Source: Gemmatimonadales bacterium
GTDB lineage: Bacteria; Gemmatimonadota; Gemmatimonadetes; Gemmatimonadales; GWC2-71-9
DNA: 60,944 nt
Direction of reading: 5' to 3'
Assembly: GCA_041613315.1 (NCBI GenBank)
Contig: JBFJHJ010000018.1
Span: 1 to 60,944, forward strand
A program made the translations under genes and the position numbers. Shown here in pieces: positions 1 through 60,944 of this stretch (the stretch's first letter is position 1; each line of letters opens with the position of its first letter). Under the pieces are notes generated by a model. The model was not told where the DNA came from. It made no database searches and saw only the letters and a program-made list of their open reading frames with translations.

Positions 1-184
1 CGGGCTCGCGCCGCCGGCCGGCCTGCCGGTGCATGTAGGTCATGGTGCCTGCCATGCCTCGCGCCAGCCACGCGGTCAGCCGGTCGGCATGGGGCGGGGG
101 CGTGAGGTCGGTGATCCCGGCGGCCGCGAAGCCGAGCTGCAGCGCGTGGTGCCGGATCAGGTACGAACGGCGTTCCGGCGTCAC
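1..184 (-). CDS. queG: epoxyqueuosine reductase QueG, N-terminal part (runs off window start)
   Basis: Manual translation from GTG at 184 gives MTPERRSYLIRHHALQLGFAAAGITDLTPPPHADRLTAWLARGMAGTMTYMHRQAGRRREP, matching the QueG N-terminal pattern (LGF..AGI..W...G.AG.M.YM). GTGA overlap with the upstream gene's stop. Confidence 0.75.
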   Translation of the reverse strand, partial: MTPERRSYLIRHHALQLGFAAAGITDLTPPPHADRLTAWLARGMAGTMTYMHRQAGRRREP

Positions 185-510
185 CGCAGGATCTCGCGCC
201 GCCACCGGGCGAAGCGCAACACGTCGTCGATCGGCGGGACCGCGTGCTCGTCGCCGTAGGCCGTGTGCATGCGCCAGCGTCGGTACTCGGCCGGCGGCAG
301 CGGCAGGAAGGGCGCCCGGCGGTACCACGCGCGCGCCCGGAACGCCCACACCAGGCTCACGAGGTCGAGCGCGACGCGCGGCCGTACGATCGCCCGGGCC
401 GTCAAGGCGAGCCCGAGCTTCCACCAACCACGCTGGCGCCCGGCCGGCGGCTGCCGATCGCCGGGGGTATCCTCGAGAGGCACGTCCCACTCCGCTGGAG
501 GCGGTGACAC
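181..510 (-). CDS. hypothetical protein
   Basis: 109-aa ORF with protein-like composition (PFLPLPPAEYRRWRMHTAYG). Its stop overlaps the queG start. Confidence 0.65.
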   Translation of the reverse strand: MSPPPAEWDVPLEDTPGDRQPPAGRQRGWWKLGLALTARAIVRPRVALDLVSLVWAFRARAWYRRAPFLPLPPAEYRRWRMHTAYGDEHAVPPIDDVLRFARWRREILR

Positions 511-578
511 GTCGACGCGTCGGTCGTCATGGCCGCACTGTCATGACCGCGCCGGCTCTTACTTGTATATTGGCGCCT

Positions 579-1730
579 ATGCCTCTCGCAAGCGCCGCGC
601 GCGCGCACCCCCTCGCGGGGTACCGCGCCGAGTTTCCCGTGTTCGAGCGCCAGGTCTATCTGAACACCTGTTCGCTTGGCGCCCTGTCGCGCCGATCGCG
701 GCAGCGAGTGGAGGCCTATCTGGGGACGTGGGACGCCCGGGGGGCGGCGGCCTGGTATGATGTGTGGTGGGAGGCGCTGGCGGAGCTGCGGCGGGGGTAC
801 GCCCATGTGATCGGCGCCCACGACCGCGAGATCGCGCTCCATCACAGCGTGTCGAGCGCCGCGGCGGTGGTGGCAGGCATCCTCGACCACGAGCGCCGGC
901 CGCGCGTGGTGACGACGGCGCTCGACTTCCCGACCGTCGCCTATCAGTGGCTCGCCAAACGCCGCCGGGGGGTGGAGCTGGTGGTGGTCGAGAGCCCCGA
1001 CGGCGTCTCCGTGCCGGTCGAGGCGATCGCCCGGGCCGTTGACGAACGCACGGCATTGGTGGCGACGTCCCACGTCTACTTCACGACCGGCGCGATCGCG
1101 GATATCGCGGCCATCGCCGATGTCGCGCATCGTCATGGCGCGCTGTGCTTCATCGACGCGTACCAGAGTGTTGGGCAGATGCCGGTCGACGTTCACGCGA
1201 CGGGCGTGGACTTTCTCTGCGCGGGCGGTCTCAAGTGGCTGTTGGGCGGACCCGGCATCGTCTTCCTGTACGCGCGTGATGAGCTCGTGCGCCGTCTCGA
1301 GCCGACGACCGCCGGGTGGTTCGCCAACGCCCGACAGTTCGAGTTCGATCCCCGAACCATCGCGTGGCATGACGATGCGCGTCGATTCGAGCTGGGGACC
1401 CCGGCGCTCGCGGCCGTCTATGCGCAGTTAGGCGGGCTCGAGCTGATTCGAGAGATCGGCATTCCGCGGATCCGCGACGTCGTGCGCGATCTGACGGAAG
1501 ACCTGGTAAGGCGGGCTTTCGACGCGGGCCTGCGCCCCAACGTGGCCCCGGATCCCGCGCGCCGCTCCGCGATCGTGATGGTGCCCCAGGCCGATCCCCA
1601 GCATACCGTGCGCCGCCTCACCGAGGCCGGCGTCGTGGCGGACGCGCGCCCCGGCCACGTGCGCCTCTCGCCTTTCTTCTACAACGTGATCGACGACCAT
1701 GCCGCGGCGATCGAAGTCCTCAGCGCCTGA
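579..1730 (+). CDS. class V PLP-dependent aminotransferase (kynureninase/cysteine desulfurase-like)
   Basis: YLNTCSLG, DFPT, IDAYQSVG, PLP lysine in GGLKWLLGGPG, RFELGTP, RLSPFFYN. Start placed at ATG 579. Confidence 0.85.
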   Translation: MPLASAARAHPLAGYRAEFPVFERQVYLNTCSLGALSRRSRQRVEAYLGTWDARGAAAWYDVWWEALAELRRGYAHVIGAHDREIALHHSVSSAAAVVAGILDHERRPRVVTTALDFPTVAYQWLAKRRRGVELVVVESPDGVSVPVEAIARAVDERTALVATSHVYFTTGAIADIAAIADVAHRHGALCFIDAYQSVGQMPVDVHATGVDFLCAGGLKWLLGGPGIVFLYARDELVRRLEPTTAGWFANARQFEFDPRTIAWHDDARRFELGTPALAAVYAQLGGLELIREIGIPRIRDVVRDLTEDLVRRAFDAGLRPNVAPDPARRSAIVMVPQADPQHTVRRLTEAGVVADARPGHVRLSPFFYNVIDDHAAAIEVLSA

Positions 1731-2484
1731 GCCCGACGACCGCCGGGAGCCGGTGCATCTGACGGCCGACGAGCAGCTACTCGAAGCGCCGCCGGACTAC
1801 GGGCGGCGCGAGTTTACCCACACGGACCCGTGGCGGGTGTTCCGCATCATGGGAGAGTTCGTGGGTGGGTTCGACGAGCTCGCGGACGTCCGGTCGGCAG
1901 TCACCATCTTCGGGTCGGCGCGCGCCCTCGCCGCCGATCCCATGTACGACCTTGCGCGCCGAACGGCGCATGCCTTGGGAACGGCAGGGTTCGCGGTCAT
2001 TACGGGTGCGGGTCCCGGCATCATGGAGGCGGCGAACCGCGGTGCGCGGGAGGCGGGGGCGCTCTCCGTCGGGCTCAACATCGAACTTCCGCACGAGCAG
2101 GGCACGAATCCGTATCTCGACCGAGTCGTTAACTTCCGGTTTTTCTTCGTCCGCAAGATGATGCTCGTGAAATATTCGTCGGCGTTCATCTTCTTTCCCG
2201 GCGGCTACGGGACGCTCGACGAACTGTTCGAGTCGCTCACGCTGATTCAGACGGGGAAGGTCCGAGACGCCCCGGTCATCCTGATGGGTCGGGACCATTG
2301 GGAGCCGATGGTCCGGTGGCTCCGAGATGTGCTGGCCGGCACCGACAAGATCACGCTCGACGACCTCGACTTTTTCCACCTCTGCGACGAACCCGAGGCC
2401 GTCGTGCGGCTCGTGACGCACGCTCGGGAACGACGGCGCGAGCGGCTCGCGCTTGGACAAGGGCGGCGGCGAAAGGCACGGTGA
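1699..2484 (+). CDS. LOG family protein (TIGR00730 Rossmann fold)
   Basis: [27 protein letters not shown] and [12 protein letters not shown] motifs. Confidence 0.92.
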
Positions 2485-2485
2485 G

Positions 2486-3631
2486 ATGACCGATCACAAG
2501 GGACAGTACCTACGCGGCCGTCGCATCAGTCCAACGGCGATCACCGGCCGGGAGACCGTCGCGGAGTTGATCGACAACGCTTTTCTCGCCTACAACGCGG
2601 GACGACTGCGCGAAGCATGCCGCTTGTTTACGGAGAAAATGCTGACGGAGGACGCGACCGTCGGCATGAGCCTTACAGGGGCGATGACGCCTGCGGGACT
2701 CGGTATGTCCACCATCCTCCCCCTCATCGAGGCCGGGTTCGTGGACTGGATGGTGTCCACCGGCGCCAACCTGTATCACGACGCCCACTTCGGGCTGGGC
2801 ATGGCGATGCATCGGGGGACACCGTTCGCCGACGACGTGGAGCTTCGGGAGCAGGGCGTTGTCCGCATCTACGACATCTTCTTCGATTACGCCGTCCTGC
2901 TCAAGACGGACGAGTTCATTCGACAGGTCTCCCAAGGCGAGGAGTTTCAGCGGCCGATGAGTAGCGCCGAATATCACTACCGCCTGGGCCGGTATGTGGG
3001 GGAACGCGAGAAGGCGCTGGGACTGCGGCGGAAGTCGCTCCTCGCCGCAGCGCACGAGTGCGCCGTCCCGATTTACACCTCGTCTCCGGGCGACTCGTCC
3101 ATCGGGATGAACGTGGCGGAGCTCGCTTTGGAGGGCGGTAAGCTGCGGTTCGACGTCTCAGCGGACGTGAACGAAACGGCGGCGATCGTGCTGGACGCGA
3201 AGCGTGGGGGAGGGCGCAGCGGTGTGCTCATCGTGGGCGGCGGCAGCCCCAAGAATTTCGTGCTGCAGACCGAGCCACAGATTCAGGAAGTTCTCGGAAT
3301 CGACGAGCGGGGTCATGATTACTACCTCCAGATCACCGACGCCCGTACCGACACGGGCGGCCTGTCCGGCGCGACGCCCGGCGAAGCGGTAAGCTGGGGA
3401 AAGGTGGACCCGGACCAGCTGCCCGACGCCGTCGTGTGCTATCTCGACACCACCATCGGGCTACCGCTTCTCACGGCGTACGCACTGGCTACCCACGGTC
3501 CGCGGCGACAGAAGCGCCTCTATGAGCAGCGTGCGGAACTCCTCGACCGGTTGCGGAAGGCGTACCAGGAAGCACGCGAGTTCCGGGACGCCCGGGTGAA
3601 GGCGTCCGCCCTGCCGGGCGTAGGAGACTGA
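2486..3631 (+). CDS. deoxyhypusine synthase-like protein
   Basis: [39 protein letters not shown] (catalytic Lys present). Confidence 0.92.
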
Positions 3632-3638
3632 CGCCCAG

Positions 3639-5300
3639 TCAGCGCCTCCCCGCCAAGTCCGCGCGGAACGCCAGGCTTCGCTCGACAGCGTACCGGTAGG
3701 CGCTCAGCTCCGCGGCCTTCCGTCCCCCATCCCACCCCATCTCGCGCGCGGCGAGCTCCACGATGCCGGGCAGCGCGTCCAACGTGGCGGGACCCGCTTC
3801 ATAGAAGAGGTGGGTCCGCCGCACCAGCAGGTCGCTCAACGTGAGTGCCATTTCCCGGCGCATGGCGTACACGAGCTCGGCCATGATCGCCGGGTGGCCC
3901 GACGCGATGGGCTCCGCCAACGAGCGGTCCGCCTGAGATAGACGCAGCACCGCGGGTGTCTCCGTCCCGAAGGTGTAGACCAGGTGCTCCGCCAGCGCCC
4001 GGGGCGCGCCGTCCCGCTCAGCGGCCTCGACCAGCACCGTGAGGTCCCGCGCCTCGCCGCCCGGCAAGGGCTCGCGGTCGGTGGGAGCTCGAGGGGGAAT
4101 TGGTCGGCCCTCGAGCTCGTGGAGCCGGTGTGCCACTCGGTCCACGACCCCGGCGGCCATGCGGCGATACGTCGTGAGCTTGCCGCCCACGATCGAGATG
4201 AGGCCGGCGTCGTCCTCGACGATCCGGTGCTCACGGGAGATGGCGGAAGGGTCGTCGCCGTCTGCGAGTCTGAGCAGGGGTCGCAGGCCAGCCCACGTCG
4301 TGACGACGTCTTCCGGGCTGAGCCGCGCCTCGGGAAACAGCGCGTTGGCCGACCGGAGGAGGTAGATCACGTCGTCGGCATCGGCGCGGACCTCGTCCGG
4401 TGTCGCGTCCGTCTCGGTTTCAGTGGTGCCGACGTACGAGAGCTCGCCCCATGGAATGATGAACATCACCCGGCCGTCGATCGGCGAGGTGATGGTGAGC
4501 GCCTCGTGATTGCCGAGGCGGGAGCGGGGGACAGCAACGTGGGCCCCTTTGGTAATGTGGAGCAGCGGCTCGGTACCGCCGGGCCGCACGCCGTCGGACC
4601 AGGGGCCCGTCGCGTTGACGACGATCCGAGCCCGCAGGGCGAACGGCGCGTCGGTGACGAGGTCGGTCACCCTCGCGCCCCGGATCCGGCCGTCGGCGGT
4701 CTCGAACCGGTCCACGCGCACGTAGTTCGCCACGAGCGCGCCGTGTCGGTGGGCATCGCGTACGTTGGCGAGCGTCAGGCGGGCGTCGTCGCACTGGGCG
4801 TCGAAGAACCGCGCGCCGCCCTTGAGCCCGCGAGAGCGTAGTCCCGGTTCGGCCCGCAGGATTTGGCGCTTGCCCAGCATCTTGTGGCGGCGCACATTGC
4901 GAAACAGCGCCAGGAGGTCGTACAGCCACAGGCCCGCCGCGAGCTTCCATTTGGGCACGCGGCCACCCTCGTGGACGGGAAACAGAAAGGACCGGGGCCA
5001 GACCAGGTGCGGAGCGATGGCGAGCAACACCGACCGTTCCCGACTGGCCTCGAACACGAGCCGCCAATGCCGGTGTTCCAGATAGCGCAAGCCGCCATGC
5101 ACGAGGCGCGACGAATGCGAACTCGTGCCCGACCCGAAATCGCTCTTGTCCACGAGGACAGTCCTGAAACCGCGCAGCGCGGCGTCCCGGGCGATCCCGG
5201 CGCCGGTGACGCCGGCCCCGACGATGAGCACATCGGCCGTCTCGGCAGCCATGGCCTCCAGGACCTGCGCTCGCGTCTCGTGCGAAAAGGGAGCGTCCAT
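3639..5300 (-). CDS. glpD: FAD-dependent glycerol-3-phosphate dehydrogenase/oxidase
   Basis: GAGVTGAG, GTSSHSSRLVHGGLRYL, DDARL, VNATGPW, GGKLTTYR. Confidence 0.93.
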   Translation of the reverse strand: MDAPFSHETRAQVLEAMAAETADVLIVGAGVTGAGIARDAALRGFRTVLVDKSDFGSGTSSHSSRLVHGGLRYLEHRHWRLVFEASRERSVLLAIAPHLVWPRSFLFPVHEGGRVPKWKLAAGLWLYDLLALFRNVRRHKMLGKRQILRAEPGLRSRGLKGGARFFDAQCDDARLTLANVRDAHRHGALVANYVRVDRFETADGRIRGARVTDLVTDAPFALRARIVVNATGPWSDGVRPGGTEPLLHITKGAHVAVPRSRLGNHEALTITSPIDGRVMFIIPWGELSYVGTTETETDATPDEVRADADDVIYLLRSANALFPEARLSPEDVVTTWAGLRPLLRLADGDDPSAISREHRIVEDDAGLISIVGGKLTTYRRMAAGVVDRVAHRLHELEGRPIPPRAPTDREPLPGGEARDLTVLVEAAERDGAPRALAEHLVYTFGTETPAVLRLSQADRSLAEPIASGHPAIMAELVYAMRREMALTLSDLLVRRTHLFYEAGPATLDALPGIVELAAREMGWDGGRKAAELSAYRYAVERSLAFRADLAGRR

Positions 5301-5305
5301 TTCGT

Positions 5306-5848
5306 GTGTCGTCAATAAGAGGTCCGGCGCCGCCGAGCACCTGGTTTGTGTGGCACGCGGACCTGATCCGTCCGGGGATGCGTGTGCTCGACTTGGCGTG
5401 TGGCGATGGCCGTCACGCTGTGGCGGCCGCCCGGCGAGGTGCGAGCGTCACCGCGCTCGACGCCGATGTGGAGCGATTGTCCCGGGGCCGTGCGGCCGCG
5501 GATCTGGCCGGTGTCACCGTGGACTGGCGCGAGACGGACCTCCGGGGCGCGGCGCTCCCCACTCGCACGTACGACTTGGTAATGCTGTTCAACTATCTGG
5601 ACCGCGACCGGATCGCGCGGTTCCTCGAGGCCGTCGCCCCCGGCGGCTATTTCCTTGGCGAGACGTTCCTCGAGCAGCAGCGAGCTCAAGGGTGGGGACC
5701 GACGTCCGATGCGCACCTCGTCAAGCCGGGCGAGCTGTGGTCGCTCACCTCGGCGCTGGAGATCGTGCTGGCGCGCGAGGTCCTGGAAGCTCTTGACGGG
5801 CGCTCCCGCGCGGTGGCAAGCGTGTTGGCGTTCCGACGTCCGGAATGA
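5306..5848 (+). CDS. class I SAM-dependent methyltransferase (TehB-like)
   Basis: RVLDLACGDGRH motif I, YDLVMLFNYLDR, PGG. Start could be GTG 5306 or ATG 5378. Confidence 0.85.
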   Translation: MSSIRGPAPPSTWFVWHADLIRPGMRVLDLACGDGRHAVAAARRGASVTALDADVERLSRGRAAADLAGVTVDWRETDLRGAALPTRTYDLVMLFNYLDRDRIARFLEAVAPGGYFLGETFLEQQRAQGWGPTSDAHLVKPGELWSLTSALEIVLAREVLEALDGRSRAVASVLAFRRPE

Positions 5849-5919
5849 TGGTACCGACTGCCGCGCCGCCACAAGTGCCGCGCTAGCCGCGGTTCTCACG
5901 ACTCGCTAGCTTTCGCACC

Positions 5920-7215
5920 ATGTCGCCGACGGGAAACGGACGACGGGTCGCGGTCGTCGCGGGCTGCCGCACCCCCTTCTGCAGGTCAGGTACGGCGCTG
6001 AGGGACATCTCCGCCGTAGACCTGGCGCGCCACGCCGTCGTGGAGCTGGTGCAGCGTGCCAATCTCGACGGGCAGACGGTCGACGAGATGTACTTCGGGC
6101 AGGTTGTGCCCAGCCTACTGGCGCCGAATGTGGCACGCGAAGTGAGCCTCCTCCCGCAGTTCCCCGCGAGTATTCCGGCGGCGTCGGTCAACCGGGCTTG
6201 CGCCTCGGCGAACGCAGCGATTGCGATGGGGCACGACCAGATCGCCCTTGGGCACGCCGATGTCGTCGTCGCCGGTGGTGTCGAGAGCCTATCCGATATC
6301 CCCATCCTCCATTCCCGGCGCTTCTCAGACCTGCTGGTGGGTCTGAGCAAAGCGAAAACGGCCGGTGAGCGGCTCAAGCTCCTGTCGGGGTTTCGGCCCA
6401 AGGATCTGATTCCCGTGTCGCCGGCGATCGCGGAACCGTCGACCGGCGAAACGATGGGACAGTCAGCCGAGAAGATGGCGAAGCTCAACGGGATCACCCG
6501 CGAGTCGCAAGACGAATTCGCGCTCCGCAGCCATCAGTTGGCGCACGCCGGGAGCGAAGACGAGCGGCTCACGGCGGAGATCGCGCCGATCTTCCCCCCC
6601 GCGGGCGATGGTGCGATCACGCGGGACAATGGGATCCGGCCCGATACCAGCCTCGAGCAGATGGCGAAGCTCAAGCCCGTGTTCGACAGGCGCTATGGTA
6701 CCGTGACGGCCGCGAACGCCTCCCCGCTGACCGACGGCGCGGCCGCGGTCCTGCTGATGAGCGAGGAGGCAGCGCGCAGCCACGGCTACGAGCCTCTCGT
6801 GTTTATTCGGTCGTACGGGGTGGCGGCGCTCGATCCGGGCGAGCAGCTCCTGATGGGTCCGGCGTACGCCGTGCCCGAGGCGCTGGATCGCGCCGGCATC
6901 CCGTGGTCGGAGTTGGGGCTCGTGGAGATGCACGAAGCCTTCGCGGCCCAGGTGCTCTCCAACATCCAGGCCTTCGAGTCGAAGGAGTGGGCACGAGAGA
7001 AACTCGGTCGCGCCGAGCCGATCGGGCGGATCGACTGGGACACGCTCAACGTCATGGGAGGCTCGATCGCCATCGGCCACCCCTTCGGCGCGACGGGCGC
7101 GCGGATCACCACGACGCTGGCGAACGAGATGCGCCGGCGGGACGTGCAGTTCGGGCTGATCTCGGTGTGCGCACAGGGCGGCATGGGCTTCGCGATGGTC
7201 CTGGAGCGTCGTTGA
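5920..7215 (+). CDS. fadI: acetyl-CoA C-acyltransferase (3-ketoacyl-CoA thiolase)
   Basis: RTPF, NRACAS, HEAFAAQ, GGSIAIGHPFGATG, CAQGG. Adjacent to fadJ. Confidence 0.92.
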   Translation: MSPTGNGRRVAVVAGCRTPFCRSGTALRDISAVDLARHAVVELVQRANLDGQTVDEMYFGQVVPSLLAPNVAREVSLLPQFPASIPAASVNRACASANAAIAMGHDQIALGHADVVVAGGVESLSDIPILHSRRFSDLLVGLSKAKTAGERLKLLSGFRPKDLIPVSPAIAEPSTGETMGQSAEKMAKLNGITRESQDEFALRSHQLAHAGSEDERLTAEIAPIFPPAGDGAITRDNGIRPDTSLEQMAKLKPVFDRRYGTVTAANASPLTDGAAAVLLMSEEAARSHGYEPLVFIRSYGVAALDPGEQLLMGPAYAVPEALDRAGIPWSELGLVEMHEAFAAQVLSNIQAFESKEWAREKLGRAEPIGRIDWDTLNVMGGSIAIGHPFGATGARITTTLANEMRRRDVQFGLISVCAQGGMGFAMVLERR

Positions 7216-7217
7216 CG

Positions 7218-9350
7218 GTGGGCGCGTTCACTCAACGTCGACAGGACGGCATCCTCCGACTCGAGTTCAATCTTCCCTCGGAACCGATCAACAAGATCAC
7301 CCGGGGCGTCCGGGAGGAGTTGGACCACCTGTTGGACGGGCTGGCCACGGACTCCGACGTCCGGGCCATCGTGCTCATTTCTACGAAGCCCGGCTCCTTT
7401 ATCGCGGGGGCCGACATCGATGAGTTCGTGGCCCTGGGGTCGCGGGACGAGGCGTGGGCACTCGTTCGGACCGGGCAGGACCTGATCAACAAGTTCGAAC
7501 GGCTGGGCAAGCCGGTGGTGGCCGCGATTGCCGGCGCCTGCCTGGGCGGGGGGTTGGAGGCTGCTCTCGCCTGCACCTATCGAATCGCGACCGACCACCC
7601 GAAGACCCGCATCGGGCTGCCGGAAGTGCAATTGGGTATCATCCCCGCGGCCGGGGGGTGCCAACGTCTGCCGCGGCTCATTGGGATACGTGAGGCGTTG
7701 GACATCATTCTGGCGGGCAAACAGCTGCCGGCGTCGCGCGCGTTTCGCAAAGGGATCGTGGATGAGCTGGTCCACCCCGCGATCCTGGACCAGGTGGCGG
7801 AGCAGGCGGCGCGGCGGCTCGCCCAGGGCTGGCGGCCCGACCGCGGCCGCAGCGGGATGGTGGAACTCGCGCTGGAGAAGAATCCATTGGGGCGCCGGGT
7901 CGTGTTCACGACGGCGCGCAAGACCGTGTTGAAGCGGACCGGCGGGCACTACCCCGCGCCTCTCGCAGCGCTCAAAGCGGTGCGACACGGTCTCGAGCAT
8001 GGCATCGAAGCGGGGCTCGACATCGAGGCCACCCTCTTCGCCGAGCTGGCCGTGGGCGAGGTGTCGCGCGAGTTGGTACGCATCTTCTTTGCCACGACGG
8101 CCCTCAAGAAAGACGCCGGCGTCGAGGGGCCCACGACGCCCGCGCCGAAGCCGGTCAAGAATCTGGGGATGGTCGGGGCCGGCTTCATGGGAGCCGCGAT
8201 CGGAGGCGTGGCGGTCCTGCAGGCCGGCAGCGACGTCCGGTTCCAGGACATCACCCTCGACGCCGTGGGAAAGGGGCTCGGGGAGGCGCGCCGGATCCTC
8301 AAAGAACGCCGCGACCGTAAACGCATCACGAGGCACGAGTACCGCCGGCTCGAGCGGCTGCTCTCAGGGGCGGTGGATTGGACCGGCTTCGGCCGGGCCG
8401 ATCTCGTGATCGAGGCCGTGGTCGAGGATCTCGACGTCAAGCACAAAGTCTTCCGAGAGCTCGAGCGGCGTGTGCGCGACGACTGCGTGCTCGCGTCGAA
8501 CACGAGCACGATTCCCATTCGGCGGATTGCAGAGGCGACGGCGTGTCCGGAGCGGGTGGTGGGGATGCACTTCTTCTCGCCGGTGGAGAAGATGCCGTTG
8601 CTCGAGGTGATCGTGTCCGACCGGACCGCGCCGTGGGTGACGGTGACCGCGGTGGCCTATGGGCGGGCGATGGGCAAGACGCCGATCGTCGTGCAGGACC
8701 GGACCGGATTCTGGGTCAATCGCATCCTCGGTCCGTACATGAACGAGGCGGGACGGCTCTTGGCGGAGGGTGTTGACATCGAGACGATCGATGGCGCGAT
8801 GACCCGGTTCGGCTTCCCGGTCGGACCGATCCTGCTGCTCGACGAAGTGGGGCTCGACGTGGCCCAGAGGGTGTCGAAGGTGATGTTCGAGGCCTACGGC
8901 GAGCGCATGCATCCGACGGGGGGCATCGAGCGGCTCATCGAGGACGGCCGTCTCGGCCGCAAGAACGGCCGCGGGTTCTATCGGTACGAGCAGGGGAAGC
9001 GGCGCGGGGTGGACGAGACGTCCTATGAGACGATCGGGGCGGTGCCCGGCTCCCGCGTGCCGCGGGAAGACGTCGGCAAGCGGCTGATCTATGCACTCGT
9101 CAACGAGGCCGCTCTGGCGCTCGATGAGGGCGTGGTACGCTCCCCGCGGGACGGAGACATCGGGGCGGTGTTCGGGTTCGGGTTCCCGCCGTTCCGCGGC
9201 GGTCCGCTGCGCTATCTGGACGCGGTAGGCCCGGGCGCGGCCGTTGAGGCCCTCGAGGAACTGGCCGCCAAGTATGGCGACCGGTTCGCCCCCGCCCCCC
9301 AGCTGGCCCGAATGGCGGCGAGCGGCGAGCGGTTCCATCCGTCGGCCTGA
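7218..9350 (+). CDS. fadJ: fatty acid oxidation complex alpha subunit (enoyl-CoA hydratase / 3-hydroxyacyl-CoA dehydrogenase)
   Basis: FIAGADI, CLGGGLE, GLPEVQLG, GAGFMG, ASNTSTIPI, GMHFFSPV, GFPPFRGGP. Confidence 0.93.
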   Translation: MGAFTQRRQDGILRLEFNLPSEPINKITRGVREELDHLLDGLATDSDVRAIVLISTKPGSFIAGADIDEFVALGSRDEAWALVRTGQDLINKFERLGKPVVAAIAGACLGGGLEAALACTYRIATDHPKTRIGLPEVQLGIIPAAGGCQRLPRLIGIREALDIILAGKQLPASRAFRKGIVDELVHPAILDQVAEQAARRLAQGWRPDRGRSGMVELALEKNPLGRRVVFTTARKTVLKRTGGHYPAPLAALKAVRHGLEHGIEAGLDIEATLFAELAVGEVSRELVRIFFATTALKKDAGVEGPTTPAPKPVKNLGMVGAGFMGAAIGGVAVLQAGSDVRFQDITLDAVGKGLGEARRILKERRDRKRITRHEYRRLERLLSGAVDWTGFGRADLVIEAVVEDLDVKHKVFRELERRVRDDCVLASNTSTIPIRRIAEATACPERVVGMHFFSPVEKMPLLEVIVSDRTAPWVTVTAVAYGRAMGKTPIVVQDRTGFWVNRILGPYMNEAGRLLAEGVDIETIDGAMTRFGFPVGPILLLDEVGLDVAQRVSKVMFEAYGERMHPTGGIERLIEDGRLGRKNGRGFYRYEQGKRRGVDETSYETIGAVPGSRVPREDVGKRLIYALVNEAALALDEGVVRSPRDGDIGAVFGFGFPPFRGGPLRYLDAVGPGAAVEALEELAAKYGDRFAPAPQLARMAASGERFHPSA

Positions 9351-9364
9351 TCCTTCTTTCCTCC

Positions 9365-10291
9365 ATGCTGCGCCGCACCTTCCTCTGGCTCAGCGAGCGA
9401 CGGGGTGTCTTCGAATTCATCAAACGCAACGGCTTCGCGCGGCGGATCGCTGGACGATTCGTGGCCGGTGAGACGCTTGAGACCGCGATTGAAGCGAGCC
9501 GGATGCTCAACGGGGACGGGACGAGGGTGAGCCTCGACCTCTTGGGGGAGAGCGTCACCAAGGCGGAGGAGACACACGGAGCGCGGCGGGAGGTGATCGA
9601 GACCCTGGAGGGGATTGCCCGCTCGGGGGTGGACGGCAATATCTCCCTCAAGCTCACGCAACTCGGACTCGATATCTCGACGGAGCTGTGCACGGAACAC
9701 ATGCGGGTGGTGTTGCGGCGGGCCCTGGAGCTCGGGATCTTCGTCCGCATGGACATGGAGAGCTCCGACTACACTCAGCGCACGCTCGACCTGTTCCTCG
9801 ACGTGCTCCAGCCCGAGTTCGCCGACCAGACCGGCGTTGTCATCCAGAGCTATCTTCGCCGCTCGGCGCAAGACGTCGAGAAGCTCATCGCTCGCGGCGC
9901 CCGCGTCCGGCTGTGCAAGGGGGCGTATGCCGAGCCGGAGTCGGTGGCGTTCCAGAGCAGACGTGAGGTGGCCGCGTCCTTCGTAGCGCTCATGGAGCGA
10001 TTGCTCGAACGGGGGAACTATCCGGGGATCGCGACCCACGACGAACGGCTGATCAATCATGCCGTCAAGTTTGTCGTCGAACGAGGGATCCCGGCCGAAC
10101 GGTTCGAGTTTCAGATGCTCTACGGGGTGCGGCGTGACCTCCAGCAGGCGCTGCGCCGCGGCGGCTACAACCTGCGGGTGTACATCCCGTTCGGTACTGC
10201 GTGGTATCCGTACCTCATGCGCCGGCTGGCCGAGCGACCCACCAACATCGCGTCGATGACGGTCAGCGTGATCAAGGAGGCGCTATCGTAG
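9365..10291 (+). CDS. monofunctional proline dehydrogenase
   Basis: RFVAGE, SLKLTQLG, DMES, RLCKGAY, ATHD, EFQMLYG, YLMRRLAERP. Confidence 0.93.
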   Translation: MLRRTFLWLSERRGVFEFIKRNGFARRIAGRFVAGETLETAIEASRMLNGDGTRVSLDLLGESVTKAEETHGARREVIETLEGIARSGVDGNISLKLTQLGLDISTELCTEHMRVVLRRALELGIFVRMDMESSDYTQRTLDLFLDVLQPEFADQTGVVIQSYLRRSAQDVEKLIARGARVRLCKGAYAEPESVAFQSRREVAASFVALMERLLERGNYPGIATHDERLINHAVKFVVERGIPAERFEFQMLYGVRRDLQQALRRGGYNLRVYIPFGTAWYPYLMRRLAERPTNIASMTVSVIKEALS

Positions 10292-10293
10292 CG

Positions 10294-10617
10294 GTGCCCG
10301 ACGACTCGACGCTCGGCGGCTACCTGGACGTCCACGAGAGGCCGCCCGCGTTCCAGGGCCCGGACGGCGCGGCATACTCCGCGGCGATCTACGTCGACGA
10401 CACGCCGGACGACCAGGGCCGCTATGGCGCGTCGATCCTCTTCGTCCGCTGGTCCGAACAGGGGGAGCGTCCCATCGGACACGCGGAGACGCCCTATCTC
10501 AGCTTCGGCGCGACGGCGGACGAAGCGGCGACGCGGATCCGCGCCCTCACCCTTCACGAGGTCAAAGCTCAGCTGGACCGCGCCGTCACCGCCCGAAAGG
10601 AGCGTCCCGACTGGTAG
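10294..10617 (+). CDS. hypothetical protein
   Basis: ORF tightly packed between neighbours from GTG 10294 (VPDDSTLGGYLDVHERPPAF...RPDW), with plausible codon use. Confidence 0.7.
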   Translation: MPDDSTLGGYLDVHERPPAFQGPDGAAYSAAIYVDDTPDDQGRYGASILFVRWSEQGERPIGHAETPYLSFGATADEAATRIRALTLHEVKAQLDRAVTARKERPDW

Positions 10618-11525
10618 GTGAACATCGCGGTGTCGTCCTGGCCGCCACGGGCGGGCGCTACCGCGTCGCGAGCGGTGGCAGAACGTTCGATGCTTCGCTT
10701 CGTGGCAGGCTCAAGCAGGAGTCTCGGGACAAGGTCCTTGTTGGGGATGACGTCACGGTCCACTTCCACGACGACGGGAGCGCCACGATCGAAGCGGTGC
10801 ACCACCGGCGGTCGGTGTTGCAACGGCGCAGCCCGGGTCGGTCGCACGGCGTGCGGAGCGTGGCGGCCAACGTCGACCGTGTCGCCGTCGTGGGAGCCGT
10901 ACGGAGCCCCGACTGGGACCCGCTGCTCATGGACCGGTTCACCGCGGTGGCGGAAGCGAACCTCCTGCCGGTCGTGGTCGTCGTCAACAAGTGCGACCTT
11001 GGCACGGACGGCGACCGGCTTGCGGCACCATACCGAAGCGCCGGGTATCCGGTCGTGCTGACGAGCGTGCCGGAGCGGCTGGGGTTGGAGGAACTGCGGG
11101 AGCATCTCGAGGGGCACGTGTCGCTCTTCACTGGACCGACCGGTGTGGGGAAGTCAAGCCTCCTCAACGCCCTTCAGCCCGGACTGCGACTCCGCACCGC
11201 CGATGTGAGCGCGCGGTCCCGCGGCGGCCGACACACCACGGTGGCGGCTGAGATGCACCCGTTGGGAGCGAATGGGTTCGTTGTGGACACACCGGGGCTG
11301 CGGGACATCGGGCTGTGGGGGCTCGCGCCCCACGAAGTGCAGGCGGCGTTTCCGGAGTTTGCCGAGCACGCGTCCGGCTGTCGGTTCGACGACTGCCGCC
11401 ACCTCGAGGAGCCCGGGTGTGCCGTGGTGCAGGCGGCCACCGATGAGAGGCTCGCCGCGAGCCGGCTCGAGTCCTACCGCAGGCTGTTGCACGAGGCCGA
11501 GGAGGCGGCCCGCCCGTGGGCCTGA
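10611..11525 (+). CDS. rsgA: ribosome small subunit-dependent GTPase A, inferred CTG start
   Basis: VAANVD, NKCD, GPTGVGKSS, GRHTT, DTPG and Zn motif CRFDDCRHLEEPGC. The OB-fold-like N-terminus extends in frame to CTG 10611, preceded by AAGGAG. Confidence 0.9.
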   Translation: MVGEHRGVVLAATGGRYRVASGGRTFDASLRGRLKQESRDKVLVGDDVTVHFHDDGSATIEAVHHRRSVLQRRSPGRSHGVRSVAANVDRVAVVGAVRSPDWDPLLMDRFTAVAEANLLPVVVVVNKCDLGTDGDRLAAPYRSAGYPVVLTSVPERLGLEELREHLEGHVSLFTGPTGVGKSSLLNALQPGLRLRTADVSARSRGGRHTTVAAEMHPLGANGFVVDTPGLRDIGLWGLAPHEVQAAFPEFAEHASGCRFDDCRHLEEPGCAVVQAATDERLAASRLESYRRLLHEAEEAARPWA

Positions 11526-11536
11526 CGCCGCCCCCC

Positions 11537-12757
11537 ATGCCGCTCGCAGCACCGTTTCTCGGTGAGCGCTACGCGGCGCGCGACCTGAGCGATCTCCTCG
11601 CGCCCCCCTACGACGTGATCGGTCCGGGAGAACGGGACGCGCTCACGCGGCGTCACGAGCACAACATCGTACGCCTCATCCTGCCGGAAAACGGCGACGA
11701 CCGGTACCGCCTGGCCGGCGATCGGTATCGACAGTGGCGCCGGCAAGGGGTGCTGGTCGCCGACAAGACGGCCTCGGCGTACGTCGCCCGCCAGGAGTTC
11801 ACCACGCCCGACGGGCTCCGCCATACACGGACCGGGGCGATCGCGGCGGTCGCGGTGGAGCCGTATGCGTTGGGCCGGGTCCGCCCGCACGAGCGCACCC
11901 ATGCAGGGCCGAAAGCGGATCGGCTCGCGCTCCTCCGCGAGAGCAGGGCGATGTTCGAGTCGCTGTTCATGCTGACGCGCGACGAGGGCGGTGAGTTGGC
12001 GACCCTCCTCGAGGAGGCGTCCGCGAAGCGCCCCAACGCCACGGCCGAGTTGCAGGGGGTTCAGGTCACGCTATGGCGCGTCACCGGAAAGAGGGCGCGG
12101 GCGCTGGCCGATGCCGCGGGTCAGGGAGCACTGTACGTGGCCGATGGCCATCACCGTTACGAGACGGCGCTGGCGTACCGCGGGGAATCAGCCGGGGCGG
12201 ACCGTGTCCCGGCGCTCATCGTGCCGTTCGGTGATCCCGGACTGGTCGTGTTTCCGACGCACCGCCTGGTGCACGGCGCACCGGTGTCGCGGGAGCGTGT
12301 CTTCGGCGTATTGCGCGAGCGGGTGCAGATGCGGGACTTGCCGCCCAACGCCAACTACCTGGAGGAGCTCGGCGCGCTCGCGACGCGCGGTGCCGGCTGC
12401 GTGGTGGTGCTCCCGGACGGACCGGCCGTCGCTATCCTGCTCAAGAGCGCTGCGAGGGATCTGGAGTTCGCGAAACAGCCGGCCGTTGCCTCGCTCGACG
12501 TGGCTCGGCTCGACGACCAGGTTGTGAAACAGCTCGTCGCAGAGGCGGGCGCGGACGCCCGGCTCGAATATACGCCGGCAGCCGACCGCGTGATGGACGA
12601 CGTGCACCGGGGCATCGCCGCCGCCGGCGTCCTGTTGAATCCGACACCGGCCGCCGCGGTGCTCGCGGTGGCGGACGCCGGTGCGGTGATGCCGCAGAAG
12701 TCCACGTTTTTCTATCCGAAGGTGCCGAGCGGGTTGGTCGTGATGCGGTATCCGTAG
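11537..12757 (+). CDS. DUF1015 family protein
   Basis: APPYDVI, RPHERT, ADGHHRYETA, PTHR, MPQKSTFFYPK. Confidence 0.88.
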   Translation: MPLAAPFLGERYAARDLSDLLAPPYDVIGPGERDALTRRHEHNIVRLILPENGDDRYRLAGDRYRQWRRQGVLVADKTASAYVARQEFTTPDGLRHTRTGAIAAVAVEPYALGRVRPHERTHAGPKADRLALLRESRAMFESLFMLTRDEGGELATLLEEASAKRPNATAELQGVQVTLWRVTGKRARALADAAGQGALYVADGHHRYETALAYRGESAGADRVPALIVPFGDPGLVVFPTHRLVHGAPVSRERVFGVLRERVQMRDLPPNANYLEELGALATRGAGCVVVLPDGPAVAILLKSAARDLEFAKQPAVASLDVARLDDQVVKQLVAEAGADARLEYTPAADRVMDDVHRGIAAAGVLLNPTPAAAVLAVADAGAVMPQKSTFFYPKVPSGLVVMRYP

Positions 12758-12866
12758 TCCGCTGCCCGTAGCCTGTCGTGGGGAGGGGTGTCGTCGCCTC
12801 GCCGTCGTCCGCTACCGGGCACGCACCGGTGGCGAGCGTTCAGCCGACGGCGCAGCGAGACCAGGT

Positions 12867-12887
12867 AACGGAGAACGGAGAACGGAT
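12867..12887 (+). repeat. short tandem heptamer repeat (AACGGAG x3)
   Basis: AACGGAG AACGGAG AACGGAT in the gap between convergent genes. Confidence 0.6.
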
Positions 12888-12922
12888 ACCCGAGAAGGCA
12901 GCAGCCTCGCGGATTCCGGCGA

Positions 12923-15136
12923 TCAGCGCGCCACCGAGAACTGGTACGAGAACTTCGCGATCAACGTGCGGTGCAGGATTCCCGCACCCGTGCCCGTGCG
13001 CTCCACCTGATTGTACACCAGGAAGAACCCGGTGCCCGCGGTTCCCAGCCACCCGAATCGGAAATTGCCCGACCAGTTGTTCGCCTGCGTGTTGTACTGA
13101 GCGAGGGACTGCAGGTAGATCCGTGGGGTGAAGGAGTATGCCAGCCGCGCGCTCAGGAGCGTTGTCTCGAAACTCCCCTCGAGAAGGTCCACGTCGTTGT
13201 AGGTTGCCCGGAGCGAGATCGCGAGCGTCGTGCCGGAGCGCCCGCTGACGGTGGCGGACACGCTCTTGCGGTGACCGGAGAGAAATCCCCCCACGTCGAG
13301 CGAACCGTTCAGCGAGATCGGCGCGCTCTCGTTGGTGTTGAACCGCCATGCCGCCTCGAAGTTATCGTATACACCGGGGGGCACGAAGATGCTGTCGGCG
13401 ATCTCGAAGGGCTCCTTGAGCCCCTCGCGCGTGAAGTTGAACGCCGGGCTGAAAAAGGCGCCGTTCGCGAACTCGACGTGTGAGTCGAGGTGGATCTGGC
13501 GTGTCTCGTTGAACCCGCCGAAATCGAAGTACGACCGGTAGGATGCGTGGGGCCGTAGCTCCCGGAGCCACGAGACTCCCGGCGTACGCACATGTCGCAG
13601 AAGGCGGCCACTCACGAGCCGGTACCCCGAGCGCTCGAGGAACCCCGCCTCGGGGTTGAAGTCCTCGCCCACCTCTCCATACTGCAACTCCGCATTCCAG
13701 TCCCTGGTCCGGTAACCTCCGCTCACCTCAAACGCATGATCGCGGCGCGTGCGCCCCGGAGTCGCGGTGGCTGCGGCGTAGCCATCGAAGGTAATCGCGT
13801 CCCCGATACCGAGGCGGGCGTCGGCGGCGAACGTGCGGTTGTACACGTCGGTGTCGGTGGTGACGATACGGTTCACGAATAGCGCGCCGATGCGGGAACG
13901 GTTCGGCAGCTCGCGCGCGATCCTCACGACGCCGTAATTCGTGGGCGCCGCGATCGTATCCAGGCGCTCCGTCTGAATATCGAGGATGCCGATGCTCAGG
14001 CCGGCCACCTTTCCGGTCAACCGACCGCCACCCAGGATAGGCGCGGGGCTCCCGTCGTGTGCGATCCCGACCCTCCGGCTGAAGAACATCTCGACGGCCT
14101 GCGGTGACCCCACGGCAAAGAGCCCGGCATTCTCGAGGAAGAAGGGCCGTTTTTCCGGGAAGAACAGGTTGAACCGTGTGAGGTTGACCTGCTGCTCGTC
14201 TACCTCGACCTGGGCGAAGTCGGTGTTGTACGTGAGGTCCAGCGTCAGTCCGGAGGTGAGGCCAAGTTTTGCGTCCGCGCCGAACTCGCGACCCCACTGT
14301 ACCCCCTCCACCGTCTCGAAGTCCCGGCTGGCCGAGCTCAGGAGGTACGGCGTGAACGACATGGGCCGCCGGGAGGGGGCCACGATTCCCTCGATCGCGC
14401 CGGCCTGGGAAATGCGGTACAGCGAGTGCTGGCGGGGGATCGGGGACCAGAACGACTGCTCGTTGTAGCGACGGATGTGGCGGGCCATGTTGAGCCCCCA
14501 CGCCTGGAGCCCGGCACGTCCGTACCGGAGGGTCGAGAATGGAATGCGGAACTCCGCGTACCAGCCGGCGGAGTCGGACGAGGTCGCTACCTGCCAGCTG
14601 CCGTCCCAGTTGACATTGAATCCACCCCCCGACCCGGTCTGTTGCCGCCGCTGGCCTTGGCCACCGCCCTCACCCTCGCGGGTCACCTGGCCGTCGTACT
14701 CGATGCCCGCGGGCGTGGTGCCGAACACGAAGGCGTTCTGCCCGTCGTGGAACGTGTCGAGCACGATGACGAACGCGTCGGTGTCGTCCAGGCCCGCGTC
14801 ACGGCGGTTCTCCCCGACCACGATCGCCGAGGGGGAGCCGTCGAACAACCAGGCGCCGACGTAGATGGCCTCGGCGTCGAACAGGATCCGCACCCGCGTC
14901 CGCTCGGTGACGGGGTCGCCTTCCCGGGGCTCGTGTTGGACGAACCCGTCGATCACCGGGGCCGCTACCCACGCGGCGTCATCCAGGCGGCCATCCACCC
15001 GGGGGGGCCGGTCGGTTTGGGTGGCGACGGCCGTCTTCGGGATCGCGGCGCCGGGCGCCGTCTGCGCCCCTGCCGGGGCCGGCCCGGCCAGCAGGGCGAG
15101 GATGCCCGCGACGGTCCGCGTCCGGAATCCCGTCAT
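12923..15136 (-). CDS. DUF5916 / CBM9-like outer-membrane protein
   Basis: Signal peptide, PRVDGRLDDAAW, DTFHDGQNAFVF, NTDFAQVEVD..VNLTRF.LFFPEKRPFFLE, beta-rich C-terminus. Confidence 0.85.
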   Translation of the reverse strand: MTGFRTRTVAGILALLAGPAPAGAQTAPGAAIPKTAVATQTDRPPRVDGRLDDAAWVAAPVIDGFVQHEPREGDPVTERTRVRILFDAEAIYVGAWLFDGSPSAIVVGENRRDAGLDDTDAFVIVLDTFHDGQNAFVFGTTPAGIEYDGQVTREGEGGGQGQRRQQTGSGGGFNVNWDGSWQVATSSDSAGWYAEFRIPFSTLRYGRAGLQAWGLNMARHIRRYNEQSFWSPIPRQHSLYRISQAGAIEGIVAPSRRPMSFTPYLLSSASRDFETVEGVQWGREFGADAKLGLTSGLTLDLTYNTDFAQVEVDEQQVNLTRFNLFFPEKRPFFLENAGLFAVGSPQAVEMFFSRRVGIAHDGSPAPILGGGRLTGKVAGLSIGILDIQTERLDTIAAPTNYGVVRIARELPNRSRIGALFVNRIVTTDTDVYNRTFAADARLGIGDAITFDGYAAATATPGRTRRDHAFEVSGGYRTRDWNAELQYGEVGEDFNPEAGFLERSGYRLVSGRLLRHVRTPGVSWLRELRPHASYRSYFDFGGFNETRQIHLDSHVEFANGAFFSPAFNFTREGLKEPFEIADSIFVPPGVYDNFEAAWRFNTNESAPISLNGSLDVGGFLSGHRKSVSATVSGRSGTTLAISLRATYNDVDLLEGSFETTLLSARLAYSFTPRIYLQSLAQYNTQANNWSGNFRFGWLGTAGTGFFLVYNQVERTGTGAGILHRTLIAKFSYQFSVAR

Positions 15137-15444
15137 CGCGCCCCACGCCGGACCGCCCGGCGGTGGCGGGCCCAGGCGTGCACGGCATACCGCAGGAAGT
15201 TGTCCCGCTCCAGAGGCCGCTCAGCCAGGTAGTCCCAGGCGGCGAGGTGCCCCTTGGCGGTGTTGCACGACATGCAGGCGGTCACGAGATTCCCCATCGA
15301 GTGGTCGCCGCGCTTTACCCGCGGCTGGACGTGGTCCACGGTGAGCTGGTCGGACGGCAGAACGCGGCCACAGTACACGCACCGGAACCCGTCTCGTTCG
15401 AAGATCTTGGCGCGCCGGTCGGGCGTCCGCGGCGTCCGGTGCAC
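15133..15444 (-). CDS. small HNH endonuclease
   Basis: IFERDGFRCVYCG, LTVDHVQP, GNLVTACMSCNTAKG. GTG start with GGAG upstream. Confidence 0.88.
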   Translation of the reverse strand: MHRTPRTPDRRAKIFERDGFRCVYCGRVLPSDQLTVDHVQPRVKRGDHSMGNLVTACMSCNTAKGHLAAWDYLAERPLERDNFLRYAVHAWARHRRAVRRGAR

Positions 15445-15471
15445 TGTCGCGCTCCATGCCAAGGAGTCCTG

Positions 15472-15723
15472 ATGAGTCCCCGCTCCCGGGATCGCATCGT
15501 CGCCAACCTCGAGTCCATTTACCGTGAGGCCTACGACCGCGCCAAGGCGGCCGGCGACGCCCAGCGGATGCAAGATCTGGACGCGTCTTTCCAGCGGGAG
15601 CAGCTCGTGCTGGAAGTCCTGCTGGACGTGCGCGACGCGCTCCTCACGAGCGGCAAGGCGCCGGCGTCCGGCGCGGCCATGGACAAGCTCGACGCCCTGC
15701 GACGGCTGGCCAGGCTCCGCTGA
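15472..15723 (+). CDS. hypothetical helical protein
   Basis: AAGGAG before ATG 15472; [21 protein letters not shown]...[12 protein letters not shown]. Confidence 0.7.
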
Positions 15724-15799
15724 CGCGGCGGTCCGGCACTGCCCGACGCCAAATATACACGCTGGTTTGCCCCCGGACCCCGGCTATCTTTGGAAGACT

Positions 15800-17944
15800 A
15801 TGGCAACGCCACCAAGAACGAAGTCGAAGCGGGGCGCGGCGCGCACCCGTGGCCCGCGGTTGGCGAAGGACGAGCTCCTCGACATTTACCGCCTGATGCT
15901 CACCTCCCGGCGGCTGGACGACAAGGAGATCCAGCTCAAGCGGCAGAACCGGATCTTCTTCCAGATATCCGGCGCCGGTCACGAGGCGGTTCTGGTCGCG
16001 TCCGGCAAGGCGCTCAAGCCCGCCCACGACTGGTTCTACCCGTACTACCGCGACCGGGCGCTGTGCCTCACGCTGGGCATGACGCCGACCGAGATGCTGT
16101 TGTCGGCCGTCGCCGCGGCCGACGACCCCAACAGCGCGGGGCGGCAGATGCCGTCCCACTGGGGCCATAAGGACCTGAACATCGTCAGTCAGTCGAGCCC
16201 CACGGGCACACAGTTCTTGAACGCCGTGGGGTGCGCCGAGGCGTGGCTCCGCTACGACCGGATCAAGGAGATTCCGGACCGCGAAGAGCGCAGCCGGAGC
16301 GACGAGGTCGTGTATTGCTCTGCGGGCGACGGGACCACCAGCGAGGGTGAGTTCTGGGAGGCGCTCAACACCGCCTGCAACCTCCGCCTCCCGGTGCTGT
16401 TCCTGATCGAGGACAACGCGTACGCCATCTCAGTGCCGGTCGAGGTGCAGACGGCCGGCGCCTCGGTGTCGAAGCTCCTCACGGGCTTTCCGCACCTTCA
16501 CGTGGCCGAGGTGGACGGCTGCGATCCGGTCGCGTCGTACGACGCGCTGACCAAGGCCACGGCCTACTGTCGCGCGCGAAAGGGGCCGGCGCTGGTCCAC
16601 GCCCACGTGATCCGGCCTTACTCCCACTCGTTGTCGGACGATGAGATGATGTACAAGCCGCCGACGGAGCGCGAAGCGGAAGCGAAACGCGACCCGCTCA
16701 TCACGTTCGCCGCCCGGTTGCTCGCCGACGGCGTGGCCACGGAGGAGGAGCTGGACGGGATTGGCCGAAGAGCGGACGAGGACGTCGAGCTGGCGGCGGA
16801 AGTCGCGCTCGCCGCGCCGCAGCCGCGCGCGGAGACGCTGTTCCTCCATGTCTACTCCCCGGACGTGGATCCGACCGGCGAGCCGTTCGATACCGAGGAC
16901 GATCCGCACTTCACGGGCGATCCCACCACGATGGTCGATCTGCTCAACAAGTGCATGGAAGACGAGATGGGCCGCGACCCGCGGATCGTGCTCTTCGGGG
17001 AGGATGTGGCGGACGTGTCGCGCGAGCAGTACTTGGGTGAGGTCAAGGGGAAGGGCGGGGTCTTCAAGGTCACGTGGGGCCTCCAGAAGAAGTTCGGCAG
17101 CGACCGGGTCTACAATTCGCCGCTCGCGGAGGCCAACATCGTGGGCCGCGCGGTGGGGCTCGCCACCCGCGGCATCAAGCCGGTGGTCGAGATCCAGTTC
17201 TTCGACTACATCTGGCCGGCTTATCATCAGATCCGGAATGAGCTCGCGACGCTCCGCTGGCGCAGCAACGGCGCGTTCAGCGCGCCTGTCGTGATCCGGG
17301 CAACGTACGGCGGGTATCTGAAGGGGGGCGCGCTCTACCACTCGCAGACCGGCGCCGCCGTCTACACCGGCATTCCGGGGCTTCGGGTCGTGTGTCCGTC
17401 AACGGCGCTCGATGCCAACGGGCTCCTCAGGACCGCGATCCGCTGCGACGACCCGGTCATCTTCCTGGAGCACAAGCACCTGTACCGCCAAACGTACAAC
17501 AAGGCGCCCTATCCCGGCCCCAATTTCATGATCCCGTTCGGCAAGGCGAAGGTCGTGCGCGAAGGGGCCGATCTCACCGTGATCACGTACGGCGCGGTCG
17601 TGCAGCGCACCCTGGTGGCGGCGAAGGCCCTTGAGGAGTCGGACGGCATCAGCACCGAGGTGATCGATCTGCGCTCCCTCAACCCGGTGGACTGGGAGAC
17701 GATCGAAGAGTCGGTGCGGAAGACCAGTAAGGTGATCGTCGCGTATGAGGACGCGCTGTCTTTCGGCTACGGCGCCGAAATCGCGGCGCGGATTGCCGAT
17801 GAGCTGTTCGTTTGGCTGGACGCACCGGTCAAACGCGTTGCATCCACCGACACCTTTGTCGCCTATGCGCCCGAGCTGGAAGATGTGATCCTGCCGCAGG
17901 TGGGGGACCTTCGGGAGGCGATCGAGGCGCTCCACCGGTTTTGA
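15800..17944 (+). CDS. 2-oxoacid dehydrogenase E1, fused alpha/beta
   Basis: [27 protein letters not shown] (TPP binding), [24 protein letters not shown]. Confidence 0.93.
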
Positions 17945-17977
17945 GGCAAGGGCGTGACGCGGGGGGGGGGCGGAGCG

Positions 17978-19456
17978 TCAACTCGCCATGACGGTGCGAC
18001 TTCGGGCCCACTGGCGCAGGGCCGCGATCTCCTCGCCCCGGGTCACTGAGAGCGGCCGTGTGGCGGCAAGCTCGTCGAGAATCAGTGCGGTGTCCAGATT
18101 CGTCTCCAGGGAAAACGCCGTGTAGAGCGCGGCGACGATGGCTTGCTCGATCTCGGCGCCGCTGTACCCCTCCGACGCCCCCGCCAGCCCCGTAAGATCG
18201 AACGCCGCTGGATCCCGCTCGCGCGCCCGCAGGTGCATCGCGAGGATCTCCTCGCGCTCATCGCCACGCGGCAAGTCGATGAAGAAAATCTCGTCGAACC
18301 GTCCCTTGCGGGTCATTTCGGGCGGAAGCTGCGAAATGTCGTTACAGGTGGCGACCACAAAGACGGGCGCCTTTCGTTCCTGGAGCCACCCCAGAAGCCG
18401 GCCGAAGACGCGGCGCGAGAGGCCGGCGTCGGCGTCGGCGTCGGCGTACGCGAACCCCTTCTCGATCTCGTCGAGCAGCAAGATGCAGGGGGCCATGCGC
18501 TCGCAGACCGCGAGGGCCCGCTCGAGGTTCTTCTCCGACTCGCCGACGTATTTTTCGTAGAGCCGCCCGGGCTCGAGTTTGAGCAGCGGTAGCGCCCAGT
18601 CCTTGGCGACCGCCCGGGCGGCGACGCTCTTGCCACATCCCTGGATGCCCAACAGGATGATGCCCTTCGGCGGTTCGAGCCCGAATCGCTTCGCCTCTGG
18701 GGTAAAGGCGTTTCGGCGCTTCCGTAGCCAGGCCTTGAGGTTCTCCAATCCACCGACCTCGGCCATGCCGTCGTCGAGGCGGACGTACTCCAGTGTGCCC
18801 TCCTCCTGCAGCAGCTCCCGTTTGAACTCGACCACGTGTTTCAGGTCCCTGCGGTCGAGCGACATGTCCTGGAGAATGGACTTCGTCACGACTCGCTGCG
18901 CCTCAAACAGCGTGAGTCCCTTCAGACGCTCTGCCAACTGCCGTAGGTCTTCGGCGGGCAGCTCAACCGCGATGCGGTGTTGCTTACTGAGGTCTCGCAC
19001 GACGTCTCGGACGACGGTTGTCAGCTCGCTCTCGTTCGGGAGAGCGAACGCGAGTCGAGATACGAGCTTCGACAACTCGATCGGAATAGTGATGTGCGGC
19101 GCCGAAAACACGAGCGCCCGGCGGTCCCGGGAGTAGAGTTGGGCGATCTCCTGCAGCCGGCGGATGACCTTGCCGTCTGACAGGTGCCGGTGCAGGTCCT
19201 TGAAGAAGCACAGCCGCTCGGTCTGGAGCGTCGCCAGGTACGATAGAGCCTTCGCGACATCCTGCGTGTCCTGCATGCTGCGCTCGGATCCGACGCGCTG
19301 TAGTCCGCCCGTCGCCGACCAGATCATCAGGGGGATGTGCATGTCGATGGCCAGCCGCTTCAACGCCTCTTCCACCCGCTCCTCTTCGAAGGATTCAATC
19401 GCGATCAGCGGACAGCGGGAGTGGATCAGCAGCTCCAGGTCCCGGAGAGCATCCAT
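17978..19456 (-). CDS. Ycf46-like AAA+ ATPase
   Basis: VGGLENLKAWL, GIQGCGKS, LLDEIEK, PPEMTRKGRFDEIFFIDLP, PLSVTR..I..LRQWA. GGAGG before ATG 19456. Confidence 0.9.
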   Translation of the reverse strand: MDALRDLELLIHSRCPLIAIESFEEERVEEALKRLAIDMHIPLMIWSATGGLQRVGSERSMQDTQDVAKALSYLATLQTERLCFFKDLHRHLSDGKVIRRLQEIAQLYSRDRRALVFSAPHITIPIELSKLVSRLAFALPNESELTTVVRDVVRDLSKQHRIAVELPAEDLRQLAERLKGLTLFEAQRVVTKSILQDMSLDRRDLKHVVEFKRELLQEEGTLEYVRLDDGMAEVGGLENLKAWLRKRRNAFTPEAKRFGLEPPKGIILLGIQGCGKSVAARAVAKDWALPLLKLEPGRLYEKYVGESEKNLERALAVCERMAPCILLLDEIEKGFAYADADADAGLSRRVFGRLLGWLQERKAPVFVVATCNDISQLPPEMTRKGRFDEIFFIDLPRGDEREEILAMHLRARERDPAAFDLTGLAGASEGYSGAEIEQAIVAALYTAFSLETNLDTALILDELAATRPLSVTRGEEIAALRQWARSRTVMAS

Positions 19457-19579
19457 TGCAGTGTCCCTCCGCACACCGTGAGCGTGAACGAGAAACAAGC
19501 GACAATGCTCGAGGCGTTGCCGCTTGGTGAGGCGACCGATGTCCGCCTAGATGGTACCTACGGCTTCAGAAGTGCGCCG

Positions 19580-21442
19580 TTACCCCGTCACCCCCCTCCC
19601 CAGCGCTTGGCGGATCTCGCCGGCGGCGTCGATGGCCGCCTCGACGTCGATCTGGAGCGCCCGAGCCTCCTGCGTCGCCGACGTGATGTCGGCCAGGACC
19701 GCCTGCATGCCGGCGGAGCGGAGCCGGAGCAGATCAAACCGTACGTTCTGCACGGCGAGCACGCACGACTCGAACTGGGCCTCGACCTTGTGGCGCCGCT
19801 GGACGAGCTCGGCGAGGGCCGCGCGCTGGCGCTGCAGCAGGTCGAGCCGGCGCATGTTCTCCGTGTCGCTCCCCGAGTCCTCCTCCTGCAGCGTCTGAAT
19901 GCGCTCGTCCAACCGGGCGAGCGCGCTGTTGTCCACCTGCCCCTCCATCTGGTGGAGGGTGCGACCCAGCTCCACCGCTCGGGCCATCAGGGCGTCCACG
20001 GTGTGCGCCACGTCGGGCAGCATCTCGCGTTCGGTCGGGGAGAGCTTCTCGACCATCTGCACCACGGCCGTCCGGTCCTTGCGCATCTGCTCGATGTGGC
20101 CGGCGAGGCGGCCGAACTCGCCGGTGGTGGGCGCCGGCAGCGCCGCCGGCGCCGCGGGACTCTGACCGGCGGCAGGCGGGAGCGCGTCGGGCGCGACGGG
20201 GCGGTTCAGCACGTCCCGCATGCTGTAGCCCGACGACCACAGCTTCCCGTACTGCGATGCGAGTCCGATGCCCCACCCGATGGCCGGGAACAGGAACCAC
20301 GGGGAGTCGAGCCCCGTCACCACATTGAGCAACAGCAACCCGCCGTTCACCGACACGTAGGAGGCGAAGTTCGCTCGGAACTTCCGGACGACGTCGGGCT
20401 CTCCGGCTTTCGATTCCTCGATCGGCTGCTCGCGCCGCGCCTCCACCTCGCGGCGGCGGCCGGCACGTCCCCGCTCGCGGCGACCGCCGCCCTCGAACCA
20501 CTCCCAGTACTCGCGGTCCCGGTTGCGCTGCGGCGGGCGAGCCCGAGGCCGGCGCGACGGGGACGCCCGTGGGCGGTACGGCGCCGAGCTCTTGTTCTCC
20601 AGCGCCCGGCGCAGCGCATCGGCCGTCGGCCACCGGGCTTCGGGATCCTTGTCCAGACATCGGGCGATGGTGCCTGCCAGATCGTCGGGACAGTCGGGCC
20701 GCGACTCGGCGATGTCGGGGACCGGCTGGGTGATCTGCTTGACCAAGATCCCCGCGACGGTGGGCGCCTGAAACGGCAGCTCACCCGTCAGCATCTCGTA
20801 CCCCACCACCCCGAGTGAGTACAGGTCGCTGCGCGCGTCGATCTCCCGCTCTCCGCTCGCCTGCTCCGGGGACATGTACGCGGGGGTCCCGATTGCCACG
20901 CCCGTTCCGGTCAGCGTGCCGCCGCTCATCGACAGTGCCTTGGCGATCCCGAAGTCCGTCACCATGACCCGTCGGCGCGTGCCTTCGAGCAGGACGTTGT
21001 CGGGCTTGATGTCGCGGTGGATGACGCCCATCGCGTGGGCGAGCCCGAGCGCGTCGGCGGTCTCCTTCATGATCCGCCGGGTTTCTTCCACCGGCAGGCG
21101 CTCCCGCCGCCGGAGCCGCGCCGCCAGCGATTCGCCGTCTACGAAGCCCATGACGAAGTACACGAGCCCGTCGCGTTCGCCGACGGAGTGAATCGGAACG
21201 ATGTGGGGATGGGAGAGCCGCGCGGCCGTCTGGGCCTCGCGGATGAAGCGCTTGCGGATCTCTTCCTTGAAGGCGAGGTCGGGAGGGAGAACCTTGATGG
21301 CGACGCGGCGCCTCAGCTTGAGGTCGCGAGCACTATACACGATCCCCATGCCCCCGCGCCCGATCTCCCCCTCGAGCTCGTAGGCGTCAGTCAGTACCTC
21401 CGCCAACCGCTGCGCTATCGGCCCGAGGGTCGCCTCGTCCAT
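19580..21442 (-). CDS. Hanks-type Ser/Thr protein kinase with 2TM domain and C-terminal coiled coil
   Basis: GRGGMG, VAIK, HRDIKPDN, DFG, GTPAYMSPEQ, then YVSVNGGLLLLN...PWFLFPAIGWGIGL (2TM-like). Confidence 0.92.
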   Translation of the reverse strand: MDEATLGPIAQRLAEVLTDAYELEGEIGRGGMGIVYSARDLKLRRRVAIKVLPPDLAFKEEIRKRFIREAQTAARLSHPHIVPIHSVGERDGLVYFVMGFVDGESLAARLRRRERLPVEETRRIMKETADALGLAHAMGVIHRDIKPDNVLLEGTRRRVMVTDFGIAKALSMSGGTLTGTGVAIGTPAYMSPEQASGEREIDARSDLYSLGVVGYEMLTGELPFQAPTVAGILVKQITQPVPDIAESRPDCPDDLAGTIARCLDKDPEARWPTADALRRALENKSSAPYRPRASPSRRPRARPPQRNRDREYWEWFEGGGRRERGRAGRRREVEARREQPIEESKAGEPDVVRKFRANFASYVSVNGGLLLLNVVTGLDSPWFLFPAIGWGIGLASQYGKLWSSGYSMRDVLNRPVAPDALPPAAGQSPAAPAALPAPTTGEFGRLAGHIEQMRKDRTAVVQMVEKLSPTEREMLPDVAHTVDALMARAVELGRTLHQMEGQVDNSALARLDERIQTLQEEDSGSDTENMRRLDLLQRQRAALAELVQRRHKVEAQFESCVLAVQNVRFDLLRLRSAGMQAVLADITSATQEARALQIDVEAAIDAAGEIRQALGRGVTG

Positions 21443-21524
21443 GTAGCATAAGCTCCCGACCGGGGGTAGATTAACCTACGGCTAAACCCCTGGCAACCTG
21501 GCAGGTACGCATTCAGGGTGGACG

Positions 21525-21773
21525 ATGCGTTGGGTGACCGACGAAGCGGGCCGCCGATGGTCCGCTGAACGCGTCGGGCGGACCTCGGGGCTCATTCCCG
21601 CCACGAAACAACAGGATTCGTTCCCCGAGCCGGCTGACATCATCCGCTTCCACTGCGAGTCCGACCGGGCCGAGTACGCCCGGGAGGTCGCCACGCGTGC
21701 GGGGCTCCTGGAGCAGCTCACCGAGAGCGAGCTCAAGGCCCTGCTCAATATCGCGCCCCGCGCACCCAAGTAA
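21525..21773 (+). CDS. hypothetical protein
   Basis: 82-aa ORF (MRWVTDEAGRRW...LTESELKALL..AP) with a GGTGG RBS-like sequence. Confidence 0.7.
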   Translation: MRWVTDEAGRRWSAERVGRTSGLIPATKQQDSFPEPADIIRFHCESDRAEYAREVATRAGLLEQLTESELKALLNIAPRAPK

Positions 21774-21892
21774 GCAGCCCCCAGTTCGACTCCCGCACCG
21801 GCCAGGATGACAGGCCGGGCAACCCCGACGACCAATTCGGCAGGAGCCTGACCCGTTCCGGCGCGGTTGCGCTGTCAGAACAGGTATACGGA

Positions 21893-21907
21893 TGGCACGC
21901 TCCCTGC
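21893..21907 (+). promoter_or_regulatory. putative sigma-54 (-24/-12) promoter of lon
   Basis: TGGCACGCTCCCTGC versus consensus TGGCACG-N4-TTGC (one mismatch), 42 bp before the lon ATG. Confidence 0.55.
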
Positions 21908-21949
21908 GTTTCAAAAAGGGCAGGTACTCCGTCCGAAGGAAAGGTGGAC

Positions 21950-24403
<2,454 letters not shown>

Positions 24404-24413
24404 CTGCGGAGGG

Positions 24414-24989
24414 CTACCAGCTCAACGACCGCAGCAACAGATCGCAGACGCCGTCCAGCCAGCGATCGCGGCCCCGGGGGTCCTCTGCCGGCTCGACGGC
24501 ATGTCGCATGGCGAGATACCCCACGAGCAGCACCACGGCCTGCTGTGCCGCGAGCTGCGGGTCGGCGTCGTCCCGGAAGTAGCCCAGCCCCTGCCCGTCC
24601 GAGATCGTGGCAGCGAGTTCGGCGACCAGCGTGCGGACGGGGTCTCTGGCCGAGCCGTTCCCGTCGGGCGAAGCCACCACGAGCCGGGTCAGATCGGGCC
24701 GGCGTTCGAGGGCCTCGAACACCGTGACGAGTTGCGTCCGGAGGCGCCCGCCGGCGTGGGCGGTGTCCGCACCGGCCGTGACGGCGCGCTCGACCTGGGT
24801 GCCGGCCTCCGCCACTACCGCGTCGAACAACCCCGCCTTGGACCCGAAGTAGTAGAACAACAGCTGCTTGTTGACGCCGGCCCGGTGGGCGATCCGGTCG
24901 GTTCGGGCTCCGGCGAATCCAAACTCACCGAATTCCCGCCGTGCCGCCTCCACCAGCAACCGCTTGCTGTCGCGCTTCCGGGAGGGCAT
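24414..24989 (-). CDS. TetR/AcrR family transcriptional regulator
   Basis: AARREFGEFGFAGARTDRIAHRAGVNKQLLFYYFGSK HTH. Confidence 0.9.
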   Translation of the reverse strand: MPSRKRDSKRLLVEAARREFGEFGFAGARTDRIAHRAGVNKQLLFYYFGSKAGLFDAVVAEAGTQVERAVTAGADTAHAGGRLRTQLVTVFEALERRPDLTRLVVASPDGNGSARDPVRTLVAELAATISDGQGLGYFRDDADPQLAAQQAVVLLVGYLAMRHAVEPAEDPRGRDRWLDGVCDLLLRSLSW

Positions 24990-25001
24990 GTCTCTCGTTA
25001 T

Positions 25002-25015
25002 CAACCAAACGGTTG
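25002..25015. promoter_or_regulatory. palindrome upstream of tetR, putative operator
   Basis: CAACC-AAAC-GGTTG, 12 bp before the ATG. Confidence 0.45.
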
Positions 25016-25052
25016 GCGTGCCGGCGCAACTTCATGCGCCACGGCGAATTCG

Positions 25053-25754
25053 TCAAGAGCCCGGCGGCTCCGTGAGGGCGGCAATAGCCGCTCGGATCGT
25101 GCCGAGGAGGGCCGGATGCGAGCACCAGAAGCCCGAGAATTCGGTGTCGACGCGGGCCACCAGGCCGGCGTCGGGTGTCAGGACGAGCGCCGTCGGGTGC
25201 CCGAAATGCTCGCGGATACTGGATTCTTCAACAACGCCGGCGAGCGGGACGGGAAGATCGGCGGGCTCGGGGCCCACGCTCCAGAGTGCGGTCGGCGAAC
25301 CGTCGGCGGCGCGTTTGCGCCAGACCGGGAGCGAGGCGGAGAGCACACCCGTGGGTGCGACGGCCGTGACCGGCCCCGGCGTGAGCGCGGCCGTCCGGAG
25401 CGTCAGATCGCGAAAGGCGCGCTCCCCCTCGAATGCGACTGTGGCCGGCGCCCCGGCCGGCCCCGCAGCCGCCACCGCCGCTTGTAGGGCGTCCAGCTCC
25501 TCCGCCCGCCGTCGCGTGACCAGCGCCAGGAGCGCCGGAGGGCTCACGGCCCGGTACTGCTGAGGCGGGCCTTCGCTCACGGTGGCCGCCCGTTTGGCGA
25601 CGAGGCCGTTCAGTGCCTGATACGCGTTGGCCCGCGCGATGGCCAGGTGCTTGGCTACGGCGTATCCGGAGGAGGGGCCGCCAGTGAGGAGCGCTCCGTA
25701 GGCGAGGCTCTCGGTGGGCGTGAAACCGAACGGAGTGAGATCGAGTTGTCGCAT
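25053..25754 (-). CDS. TrmB-family HTH transcriptional regulator
   Basis: LTPFGFTPTESLAYGALL..GPSSGYAVAK..IARANAYQAL..LV wHTH pattern. Confidence 0.8.
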   Translation of the reverse strand: MRQLDLTPFGFTPTESLAYGALLTGGPSSGYAVAKHLAIARANAYQALNGLVAKRAATVSEGPPQQYRAVSPPALLALVTRRRAEELDALQAAVAAAGPAGAPATVAFEGERAFRDLTLRTAALTPGPVTAVAPTGVLSASLPVWRKRAADGSPTALWSVGPEPADLPVPLAGVVEESSIREHFGHPTALVLTPDAGLVARVDTEFSGFWCSHPALLGTIRAAIAALTEPPGS

Positions 25755-25782
25755 AGTAGTAGCTGAGGAAACTACTATGCGA
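25749..25782. promoter_or_regulatory. perfect 12-bp inverted repeat over the TrmB start codon
   Basis: TCGCATAGTAGT-N10-ACTACTATGCGA. Confidence 0.7.
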
Positions 25783-25826
25783 AATCGTGGCGATTGTCAA
25801 TCTGGCTCTGGCCGCTTTGGGATGGC

Positions 25827-26936
25827 TTACACGTATTCGAGATTCCAGCCAGCGAGTTTCGCGATCAGCGCGATGCGGAAGGTCACGTCGGTCTTGCGGC
25901 GCTCGACCGTACGCGTGTCCACCTCCAGCGGGAATGCAAAATCGGCGAGCTTGGACGGACTCTTGGGGATCGCCCGGAGATTGCGGGGGCTCCAGACCCC
26001 ATGCTCGTCGCTGTCTTTGAGGAGGCGAGCCAGGATCCGAAGCGCGGTCGGCGAGCTCTGCAAGAGCCCCATCCGCACCAGGAGCTCTATCCAGTGCAGG
26101 GCGAACGGCAGATCCTTCGCGTTGCCGCTGGCGTCGGTCTGAAGCGGGTCGCCCAGCAGGTGGAAGGTGGGCTTGATGACCTTGCGGCCGACGACGATGG
26201 CGTAGCTGCGCTTGGTCGCCGGCTGCGAGAGAAACGCGCCCAGCCGATCGAGGAACCCGGCCCGCTCGCGCTGGAGGTTGGGCATGTACGCGATCATGGC
26301 GACGGAGAACACCGTCGGCGGATGCGCGTCCGGATGGAGGATACTCCGGGACCCCTTCCGAATGATCGGCTTCTCGGACAGTTCGCTCCGCAGGAATTGC
26401 GAGACATTGGTGGCGACGCGATGGGCCGCTCCCCGCACCCTTGGGTCCTCGATCTGGCCCACATGGGCCAGCGCAGCGGCTCCCGCCTCGCGCATCAACT
26501 CTCGAGCCCAGGGTGCGAGTGCCGCGTTGGCCTTGGCCGCTTTCTGGTACTCGAACAGGAGCGCCGGGTCGTCGTCGCGAGAGAGGAGGCGATGGAACAT
26601 GCGATCGGCCAGGCGGTACGCTCGCTCGTCCGCGGGCACGCCAAGTTCCACGAGGTGCCGGTATTGCGACACGGTCCCGACGTCCTTGATCCCCTGCGCC
26701 TTCGCCGGCGCCAGGCCGAGGATGTTCCCACCCCAGAGCCCGGTCGTGTCCTTCTGCTTCCGGATGGTCTGGACGACCCCCTTGTAGGCCAGGGTTTCCT
26801 GCCGCAGGGTCTCGAGATCCCGCGGCGTTGCGGCGCCCCTCGGCAGAAGTTCGGTGACGGTTCGCCAACGGATGGGCGCGCACGCGTGCTGGCGAATCCA
26901 CTCGATGGGCACGCGGTGACTGGTAGGCAGTTCCAG
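25827..26936 (-). CDS. conserved hypothetical protein (helical; possible CTG start)
   Basis: 361-aa ORF from GTG 26912 with typical codon use. An in-frame CTG at 26936 sits 8 nt after AAGGAG. Confidence 0.8.
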   Translation of the reverse strand: MELPTSHRVPIEWIRQHACAPIRWRTVTELLPRGAATPRDLETLRQETLAYKGVVQTIRKQKDTTGLWGGNILGLAPAKAQGIKDVGTVSQYRHLVELGVPADERAYRLADRMFHRLLSRDDDPALLFEYQKAAKANAALAPWARELMREAGAAALAHVGQIEDPRVRGAAHRVATNVSQFLRSELSEKPIIRKGSRSILHPDAHPPTVFSVAMIAYMPNLQRERAGFLDRLGAFLSQPATKRSYAIVVGRKVIKPTFHLLGDPLQTDASGNAKDLPFALHWIELLVRMGLLQSSPTALRILARLLKDSDEHGVWSPRNLRAIPKSPSKLADFAFPLEVDTRTVERRKTDVTFRIALIAKLAGWNLEYV

Positions 26937-27030
26937 GGGGCCGACTCCTTGATTGACGCCGCGGGGTGGGAAAATCGGGGCGGAACTTACTTCGATTCCG
27001 CGCCTCCGGCCAGTACCGGCGCGCGGTTTC

Positions 27031-27969
27031 TCAGCGTCGGCGGGGGCCTGGGGGTGCGTCTCGGGGGCAGCGGACTCTCGAGATCGTGCCGCGCCGCCCC
27101 TCGGAGGCCTCGCTCGTCAGGACGAGGGTGTCTTCGTCGAGGAAGTCCACGGCCTCGCCTTGGGGCTCGCGTGGCCCGAGCCAGCAGCGCGGCCCGTCGG
27201 GCGTGAGACGCCCGCGGCGGCCCACCCGGTAGAACGCGAGCTCGGTATAGGTGCGCACCACAAGCCGTCTACCGCTCGGCGAGACCGCGGCACCCGTCAC
27301 CATGCGCCCGATGGCCATCTGTGGAACGATGTCGAGAGTGTCGGTGAGGCGGGCCGTCGCTGAATCACGCGCCAGCGCCTCCCGCGAGATCCGGTACACG
27401 TACACCGGGCTCGAACGCCCCTTGGTAACCAGGAGGAGCTCCCCGTTCGGCCGGATGGCAAGCGCCTCTACGTCCTGGGGACCACCCGGCAGGGTGACGA
27501 TGAGCGGCCTGGCCGGCAGCTGGACGGGGCTGCGGTCCCGGGGCGGTGGGTCGGGCTCAGGGAGGACATAGATCGCGACGGTTACCCGGCGCTCGCGATT
27601 GTCGCCAGTGTCGCCGATATAGAGGCAGGCACCCTTCAGGTCGGGGCAGGGGCCGGCGGCGAGGTCCTCCCAATCCCGCAGGGGGACCCCGCGGACGCGA
27701 TACGTGCCGAGGTGGGCGCCGCTCAGGTCGGTGGCGAACAGGAACGGCTCGTTCGCGGAGTCGTTGTGGGTCCAGAGGAGCCCCGGATGGCGGCGGCTCA
27801 CGGCCACGCCGGAGCTCTCGCGGAGGTCGGGAGCGGCGAAGCGTCCCGTGGTCTCGAAGAGCGTGGGTGGGACTGCCTGGGCAGGGAGCCCGGGCGCTGC
27901 CGGCCCCAGCAGGACGGACAATATGGCGAGCGCAGCCGTGAGGGGCGCCCGGCGCGGGTGGCGTATCAT
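27031..27969 (-). CDS. secreted beta-propeller-like protein
   Basis: Signal peptide; ESSGVAVS, WTHNDS, DWEDLA, LYIGDTGDN, DVEALA, QGEAV, TSE. Confidence 0.75.
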   Translation of the reverse strand: MIRHPRRAPLTAALAILSVLLGPAAPGLPAQAVPPTLFETTGRFAAPDLRESSGVAVSRRHPGLLWTHNDSANEPFLFATDLSGAHLGTYRVRGVPLRDWEDLAAGPCPDLKGACLYIGDTGDNRERRVTVAIYVLPEPDPPPRDRSPVQLPARPLIVTLPGGPQDVEALAIRPNGELLLVTKGRSSPVYVYRISREALARDSATARLTDTLDIVPQMAIGRMVTGAAVSPSGRRLVVRTYTELAFYRVGRRGRLTPDGPRCWLGPREPQGEAVDFLDEDTLVLTSEASEGRRGTISRVRCPRDAPPGPRRR

Positions 27970-28049
27970 GCTAACCGTTTGTCAGGCTTGACCATATTGT
28001 ACACGGTCGCTTGCCTGCCGAAAGCGGAGCGGCGAACTTTCGTCCGACC

Positions 28050-30092
28050 ATGATCGAGAGCCTGAAGCGGCGGCCCCTCGAGCGGCGCCCGGACAGGGTG
28101 CGGTTCGATGGACGGGTGTTGTTCCTCGTGGACGACCCCGAACTGATCCGGCGGCAGCTGGCCGGGGAGGATCTCGCCTGGCCGTCCGCGGCGTCTCTGC
28201 GCGACAACATCTCCACGGATGAGATCACCCCCGCCTATATCTGCTACTACTATGACGAAACGCTCGGGGAATTCCCGTATCTCGGACTGAAGGCTGGCGA
28301 CGAGTTTCCGATCACGCGGGGAAGCGTCAAGGCCGGCGGTTTCGCGTGTTCCGTTAGCGGCAAGCGCCGGGGAAAAGGATCGTCTCGCGAGCAGTCTCCC
28401 TATGCGGAGCGGTGCGCCGGGGTCCGCCTCGTCATCGCCGAGAACATCGAGCGCATCTATCGGGAGAATTGTCAGAACCTCGGGATCCTGACGAGCACCG
28501 ACTTTTCGCTGATCGATCGACTCCGGCATGGGCAGGACATCCCGCTCCGCGAATTTACGGACGGTGAGGGTGAGATCACGCGGGGCATCATCGAGCACGG
28601 GGGGCTCTTTCAATACAACGTGGCGCGGCTGCAGGGCAAGGTGACGGTGCCGCGAGTGACGACGGGCCGGCGGCCGATGACCCTGGCCGAGAAGGTCCTC
28701 GCGCGACAGTGGGTGACCGATCTCGCGCGGGACCGGGTGGGGGTCCCGTACGTCCAGCCAGGGGACGAAGGATTCGTCCGAACGGACATTCGCTTCAGTC
28801 ACGAGTACGTGACGCCCATGGCGGCGATTTTCTGGCGCGACCTCGTCGGCGCGGACGAGAAGATCGTCGATCCAGCGTCCGTCTTCCTCTTCCGCGATCA
28901 CCTCACGTTTCTCGAGCTCGCCATGACGGAGGAGCGCAAGGCGCAGGGCCTGTTGGACGTGGCCCTCGAGCTCAAGGCGAAACAGGAGGAGTTCGCCGCG
29001 CAGCAGGGAGTCACGCTCTACGGCGAGCTTCCCGGCAAGGGTCACATGGGGATCCCCACCGGCTCCGAAGCGATCTGCCATTCCAAGATCCTCGAGCAGC
29101 ACGCGCTTCCCGGCCATCTCATCATCGGCAGCGACTCGCATACTCCGCACGCTGGGGCCGTCGGCTCTGTGGCGTTCGGCGTGGGGACCACGGCGATTTT
29201 CAACTCCTGGCTCACGAAGGATGTGCGGATCAACGTGCCGCCGTCGGTGCTGATTCGGGTGCGGGGTGCCAAGCCTCCGGGGATCACCGCTAAGGATTTC
29301 ATGCTGCACATCCTGCGGCAGCCGTATGTGCGCGACGGCCACGCGATCGGGAAGATCGTGGAGTACGCGGGCGAAGCCGTCGAGGCGCTGTCGGTGGATG
29401 AACGCGCCACGATGACGAACATGGCGGCGGAGGTGGGGGCGTTCACGGGCATCGTTCGGCCGGACGAGCGGGTCGTGGAGTACCTCGAGCGGGAGCGCGG
29501 CCTGGATCGCGGCGCCGTGCGTGCCATGTTGGACGGTCTCTTCTCGGACGAGGGCGCGTCGTGGGAGCAGGTGATCGAGTTGGATGCGAGTGCGCTCACG
29601 CCGCTGGTCGCGTTGCCAGGCGATCCGGGCAACGGCATGGAGATCGCGGCGTTGGGCGGACGGGTGAGGATCGATATCGCGTACGCCGGGTCGTGTACCG
29701 CAGGCAAGAAATCGGATATGGACATGTATGCTGCGGTGTTCCGGCACGCCCTCGACAAGGGCGAGCGCGTGCACGCCGATGTGTTGTGCTACGTGCAGTC
29801 CGGATCGCAAGCGGTGAAGCGGTATTGTGAGAAGATGGGGTACCTCGACATCTTCGCGCGGGTGGGGGCCGAATTCATCGAGCCGAGCTGCGGGGCGTGC
29901 ATCAACGCCGGGCCCGGCGTCTCCTACGACCGCGACACCGTCACCATCAGCGCCATCAACCGGAACTTTCCGGGCCGTTCGGGTCCTGGCCAACTCTATC
30001 TCGCGAGCCCCTATACGACCGCCGCCAGCGCCATCGCGGGCTACATCACCGCATGGGAGCCCGAGCCCGCAGTCCAACCGGCCGGCGTCTGA
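28050..30092 (+). CDS. aconitase-family [4Fe-4S] dehydratase, fused small (LeuD-like) and large (LeuC-like) subunits
   Basis: N-terminal DNISTDEITP and GKGSSRE; then MTLAEK, DH, GSDSHT, ERATMTNM, GSCT, CGAC, NRNFPGR, LASP. Confidence 0.9.
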   Translation: MIESLKRRPLERRPDRVRFDGRVLFLVDDPELIRRQLAGEDLAWPSAASLRDNISTDEITPAYICYYYDETLGEFPYLGLKAGDEFPITRGSVKAGGFACSVSGKRRGKGSSREQSPYAERCAGVRLVIAENIERIYRENCQNLGILTSTDFSLIDRLRHGQDIPLREFTDGEGEITRGIIEHGGLFQYNVARLQGKVTVPRVTTGRRPMTLAEKVLARQWVTDLARDRVGVPYVQPGDEGFVRTDIRFSHEYVTPMAAIFWRDLVGADEKIVDPASVFLFRDHLTFLELAMTEERKAQGLLDVALELKAKQEEFAAQQGVTLYGELPGKGHMGIPTGSEAICHSKILEQHALPGHLIIGSDSHTPHAGAVGSVAFGVGTTAIFNSWLTKDVRINVPPSVLIRVRGAKPPGITAKDFMLHILRQPYVRDGHAIGKIVEYAGEAVEALSVDERATMTNMAAEVGAFTGIVRPDERVVEYLERERGLDRGAVRAMLDGLFSDEGASWEQVIELDASALTPLVALPGDPGNGMEIAALGGRVRIDIAYAGSCTAGKKSDMDMYAAVFRHALDKGERVHADVLCYVQSGSQAVKRYCEKMGYLDIFARVGAEFIEPSCGACINAGPGVSYDRDTVTISAINRNFPGRSGPGQLYLASPYTTAASAIAGYITAWEPEPAVQPAGV

Positions 30093-30149
30093 GGTGACGT
30101 CCCGACAGCGGCTGCCGGCTATCGGCCTGCAACCTCCCAATCGCGGATG

Positions 30150-31490
30150 TCAGGGCTGGCCCGAGCCCGAGCTCCCATCCACAACGGCCGCCCGGCCCGC
30201 GAGCCCGTCCGTCCGGAAGGCCGCGGCGGGGTAGACCCCGCGGGCGTTCCACAGGATCCAGTCGGTGAGCCCGACGTCCTCCACGGCCTGGATCTGCGCA
30301 CGCACCTCGGCCGCCGAGTACCGCACACCGAAGATCGAGAACGACTGGAGATACGGGCGGATCTGGGCGGGGTTACGGTGACTCCGCGACCGCGCGATCC
30401 CCTCTTCCAGGGCGCGGCGAACCGTGCGGTAGGGCTCCGCATTGGGGTGCGCGATGCCGTATGCGCCGCGACCGTAATGGCTGGGATAGACCATCGGTAG
30501 GACGACGTCGGCCAGTTGCACGAGGTCGTCCCAGTTCTGGCCGATGCCGAGGTCGCCGTCGGCGCTCGTCGTCAGCCCGAAGATGTCGAGCGTGAACGGC
30601 ACGCCCAGGGACTTCACCCGGTCCCGCAGGAGCGCCACGTTGCGGCGGATAGCCCCGCGCCGGCTCTCCTCGGCGCGCTTTGCCGGGAACACCGCCCGGC
30701 TCAACCGATGGGGCGGTTCATCAGGGAACCGCAAGTAGTCGAACTGCACTTCCTCGAACCCCATGAGCACGGCCTCCGCGGCAATCTCGGCCGCGTACAC
30801 CCATACCGAGTCGTGGTATGCGTCAACCCACGCCTCCCCCAGCCCATCGCGCCACAAGCCGCCGTTCACGTCGTGGACCGCCCAGTCGGGTTTGCCACGG
30901 GCGAGCAGGGGGTCGCGCGCCACCACGATCCTCGCAATGGGGTGGATGCCGCGGGCGCGGAGCATCTCGAGCCGTTGGCGGGCGTCCTTGGCCCGGACGA
31001 GCCGGTTCGCGCCGATCTGCTGCGCCGTGGGGACCGCCGATCGGTACGTGAGATAGCCCGTCGCATCCTTCACGTCGATCACCAGCGCGTTGACCTCGGT
31101 CGTATCGGCGAGGCGCACGAGGTCGTAGAACCGGTCCGACCCGAACACCCAGGCGTTGGCGTAGAGCCCGCGCACCACGGCCGGCACCCCGCCGCGGGGC
31201 GGGGGCGGAATGGCGATCACCCGTCCCCGTTCGGGGCGCAGCGACGCGAAGTAGTCGGGCACGGTGGCGTCATGATGCAGCGCCACGCGATACGCATCGT
31301 CCAGCGGCGGCGCGGGAATGCTGACGAGGATGGAGTCCAGCCGTCTGATGGCCGCCGCATAGTCCGGCACGGCGGCATCATGATGGAACGGCGGCCGTGA
31401 AGCACCGGACGACGCCGTTTGGCCCGCCGCAGGGGTAGCGAGGACCGCCGCGAAGACCGCGGTGAGAGAGACGGACCGGCGGGGGCTCAT
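30150..31490 (-). CDS. putative glycoside hydrolase (DUF4015-like), secreted
   Basis: VRGLY, NALVIDVKD, IARIVV..DP, GFEEVQFDYLRFP, GQNW, PMVYPSHY, RPYLQ, WILWNA. Confidence 0.85.
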   Translation of the reverse strand: MSPRRSVSLTAVFAAVLATPAAGQTASSGASRPPFHHDAAVPDYAAAIRRLDSILVSIPAPPLDDAYRVALHHDATVPDYFASLRPERGRVIAIPPPPRGGVPAVVRGLYANAWVFGSDRFYDLVRLADTTEVNALVIDVKDATGYLTYRSAVPTAQQIGANRLVRAKDARQRLEMLRARGIHPIARIVVARDPLLARGKPDWAVHDVNGGLWRDGLGEAWVDAYHDSVWVYAAEIAAEAVLMGFEEVQFDYLRFPDEPPHRLSRAVFPAKRAEESRRGAIRRNVALLRDRVKSLGVPFTLDIFGLTTSADGDLGIGQNWDDLVQLADVVLPMVYPSHYGRGAYGIAHPNAEPYRTVRRALEEGIARSRSHRNPAQIRPYLQSFSIFGVRYSAAEVRAQIQAVEDVGLTDWILWNARGVYPAAAFRTDGLAGRAAVVDGSSGSGQP

Positions 31491-31829
31491 AGGAAGACGG
31501 CGCGAGATCGAGCGATACCGTGGCACGGGGTCGCGGGCCGGCCGGCCGATCGCGGCGCGGGCGCGCCGGCCCCGCCGGTGCTGGCCCGGCGCCGCGCTCG
31601 AGTCGGCTCCATCGGCTGCATGACCACGTGTGCCAAGACCTCCAAGGGACAAGACAGCCCCGTGTGGAGTGCACCACGGGGCTCCCTCAATGTTGCGTCA
31701 CGCCCCTCTCCCGGGGTGTGCCTCGCGTCACAATTGCGCGCGCGGGGCTCGGGGCGTGACGGCGGGTGCGACCGATCCGATCGCGCCCGCCGCCTGGTTA
31801 TACCGCCGAACTGGGCGGGGCGCCAGTCC

Positions 31830-33500
31830 CTAGCGGCCCTCGCCGATGAGGTGCAGCTCCACCCGCCGGTTTTGCGCTCGGCCTTCGGCGGTCGTGTTCG
31901 TCGCGATGGGCCGGTCGGGACCATACCCTTGCGCCACCATCCGGGACGGGTCGACGCCCCGCTGCGCGAGGTAGGCCTTCACGGCCTGGGCGCGCGCCTG
32001 CGACAACCGCATGTTCAGAGTCCGCGGACCGGTCGAATCCGTGTGTCCTGCCACTTCGATCCGCACCTCGGCGTTCGCGATCAAGGACTCGGCGACGTCG
32101 TCCAGAGTGCGGAACGACTCCGGCGTGAGGTTCGAGCGGTTCAGCTCGAAGTTGACGCCCTGGAGAATCAACGGACGGGCCCTGCCCTCCTCGACCACAA
32201 AGAGGATCGGGCAGCCCACGGCGTCCACCGTCTGACCGGGAGCGGTGTTCGGGCAGCGATCGCGGCTATCCGGCACGCCGTCGTTGTCGCCGTCGCGCTC
32301 CAGCGGGCAGCCGCGCTCATCCACTTCGACGCCGCGCGGCGTCGCAGGGCACTGGTCCAGCGAGTTCGGGACGCCGTCGAAATCGATATCCGGCGGGCAG
32401 CCCGTCTGGTCGACCTGTACGCCGCGCGGAGTCGCCGGGCACTGGTCGAGGGCGTTGTTGACCCCGTCGCCGTCGTCGTCGTTGGAGCACCCGTTGGGGC
32501 CGACGCTTGCGCCAAGGGGCGTGTTGGGGCACTGGTCGACGCCGTCGAACACCCCGTCACCATCCGAGTCTCGCGGGCAGCCGGTGCCGTCGACGGTTGC
32601 GCCGCGGGGCGTATCGGGGCATTGGTCGAGGCCGTCGAAGACGCCATCTTCGTCACCGTCCACCGGGCAGCCGGTCGACGTTACGAGGGCGCCGAGCGGC
32701 GTGTCCGGGCACTGGTCGAGCCCGTCGAAGATCCCGTCCTGATCGGCGTCCGCCGGGCAGCCGGCGGTGTTGACGGTCGCACCGGCGGGCGTGTCGGGAC
32801 ACTGGTCCGGGCCGTCAAACACCCCGTCGAGATCGGCGTCCGTCGGGCAGCCGACGGCGTTGACCATCACGCCGCGCGGGGTATCGGGGCACTGGTCGCG
32901 GGCATCCACCACCCGGTCCCCGTCCGCATCCCGGCGCGGGCCGCCGAAGGCGAAGATGGAGAGCCCGACACTCCCCCCGAAGTTGAAGACGTTGTCATTC
33001 ACCGCCTGCAGCGGGGAGCTTGGGAAGTAGGCTGCGCGACCCTCGATGCGCAGGGCGGCGCGTCCTCCGAGCGAGATACGGTCGCCCAGCACGAGGTGGG
33101 CTCCGTTGTCCTCGGCGTTGATCGCGCCCCGATAGAACAGGCGCTCGTAGCCCGCGCCGATATAGAACGTGCTCCAGGGCGCCACGCGGGCATGTGCCAG
33201 GACGGTCCCGCCGATTCGCGCCACATTCGCCGATCCGCCGACGACACTGGAGTCCGTCGTCGTATAGTCGCCATTGGCTTCGATCGAGAAGACTCGGCTC
33301 AGAAAGAACGCCAGCCGTCCCCCGGCGCCGAACTCATCGCGCAGGCCGACGCTGGCTGGATCGTACTTGGTGAACGTCCCGAAGGCGCCGAGCTCCACCT
33401 GCCCGCCGTTGCCCGATTGCGCCTGGGCGGTGACAGCGAGGAGGGCGGCGGCGAGCGTCAGGGCCGCAACGCGGCTGGCGGACTGCAGTGGCGTATTCAT
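31830..33500 (-). CDS. OmpA-family outer-membrane protein with thrombospondin type-3 repeats
   Basis: Signal peptide, beta-barrel region, 8 Ca-binding repeats and C-terminal OmpA domain (GVNFE, AGHTDS, LSQARA, NRRVE). Confidence 0.92.
   Translation of the reverse strand: MNTPLQSASRVAALTLAAALLAVTAQAQSGNGGQVELGAFGTFTKYDPASVGLRDEFGAGGRLAFFLSRVFSIEANGDYTTTDSSVVGGSANVARIGGTVLAHARVAPWSTFYIGAGYERLFYRGAINAEDNGAHLVLGDRISLGGRAALRIEGRAAYFPSSPLQAVNDNVFNFGGSVGLSIFAFGGPRRDADGDRVVDARDQCPDTPRGVMVNAVGCPTDADLDGVFDGPDQCPDTPAGATVNTAGCPADADQDGIFDGLDQCPDTPLGALVTSTGCPVDGDEDGVFDGLDQCPDTPRGATVDGTGCPRDSDGDGVFDGVDQCPNTPLGASVGPNGCSNDDDGDGVNNALDQCPATPRGVQVDQTGCPPDIDFDGVPNSLDQCPATPRGVEVDERGCPLERDGDNDGVPDSRDRCPNTAPGQTVDAVGCPILFVVEEGRARPLILQGVNFELNRSNLTPESFRTLDDVAESLIANAEVRIEVAGHTDSTGPRTLNMRLSQARAQAVKAYLAQRGVDPSRMVAQGYGPDRPIATNTTAEGRAQNRRVELHLIGEGR
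32208..32930 (-). repeat. 8 tandem ~90-bp coding repeats (TSP3-like)
   Basis: DxDxDGVxDxxDQCPxTPxGxxVxxxGCP x8. Confidence 0.9.
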
Positions 33501-33564
33501 AGCATCCTGCAATCTAAGGGGCACGGTCAAGCGGGCCACGACGTGGCTCACAATGGGTTCTGGC

Positions 33565-35649
33565 TCACACTTCACCCCGCAGGAAGCGGGTTCCCTCCGA
33601 GAGCTCTCCGGCGAGCACCGTGAGCTCCCCGGTGCCCTTGGCGAGCTGTTCGATCGCCCGGACTTGCTGGTGGGCGGCGCGGGCCACCTCCGCCGCCTCC
33701 TTGGCCGACGCCGCGGCCGATGCTCGGGCCTCGGCGAGGAGGCGGCGAGCCTCCTCGGCGACGTCGCGGTTGTGGCGGGGGATGGCGGTCATCCGGTCGC
33801 CGGCCACCCGGGCCGCATCGGCGGCCCGGACGACCTCGCCGAGCTCGTCTCCCCATCGAGCCGACGCCTCCCCGAGCTCGCTCAGCTGATCGCTCAACTC
33901 TTCGAGGAGCCGCGCGGCGCGATCGATCACGCGCCGGGTCTCCTGGGCCCCACGACCCATTTCGTGCGCCGCCCGCCCACTCTCCTCGGCCAACTTGCGC
34001 ACCTCGTCGGCGACGACCGCGAATCCCTTGCCGTGCACCCCCGTTCGTGCCGCCTCGATTGTCGCGTTCAGCGCCAGCAGGTTGGTCTGGTTCGCGATCT
34101 GAGCGATCGTGTCGGCGAAGCGCTCAACTCCCTCTGCCGCCTCCCGCAGGCGGCCCACCTCGGCGGCCCCTGTCTCGATCGTCGCCACCAGATGACCAAT
34201 CCGCTCCGCGGCCGCGCTGCTCGCGTCCCGGACCCCGACGGCGGTCTCTGACGTGCTGCGGCTCGCCTCCCCCACATCGACCGAGGTGCGGATCGCATCC
34301 TCGATGCCGGTCGCGAGCTGCTCGAGGGCCTTGACCGCGCCCTCCACCCGTTCGGCGGCCCGTTGCGCCTCGGTCTCGGCGCGCGACGCGCTCTCCGCCA
34401 CCAGGTCCGCAGCGCCGCGGATCGCGCTGCTCGCCGTGCTGAGCCGGCCCACCGTGGATGCCGCGCGATCGGATGACTGTGCCATCGGGCTCATCCGGGC
34501 GCTCAGCACGATCGAAAGGGCGAGCTGCGGGGCGAGCAGATTGAGCAACTCGGCGTCCGCCTCGCGATACATCGCCGCGTTCGAATGCCGGACGCTCCAG
34601 AGCCCCACCAATCGGCCGCCGTGATGAAGCGGCACCAGCACCTCGGAGCCCGGTCTCTCTCCCTCCGGCAACACCAGTGAGGTGCTGCTCGTCGCGTTGG
34701 CGACGGCCGGCGCGCCACTGCGGATCGCCTCGCCCGTGAGCCCGGCGTCGGCGTCGAGCCGCAGCCGGTCGCTCGTCGCGGTATCGGCCAGGAGCTCCAG
34801 CTCGTGGCGGTCCTCGTCGTAGCGCGCGAAGCCCATGTTCTCCCAGCGCACGAGCTGGCCGGTCAGATCCTGAATCCGGGCGAAGCTCCGCTCGATGCTG
34901 ACCTCGGTGGCCACCGCGTCAGCGACGTCGCGCACGAGCGCCAGCTCGTCCGCGCGGACCGCCGTGCGCACGAGCCAGTAGAGGAGCCAACCGCCGGCCA
35001 GCAGCAGCGCCGCCAGGACGAGGGTGTCCGCAGTGCTCAAGGAGGCACGCACGAGCTTCGTCCACGCCAGCGCCATCCCGACCCCGAGCGCGGTCACTAG
35101 TGCCTCCCACCGGATGGCGAGCGGGAGGTTGCGGGCCGCCAGGGCGCCGGCGAGCGCCAACTCGAGGTAGAACGTGGCGTTAATGAACACCGGGAGTCCC
35201 AGGATGCCGAGCGCGAGCGGCTCGAGATTGGCGAGCGAGACCGCATTGCCGCCTGTGATGCCGCCGAGCGACTCGTACAGCGCGCCGACCACGCCCGTGC
35301 CGAAGCAGACGTGGCCGGCGTGACCCAGCACCTCGATCGGCCGGAGGCGGCGGAACATCAGCTCTCCGGCCGCGAGCCCCAGGCCACCCACGATGACCGC
35401 GAACTGCCAGCCCCGCAGGAGCAACGCCGCGAGTACGACCCCCAGGACGAAGGAGGCGAACCCCTTGCCCGGCAGCTCGACGCCGAAGCGCCGGCTCAGG
35501 GCCGCGGCGGTCCCGAGGACCAGGAGCTCGAGTGCGAACGCGCCGCCCCTGAGCCCGGGGCGGCCGAGCAGCTCCGCGAAAGCGTAGAGAAAGAACACCA
35601 GCCCGCCCAGCGCCACCGCCAGGCGAACCACCGTTGATGCACCGCGCAT
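33565..35649 (-). CDS. methyl-accepting chemotaxis protein with multi-TM sensor and GAF domain
   Basis: [41 protein letters not shown] hairpin; about 7 hydrophobic segments; GAF-like SEVLVPL...LVG..YREAD.ELL. Start uncertain. Confidence 0.88.
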
Positions 35650-35887
35650 GGTGGGCAGTTTCACCACACCCGACAACCCCGTATCGTGTGTCAGATGTGC
35701 AGGGGAACGAGAGCGGCGGTAATGTCGTATATGGCTGGCAAACTTGCAAATACCGGCGCTTGCGGGGCGTGCACCGGCCGCCTCACTGGCCGACCGGTCA
35801 GGGGTGGCCCACCGTGAGGAGGTCTGTTGGCGCCCCGGTGAGGGCCGCCATTACATTTCGCGCATTGGACAGGGGGAGTCACTCGAG

Positions 35888-36121
35888 ATGCGAGTCGGTA
35901 TCCAGTATTGCGTCGTTTGAAACTACGAGCCGCGGGCCGTCGGACTGGCGGCCGAGATCGAGATGCGCTATCCCGACGCCGACGTGCGCCTGATCGAGGC
36001 GTCCGGCGGGGCCTTCGAGGTCACGGTGGACGGTGAGTTGGTCTTCTCCAAGCTCGCGCTGGGGCGGCACGCTTCCCCAGGCGAGGTGCTCCGCTTGATC
36101 GAGGAGCGAGCCGGCGGGTAG
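35888..36121 (+). CDS. SelT/SelW/SelH (Rdx) family selenoprotein, in-frame UGA read as Sec
   Basis: MRVGIQYCVV-U-NYEPRAVGLAAEI...GGAFEVTVDGELVFSK...PGEVLRLI. CxxU motif; GGGGAG RBS; hairpin after the UGA. Confidence 0.88.
35935..35953 (+). promoter_or_regulatory. candidate bacterial SECIS hairpin
   Basis: GGCCGUC-GGACU-GGCGGCC stem-loop beginning 15 nt after the UGA, with a G-led loop. Confidence 0.6.
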
Positions 36122-36126
36122 CAACG

Positions 36127-37206
36127 ATGCGCATCGCGATTGCGACCGGTGGGGGCGACGCCCCGGGGCTCAACGCCGTGATCCGGGCGGTCGTGCTGTC
36201 GGCGATCAACCGCGGGTGGGAGGTGCTGGGCGTCGGCCGCGGTTTCGGCGGTCTGCTGCGTGTCGCGCGGATGATTCCGCTCGACCGCGAGAGGGTTCGC
36301 GGCATCACGCACCTGGGCGGGACGATCCTCGGGACCACGAATCGGGGGAATCCGTTTCGCTGGCCGCTGCTCGGGACCGACGGCGAATGGCGCGAGGAGG
36401 ACCGCTCGGATGAGCTCGTAGCGGAGTTCCGACGCCTCGGCCTCGACGCGTTGATCGCGGTGGGCGGCGACGGGACGCTGCGGATCGGGCTCGACCTTTG
36501 GAAGAAGGGGATTCCCCTCGTCGGCGTGCCGAAGACGATCGACAACGACGTGGGTGGCACGGTCGTCACCTTCGGGTTCGACACGGCGGTCCAGACCGCG
36601 ACGGACGCGATCGACAAGATCCACTCGACGGCCGAGGCGCACGAGCGGGTCATGGTGGTGGAGGTAATGGGACGATATGCCGGATGGATCGCGCTCAGCT
36701 CGGGTGTAGCGGGCGGCGCCGATGTCATCCTCATTCCCGAGTTCCCGTTCGACATCGAGCGCGTGTGCGACAAGGTGCGCGAGCGGGAGGCGATCGGCCG
36801 GCATTTCAGCATCGTGGTCGTCGCCGAAGGAGCCGTGCCCGAGGACGGAACGCTCGCGGTGAAGCGTGCCGGTGCGGTGGGTGCGCTCGAGAAGTTGGGG
36901 GGCGTGGGGGAGGTCGTCGCCGCGCAGATCGCCGAACGTACGGGAAAGGAGACGCGGGCGTTGACGCTCGGGCACCTGCAGCGCGGAGGCTCGCCGACCA
37001 CTTTCGACCGGGTCTTGGGGCTGCGCTTCGGCGCCGCCGCGGTCCGGGCCGTGGAGGAGGGGCGGTTCGGTCAGATGGTGGCACTCGATCCACCAGACAT
37101 CCGGTTCCTTCCGATCGAAGCGGCGTTGGGCGACCCGCATCTGGTATCGCGCGACTCGGATCTGGTGACGACGGCCCGAGACGTGGGGATTTCGTTCGGC
37201 GATTGA
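36127..37206 (+). CDS. pfkA: 6-phosphofructokinase (GGDG, likely ATP-type)
   Basis: GGGDAPGLN, GGTILGT, GGDGT, PKTIDND, EVMGR, LGHLQRGG. Confidence 0.95.
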   Translation: MRIAIATGGGDAPGLNAVIRAVVLSAINRGWEVLGVGRGFGGLLRVARMIPLDRERVRGITHLGGTILGTTNRGNPFRWPLLGTDGEWREEDRSDELVAEFRRLGLDALIAVGGDGTLRIGLDLWKKGIPLVGVPKTIDNDVGGTVVTFGFDTAVQTATDAIDKIHSTAEAHERVMVVEVMGRYAGWIALSSGVAGGADVILIPEFPFDIERVCDKVREREAIGRHFSIVVVAEGAVPEDGTLAVKRAGAVGALEKLGGVGEVVAAQIAERTGKETRALTLGHLQRGGSPTTFDRVLGLRFGAAAVRAVEEGRFGQMVALDPPDIRFLPIEAALGDPHLVSRDSDLVTTARDVGISFGD

Positions 37207-37285
37207 GACACCGTTCCCGTCCTCCGCGCCGGGGGAGGCGCCCGAGCCGGGGCGGACTACCGTCCCGGGCTACCTTCAGCGTGCC

Positions 37286-39832
37286 ATGAGTGGCCAACAC
37301 CACATCCGCGATCACTATCTACCGCCGGATCGCGAGGCGTATCGGCGCGCCGAGCCGCCCACCGGGCGGGTGATCGTGATCGCGCCCACCCGTGCCGCCT
37401 GCGAGACGATCGAATTGGCGATGCGCCTCAGGATCGCCACGGTCTTGGAGCGTGAGCACGGGGAGGAGATCCGCGAGCTGGCGCGACGCCGGCTGGGCTT
37501 CGGGATCGTCGCCGGTACGGGGACGGGCAAGACGCTGGCGATCCGGCCGATCGCCGAAGAGATCCTACGGGCGCCGCTTGCCGTCGGGGTGGTGAACCGC
37601 GAGCGTGAAGCGACGCCCGAGACCCCCACGTGGAACGTCGTGATCGTCACGACCGGCATCGCCCGACGCTGGTTTCAGGATGATCTGATTGACCGGCAAG
37701 ACACACTGGTCGCGGACGAGATCCACCAGACGTCGGCGGAACTTGAGCTGTGCCTCGCGTTGGGGAAGCGCGTCGGCTGCCGATTCATCTGGCTCTCCGC
37801 CACCGTAGACCCCTCCTTTTACGCGCGCTATCTCGACTCTGCGGAGGTGCTCGAGAGCTCAGCGTTCGACCCCGCGCTCGCCGCGCGCGTCGACACGCGG
37901 GTGCAGGGACCTCGGGAGTTTCTCAGTGATCGCTTCATCCGCCGAGTGATGCAGGACAAGCGGGGGGTGGCGGTGTTCGTGCCGACCCGTGCGGAGGTCG
38001 AGCAGACGGCGGCCGAGCTGTCCGACCGCTGGACGCGCCTCAACGCGGCGTTCTATCACGGCGGCGAACCGATCCGGGTGATCCGGCCGTTCCTCGACGG
38101 GACGGCCGAGAAGCCGTTCGTGTTGGTGATGACCCAGGCGGGTCAGTCGGCGCTCAACATCCAGGGACTGGACACCGTGGTGATCTACGACGCGTGCTAC
38201 AAGAACATGGTGACGCGCGGCCGGAACGTGCTGAGCCGGCAGTACCTGGGTCCGAACGAGATCCTGCAGATGGCGGGTCGGGTGCACGGGCGGGTGCAGA
38301 ACGGCGAGGTGTACCTGCTCACGGATCGCAGCATCGATTTCGCCTCGCTCCGGCCCGTACCGCCGGAGTTCCAGCTCGGGGGTGACTCCGAGCGGGTCGC
38401 GCTCACGGCGGCGGCGATCGGGGTGGACCTGAGCGACTTGGAGCTGCCCGTGCCGCTCGACCGGCGGGCCTACGCGGCCGCGGTGCGGCGACTGGTGACG
38501 CGCGGCATCGTCGAGCACGGCCGGCTCACGGCGTATGGGCGAGACGTGGAGGCGATGCCGGTGGACCGCCCGTGGGGCGAGCTGTTGGTCCACGCGGATG
38601 ACGACCTCGTGCCGTACGTCGCCGTCGCATCGAACATCGACTCCCTGCACCGCATGACGCGGGAGGAGAGCGATCTGAGCGGGCTGATCGTGCACGGAAG
38701 CGATCACCTCACCGCGTACAACATCTATGCAGAGGCGTTGAACCACTACGGGTACCTCGGCGAGGTCTACGGTCTCCCGCGCCACCTGTTCCACGACGAG
38801 ATCGAGCGATGGTCTGAAGATCGAGGGGTGCCGCTCAAGGCGATCGAGGACGTGGCGTTGGGCATGGCCTCGGTGTACCGCACGCTGGAGGTGCCGCTCC
38901 CGCGTGAGCTCCCGTTGGCGAGCAGCGCGGTGCTGGATCGCTTCCGGGCGCTCGTCGCGCGCGTCATGCCGTTCGACCTCGCGATCGAAGGTGAGACGGC
39001 GGACGGCGAGCGTGTCAGGCTGTCGGCGGCCTCGGTGTGCAGTCCGCGGGGCGCCGTCGCGGGAACCACCCGGTATTTCGCCGATCGCTTCGGTGTGCCG
39101 CGAGGCTCCATGGAAGGGACCGGCATCCCGTTTCGCCTCATCCAGCGTTTCGCGGTGCGCGGCCGTCCCACGGTCGAGTTCCGCCGCAACAAGAAGCGCG
39201 CGGGGCTCGTCGTGCTGCGCGACACCGAGTACTTCGGGTACGTCTTGGAGCGCGAGCACCGTCCCCTCACCGGCCGGTTCCCGGCGGACCTCGCCGCGCC
39301 GGCACGGGAGGCGCTTGCCCGTGCGATCATCGAGGGTCTCACCGACCATCCGGACCAGGGGGCGGTCGCCCGCGCGGCGGCGCGCCTCAACGAGTACTGG
39401 CGCCGATCGGGCGGCACGCTCGACGCGGGATCGCCGGAGACGGTTCATCGGATCGTGCGGCAGCGGCTCGACGCCGTCGAGAGTCTGGAAGACTTCCGAC
39501 AGGTGCGTATCGCTCTCGATCCAGCCGCGCTGGTGCCTGAGGGAGAGCGCGCCGCGTTGGATGCCTTCCCCACGTCGGCCCCCGTGCTGGGTGACCGCGT
39601 GCCGCTGCGCTATGATGTCGAAGGCGGCGAGGGAATCGTGCGGATCCGCCTACGGGAGAAGCAGGCGCGCCGTCTGCGGGAGCGGGATCTCCCGAACGTC
39701 GGACGCCCCATCCGGTTCAGCGTCGTGCGCGGGAAACGGGAAGTGGCTCGCGCCGCGTCATTGGACGAGCTCCGACAGTCTCTCGCGCAGCTGCCCAGAG
39801 AGCAGCGAAGGCGCCGCGGCCGGCCCCGCTGA
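37286..39832 (+). CDS. SF2 DExH-box helicase (HrpB-like, divergent)
   Basis: GTGTGKT, DEIH, SAT, VFVPTR, QMAGRVHGR, LTAYG, SDHL. Confidence 0.82.
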   Translation: MSGQHHIRDHYLPPDREAYRRAEPPTGRVIVIAPTRAACETIELAMRLRIATVLEREHGEEIRELARRRLGFGIVAGTGTGKTLAIRPIAEEILRAPLAVGVVNREREATPETPTWNVVIVTTGIARRWFQDDLIDRQDTLVADEIHQTSAELELCLALGKRVGCRFIWLSATVDPSFYARYLDSAEVLESSAFDPALAARVDTRVQGPREFLSDRFIRRVMQDKRGVAVFVPTRAEVEQTAAELSDRWTRLNAAFYHGGEPIRVIRPFLDGTAEKPFVLVMTQAGQSALNIQGLDTVVIYDACYKNMVTRGRNVLSRQYLGPNEILQMAGRVHGRVQNGEVYLLTDRSIDFASLRPVPPEFQLGGDSERVALTAAAIGVDLSDLELPVPLDRRAYAAAVRRLVTRGIVEHGRLTAYGRDVEAMPVDRPWGELLVHADDDLVPYVAVASNIDSLHRMTREESDLSGLIVHGSDHLTAYNIYAEALNHYGYLGEVYGLPRHLFHDEIERWSEDRGVPLKAIEDVALGMASVYRTLEVPLPRELPLASSAVLDRFRALVARVMPFDLAIEGETADGERVRLSAASVCSPRGAVAGTTRYFADRFGVPRGSMEGTGIPFRLIQRFAVRGRPTVEFRRNKKRAGLVVLRDTEYFGYVLEREHRPLTGRFPADLAAPAREALARAIIEGLTDHPDQGAVARAAARLNEYWRRSGGTLDAGSPETVHRIVRQRLDAVESLEDFRQVRIALDPAALVPEGERAALDAFPTSAPVLGDRVPLRYDVEGGEGIVRIRLREKQARRLRERDLPNVGRPIRFSVVRGKREVARAASLDELRQSLAQLPREQRRRRGRPR

Positions 39833-39836
39833 CCGC

Positions 39837-40418
39837 TTAGCCCGTGGGCGCGCCGAGGGAGAGGATGCCAAGCCACATGGCCGCGTAAGCCCCCTCGAGT
39901 TCGCCGATGTCGGCTCCCGCCAACAGCTGGAGTCCCATTCCGTCCACCACCGCGGCCAGAAGCCAGCCGATCTCTTGCGGCGGCACCGACGGTTCCGTGC
40001 CCAAGCGCCTCAACAGTCCGCTCGCGGCGTCCCCGAGCCCGCGCGCGAACTGGGCGACACAGTCCCTGATCGTCTGGTCAGGTATGCCCGCCCCACCGCC
40101 GACCAACGAGGTCCAGGCACGAGTCACCCCCTCCGCTGACTCTTCGGTCAGCAACCGCCACGTTTGATCGATGACGACCCCCGGGGATGGAGCGTCGAAG
40201 GCGTCCTTCCAGGCCTCGTTCCGGCGCGCGGCGATGTCTTGAGCGACCGCTTCGAAGAGCCCCCGCTTCGTCTTGAAGTGATAGTGCACCAACCCTTTGG
40301 CGCAGCCGGCCTCCTTCGCCACGAGATCCACGCTCACGTTCCCGGCACCCCGGTCGCGGATGGCGGTCCGCGCCGCCGCCATGATGGTGTCTTGGGAGGT
40401 TTTTCGATTGCCTACCAT
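39837..40418 (-). CDS. TetR/AcrR family transcriptional regulator
   Basis: IMAAA...SVDLVAKEAGCAKGLVHYHFKTK. Confidence 0.88.
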   Translation of the reverse strand: MVGNRKTSQDTIMAAARTAIRDRGAGNVSVDLVAKEAGCAKGLVHYHFKTKRGLFEAVAQDIAARRNEAWKDAFDAPSPGVVIDQTWRLLTEESAEGVTRAWTSLVGGGAGIPDQTIRDCVAQFARGLGDAASGLLRRLGTEPSVPPQEIGWLLAAVVDGMGLQLLAGADIGELEGAYAAMWLGILSLGAPTG

Positions 40419-40654
40419 ACGTGGCGCCTCGATGTCTTGTCCGTTCGGCCAAGATAACGCAGAACGGCCCGCCCCGCGACCGGGGGGCCTTGGGCTGGCC
40501 ACATAGTCAGCGAGCGGGAGACAACATTCAGGGCGCCCCGGTGGCGAGGCCTGGTCGAGGTCGGGTCGTACGGCCACTGACGGTGCCGCTGAAACCCGGA
40601 CCGGATTGAGGCGTAGTACCTCCTGAGGATCAAGAAGTCCAACGAGCAATCGCT

Positions 40655-41083
40655 ATGTCGCTTTTCTCCGCCGTCGCGCACGCAGTGCTGGAGCAGCTCC
40701 ATGAGGGCGTTGCGGTCTTCGACGCCGACGGTGAGCTGCTCTATGCCAATCCTGAGGCCCGGTCGGCGATCGAGGCGCTCGCCGTGGAGGACGAGAACGG
40801 TGGGCTGCTCCCGGTGCTCGCGAAACTCGGCGCGAGGGTCAGGCCGCTGTGGAACTCCGGGCGCAAGGTGGGGCAAGCGGTGTATCTCTCCGCGTCCAAG
40901 CCGCAGCGCAGTACACTCGCCGAACAGGAGCGTCGCGCCATCCTTGGAACCCTCGAGGCGACGGGCTGGAAGCTCACGGAAAGCGCCCGGTGTCTGGGCA
41001 TCTCTCGTACGACGCTGTGGCGGCGCCTGAGGGACTACGGGCTCCGTCCCGAGAGTCGCGGACCCCGATCCGGCCGCTCCTGA
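40655..41083 (+). CDS. PAS-like plus Fis-type HTH protein
   Basis: LEQLHEGVAVFDADGELLYANP (PAS start); TLAEQERRAI..L...GW...SARCLGISRTTLWRRL (HTH_8). Confidence 0.8.
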   Translation: MSLFSAVAHAVLEQLHEGVAVFDADGELLYANPEARSAIEALAVEDENGGLLPVLAKLGARVRPLWNSGRKVGQAVYLSASKPQRSTLAEQERRAILGTLEATGWKLTESARCLGISRTTLWRRLRDYGLRPESRGPRSGRS

Positions 41084-41167
41084 TCTCGTCCCGACGGCGG
41101 GCCGCAGTCAGACGCCCTGTGCGCGGTCACTTTCGGACGCCCCGGCCGCCCCCTAGCTTCCCGCAGC

Positions 41168-41638
41168 ATGACGTCCCAGCCGTTCGTGATCGACGAGTAC
41201 GTCCGGTGGTCCGACGTGGACTATGCGGGCATCATCTTCTACGGCGCCTACGTCCGCTTTTTCGAGATCGCCGAGACGGAGCTGTTCCGTGCCGCGGGCG
41301 TGCCCTACGGTGAAGTGTTCGACCGGTACAATATCTGGCTCCCGCGCGCACATCTCGAGGCAGACTTCAAGTACCCAACGCGTCTGGATGACCGTCTCCG
41401 GGTAGCCGCGTACTTCACGCGGTTCGGCACCAGCTCCATCACGATCAACTTCGATGTGTTTCACATGGGCGCGCGCGAGCTGGCGGCCGCGGGACACGAG
41501 GTGCTGGTATGCACCGATCGCTCCGAAATGCGTCCACGCCCGCTGCCTGCCGGGCTTCGTGGTCTGCTCGAGCCGTTCCGGCTCACGGCGGAGGACGCGC
41601 GCCGGCAGGTGCAAGCGGACTTGGGGTCGCAGCGGTGA
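41168..41638 (+). CDS. acyl-CoA thioesterase (4HBT/YbgC family)
   Basis: VRWSDVDYAGIIFYGAYVRFFE. Confidence 0.88.
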   Translation: MTSQPFVIDEYVRWSDVDYAGIIFYGAYVRFFEIAETELFRAAGVPYGEVFDRYNIWLPRAHLEADFKYPTRLDDRLRVAAYFTRFGTSSITINFDVFHMGARELAAAGHEVLVCTDRSEMRPRPLPAGLRGLLEPFRLTAEDARRQVQADLGSQR

Positions 41639-42264
41639 GTCCCACTGTGCGGCGTCTCGCCGGGGCGCTCCTCGCGGCGCTTCTCGCCTGTGGGGGAGGA
41701 TCACCTCCTGAGGACAGCGATGCTGCGGCGCCGGATAGCGCCGCGCTGCCGGCACCGCCGGTCGACCCCGATCCACCCGCCGAACCGGCGGCCCCGCCCG
41801 GTTACCTGGCGGTGCGGAGCGCGGGAGAAATCTCGGTAAACGGCGCGTGGCCGGCGCGCGCCGGCCGGTGCACCTCGCCGGCGATCGTCCACGTTGTGGT
41901 CGATGATGCCGCCATCGGCCTCATAATCTTGGTGCAGTTCGCCGACTCCGAGGCGGTGGGGTCCTTCGCCGTGCGGTCCGTCGTGCAAGGGCTGCCGCAC
42001 CCCCCCGCGGCGCAGGTCGGCGTGCAACTGATCGGCGATCCCGAGACGCAGGGGCTGCACGCGATTTCCGGAGACATCGAGCTCACGGCCGTCGGTTCCG
42101 GCCGCGTGAGCGGGCGGTTCGCCGGTCAGCTCGTCGAAGTCAGCAGCAGAGTCCGCATCGGCCTCTCCGCCGCGTTTACCGACGTTCCCGTGACGCCAGT
42201 GCCGGAGGCCGAATGCGCCCTGGCGGCAACGGTAGTGGACACGAGCGACACGACCACACCGTGA
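41635..42264 (+). CDS. hypothetical lipoprotein
   Basis: RRLAGALLAALLAC lipobox and Pro-rich linker. GTGA overlap with the upstream gene. Confidence 0.65.
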   Translation: MSPTVRRLAGALLAALLACGGGSPPEDSDAAAPDSAALPAPPVDPDPPAEPAAPPGYLAVRSAGEISVNGAWPARAGRCTSPAIVHVVVDDAAIGLIILVQFADSEAVGSFAVRSVVQGLPHPPAAQVGVQLIGDPETQGLHAISGDIELTAVGSGRVSGRFAGQLVEVSSRVRIGLSAAFTDVPVTPVPEAECALAATVVDTSDTTTP

Positions 42265-42303
42265 GGTCGCGTCCGTCGGCGTCCTCCGGTTACATTGGTC
42301 GTC

Positions 42304-43500
42304 ATGAGTGATCGGTATTTCCGCAAGGGCTTCGGGCTCAAGCAGGCGATCGCCGGGACCCTTGCCGATGACTACCACAGCCAGCTCGTGGAGCGCGTCC
42401 GACAGCAGGGCGACCTGTTGGCGGTCGGCGATCTCACCTTCCGCCTCGCGAAGGAGTTCGGTTTTTGCTACGGGGTGGACCGCGCGGTCGAATACGCGTA
42501 CGAGAGTCGTACCAAGTTCCCGGACAAGCGGCTCTTTCTCGTCGGCGAGATCATTCACAACCCACACGTCAACGCCCGACTCGAGGGCATGGGGATCACC
42601 ATTCTGGGGCCCGGACCGGAGGGGCAGTTCGATTTCGCGGGCGTGACGTCCGACGACGTCGTGATCATTCCGGCGTTCGGGGTCCGGGTGGCCGACTTCA
42701 CACGCCTGCGGGCCCTGGGGTGTGTGCTGGTGGACACGACGTGCGGGTCGGTGCTCAACGTGTGGAAGCGCGTGGAGCGGTACGCGAAGGACGGCTATAC
42801 CGCCATCGTGCACGGCAAGGACTTTCATGAGGAGACGAAGGCGACCGTCAGTCAGGTGAGCAAGTACGACGGCGGTAGGTATCTCATCGTGCGGGACATG
42901 GAGGAGACGGAGCTGCTCTGTCGCTTCATCGTGGGCCGGCCGGACGCCTCGGCCATGGAGCAGACCTTCCGGCACAAGGTGTCGGACGGATTCGACTTCA
43001 CGCGCGACCTCGTCCGGGTCGGCGTTGCCAACCAGACGACGATGCTCGCGTCGGAGTCCCTGGCGATCGGTGAGCGGGTCGGGCGCGCCCTCGCCGAACG
43101 CTATGGGGTCGACCACCTTGAGGAGCACTTCCGCACCTTCGATACGATCTGCTCGGCAACGCAAGAGCGGCAGGACGCGATCGAGGAGCTGATCCGGGAA
43201 CCGCTGGATGTGATGATCGTCATCGGTGGTTACAACTCCAGCAACACCAACCACCTCGCCAAGATCTGCGCAAAACGCGTGACCACCTACCACATAGCGG
43301 ACGCGTCGTGCATCGAGCCGACGACGGAGGTGATTCGCCACAAGCCGGTGGACACGCAGGAGGAAGTCGCTCACGAGGGGTGGTTGGGGGACGGACCCCG
43401 AACGATCGGCATCACGGCCGGAGCTTCGACCCCCAACAACAAGATCGGGGAGGCCGTCGAGCGGATCTTGGAGATGCGAGGGCTCGTGGTGCCGGCGTGA
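42304..43500 (+). CDS. ispH: 4-hydroxy-3-methylbut-2-enyl diphosphate reductase
   Basis: FGFCYGVDRA, EIIHNP, DTTC, HEET, NQTT, DTICSATQERQ, SSNT, TAGASTP. Confidence 0.95.
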   Translation: MSDRYFRKGFGLKQAIAGTLADDYHSQLVERVRQQGDLLAVGDLTFRLAKEFGFCYGVDRAVEYAYESRTKFPDKRLFLVGEIIHNPHVNARLEGMGITILGPGPEGQFDFAGVTSDDVVIIPAFGVRVADFTRLRALGCVLVDTTCGSVLNVWKRVERYAKDGYTAIVHGKDFHEETKATVSQVSKYDGGRYLIVRDMEETELLCRFIVGRPDASAMEQTFRHKVSDGFDFTRDLVRVGVANQTTMLASESLAIGERVGRALAERYGVDHLEEHFRTFDTICSATQERQDAIEELIREPLDVMIVIGGYNSSNTNHLAKICAKRVTTYHIADASCIEPTTEVIRHKPVDTQEEVAHEGWLGDGPRTIGITAGASTPNNKIGEAVERILEMRGLVVPA

Positions 43501-46500
43501 TCACCCCCAGTTCTTCGAGTCGGGAGCGTTGCGGCGGAGATTCTTGAGAAAGGCGGTCGGGCGAACAGGTTGGGCGGTCATGAGTGCGCGGGCCCCCGCG
43601 GACCGCCCGGCCGCCTGACCGCCTGTCCGTCCGAGCTCCAGCGCTCGCACTTCCTCCGCAATGATGTTGAGTGTCCCGTCGTCCTTCGCGAGCGTCCCGA
43701 CAATCCAGAGGAATGGCTCGCCACGGATCGCGATGCGGTCCCGCTCGAACACCTTCGGGCGGACGATGGCATTGATCATTCCGGCCTCGTCCTCCATCAG
43801 CACGAAGGTGTACCCACGCGCTGTCTCGGGGCGTTGCCGGGCCACGACGAGCCCCGCCACCGCCACCTCGGCGCCGTGCGCCAGCTCGCCCAAGTGGTCG
43901 CTCCGGACGATACCGGACGGTAACGCGTCCCGCAGCAGGGAGAACGGATGGCTGCCCGCCGCGAACCCGAGCACCTGGTATTCCGCGACCAGCCGCTCGT
44001 CCGCCCCTACGTCACCGAAGCGGATAGTTTCGTACGGATGATTGAGCGGCAGCTCGAGCTGGCGGCGCATTCGGTGGTCGTGGGCGGGTTCCGTCTTGGG
44101 CGGGAGCCACAGGCCCACCTGCCAGAGGAGCTCGCGGCGGGTGAGCCCGAACGCGTCGCAGCCGCCGACCCAGACCAGATTCTCGATGGCGTCGCGTGAG
44201 AGCTTGGGCGGTGCACGGCGCACGTGGTCGGCGAGGCTGACGAAGGGCCCGTTTCGCTCCCGCTCGACCACGACCTCTTCCGCGACGTCCCACCCCCAAT
44301 CTCGGACGAACCCCAGTCCGACGCGTAAAGCGCCGCTCTCGACCGTGCAGTAGACGTCGCTGCCGTTGATGTCCGGAAGCCGGACCTCGACCCCGTGACG
44401 GCCCGCGTCGCGCCCCAGCGCGTCCAGCGAGTAGAACCCCATCGGTTGGTTGTTGAAGAGCGCCGAGTAGTACTCGGTCGGGTGGTAATGCCGGAGCCAT
44501 GCCGACTGATACGCCAGAAGGCCGAACGCGGCGGCATGCGACTTGGGGAACCCGAACTCGCTGAAGGCCACGACCTGCTCGAATACTTTCCGGGCGGTTG
44601 CTGCGGACACGCCGCGGGCGCGGGCACCGTCCAGAAAGTCCTTGCCGAACCCTTCCATCAACTCTCGGGAGCGCCGCCGGCTCATCGCACGCCGGAGCGC
44701 TTCCGCCTGGCCGGCGGTGAACCCCGCGAGTGCCTGGCACACCTGGAGTACCTGGTCTTGATAGACGATGACGCCGAGGGTGTCGGTGAGCGGCTCTCGG
44801 AGGAGGGGGTGGTCGACCGGGGGCGTGTAGGGCTCACGGCGTTCCCGCGCGTGGCGCTGAGCCTCACGCCGGCGCACGTACGGATTCACCGCGCCGCCTA
44901 CGATGGGGCCCGGTCGCACGATCGCCACCTCGACGGCGAGGTCCTCGAGGTTACGCGGGCGTGTACGGCGGATCATCTGGATCTGAGCGCGGCTCTCGAT
45001 CTGGAAGAGCCCCACGGTATCGCCGGCGCAGATTTGGTCGAAGACCGCCTCATCCTCGAAATCGATGCGCGAAAGGTCGGGCGGCACGCCTTCCTTGCGG
45101 GCGATGAGCTCGACGCACTCCTCGACGAGCGAGAGCATCCCCAGGGCGAGAAAGTCGATCTTGATGAATCGCGCGTCGTCGCAGGAATCCTTGTCCCACT
45201 GGCAGACGACGCGGTCGGGCATGGCAGAGCGCTCGAGGGGAACGAGCTCCACGAGAGGGCGGCTCGAGATGACCATCCCCCCCACGTGTTGGGAGATGTG
45301 GCGCGGGAGCCCGGCGATCTCCTCGGCGAGCTCGCACAGCTCGCGCCAGAGGGGGGCATCGACCTTGCCGGCGAAGCCGGGAAGCGTGTGGAGCTCGTCC
45401 CGGAGACCCCGAGCGGAGTGGTGCTGGGCGAGCTTTGCCACCTGTTCCAGCTCGCCCATCGGCAGGTCAAGGGCCTTGCCAAGCTCCCGTACCGCGGAGC
45501 GGAGCCGGTACGTGGGGAACGAGCAGACGAGCCCCACGTGCTCGTCGCCGTACCGCGTGTAGACGCGCCGGATCAGCTCTTCCCGGATCTCTCGAGGGAA
45601 GTCGAGGTCGATATCGGGAATCGATGCAAGGGTCTCGTTCAAGAACCGGCCGAGGAACAGCCGGTTGGCCACCGGATCGATGTGCGAGAGTCCCAGGAAG
45701 TAGCAGATGATGGACGAGACGGACGAGCCGCGGCCGCGGCCCGGGAGCAGGTTCCCGCTGGCGCGTCGTGTGCCGGCGCGGACGTCGGCCGCCACCTCCC
45801 GGGCGAGCTCGAACAGGTCGTGATAGACGAGGAAGAATCCGCAGAGCTCGTGGTGCGCGACGAGGCGGAGCTCTTCGTCCAGTCGACGCTCCGCTTCGGC
45901 ACGATGCGGCGAGCCCGCCGGGTAGAGCTGGTCGAGCTTCGCACGGCAGAGCTCGGCGAGAGCCCGCGGCGCGGTGCGCCGCTCGGCGCCGCGGAAGTCG
46001 GGAAAGATGTAGCCGAGGTCGCGCGTCAGGTCGAACGCGGCGCAGCGCTCGGCGATCACCACCGTATTGGCGATCGCATCGGGGCGGTCGCGGAACCGAG
46101 CGGCGGCTTCCCCCGGCGGCCTGAGGTAGAACTCGCTGTTGGGCTTGCGCAGGTCGTGCGAGGCGTCCAGCGTCGTGCGATGCCGGATGGCGACCATGGT
46201 ATCGTGGAGCCGCTGGCCCCCGCGCCGGTGGTAGTGCACGTCGCCCGTCGCCACCACGGAGAGGCCAGCGGCGTCGGCGACGTCGCACAGCACGCGCGTC
46301 AGGTCCCGATCGCCTCGCACGGCGTGCCGCTGCAACTCGACGAAGAACCGATCGCGGCCGAACACCGCGCGGCAGCGATCCGCGAGCCGCCGCGCCGCGG
46401 CGAGCCCCTCGCGCTCGAGGACGCTCGGTAGAAGGCCGCGCCGGCACCCGGAGAGTACGATGATGCCCTCGTGACGCGCCTCGAGCGAGGCGAAGTCGAG

Positions 46501-46815
46501 CCGCGGGTCCCGCCGGTCCTCACGCCCAAGGTGCGCTTCCGTCACCAGCCGACAGAGATTGGCGTATCCCACCGGCGTTTCGGCGAGGAGCGTCACGTGG
46601 GACCCGTCGAGCAGCGTGAGCTCGGTGCCGGTGATCGCCTGGAGCCCGATCTGCTTCGCCGACTGGGCGAACGCCATCGAGCCGTAGAGCCCGTGGTCGT
46701 CGGTGAGGGCGAGGGCGGGATACCCCAGCGCGGCCGCTTCCAGTGCGAGCTGCTCGGGCAGCGTGGTGCCGTTCAGGAACGAGAACGCCGAGTGACAGTG
46801 GAGCTCGATGTACAT
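43501..46815 (-). CDS. dnaE2: error-prone DNA polymerase III alpha (ImuC)
   Basis: PHP ELHCHSAFSFL, GRGSS, PDIDLDF, HVGG, QWDKD, KIDFL, FQIESRAQ, FPKSHA, RQRPETA; C-terminal SKNWG resembles the DnaE2 S(R/K)xF tail; follows imuB. Confidence 0.95.
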   Translation of the reverse strand: MYIELHCHSAFSFLNGTTLPEQLALEAAALGYPALALTDDHGLYGSMAFAQSAKQIGLQAITGTELTLLDGSHVTLLAETPVGYANLCRLVTEAHLGREDRRDPRLDFASLEARHEGIIVLSGCRRGLLPSVLEREGLAAARRLADRCRAVFGRDRFFVELQRHAVRGDRDLTRVLCDVADAAGLSVVATGDVHYHRRGGQRLHDTMVAIRHRTTLDASHDLRKPNSEFYLRPPGEAAARFRDRPDAIANTVVIAERCAAFDLTRDLGYIFPDFRGAERRTAPRALAELCRAKLDQLYPAGSPHRAEAERRLDEELRLVAHHELCGFFLVYHDLFELAREVAADVRAGTRRASGNLLPGRGRGSSVSSIICYFLGLSHIDPVANRLFLGRFLNETLASIPDIDLDFPREIREELIRRVYTRYGDEHVGLVCSFPTYRLRSAVRELGKALDLPMGELEQVAKLAQHHSARGLRDELHTLPGFAGKVDAPLWRELCELAEEIAGLPRHISQHVGGMVISSRPLVELVPLERSAMPDRVVCQWDKDSCDDARFIKIDFLALGMLSLVEECVELIARKEGVPPDLSRIDFEDEAVFDQICAGDTVGLFQIESRAQIQMIRRTRPRNLEDLAVEVAIVRPGPIVGGAVNPYVRRREAQRHARERREPYTPPVDHPLLREPLTDTLGVIVYQDQVLQVCQALAGFTAGQAEALRRAMSRRRSRELMEGFGKDFLDGARARGVSAATARKVFEQVVAFSEFGFPKSHAAAFGLLAYQSAWLRHYHPTEYYSALFNNQPMGFYSLDALGRDAGRHGVEVRLPDINGSDVYCTVESGALRVGLGFVRDWGWDVAEEVVVERERNGPFVSLADHVRRAPPKLSRDAIENLVWVGGCDAFGLTRRELLWQVGLWLPPKTEPAHDHRMRRQLELPLNHPYETIRFGDVGADERLVAEYQVLGFAAGSHPFSLLRDALPSGIVRSDHLGELAHGAEVAVAGLVVARQRPETARGYTFVLMEDEAGMINAIVRPKVFERDRIAIRGEPFLWIVGTLAKDDGTLNIIAEEVRALELGRTGGQAAGRSAGARALMTAQPVRPTAFLKNLRRNAPDSKNWG
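43551..43632. repeat. octamer-repeat palindrome within the 3' end of dnaE2
   Basis: AGGCGGTC GGGCGAAC..GGGCGGTC facing GACCGCCC GGCCGCCT GACCGCCT GTCCGTCC. Confidence 0.6.
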
Positions 46816-46834
46816 TGGAGGCAGGAGGGGGCAG

Positions 46835-46870
46835 GAGGGGCAGGAGGAAGATGCTGCCCTCCTGCCCCTC
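46835..46870. repeat. 13-bp perfect hairpin of GGCAGGAGG-type repeats just upstream of dnaE2
   Basis: GAGGGGCAGGAGG-N10-CCTCCTGCCCCTC; GCAGGAGG occurs three times in 46821-46847. Confidence 0.7.
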
Positions 46871-46893
46871 GTGCTCCCTCTGTGTCTCTCGGT

Positions 46894-47262
46894 TTAGGGC
46901 ATCTGCAGGAACCAGTTGCCGGTCGTGAGATCTTCGAACACCACGATGTGTCCGCCGCCTTCCAGCGCCACTTCGACGTACCGGCGCGAGATGGGCGCAC
47001 GCCACCATTCATCATCGATGCGCCAGGTTTCGAGGACTTCCGCCACCCGTTTGCTACTTCCCCTGGCGGCGGGGGAAAGCGTGTGCGCTGCCGCGCCTGC
47101 CGCTGGGGTGGGGTCGAACAGGATGGGGCGGCCGCTCGGATCGGAGCGCTCCTCGATCACTTTCGGCAACCCCCCCGCGTCCAGCGTTACGTCGACGCGG
47201 AGCGGAGCGTTCAGTACTCGAAGTCGATGAGCGCGTAGCGGCGTTCGGGAATGCGCGACCAT
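46894..47262 (-). CDS. small protein resembling the ImuB C-terminal / DUF6504-like domain
   Basis: LNAPLRVDV...RVAEVLETWRIDDEWWRAPISRRYVEVALEGG..VVFEDL..GNWF. Lies between imuB and dnaE2 and overlaps the imuB end. Confidence 0.75.
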   Translation of the reverse strand: MVAHSRTPLRAHRLRVLNAPLRVDVTLDAGGLPKVIEERSDPSGRPILFDPTPAAGAAAHTLSPAARGSSKRVAEVLETWRIDDEWWRAPISRRYVEVALEGGGHIVVFEDLTTGNWFLQMP

Positions 47263-48581
47263 GGTTGCACCTCGACGACGTGGTAGAGCATCGCGCGCTT
47301 GAGGCGTGTTTTGATCTCGCGCGCAGCAGTGTGCAGGGCGCGGCGCCGGCCGGCGCGGGCGGCGGCCTCGGCGTCGCGGGCGAAGAGCTGGAGCTCGTCG
47401 GTGCCGCGGGCGAACGCGACGAACTCGACGACGAGCCGCTCCACGGCTCCCTGGGGCGGCGACTGCTCCAGCCGGACTGTGAGTGGGGCCGCGATCCGGT
47501 CCCGATCCGCCGATGGGTCCTTCAAGGTGACCTCGGTGATCCAGGAGGCGCCTTGCTCGAGCGCCGCCCGGGCGCGCGCCACATGGACGCGCCAGCCACT
47601 CCGCCGTGGGTGCCTGAGGGCGCGATCCACGAGCCGCCGGATGGCGAGGGCGAGCATCGCCCGATCGGCCGCCGGGGCAGGGAAATCCATGGCGGCGGTG
47701 ATCGGCTCGGGACGTTCCCGGCCCACCACCGGCGCAGCGACCCCCCCTGCCGCGAGTTGCCACGCTCGCCGCCCCTCGCGGCCGAATTGGGAGACCAGCG
47801 CCGCTTCGGGAAGCTGGGCCAGCTCACCGAGCGTCGTGATGCCGAGTTGCCGGAGCCGGTGGTGCGTGTCGGCACTCACCGGCAGGACGGCGACGGGCTG
47901 GGTGGCGATGAACCGCTGCTCCTCTCCCTGCTTCACGATCAACGGCGCGTTGGGTTTGGCTCGACTGGCGGCAACCCAAGCGACGAACGTCCCGCGACCC
48001 CAGCCCAGGCGGAAAGGCGGTGGGGCGGAAAGGCGGTGGGGCGGTAAGACGGTCGGGCGGTAGGTATGCGCGCGATCGCTCTGCTCCGCTGCTTGCCCAC
48101 CTACCGCCATACCGCCCTCCCGCCCTTCCGTCCCTTCGACCGCCTGACCGCCCGACTGCCTGACCGCAGCGCTTACCGCGCGCAGCTGCCGCACCGGACC
48201 TCCGTACAGCCGTTCCAATCCGTCGGCTCCCACGTACACTCGTCCCAACTCCGCCGGCTCGATCACAGGGCTCACGTCCTCGAGCGCGATCAGCAGCCGC
48301 GTGAATTGCTCGTCGTAGTGGACGGGGTCGGGCTCGACGAGTGCGAGCGGAGGGCAGAGGCCGATGGCTTGGCTCACGGTCATGCCGGGCCGCACCCCCG
48401 CCCGCCGCCCGCCCGGTGAGACCTGCCACAGTCGCCGGATATCCTCAGGCAGGAGAACCGCCGCGGGCCGGCGAACCAACTCCGGCCGGCGTCGCTCCTC
48501 GCACCGGAGTGGGAAGAGCGGGATCCAGACGCAGATGGCGCACTCGGATTCGAGCGGTCGCCTGTGCAGACGGTTGGACAT
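47211..48581 (-). CDS. imuB: inactive Y-family polymerase ImuB
   Basis: CVWIPLFPL, AGVRPGMTVSQA, VSPVIEPAELG, LRQLGITTLGELA, QLFA clamp-like motif. Catalytic acidic residues are absent. Confidence 0.85.
   Translation of the reverse strand: MSNRLHRRPLESECAICVWIPLFPLRCEERRRPELVRRPAAVLLPEDIRRLWQVSPGGRRAGVRPGMTVSQAIGLCPPLALVEPDPVHYDEQFTRLLIALEDVSPVIEPAELGRVYVGADGLERLYGGPVRQLRAVSAAVRQSGGQAVEGTEGREGGMAVGGQAAEQSDRAHTYRPTVLPPHRLSAPPPFRLGWGRGTFVAWVAASRAKPNAPLIVKQGEEQRFIATQPVAVLPVSADTHHRLRQLGITTLGELAQLPEAALVSQFGREGRRAWQLAAGGVAAPVVGRERPEPITAAMDFPAPAADRAMLALAIRRLVDRALRHPRRSGWRVHVARARAALEQGASWITEVTLKDPSADRDRIAAPLTVRLEQSPPQGAVERLVVEFVAFARGTDELQLFARDAEAAARAGRRRALHTAAREIKTRLKRAMLYHVVEVQPWSRIPERRYALIDFEY
48007..48168. 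repeat. in-frame palindrome of tandem octamers inside imuB
   Basis: Seven RGRCGGWN units followed, after a loop, by about eight inverse NNWCCGCC-like units. Confidence 0.75.
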
Positions 48582-48588
48582 AGGGGAC

Positions 48589-48620
48589 CCGAATATATCC
48601 CGAAGATAGGGACTCCGCAA
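48589..48620 (-). promoter_or_regulatory. sigma70-type promoter of imuB overlapped by a candidate SOS box
   Basis: Minus strand TTGCGG-N17-TATATT; plus strand CCGAATATATCCCGAAGAT. Confidence 0.7.
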
Positions 48621-48662
48621 CCAGCGGGAGGCTGGCATCTTATGCTATTGTCACATATTGGT

Positions 48663-49820
48663 TTACGGTGATTCCCAGAGGCTGATTTGTGCCGCAAGCT
48701 CGCTACGTGCCGCCTCATCCGTCGTCGGCTGCTCGTCTTCGCCGTCTGTGTCCGGAATTCCGTAGCGGGCGGCGATCTGGCGGAATCGCCTCGTGAGGGC
48801 CCGGGTGTACTGCTCGGGCGCGTCGCGCCCGCGGCCGTACGCCGCCCGGTACCGCGGGGCGAGCTCCGGATAGTGCCGCTCTACGATCGGCAGGAACCGC
48901 TCTCGCGCCGAGTGGTAGAGCCGGAGCGGTACCGGATAGACGAACCTCGCGCCGGCGTGCCGTGCCGCCCGCATCAAGGCGTCGATCTCCCGAACGCCAT
49001 CGGTCACGCCGGGGAGGACCGGTGCCACGATGAGCCCCGCGCGGATGCCGGCGGCCGTGAGCCGCTCGAGCGCGCGCAACCGGGCATGCGGCATGGGCGT
49101 ACGTGCCTCGAACCGCTTGATCACGGGCACGCTGACACTGATGAGCGAGACGTACACGGTTACGTGATTGCGGCGCGCGGTCTCCAACAGCAGATCGAGA
49201 TCGCGGGTGACCAGGGGGCTCTTGGTGATGAGGCCGATGCGCAGGCGGCGCTCCCGGCTGAGCCGGTCGAGCACGGCACGTGTCACCTGGTACTGTCGCT
49301 CCGCCGGTTGGTACGGGTCGGTTGCCGTCCCGATCACGACGTTCTGGAGTCCATCGGTCACGAACCGGCGCCGCACCCGGCGCAAGTCTCGCTCGAGGGC
49401 GTCGAGCACCGACGTGCGCGCCTTGACGAAGATGCGGTGCTCGAACGACTCCAGGTCCCGTGGCCGACCCAGGTCGGCGTACTCGGCGTCGCTAACCGCG
49501 CCGCGGTCGTGCGCGCGCTCGACGACATAGTGGTGCGCGTAGCGGGCGTAGCAGTAACTGCAGCCGAATTCGCAGCCGACGTAGGGATTGATGGACCAGA
49601 AGCCCATCCCGGTCGATTCGGGCGGGTTGATGACGGACCGCACGCCGAGCTCGACGAACCGTGTGCCGCGCCGTCGCTCGTCCAGCACGGGGAGCGCGCG
49701 ACGCTCGCCCGGCGCGCCGGCGGGCAGGTGAGGCAAGGGGAATTGCGCCGGGCCGCGTATCGTGCACGCGGGGCTGTCCGGTGTCCGGACCGCGTCCACA
49801 CGCCGCATGCGCTCAGCCAC
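48663..49820 (-). CDS. radical SAM protein, SplB/PA0069-like DNA-repair family
   Basis: SINPYVGCEFGCSYCYA (CxxxCxxC), GTATDPYQPAE, TKS.LV.RD.D, APVLPG.TD. Confidence 0.9.
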   Translation of the reverse strand: MAERMRRVDAVRTPDSPACTIRGPAQFPLPHLPAGAPGERRALPVLDERRRGTRFVELGVRSVINPPESTGMGFWSINPYVGCEFGCSYCYARYAHHYVVERAHDRGAVSDAEYADLGRPRDLESFEHRIFVKARTSVLDALERDLRRVRRRFVTDGLQNVVIGTATDPYQPAERQYQVTRAVLDRLSRERRLRIGLITKSPLVTRDLDLLLETARRNHVTVYVSLISVSVPVIKRFEARTPMPHARLRALERLTAAGIRAGLIVAPVLPGVTDGVREIDALMRAARHAGARFVYPVPLRLYHSARERFLPIVERHYPELAPRYRAAYGRGRDAPEQYTRALTRRFRQIAARYGIPDTDGEDEQPTTDEAARSELAAQISLWESP

Positions 49821-50007
49821 AGCGGGCCCAGCCGCAGGCCGGACAGAACGTACATGCGGAGGCCCGAACCAAGGTGCTGCGGCATTCCGGGCACCTGGGC
49901 ATGCCGGGGGCGTCCGCGCCGGCCTGCTTCGCTTCGCTAACCCTCTGGCTCCGCTGGAGTTCGGGACGGTCGCCCTGCGTGCGATTCGGTGTCTGTTCGG
50001 GCGTCAT
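49813..50007 (-). CDS. small zinc-ribbon protein
   Basis: 64 aa ending CPECRSTLVRASACTFCPACGWARCG. The ATG is 7 nt after a TATATT box and the stop overlaps the radical SAM start. Confidence 0.7.
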   Translation of the reverse strand: MTPEQTPNRTQGDRPELQRSQRVSEAKQAGADAPGMPRCPECRSTLVRASACTFCPACGWARCG

Positions 50008-50042
50008 AATACCGAATATAACCCGAAGATCCCGACTCGCAA
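49984..50042 (-). promoter_or_regulatory. promoter with two candidate SOS boxes
   Basis: Minus strand TTGCGA-N16-TATATT; CCGAATATAACCCGAAGAT (50012-50030); inverted copy CCGAACAGACACCGAAT (50000-49984). Confidence 0.7.
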
Positions 50043-50255
50043 CGGGCGGGGTGATCGATCACGCGCTGACAGGTTTCTCACAGGACGGGTGTCCGGAGTC
50101 CAGGCGAGGCGGCCGATGGCCACCTCCGTGGCATTTGTGAGCAGGATTCGCCGTGCGGCGACTTGCCCGGCACGGGACACCGGGTGACATTGCGCGCGGC
50201 GTGCACCGCCGGCGACCCCTCGTCGGGTGCCTCTCATCACCGACGCGCAACGGAC

Positions 50256-51428
50256 GTGACCGCACCACTCGGACCGCCAGCACGGCCGCTCTCGGCATTC
50301 TTCGCGCACCCGTTGGTGCGGCTCCTGAGCGTCGTGGCCCTGTTGTTCGTGTTCCTGCTGGGCGTCAACGGGCTCGGGGAAGGCTTCAAATCGTTGGGCC
50401 GCGGCCTCCTCGATTCGTTCTTCGCCGCCACACGCAATCCGTTCATGGGGTTGATGGTCGGGATCCTGGCGACGACGCTGGTGCAGAGCTCGTCCGTCAC
50501 GACCGCGCTCATCGTCGGCCTCGTGGCCGCGCCCGAGAACCCGCTCCCGGTGGCCAATGCGGTGTCGATGATCATGGGCGCCAACATCGGCACGACGGTG
50601 ACCAACACGATCGTGTCGCTGGCGCACATGGGCCGGAAAGACGAGTTCCGCCGTGCCTTCAGCGTCGCGACGTGTCACGATTTCTTCAATTTCATGTCCG
50701 TCGCCGTGCTCCTGCCGCTCGAAATGGTGACGGGATACCTGCGCCACGTGGCCGAGCGGCTCTCGGCCCTCATTACCGGGCTGGGCGGCGTGGACTACGA
50801 CAGCCCTCTCAAAGGTGTTCTCAAAGGGGGATTGGAGCCGGTGAAAGCCGTGATCGGCGCCATCGTCGACACGCCGCAGTGGCGGGCTGCGGGGCTGATC
50901 GCCGTGAGCGGGCTGTTCATCTTTACGGCGCTGATGCTCCTCGTGCGGGTGATGCGGGCGGCCATGGAAACGCGCGTCGAGTCCGCGGTGTCGCGGGGGC
51001 TCAGCCAACCCGCGCTGGTGTCGATGCTCGTGGGGATCGTGGTGACCGTGATGGTGCAATCCAGCTCCATCACGACGTCACTGCTGGTGCCCCTCGCGGG
51101 GGCGGGGCTGCTCACGCTCCCGCAGGCGTTCCCGATCACGATCGGCGCCAATATCGGTACGACGGTGACCGCCCTGCTCGCGGCGCTCGCGGCCACCGGC
51201 GTCAACGCCCGGGCCGGCGTCACGATCGCTCTGGTGCATCTAATGTTCAACCTGAGTGGGACGTTGCTGATCTATCCCGTGCAGCGGATCCGCCGGATCC
51301 CCTTGGTCGCGGCGCAGTGGCTGGCCGATACCGCAGTCCGCTCCCGGCGCTATGCGCTGTTGTACGTCGTATTGTTGTTCTATGGATTGCCGGCGGTGTT
51401 CGCCGTCTTGAATCGCCTGTTCCAGTAG
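50256..51428 (+). CDS. Na+/phosphate symporter (NptA/SLC34 family)
   Basis: Two QSSS repeats, each followed by GANIGTTVT; multiple TM segments. Confidence 0.92.
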   Translation: MTAPLGPPARPLSAFFAHPLVRLLSVVALLFVFLLGVNGLGEGFKSLGRGLLDSFFAATRNPFMGLMVGILATTLVQSSSVTTALIVGLVAAPENPLPVANAVSMIMGANIGTTVTNTIVSLAHMGRKDEFRRAFSVATCHDFFNFMSVAVLLPLEMVTGYLRHVAERLSALITGLGGVDYDSPLKGVLKGGLEPVKAVIGAIVDTPQWRAAGLIAVSGLFIFTALMLLVRVMRAAMETRVESAVSRGLSQPALVSMLVGIVVTVMVQSSSITTSLLVPLAGAGLLTLPQAFPITIGANIGTTVTALLAALAATGVNARAGVTIALVHLMFNLSGTLLIYPVQRIRRIPLVAAQWLADTAVRSRRYALLYVVLLFYGLPAVFAVLNRLFQ

Positions 51429-51445
51429 CGGGCAGGGGGCGTCAT

Positions 51446-52138
51446 ATGTTACGCGAGTTGCTCAGCATCTTCCGGTCCGATAACCCGCTCAGGGCGATGG
51501 GCGAGAACTTCGCCCAGATGCTCCAGCTCACCTACGAGTTGGCGGTCACGACCGGCGACATTTATTTCGGGAAGGCGGTCACGCCCGAAGAGCGCAGTCG
51601 GATCTACGACCAGGACGTCAAGGTCAACAAGCTCGAGCGCGCCATCCGGAAGCAGGTGATCGCGCACCTGTCCCTGCGGGCCAACACGGCCAACCTGCCG
51701 TACTGTCTCCTGCTCATGAGCCTGGTGAAGGACGTGGAGCGGCTGGGCGATTACGCGAAGAATCTCTCCGAGGTGCAGGACATCCGCTCCGATCCGTTGC
51801 CCGAAGATGCCATCGTCGCCGAGCTGCGGGAAATCCGGGCGGGGGTCGAGAGCGCGTTCGCCGCGACGGCGGAAGTGTTCGGGACGTCGGACCGAGAGCG
51901 CGCGGTCGCACTGATCCGGCGGGGCCGCGACATCTCGAAACGCTGTGAGGCGTTGATCGTCAGGATCGCCGCCAGCGATTATGACGCGAACACCGCGGTG
52001 GCGACCGTCCTCGGCACCCGCTACTACAAGCGGATCGGCGCCCATGTATTGAACGTGCTGTCGAGCGTCGTCATGCCGCTGCACAAACTCGACTACTACG
52101 ACGAGGACGAGCTCACGCGCCGGCGGGAGGAATCGTAG
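51446..52138 (+). CDS. PhoU-domain protein
   Basis: DVKVNKLERAIRKQV, KDVERLGDYAKN, YKRIGAH. Directly downstream of the Na/Pi symporter. Confidence 0.85.
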   Translation: MLRELLSIFRSDNPLRAMGENFAQMLQLTYELAVTTGDIYFGKAVTPEERSRIYDQDVKVNKLERAIRKQVIAHLSLRANTANLPYCLLLMSLVKDVERLGDYAKNLSEVQDIRSDPLPEDAIVAELREIRAGVESAFAATAEVFGTSDRERAVALIRRGRDISKRCEALIVRIAASDYDANTAVATVLGTRYYKRIGAHVLNVLSSVVMPLHKLDYYDEDELTRRREES

Positions 52139-52147
52139 CGGTCGTCG

Positions 52148-52825
52148 TTACCGCGTCTTCGCAGCGCCCAGGTCCACCATCTTCACGCCACCGGTATACG
52201 TGGTCACCGGTGCGTCGGCCAGGTTGGTCATCTTGCGGATGTTCACCGCGATCCGCATGGCTGCCTCGTGGATGTTTCGCGCCGACGCCTTTTGATCTTC
52301 GGTCAGACTGGCGTCGTCCGCGGAGAGGAGCTGGCTCTCCGTCACGATGGCCGTCAAGGCGTTGTTGATCTCGTGCCGAATCGTCACGGCGAACTGTCCA
52401 ATGGCCGCCATCCGCTCGTTCTTGAGCGCCCGGTGGTAGTAGCCGTGCAGCTCTTCCGACAGCCACCCCACCGAGATCGCCAACGAGCCGAACGCGATGT
52501 AGATCGGCACCGTCACTCGCCAGTCATTGGGTGTGAAGTTCACCGCCACGACGAGGCTCACCACGATGAACAAGGCCGTGCCCATCAAGAGGGCGGCAAA
52601 GGAGCCCTTGAGGCCGTAGTGCAGGCCGAGGAGAAACGCCGGGGCCAACATCACCAGCCAGGCCAGTTCGTCGGTGATGCCCGGATCTTCCGGGAGTGCA
52701 ACCTGCACCACGACCGGAATGAGGTAGGCGGCGGTGCAGTAGACCCACGCCCGCGGCGACAGCGGCGGGCAGTGGGACAACTGCTCGAATCGCGTCAGGC
52801 GCTCCCACACTCGGCGGACGGACAT
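52148..52825 (-). CDS. membrane protein with a histidine-kinase dimerisation/phosphoacceptor (HisKA) domain only
   Basis: About 4 TM helices, then ERMAAIGQFAVTIRHEINNALTAI. Ends without a HATPase domain. Confidence 0.8.
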   Translation of the reverse strand: MSVRRVWERLTRFEQLSHCPPLSPRAWVYCTAAYLIPVVVQVALPEDPGITDELAWLVMLAPAFLLGLHYGLKGSFAALLMGTALFIVVSLVVAVNFTPNDWRVTVPIYIAFGSLAISVGWLSEELHGYYHRALKNERMAAIGQFAVTIRHEINNALTAIVTESQLLSADDASLTEDQKASARNIHEAAMRIAVNIRKMTNLADAPVTTYTGGVKMVDLGAAKTR

Positions 52826-52905
52826 GTCCCTCTCCCGGAAGACCCTCTGGACTGGCGGTGTTTCTCGGAATGTAGTTGCCTCGGGAGTCGCGGGAAGGAC
52901 GCCCG

Positions 52906-55197
52906 TCACAACTCGGTGCCGTCGCCAAACAGCGCGGCGTCGAGGCGGAAGCCGCCGGAGGTGCCGCCTCCGGGTGGGACGCGTTCCAGCCAGCGCCGCA
53001 GGCACCCCGGAGGTCGCTGCCGGACAAGGAGTTCGAGCAACTCGCGCTCGGTGCCCACGCGTAGGCCCGAGGCCACGCGGTCGAGAACGGCGTCCAAGAC
53101 CTGGAGTTCGCTCCGCGCCCGCCGGCGCCCCGCACGTCGGGCGCGGTCCAGCAGACGACGGCTGAGCCGGCGGCCGGCGCCGGACGACGGCCCGCGGTCT
53201 GCGGCCGCGAGCCGGTGACGGACCAGTTCCCGGCATGCGGCGAGGAGGCAGGGCGGCGGCGGGGCACGAGAGATCGGGGCCGCGGTCAGCGCGTTCACCA
53301 GGGAGCGCATGCGCCCGTAGTCATCAACCTCGACAGGCGGGTCGCCATCGAGGCAGGCGAGCTCCGGGATGGGGCGTCCGTCCCGCAACCATCGCAACGC
53401 CAACAGCACCGCCCGTGGGCCCTGCACGACCGCATATCCGGGTGGTACGACAGCGGGGCCGCGCGCGCGACCGGCGATCGCCTCACGCGCTTCGATCTGG
53501 GCATTCCACACGCGCGCTCTGCCCGGTGCGGACGTCGTAGCCACTCCAAGCGCCAGCTGGACCGTTCGCTTCGCGACCAGGCGGTCCCGGAGCCTCAGCC
53601 GTCGCTCGAGCGGTGCGGGCGGTACGAACCACCAGACGCGCGCTTCTTGATGATGTGACCCCAGCCGGACGATCCGCCCCAGACGTTGGGCGAGGCGGAG
53701 CGGCGTCCACGGGAGATCGTAGTGCACGATGCCGTCGGCGTCCTGGAGGTCGAGTCCCTCGCTGACGAGATCAGTGGCGATCAGCGTGGCCACCCTCGTG
53801 GCGCGGTGTGGTGCGGACACGCCGCGGGCGCGCGGGGCGAAGAGCGACAGCGCCTCCTCCAGCGGGATCGTTCCGGACGCGATCCGCGCTCGTCCGCCCC
53901 CCACCACGGCGACCTCACGCCACCCGAGCGACTGACCCAGCTCACGAGCCGTCGCAACGGCGGTTGTGAAGACGATGGTAGAGCGCCTGCGGCGGCGGGC
54001 GAGCAGTCCATGGAGGGCCACGATCTTGGGAGACCGGCCCGACGCCGCTTCGAGCCTCCGGACGAGCGCGCGGAGCCGCCGCCGCTCCCCGCGGAGCGCT
54101 GTCGCATCGGCCGCGCCGGTCCGAACGTCGAGGAGACCGAACTCGAGCTGATATTCGTCGTCGCCGGCGAAGATGGCGCGCATCGCCGAGCGCGAGAGCT
54201 GCGTGCCTCTCTTGGCTGCCGTGAGCGCACGCTCCACGTAGTGCAGGTGGCGACCAACGGTCTCAACCGCCGCGGCACCCGAGGACGCCAACCGGTGCAG
54301 AAGGTGCAACCGCAACATTGCCGCAGCGTGCGGGTCCCCGATGTCCGGGAAGTCCAGGTGCTCGATGGCCCGTATGACGCCGTCGAGCGCGCGGTGCTCA
54401 AGCGGCGGCGGCTGAAGCTCCCGTCGGTCGCGGGTTCGCGGAAGTCGAACCGCCGTGCTGCGAGGGCTACGGGCGACCGTCAGCGCTCCGGCGGCTCGCC
54501 GGAGGCGATGGTGGGTCCGGTCCTGCACCGTGGCCTCGATCGACGCGACGCCGAGCATGGCCAGGCCATGGTCGGGTAGGAACAGCCGAAGCAGGTGCGC
54601 CAGGTCGGCCGCACGGTTTACCACCGGAGTCGCCGACATCAGGAGTACCTGGGCGCCGCGCAGGTCGCGAGCGATACGATCGTAGCGTCGAGTCTGTGGA
54701 TTCCGGAAGTGGTGGGCTTCGTCGACGATGAGGAAGTCGGTGGGCGGCACGCGGTGCCCGCGGCTCAGCGCCTCGTGCGAGATCATGGGCAGGTCGATCT
54801 CGAGGCCGTTCGCCGTCCGGCGCCACTGGGGGATCAGGGATGCCGGCACCGCCGCCGCCGCCCGGGCATAGCGCGTCGCCACGGCCAGCGCCACGTAGGT
54901 CTTTCCGAGGCCGGCCGCGTCCGCCAGGAGCGCACCACCGAAGATGTCGAGGCTGGCCGCGACCCGACGCGCCCCCTCCACCTGATGTGCGAGGAGCCAC
55001 CCGGGCGGGTTCCAGCCGTCGAGCCGCGGACCCGCCGCCGCGCGGCGCACAAGTGGCTCGACGTACGCCGGCGTGGCCAACGTGCCGAGCTCCAAGTGCC
55101 AGCGGAGCGGCTCGCTAACTGTGGCGAGCGCGTCCGAGGTGATCGTCGGCGAGCCTACGGAGGATCCGCCGCGCCCCCGGTGAGAGTCCGAGCGCAT
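52906..55197 (-). CDS. SNF2-like SF2 helicase
   Basis: LLAHQ, ADAAGLGKT, DEAH, SATP, ATDLVSEGLDLQ, HYDLPW.P.RL.QRLGRIVRLG. Start uncertain. Confidence 0.85.
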   Translation of the reverse strand: MRSDSHRGRGGSSVGSPTITSDALATVSEPLRWHLELGTLATPAYVEPLVRRAAAGPRLDGWNPPGWLLAHQVEGARRVAASLDIFGGALLADAAGLGKTYVALAVATRYARAAAAVPASLIPQWRRTANGLEIDLPMISHEALSRGHRVPPTDFLIVDEAHHFRNPQTRRYDRIARDLRGAQVLLMSATPVVNRAADLAHLLRLFLPDHGLAMLGVASIEATVQDRTHHRLRRAAGALTVARSPRSTAVRLPRTRDRRELQPPPLEHRALDGVIRAIEHLDFPDIGDPHAAAMLRLHLLHRLASSGAAAVETVGRHLHYVERALTAAKRGTQLSRSAMRAIFAGDDEYQLEFGLLDVRTGAADATALRGERRRLRALVRRLEAASGRSPKIVALHGLLARRRRRSTIVFTTAVATARELGQSLGWREVAVVGGGRARIASGTIPLEEALSLFAPRARGVSAPHRATRVATLIATDLVSEGLDLQDADGIVHYDLPWTPLRLAQRLGRIVRLGSHHQEARVWWFVPPAPLERRLRLRDRLVAKRTVQLALGVATTSAPGRARVWNAQIEAREAIAGRARGPAVVPPGYAVVQGPRAVLLALRWLRDGRPIPELACLDGDPPVEVDDYGRMRSLVNALTAAPISRAPPPPCLLAACRELVRHRLAAADRGPSSGAGRRLSRRLLDRARRAGRRRARSELQVLDAVLDRVASGLRVGTERELLELLVRQRPPGCLRRWLERVPPGGGTSGGFRLDAALFGDGTEL

Positions 55198-58100
55198 CGG
55201 CCACCGTCGAGTCGAGTTCCTCCCGTGCGGCATCGGCAGCGCGGTGGGCGCGGGCACAGAAGGCGGCGAGCGCGGTCCGGTGCACGCCCGGGGGCGGGAC
55301 CGGCAGGTCCTCGGCGACCCGTGCGGTGATGCGGCGATAGCCGCCGCGCGCCTCGTTGCCGCGCACCGACGTCAGCGCCATCGCCCACGTCGAGTTGAGC
55401 ACGCCCGTGATTGCCAGCGCGGCCTCACGGTCGGGTGCGGCGGCGACGTAACAGGTGTTGAGCGGGATCGCGCGTGGGGCGACCTCGTCGAGCAGCACGG
55501 CCCGCGGCCGCCGAGCGATATCAGGCCAGACCACGCGATGCGCTTGGACGGCGGCGCGGGTGCGGAACACCGTCCACAGGGGCCCGCTTCGAAAATCCGA
55601 TCGCCGCTCCAGCCGCGACCGGTGACGCCGAACGTGCCCGCCGGCCAACGGTGGGAGGTGCGCGTGCGGGGTTCCCGCGTCGTCCAGGCCCCAGAGGATC
55701 ACGCGCTCGAGTCGGACGGCGAAGGCCACCACATCCCGGCCGCGCACGGCCGGGCGGAGCGCGTCGCACTCGATGCGAACCGTCCGGTCGCCGAGGCGCA
55801 CTACGCTCGCGCCGTCTTCGACGCCGACCGGCCTTCCGACGAACACGCAGTCGGCGCCGGTCTTCACACCGAGCGCCGGCCGCGCGACATCCGCCAACGG
55901 CAATCCCGCTGCCCGCAGCTCTTCGAGCGCGGCGGCGGCGCGGTCGGGAACGAGGACCCACGGCCCTTCGGTCGCGAGCGAGCCCTGTGGGAGATTGTCC
56001 GCGGTGCCGATCCCCAGGCGGACGCGGTGTCCCGGCGGCGGCGGCGCGCGCCGGACGACGAGCGCCAGCGGGTAGGTGGTGGCTCCGAACGCCCGCGCGT
56101 CTTGCTCCGACACACGGTGCACGCAGGTGATGGTCGTCTCGCGCACGAGGTGCGCGCGTGCTGCTTCGCCGTACGCCGCCGTGGTGACCTTGCTGGGCAG
56201 AAGCATGCCGACGGCGCCACCCTCAGCCGTCAACTCGAGCGCGCGCTGCAAGAAAGCGACGCAGAGATCGGGGAGGTGACGGAAGCCGCGCCGACCCGCG
56301 GCGTGCCACCACGAGAAGCGTTGGCCTAGCAGCTGCCGCCGCGCAGGCGCGAGTCGCTCCGCTCGTACCCATGGTGGGTTGCCCACCACCACCGAGAAGC
56401 CACCGACGGACATGACGTCGGGCACGTGACTCTCGAATGAGAAGGCGGGAACACCGCCGTCGTCCAGCGCGGCGAGGAGCTTCATGAGCTCGTGTCGAGT
56501 CCGCTTGAGCGCTCGGTGGTGTCGACGCTGCTCGGCCGTGAGACCGGCTCGGCCCCCGAAGAGATCGCGGCTGGCGGCCCCCGCCGCGAGATCGGCGATT
56601 TCATGTTCCGCGCCACGGATACCTCGAGCGATCACCGATCGGGCGAGGACCGATTCGGCTGCCCGTAGCGCCTCGATGGCCGCGCGGCGATCCCGGCCAC
56701 GCCGGTCGAAGAGCGCCCGCCGCGCCTCCCGCACCGCGCGTTGTTGGTCGGGGGGCGGCGCCGATCCCCCCAGCTGCCCGGCCGCGAGTCCGAGAGGATC
56801 GAGCAGACTGTCTCCCTGGCGCACCACACCGTCCAGGTTCGGCAACGGCCGAACAGCCGCGAGATCGCGGGTCGGGTCATCTGCAACGACCGCGAGCCAG
56901 AGTCGGAGCTCGGCGAGGCGCACGGCCATCGGGTTCAAATCGACACCGAACAGGTTGTCGCGCAGCAGCGCGTATCTCACGCGCCACCGGTCACGGGCAT
57001 GACCGCGCCGGCGAAGAGAGAGGTGCATCTCAGTCAGGCTGTGCAGCGCGCCCAGAAGAAACGCGCCGGACCCCACCGCGGGATCGAGCAGCCGCAACCG
57101 CTGTAAGGCCACCCGCGCCGCCGACCGCGCCCCAACGGGCAGCGATGCGCACTTCACCAGGCGGCGCGCCGTGTCGGGGGCGAGGCCGCCGACGCCGGCG
57201 AGCGCGGTCTCGAGCGTGGCATCGACGACGTGCCGTACGACGCCTTCCGGAGTGTAGAAGCTGCCGGTGGTGTGGCGTTCGCCTCCGTCCATCAGCCGTT
57301 CGAACACACGCCCCAGCATGTCCGGAGCGATGGCGTTCACCTCGTCGGCTTCGCGGAGACAGAACCGAAAGTGCTCGAAGAGGTGGTCGAACGCGTCGCG
57401 CCACAGCGCGTTGCTGAACAGGACAGGGCCAATGCGGCGCTCGACCGGGTGCGTCTCGAACAGGCCGCCGTTCAGATAGGGGACATCGCCTGGTGGGACG
57501 TGGCGCCCGCGGCCGTCCCGTGGGCGGTTGAGTGTGCCGAAGAAAAGGGGGTGTAGCGCGGACCGGTGAAAGTGACGGCGGCGCGCCAGGGTCGTGTCGA
57601 GCAGCGCGCGGAGATAGTCGGAACGCCCGTCGAGCCATCCCTTGGCCTGGACGAAGTAGAGGAATAGCACGCGGGTGAGCGCGAGCAGCGTTGCCATGCG
57701 GCGGTCACGCATGGTGTAGCGCTCGTCGAGGGATCCGGCCATGCGCTCGAGCATCACCCGGAACGCCGTAAAGAAACGTTCTCCGGCGACTTCCGTGTCG
57801 AACAACTCCGCGACGCGCAGTGCGTGTGTGAGGGCCGTATCCCGCGGGTTCGGACGCAGCGCGTCGAGTTGTTGCCGCACGAGCGGCGGGATGTGGGCAG
57901 GCGGGACGAGCAGCACACGCGTCGCACCGCCGGTCCCGAGCCGAGGGGCGGCGAGGGCAACCGACCCGTCGGGCCCGAGGGCCGCCGCCAGGCCCCGCAC
58001 ACCGTCGTTGGCCAAGCGGCGAGCCACATCCCGTGCGGCCGTGGCAGGGTCCTCGGCCGCCACGGCCAGCACCCGGAAGCTCCGCCAGCGCGCTACGGCG

Positions 58101-58207
58101 CGCGTCCCGTGGGAGAACGACCGGTCGTCTGGCGCGTAGCCAAGGGCGGCGAACAGGGAGCTGAGGTCACCTACGGAAGCAGAAGTGCTCGGACGTGCGT
58201 GAAGCAT
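55115..58207 (-). CDS. large gamma-class N6-adenine DNA methyltransferase (Eco57I/TaqI-like)
   Basis: RVLFLYFVQAKGWL, PYLNGGLF, GSFYTP, DPAVGSGAF (motif I), GNPPW (motif IV), TaqI-C-like tail. Confidence 0.88.
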   Translation of the reverse strand: MLHARPSTSASVGDLSSLFAALGYAPDDRSFSHGTRAVARWRSFRVLAVAAEDPATAARDVARRLANDGVRGLAAALGPDGSVALAAPRLGTGGATRVLLVPPAHIPPLVRQQLDALRPNPRDTALTHALRVAELFDTEVAGERFFTAFRVMLERMAGSLDERYTMRDRRMATLLALTRVLFLYFVQAKGWLDGRSDYLRALLDTTLARRRHFHRSALHPLFFGTLNRPRDGRGRHVPPGDVPYLNGGLFETHPVERRIGPVLFSNALWRDAFDHLFEHFRFCLREADEVNAIAPDMLGRVFERLMDGGERHTTGSFYTPEGVVRHVVDATLETALAGVGGLAPDTARRLVKCASLPVGARSAARVALQRLRLLDPAVGSGAFLLGALHSLTEMHLSLRRRGHARDRWRVRYALLRDNLFGVDLNPMAVRLAELRLWLAVVADDPTRDLAAVRPLPNLDGVVRQGDSLLDPLGLAAGQLGGSAPPPDQQRAVREARRALFDRRGRDRRAAIEALRAAESVLARSVIARGIRGAEHEIADLAAGAASRDLFGGRAGLTAEQRRHHRALKRTRHELMKLLAALDDGGVPAFSFESHVPDVMSVGGFSVVVGNPPWVRAERLAPARRQLLGQRFSWWHAAGRRGFRHLPDLCVAFLQRALELTAEGGAVGMLLPSKVTTAAYGEAARAHLVRETTITCVHRVSEQDARAFGATTYPLALVVRRAPPPPGHRVRLGIGTADNLPQGSLATEGPWVLVPDRAAAALEELRAAGLPLADVARPALGVKTGADCVFVGRPVGVEDGASVVRLGDRTVRIECDALRPAVRGRDVVAFAVRLERVILWGLDDAGTPHAHLPPLAGGHVRRHRSRLERRSDFRSGPLWTVFRTRAAVQAHRVVWPDIARRPRAVLLDEVAPRAIPLNTCYVAAAPDREAALAITGVLNSTWAMALTSVRGNEARGGYRRITARVAEDLPVPPPGVHRTALAAFCARAHRAADAAREELDSTVADALGLSPGARRILRRLADDHLGRARHS

Positions 58208-58245
58208 ACCCCGGCCGGGTTGGCGACCGGGCTACGGTAGGCTAG

Positions 58246-58271
58246 AGGGCGACGGTCTCCGTCGCCCTTTT
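58246..58271 (+). terminator. 10-bp perfect hairpin with short T-tract
   Basis: AGGGCGACGG-TCT-CCGTCGCCCT-TTT. The T-tract is on the + strand although both flanking genes are on -. Confidence 0.4.
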
Positions 58272-58339
58272 CACGCACGACGGTGGCGAAGGCACGCCGT
58301 CGCCCCGCGAGCTATTCGGGACCTCGTTCGAGTAGTGCG

Positions 58340-59200
58340 CTAGCGCCCGACTGGAACAACGTCGGCGAGGAACGTATCCAACAGCCGATTGAACTCGTCC
58401 GGTTTGTCCATCTGAAGCCAGTGTCCCGTGCCGTGAACCCGCACCGTCTCCAATTCGGGGATGACGTTGTGGAGGGAGAACGGCGCGTTGTTGAGGTCGC
58501 TCACGACCGAGGTCGCCGGGCCGCGATAGGCCTGGAGCGCCGCTCGCGGGTCGAAGCGGCGCATGCTCTTGAACGCCGCGACGACGGCTTCGGGTGGCGT
58601 GGCTCGGAGATCCGCAAGCACCCGCTCGCGTACCGCCGAGTCCGCGTTCTGGTTGATCGTGGCCCAGTGAGCCTCGATCGTCCGCCGGTAGGCGTCGGAC
58701 TCCAGCGCGCCGATCAGACCATCCCAGGCGGCGGCGGGAATCCCCGAGGGATCTCCGTCGGGATCGACGAGGAGCAAGCCGGCGATCCGGTCGGGGTGGC
58801 GGGCGGCGTAGGTCATTGCCACGTCGCCCCCGAAGCTGTGCCCCACGAGGACGAATCGCGCGAGCCCCAGGGTGTCCACCACGGCCGCGACGTCTCCCGC
58901 CATCGCGTGGAGGGTGTAGTCGCCGTCGCGCGGCGGGTCCGACGCACCGTGCCCGCGGAGGTCGAGGGCGATGGCCCGCCGGCGAGGTCGCAGGTGGTCG
59001 AGCTGGGCGCGCCACTGCCCCGTGTTGCCCGCGAGTGAATGCACGAACACGACGGGGACGCCACCGGACCCCCCGTCATCTACGGCCAACGATCCGGCGG
59101 GCCCGGAGATCCGGCCGCCCTCGCCGCCGCCGCACGAGAGAAGCACCGCCAGCGAGGGCAGCGCCACGATCGGTGGGCGGGACGTCAGCTGAAGCCGCAT
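58340..59200 (-). CDS. alpha/beta hydrolase (possible lipoprotein)
   Basis: LLSC lipobox, DLRGHG, GHSFGG nucleophile, GHW. Confidence 0.88.
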   Translation of the reverse strand: MRLQLTSRPPIVALPSLAVLLSCGGGEGGRISGPAGSLAVDDGGSGGVPVVFVHSLAGNTGQWRAQLDHLRPRRRAIALDLRGHGASDPPRDGDYTLHAMAGDVAAVVDTLGLARFVLVGHSFGGDVAMTYAARHPDRIAGLLLVDPDGDPSGIPAAAWDGLIGALESDAYRRTIEAHWATINQNADSAVRERVLADLRATPPEAVVAAFKSMRRFDPRAALQAYRGPATSVVSDLNNAPFSLHNVIPELETVRVHGTGHWLQMDKPDEFNRLLDTFLADVVPVGR

Positions 59201-59214
59201 CGCGTCCGTCCTTT

Positions 59215-59739
59215 TCAGTGGTCCTTGAGGGCCCGCGCCTGCGCCAGATCGATGTCCCGCGCGATGGCGGGCGGCCACGCTCCTTCGGACACCTGCAGGT
59301 CGATGATGGTACGCTCGTTCTGCACCCGGCGCTTGGTCGCGGTGTCGATCAGGCCCGACCGGACGGCGGCGTCGAACTCATCCTCGTCCAGCCACGCGGG
59401 CTCCCCCACGCGAGGCAGCCAGTGATCCAGGAAAAGATCGCTCGCCGACCACGTGTCGCCTCGCATCTCGACCGGTTTGGACAGGTTCGTGTACCATCCG
59501 GTCAATGTCCCGTCGGCGCGGTGAAACCGCCCGATGTCGTGCCACTTCTCCGGGAAGACATACCACACGATGGGCGCGCCGGCCCCCAGCATCACGTCTT
59601 TCCCCCGCCGCAGTTCGGGACCGTCGTATCGCTCGAGGAGTAGCACCTTCGCGTCGGGCCGGTCCAGGACGAGCCACTCGTCATAGACCGTCACCTCCTT
59701 GCCGGGCCGGCGGTACTCGTAGCGGATCGCGCGGGGCAC
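59215..59739 (-). CDS. DUF402 (FomD-like) protein
   Basis: WHDIGRFH..DG...GWYTN...P, DLFLD, DEDEF. Start uncertain. Confidence 0.82.
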   Translation of the reverse strand: MPRAIRYEYRRPGKEVTVYDEWLVLDRPDAKVLLLERYDGPELRRGKDVMLGAGAPIVWYVFPEKWHDIGRFHRADGTLTGWYTNLSKPVEMRGDTWSASDLFLDHWLPRVGEPAWLDEDEFDAAVRSGLIDTATKRRVQNERTIIDLQVSEGAWPPAIARDIDLAQARALKDH

Positions 59740-59782
59740 GGCGTCTGGCCTGCCTCGGGGTGGAGGATATATTGCGGGCGCC

Positions 59783-60694
59783 ATGCGAAATCTACACGGC
59801 GCGCGGCGCGTGTCGTCGAGTGCCATGCGGTGGATCGTCGGCGCGGGGACCGCCGTACTGGCGTGCGTGGGCGCGCGGGAAGGGGCGTGGCAATCAACGC
59901 TCGAAGGCCGTCTCGCCCAGTCCGGCGCCGAGGTCGGGCTGTACTATCGGGCCCTGGACGCCGCGGATTCGGTGCTCGTCAACGCCGACCTCCGGATGCA
60001 CGCCGCGAGCATGATGAAGGTGCCCGTCATGATCCAAGTTTTCCGGGACGTCGAGGCCGGACGCCTGCGGCTGGACGATACGGTGGCCGTGACGCGGACC
60101 TTTGCATCGATCGTGGACGGATCGCCGTACGACCTCAGTATCGGAGACGACAGCGACAGCACCCTCTACGACCGGCGGAAGGCAACGGTGCGCGAGCTCG
60201 TGGAGCTCATGATCACGGTGTCCAGCAACCTGGCGGCCAACCTGCTGATCGAGATGGTCGATGCGAGACGGGTGACGGAGACGATGCGGGAGTTAGGCGC
60301 CGATTCCATCGAGGTGCTGCGCGGCGTCGAGGATATCAAGGCGTACGACGCGGGCCTCAGCAACACATCGACCGCGCGCGATCTCGGCGCCGTCTTTTCC
60401 GCGATCGCCGAGCATCGGGCGGCCGGCCGAGCCTCATGCGACGAGATGCTGGCGATCCTCGCGCGACAGCGATTCAACACCGGCATCCCCGCCGGGCTCC
60501 CCACGGACACGCGCGTGGCGCACAAGACCGGCCGTATCACCAGGATCGACCACGACGGAGGGATCGTGTATCGGGACGGCCGTCCGTCGTACGTGCTCGT
60601 TGTCCTGACCCGGGGCGTCGAGCGCGCCGCTACGGCCGACAGCCTGATCGCGGACGTGGCACGGTTGATCGAGGCACGGACGGCGACTCGTTAA
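59783..60694 (+). CDS. serine hydrolase, class A beta-lactamase-like
   Basis: AASMMK (SxxK), SSN, HKTG. Start is ATG 59783 or 59825. Confidence 0.88.
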   Translation: MRNLHGARRVSSSAMRWIVGAGTAVLACVGAREGAWQSTLEGRLAQSGAEVGLYYRALDAADSVLVNADLRMHAASMMKVPVMIQVFRDVEAGRLRLDDTVAVTRTFASIVDGSPYDLSIGDDSDSTLYDRRKATVRELVELMITVSSNLAANLLIEMVDARRVTETMRELGADSIEVLRGVEDIKAYDAGLSNTSTARDLGAVFSAIAEHRAAGRASCDEMLAILARQRFNTGIPAGLPTDTRVAHKTGRITRIDHDGGIVYRDGRPSYVLVVLTRGVERAATADSLIADVARLIEARTATR

Positions 60695-60828
60695 GCCGCC
60701 CGCTCGGGTTCTGTCGACCGCCGTCCGTCTGAACCCGTGCTCCGTGGCCCATCGTCCGGTGCGTCTGCCGCCCCGAGCCGCCGCCTACGGCGCGTCGGAT
60801 CACGGAGAACGCACGACGGAGAGCAGCC

Positions 60829-60942
60829 TCAGTCTCTCGGGTCCGGTGCCGGCGTCAGTTCCCGCCCCTTCTTGAGCAAGTCGCCCAGCGGCGTCACCCG
60901 GAACCCCGGCGCGGCGTAGCCGGCCGGGAGATAGTCGTCCGG
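60829..60942 (-). CDS. C-terminal fragment of an unidentified protein (runs off window end)
   Basis: Open frame PDDYLPAGYAAPGFRVTPLGDLLKKGRELTPAPDPRD* with typical codon use. Confidence 0.5.
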   Translation of the reverse strand, partial: PDDYLPAGYAAPGFRVTPLGDLLKKGRELTPAPDPRD

Positions 60943-60944
60943 GA

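Follow-up and report, generated by a model that had tools for sequence, protein, structure and literature searches.

A split, ImuA-less mutasome core and a six-cysteine finger–radical SAM unit behind two likely LexA boxes in a Gemmatimonadales genome

The window, a stretch of 60,944 nucleotides from a Gemmatimonadales MAG (2.63 Mb, completeness 82.9%), contains five ORFs, all on the minus strand, encoding a Zn-finger protein, a radical SAM protein, a Y-family protein, a small protein, and DnaE2. Both the ORF coordinates and the family scans bear out the order and common orientation that a first-pass annotation of this DNA had given to them. The features of the cluster are the following.

50012..50042, minus strand: promoter 1, with -35 (TTGCGA, 50042-50037) and -10 (TATATT, 50020-50015) elements predicted from the sequence.
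50027-50012, minus strand: direct-repeat box of promoter 1, TTCGG-N6-TTCGG, overlapping the predicted -10 element; likely LexA operator.
49813..50007, minus strand: microprotein of 64 aa with a variable N terminus and a C-terminal six-cysteine finger, CxxC-x9-CxxCxxCGWxxCG.
48663..49820, minus strand: radical SAM protein of the Rv2578c/PA0069 (SplB-like) group, starting with GTG at 49820 (overlapping the finger stop codon) or ATG at 49808.
48589..48620, minus strand: promoter 2, with predicted -35 (TTGCGG) and -10 (TATATT) elements and the box TTCGG-N6-TTCGG at 48604-48589.
47211..48581, minus strand: inactive Y-family polymerase (iPolY/ImuY type), corresponding to ImuB minus ImuB-C (PF00817, Y-family fold).
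47382..47396, minus strand: predicted beta-clamp motif ELQLF, iPolY residues 396–400, positioned like the ImuB clamp motif of PMC11791113.
47271..47348, minus strand: RecA-NT-like segment of iPolY (approximately residues 412–437), a helix followed by a strand; predicted RecA docking site.
46894..47262, minus strand: stand-alone ImuB-C (ORF4, 122 aa), aligning to ImuB residues 432–505 (hhalign probability 94.8, E 5e-8).
43501..46815, minus strand: DnaE2 error-prone polymerase (PRK05672, 920.7 bits against a cut-off of 939).

The third gene, previously annotated as imuB, is indeed related to ImuB and belongs to the Y family, but it lacks ImuB-C and so encodes an inactive PolY of the ImuY type. 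Its product aligns to residues 16–406 of the 509 residues of a canonical Gemmatimonadota ImuB (probability 99.9); it is not a full ImuB, since the ImuB-C domain sits in the next ORF. The positions of the catalytic Asp residues were placed with the DinB residue pattern, and in nearly all of the 28 aligned rows these residues are replaced, with no Asp either in motif I or before Glu111. ORF4 has no match in Pfam or NCBIfam, and its Atlas lead was DUF6504 at 0.90; the hhalign alignment identifies it as the split-off C-terminal domain of ImuB, in agreement with the initial description of an ImuB-C-like small ORF. The collinear matches of the two products to adjoining parts of ImuB thus establish, at the level of sequence alignment, that iPolY and ORF4 are one ImuB split in two. 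The ATG of ImuB-C lies 52 nt inside the iPolY gene, within conserved Pro-Trp codons. Of 32 loci, 28 keep this start codon in frame and 25 have CCA (background 8%) as the Pro codon at this point. The two ORFs are in different frames in all 38 loci in which both were found. A programmed frameshift fusing them was considered and rejected, with no slippery site visible at the junction, a selected start belonging to ORF4 itself, and iPolY and ImuB-C genes that do not overlap in other families. Close relatives made up all of the 120 entries listed in the search for iPolY homologues, and the plasmid searches yielded no reference split cassette.

The polymerase that follows has its catalytic residues Asp401, Asp403, and Asp554 intact and is accompanied in the genome by a separate dnaE (contig C11), which is 30% identical to it. 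The C terminus of the cassette DnaE2 is of the K[NDS]WG type, whereas the DnaE2 of imuA-linked relatives ends with [HR]D[FY][HR]. The genes for iPolY, ImuB-C, and DnaE2 are contiguous in 30 of 30 loci of the same family, as well as in six of ten loci of two other families. All five genes are adjacent in seven of the 30 same-family loci, where a single box was found. An insert separates the radical SAM gene from iPolY in 19 of the 30, and no radical SAM gene is present within 9 kb of the core in another four; the finger and radical SAM genes therefore form a separate unit.

Both promoters match TTGCG(A/G) ... CTTCGGG(T/A)TATATTCGG, and the 17-mer CTTCGG-N5-ATTCGG that they share occurs twice in the 2.63-Mb genome, in both cases in the cassette, so the presence of two matching promoters was confirmed. 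The ATG of PolY lies 10 nt from the predicted -10 element of promoter 2 and that of the finger 7 nt after the predicted -10 element of promoter 1; the transcript of the finger gene is likely leaderless. The box was found in all 30 same-family cassette loci. In the more general form TTCG-N7-TTCG it recurs across the class, lying upstream of lexA in 26 of 31 loci, where it is usually doubled, and being present in 16 of the 20 loci whose DnaE2 is of the other type. In the two closest families it also precedes recA at each of 18 loci, compared with none of 30 inside recA; in four families that are more distant it is absent upstream of recA at all 12 loci. Pairs of TTCG peak sharply at a period of 11 nt (71 pairs, compared with no more than 16 at each of the other distances) and flank differing spacers. 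Only five sites of at least 24 bits are present in the genome, including those of recA and lexA. An operon on contig C1, also under a box, was considered as nurA-herA, for which the family scans gave no support.

Direct repeats with an 11-nt period are known targets of LexA (PMC8565304), and the TTCG-N7-TTCG box is likely a LexA operator, as judged from its sequence and distribution. The boxes of Alphaproteobacteria (GTTC-N7-GTTC) and Balneolaeota (PMC8565304, PMC7739468) are likewise 11-nt direct repeats on the promoters of lexA and recA. TTC is common to the alphaproteobacterial box and to the one described here, although in the latter the conserved word is TTCG(G), with no constraint on the base before it. 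Because the box overlaps the -10 hexamer, part of its conservation is that of a promoter sequence, which would suit a regulator different from LexA or no more than a conserved promoter shape. Such an explanation appears improbable in view of the varied spacers between the TTCG pairs, the sharp peak, the doubling before lexA, the inclusion of recA and lexA among the few strong sites, and the precedent for LexA. We did not find this box in print for Gemmatimonadota; the same word may already have been described for Patescibacteria, another group cited for direct-repeat boxes.

No imuA is present among the five genes, as had been stated earlier, and none was found in the 82.9% complete genome with either of the two models used. 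PF00154 gave a single match over its cut-off (recA) and three weak ones (E 0.026 or worse), whereas NF033429 matched recA and, over 59 positions, one further sequence on contig C10 (E 4.5e-4). In all 46 relatives with this DnaE2 type, each at least 93% complete, the matches to the ImuA model were all RecA-like, one in 45 genomes and two in the remaining one (G057); nine of the 46 single matches were compared with known recA positions. Among genomes with the other DnaE2 type, 15 of 20 have further matches to the ImuA model, mostly near dnaE2. Negative results obtained with this model are not absolute, since tblastn revealed RecA-like genes before ImuB in two genomes of that control set (G036 and G188) that the model had missed. 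These two genes, the incompleteness of the genome, and the weak match on C10 would be compatible with a diverged imuA located elsewhere and overlooked through a gap in the assembly or a weak profile. We nevertheless regard such a gene as highly unlikely, given the uniform result in the 46 more complete relatives and given that, according to the family scans, none of the five best box sites of the genome precedes a RecA paralogue.

The proposal that small proteins replace ImuA was not sustained. Its attraction is that 25 of 30 loci of the family have the finger in the cassette cluster and that in seven the five genes follow a single box, but ORF4, which is kept beside its neighbors in all 30, belongs to ImuB, and the finger travels with the radical SAM gene. 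The finger precedes that gene wherever it is located, in 28 of 31 same-family genomes and in 59 of 65 metagenome loci searched with tblastn. The finger is missing from all ten ImuA-less loci of the two other families. It is also found beside imuA-containing cassettes, with an imuA-like gene present in two of the genomes that carry it (G064 and G200), and family scans reveal no RecA-like fold in it. That either small protein does the work of ImuA in a lineage-specific mutasome is accordingly very hard to credit.

RecA itself, rather than a small protein, would likely be the stand-in for ImuA. The iPolY–ImuB-C–DnaE2 combination with RecA as a proposed fourth subunit has been published (PMC6511836, PMC12926913), and UV mutagenesis in Deinococcus deserti requires ImuY, DnaE2, and RecA (PMC8072749). 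In the predicted model of iPolY the tail consists of a helix (residues 395–427) and a strand (433–437), with pLDDT of approximately 50–65. Within the clamp motif Leu399 and Phe400 are invariant in 28 of 28 rows, and in the tail positions 423, 427, and 432 are hydrophobic in all 28, but Gly428 is present in only four, Lys or Arg being found in most rows. In addition, the tail gave no match to a RecA N-terminal profile built on 30 relatives (hhalign probability 0.1, the profiles being shallow). Together with the statement in PMC8072749 that the RecA need of ImuY-ImuB-C-DnaE2 is not known, the negative profile test and the glycine missing in 24 of 28 rows could indicate that the three proteins act without a subunit of the RecA family, with RecA needed only for induction and the partner of the tail lost or changed. 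We consider this unlikely, as the conserved hydrophobic residues are spaced i, i+4, i+9, like those that PMC11791113 names in ImuB, the segment aligns to the matching part of ImuB, and the published models of this type of system contain RecA with high scores.

The six Cys residues of the finger are invariant in 26 of 26 copies, in which third codon positions are twice as variable as the first and second. Its fixed spacing of 26 residues, invariant Pro and Gly, and near-invariant Ser and Trp suggest that it is a folded domain. The profile of the finger matches the C terminus of NrdJ from the same genome (E 1.9e-8), and by this match it is a conserved free-standing homologue of the six-cysteine tail of class II ribonucleotide reductase; we found no finger of this type in print. 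It has the same Cys spacing as the six-cysteine zinc finger that ends the cysteine-rich domain of these enzymes (PMC5704485), including the pair proposed there as an electron shuttle, and both end in Cys-Gly-stop. The NrdJ tail, however, is part of a domain of 150–220 aa that serves NrdJ/NrdJb, whereas the finger ORF of 64 aa includes neither TSCPD, for which the family scan gave no match, nor the barrel; Tyr in the NrdJ finger corresponds to Trp in the free-standing one, and the gene of the latter precedes a radical SAM gene rather than lying near nrdJ. An origin as a fragment detached from nrdJ was rejected, as NrdJ of this genome is whole, tail included. A wider occurrence in damage operons of other phyla was not accepted either, as nearly all of 80 loci are tied to the same radical SAM protein, although the search pattern favored that subtype.

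The families closest to the radical SAM protein are NF038135 (198 bits, cut-off 430) and NF033668 (184 bits, cut-off 360), both below threshold, and no match was found in the PDB by sequence. Spore photoproduct lyase has a conserved extra active-site cysteine. Here, no Cys is conserved apart from the three of the cluster, and the scores against the lyase models are weak (34 bits against 400 for TIGR04070 and 21 against 27 for PF20903), so identity with SplB proper was rejected. The protein is likely a lesion-repair enzyme. Other SOS-regulated SplB-like radical SAM proteins (COG1533; PMC3323433, PMC8565304, PMC3765255) resemble it in being repair-type genes with an SOS box near mutagenesis genes, and it differs from them in its best models, the missing extra Cys, and the finger encoded upstream.

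The most likely role of the finger, advanced here only tentatively, would be that of an accessory thiol or redox partner of the radical SAM protein. It is also possible, though doubtful, that the finger is a leader peptide or a metal or cysteine sensor through which the radical SAM gene is translationally coupled, or that it acts on NrdJ in trans. As the first and likely leaderless ORF, with its stop codon overlapping the next start, it would suit a leader, and finger-less radical SAM proteins do exist (the sister family has them, with no finger in any of 19 genomes); the preserved spacing and residues point instead to a folded domain. For action on NrdJ speak the resemblance itself and the electron transfer reported between NrdJ subunits, and against it the tail retained by NrdJ, the lack of activity of the separately expressed domain (PMC5704485), and the location of the gene.

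We consider it probable that the five genes fall into two DNA-damage units, each preceded by a likely LexA-binding box, with a core that likely uses RecA. The earlier view of an ImuA-less, damage-type mutasome that has its control box in common with a radical SAM gene is upheld. Upon DNA damage, RecA-induced cleavage of LexA would free both promoters. Docked on the beta-clamp via ELQLF and on RecA via its helix–strand tail, iPolY would be joined by ImuB-C, made by translational coupling from the start inside the iPolY gene, which would bridge to DnaE2, the polymerase that would carry out mutagenic synthesis. We can speculate further that in one lineage of Gemmatimonadales the redox tail of the B12 ribonucleotide reductase became a free SOS protein of 40–65 residues. 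This protein would pass electrons or hydrogen atoms to a DNA-repair enzyme of the radical SAM type that lacks cysteines kept by the finger-less sister clade, and both would be induced, together with a split mutasome that uses RecA, by way of a LexA box that we did not find in print for the phylum.

Comparison with known systems shows that the three-gene core has already been described, and that the LexA-type box and the free-standing finger were not found in print. The suggestion of a lineage-specific mutasome thus holds for conservation within one lineage, but not for the ImuA-less core, which is of a published type (PMC6511836, PMC12926913, PMC8072749). The DnaE2X-iPolY-ImuB-C-RecA system of Kyrpidia tusciae (PMC6511836, PMC12926913, neither of which names Gemmatimonadota in its main text) shares an inactive PolY, a stand-alone ImuB-C, and DnaE2 in one operon and a genome without imuA, as well as the clamp motif followed by a helix–strand tail. 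The locus described here differs in the tail glycine missing in its own family, the 52-nt ImuB-C/iPolY overlap, and the linked finger–radical SAM unit. ImuY-ImuB-C-DnaE2 (PMC8072749), for which LexA/RecA control and UV mutagenesis have been demonstrated, has the same core in the same order and no imuA, whereas here lexA lies outside the cluster (on contig C3), the box is a direct repeat, and an extra unit is present upstream.

None of the cassette, the box, or the finger overturns current understanding. The cassette extends to a large soil lineage a type of mutasome in which the requirement for RecA is not yet settled, the TTCG box offers a means to map the SOS regulon of Gemmatimonadota, and the finger provides a tangible entry point to the SOS-associated radical SAM proteins, a widespread group for which neither the reaction nor the reductant has been established. 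The canonical ImuA-ImuB-DnaE2 mutasome has in common with the cassette a dead PolY scaffold, a clamp motif, ImuB-C, and DnaE2, and is distinguished from it by ImuA and by an ImuB encoded in one gene rather than two. Other Gemmatimonadota carry this canonical form behind the same TTCG box. The split, ImuA-less form and the canonical one, found in different genomes of one phylum with the same box, offer a natural comparison.

The contig belongs to an assembly of 2.63 Mb (completeness 82.9%). All five ORFs were found as the first-pass annotation had described them, as were the two matching promoters, each consisting of TTGCG(A/G), a spacer of 16–17 nt, and TATATT, with TTCGG flanking the −10 on both sides. 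Family scans identify the Y-family ORF as an IMS protein and the dnaE2 ORF as DnaE2, and place the radical SAM protein closest to Rv2578c/PA0069. The small ORF preceding dnaE2 matched no family, and the 64-residue ORF (the finger) weakly matched the C-terminal 44 positions of a model for B12-dependent ribonucleotide reductase (E 9e-7). Nearly all of the 47 named loci with relatives of the Y-family protein are from Gemmatimonadota, many of them labelled Gemmatimonadales. Elsewhere in the window (52906–58207, minus strand), an SNF2-type helicase adjoins an Eco57I-like DNA methyltransferase, and the two may constitute a defence locus.

The core of the locus is an ImuB split into two genes, as judged against a profile built from 12 full-length ImuB proteins of canonical cassettes in Gemmatimonadota. 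The Y-family protein aligns to residues 16–406 of 509 (probability 99.9), and the small ORF (ImuB-C) to residues 432–505 (probability 94.8, E 5e-8). The former is predicted to adopt a Y-family polymerase fold and, in alignment, lacks the acidic catalytic pattern of DinB. This protein, iPolY, carries the following motif:

iPolY residues 396–400: ELQLF, the predicted clamp motif.

In DnaE2, in turn, D401, D403, and D554 are retained. Synteny was sampled in 40 of the 46 loci with the close form of DnaE2 (30 own-family, 10 other); PolY, the small ORF, and dnaE2 follow one another without interruption in all 30 of the former and in six of the 10 latter. The small ORF starts inside the conserved Pro-Trp codons of PolY, 52 nt before its stop, in all 32 loci with the motif, and in 28 of them it shares the reading frame of the DEWW core; the Pro codon at this start is CCA in 25 of the 32, compared with 8% elsewhere in the gene.

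An in-frame insert of ~40 codons of short repeats inside iPolY (48011–48170, minus strand), mostly absent from relatives, is predicted to form a long hairpin (about −99 kcal/mol for 160 nt, without a shuffle control) and appears in the model as a low-confidence loop, residues 145–185. Complementary short-repeat arrays in the gap between ImuB-C and dnaE2 (46806–46905, minus strand) would form a hairpin extending to just before the dnaE2 ATG (about −50 kcal/mol, also without a shuffle control). The C terminus of split-type DnaE2s (here 43501–43560) bears a conserved ...RR..P.xK[NDS]WG motif, and imuA-linked DnaE2s end with [HR]D[FY][HR].

The reported lack of imuA was checked by profile searches. 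In the own genome, 82.9% complete, no gene but recA passes the RecA model; with the ImuA model, recA and one short weak match came up, nothing else. A DnaE2 query against 200 relatives returned the close form in 46 (identity 61–82%), 34 from the own family and 12 from two other families; in all 46 the ImuA model returned RecA-like matches only, nine of which were checked against recA positions. In control genomes with the other DnaE2 type, further ImuA-model matches were found in 15 of 20, mostly close to dnaE2, and in two further controls (G036 and G188) the model overlooked a RecA-like gene before ImuB. Thus, ImuA was not found among the genomes searched, by a test that is good but imperfect. 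One relative, the unpublished G155, is counted only within the overall tallies of the DnaE2 and radical SAM searches, and none of the claims depends on it.

The suggestion that small proteins replace ImuA fails. The iPolY tail past the clamp motif, modelled with low confidence as a helix followed by a strand, aligns with the corresponding part of ImuB, and its positions 423, 427, and 432 are hydrophobic in 28 of 28 rows, with the spacing of ImuB V374, L378, and V383 in the available text of PMC11791113. However, only 4 of the 28 rows keep the motif glycine, and no match to the tail came from a profile of the RecA N terminus. RecA is therefore likely, by analogy only, to be the partner standing in for ImuA. 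In five metagenome loci (L224, L231, L239, L263, and L284), the finger and radical SAM genes are followed directly by a distant PolY (identity 25–32%) and then dnaE2; the gap from radical SAM to PolY is too short to hold imuA. This is perhaps another ImuA-less arrangement.

The TTCG-N7-TTCG box lies at most 110 nt from lexA in 26 of 31 loci, usually in two copies. It precedes recA in 13/13 own-family and 5/5 sister-family loci, in 0/12 loci of four more distant families, and is found in 0/30 control windows inside recA. With the other DnaE2 type, it occurs in 16 of 20 loci, in nine directly before the RecA-like gene. A matrix of 106 sites from relatives' lexA, recA, and cassette promoters, which favours those gene classes by construction, scores five places in the own genome at 24 bits or higher: recA, both cassette promoters, an operon on contig C1, and lexA. 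In three simulated genomes the numbers were 0, 1, and 0. The genes of the C1 operon are candidate SOS genes. Direct-repeat LexA boxes are known from the accessible portions of PMC8565304, PMC3323433, PMC9578287, and PMC7739468; a literature search for the LexA box of Gemmatimonadota found none, and the TTCG word may already have been published for Patescibacteria. A second lexA-like gene is present in relatives G010, G016, G027, G029, G034, G038, G045, G047, G049, G050, G053, and G062. The C1 site (G000:C1:28673, plus strand; locus L352), the fourth best of the genome, is on the promoter directly before the operon, which ends with a 680-residue ORF; two ORFs tested had no Pfam or NCBIfam match.

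The finger is a real gene, since it is found in 25 of 30 own-family loci, starts only a few bases past the −10 in those 22 of the 26 copies for which a pattern search found the box, keeps all six cysteines invariant with both Cys codons used, and varies at third codon positions (0.58) about twice as often as at first (0.27) or second (0.30). Its profile matches the C terminus of the own NrdJ (E 1.9e-8), the intact tail of which has six cysteines at the same spacing. Among the best 150 of 3258 library matches, 131 end with the six-cysteine pattern, and 14 of 18 longer matches scanned have reductase or TSCPD domains. The available text of PMC5704485 assigns four of these NrdJ cysteines to zinc and two to the electron shuttle, the latter pair corresponding to Cys52 and Cys63 of the finger. 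No publication on a free-standing form turned up in a limited literature search. Two library matches, P0090 and P0096, each a single sequence and possibly an assembly or calling artefact, join the finger to another domain: one, of 99 aa, has it fused to the DNA-binding domain of LexA, and in the other, of 159 aa, it comes after a PafC helix-turn-helix.

The finger belongs with the radical SAM gene, which directly follows it in 59 of the 65 metagenome loci with enough sequence (80 were collected by a pattern for this finger subtype). Another 40 radical SAM genes were chosen from 141 matches in 201 genomes; upstream of these, the finger is present in 28/31 own-family, 1/2 third-family, and 0/7 sister-family genomes, and it was not found in 12 additional sister-family genomes. 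It occurs in G064 and G200, both with an imuA-like gene, and is missing from all 10 ImuA-less loci sampled in other families. Among the 30 own-family loci, 19 have an insert between radical SAM and iPolY, which is mostly an antisense gene (DUF72 in 3/3 scanned); the two adjoin in seven, and four have no radical SAM gene within 9 kb. The five-gene string is thus two units frequently joined. In most insert-bearing loci (L042, L044, L058, and others of the own family), the DUF72 gene starts close to the iPolY promoter and may therefore share its box. In a quick tree of 92 radical SAM proteins, a finger-less clade of 19 has cysteine at three columns (14/19 each); in the other clade of 73, 69 are finger-linked and none has those cysteines. 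This single contrast would fit a finger that supplies thiols, although the four finger-less members of the second clade are without those cysteines as well.

Of the lineage-specific five-gene cassette proposed at first, the ImuA-less core and the matching promoters stand, but the core type is already published and the string is two units. The box and the finger–radical SAM pair, not found in print, are real additions. As far as the accessible texts go, PMC3765255 describes ImuB-C as a stand-alone protein linked to SplB-like enzymes, and PMC6511836 describes operons with an inactive PolY, ImuB-C, and DnaE2, without imuA, RecA being put forward as the substitute. The same composition is named DnaE2X-iPolY-ImuBC-RecA in PMC12926913, and its Deinococcus form gives UV mutagenesis in PMC8072749, where the part of RecA in the complex is stated as unknown. 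Sharing this inactive PolY, ImuB-C, and DnaE2, the core described here belongs to the published ImuA-less type.
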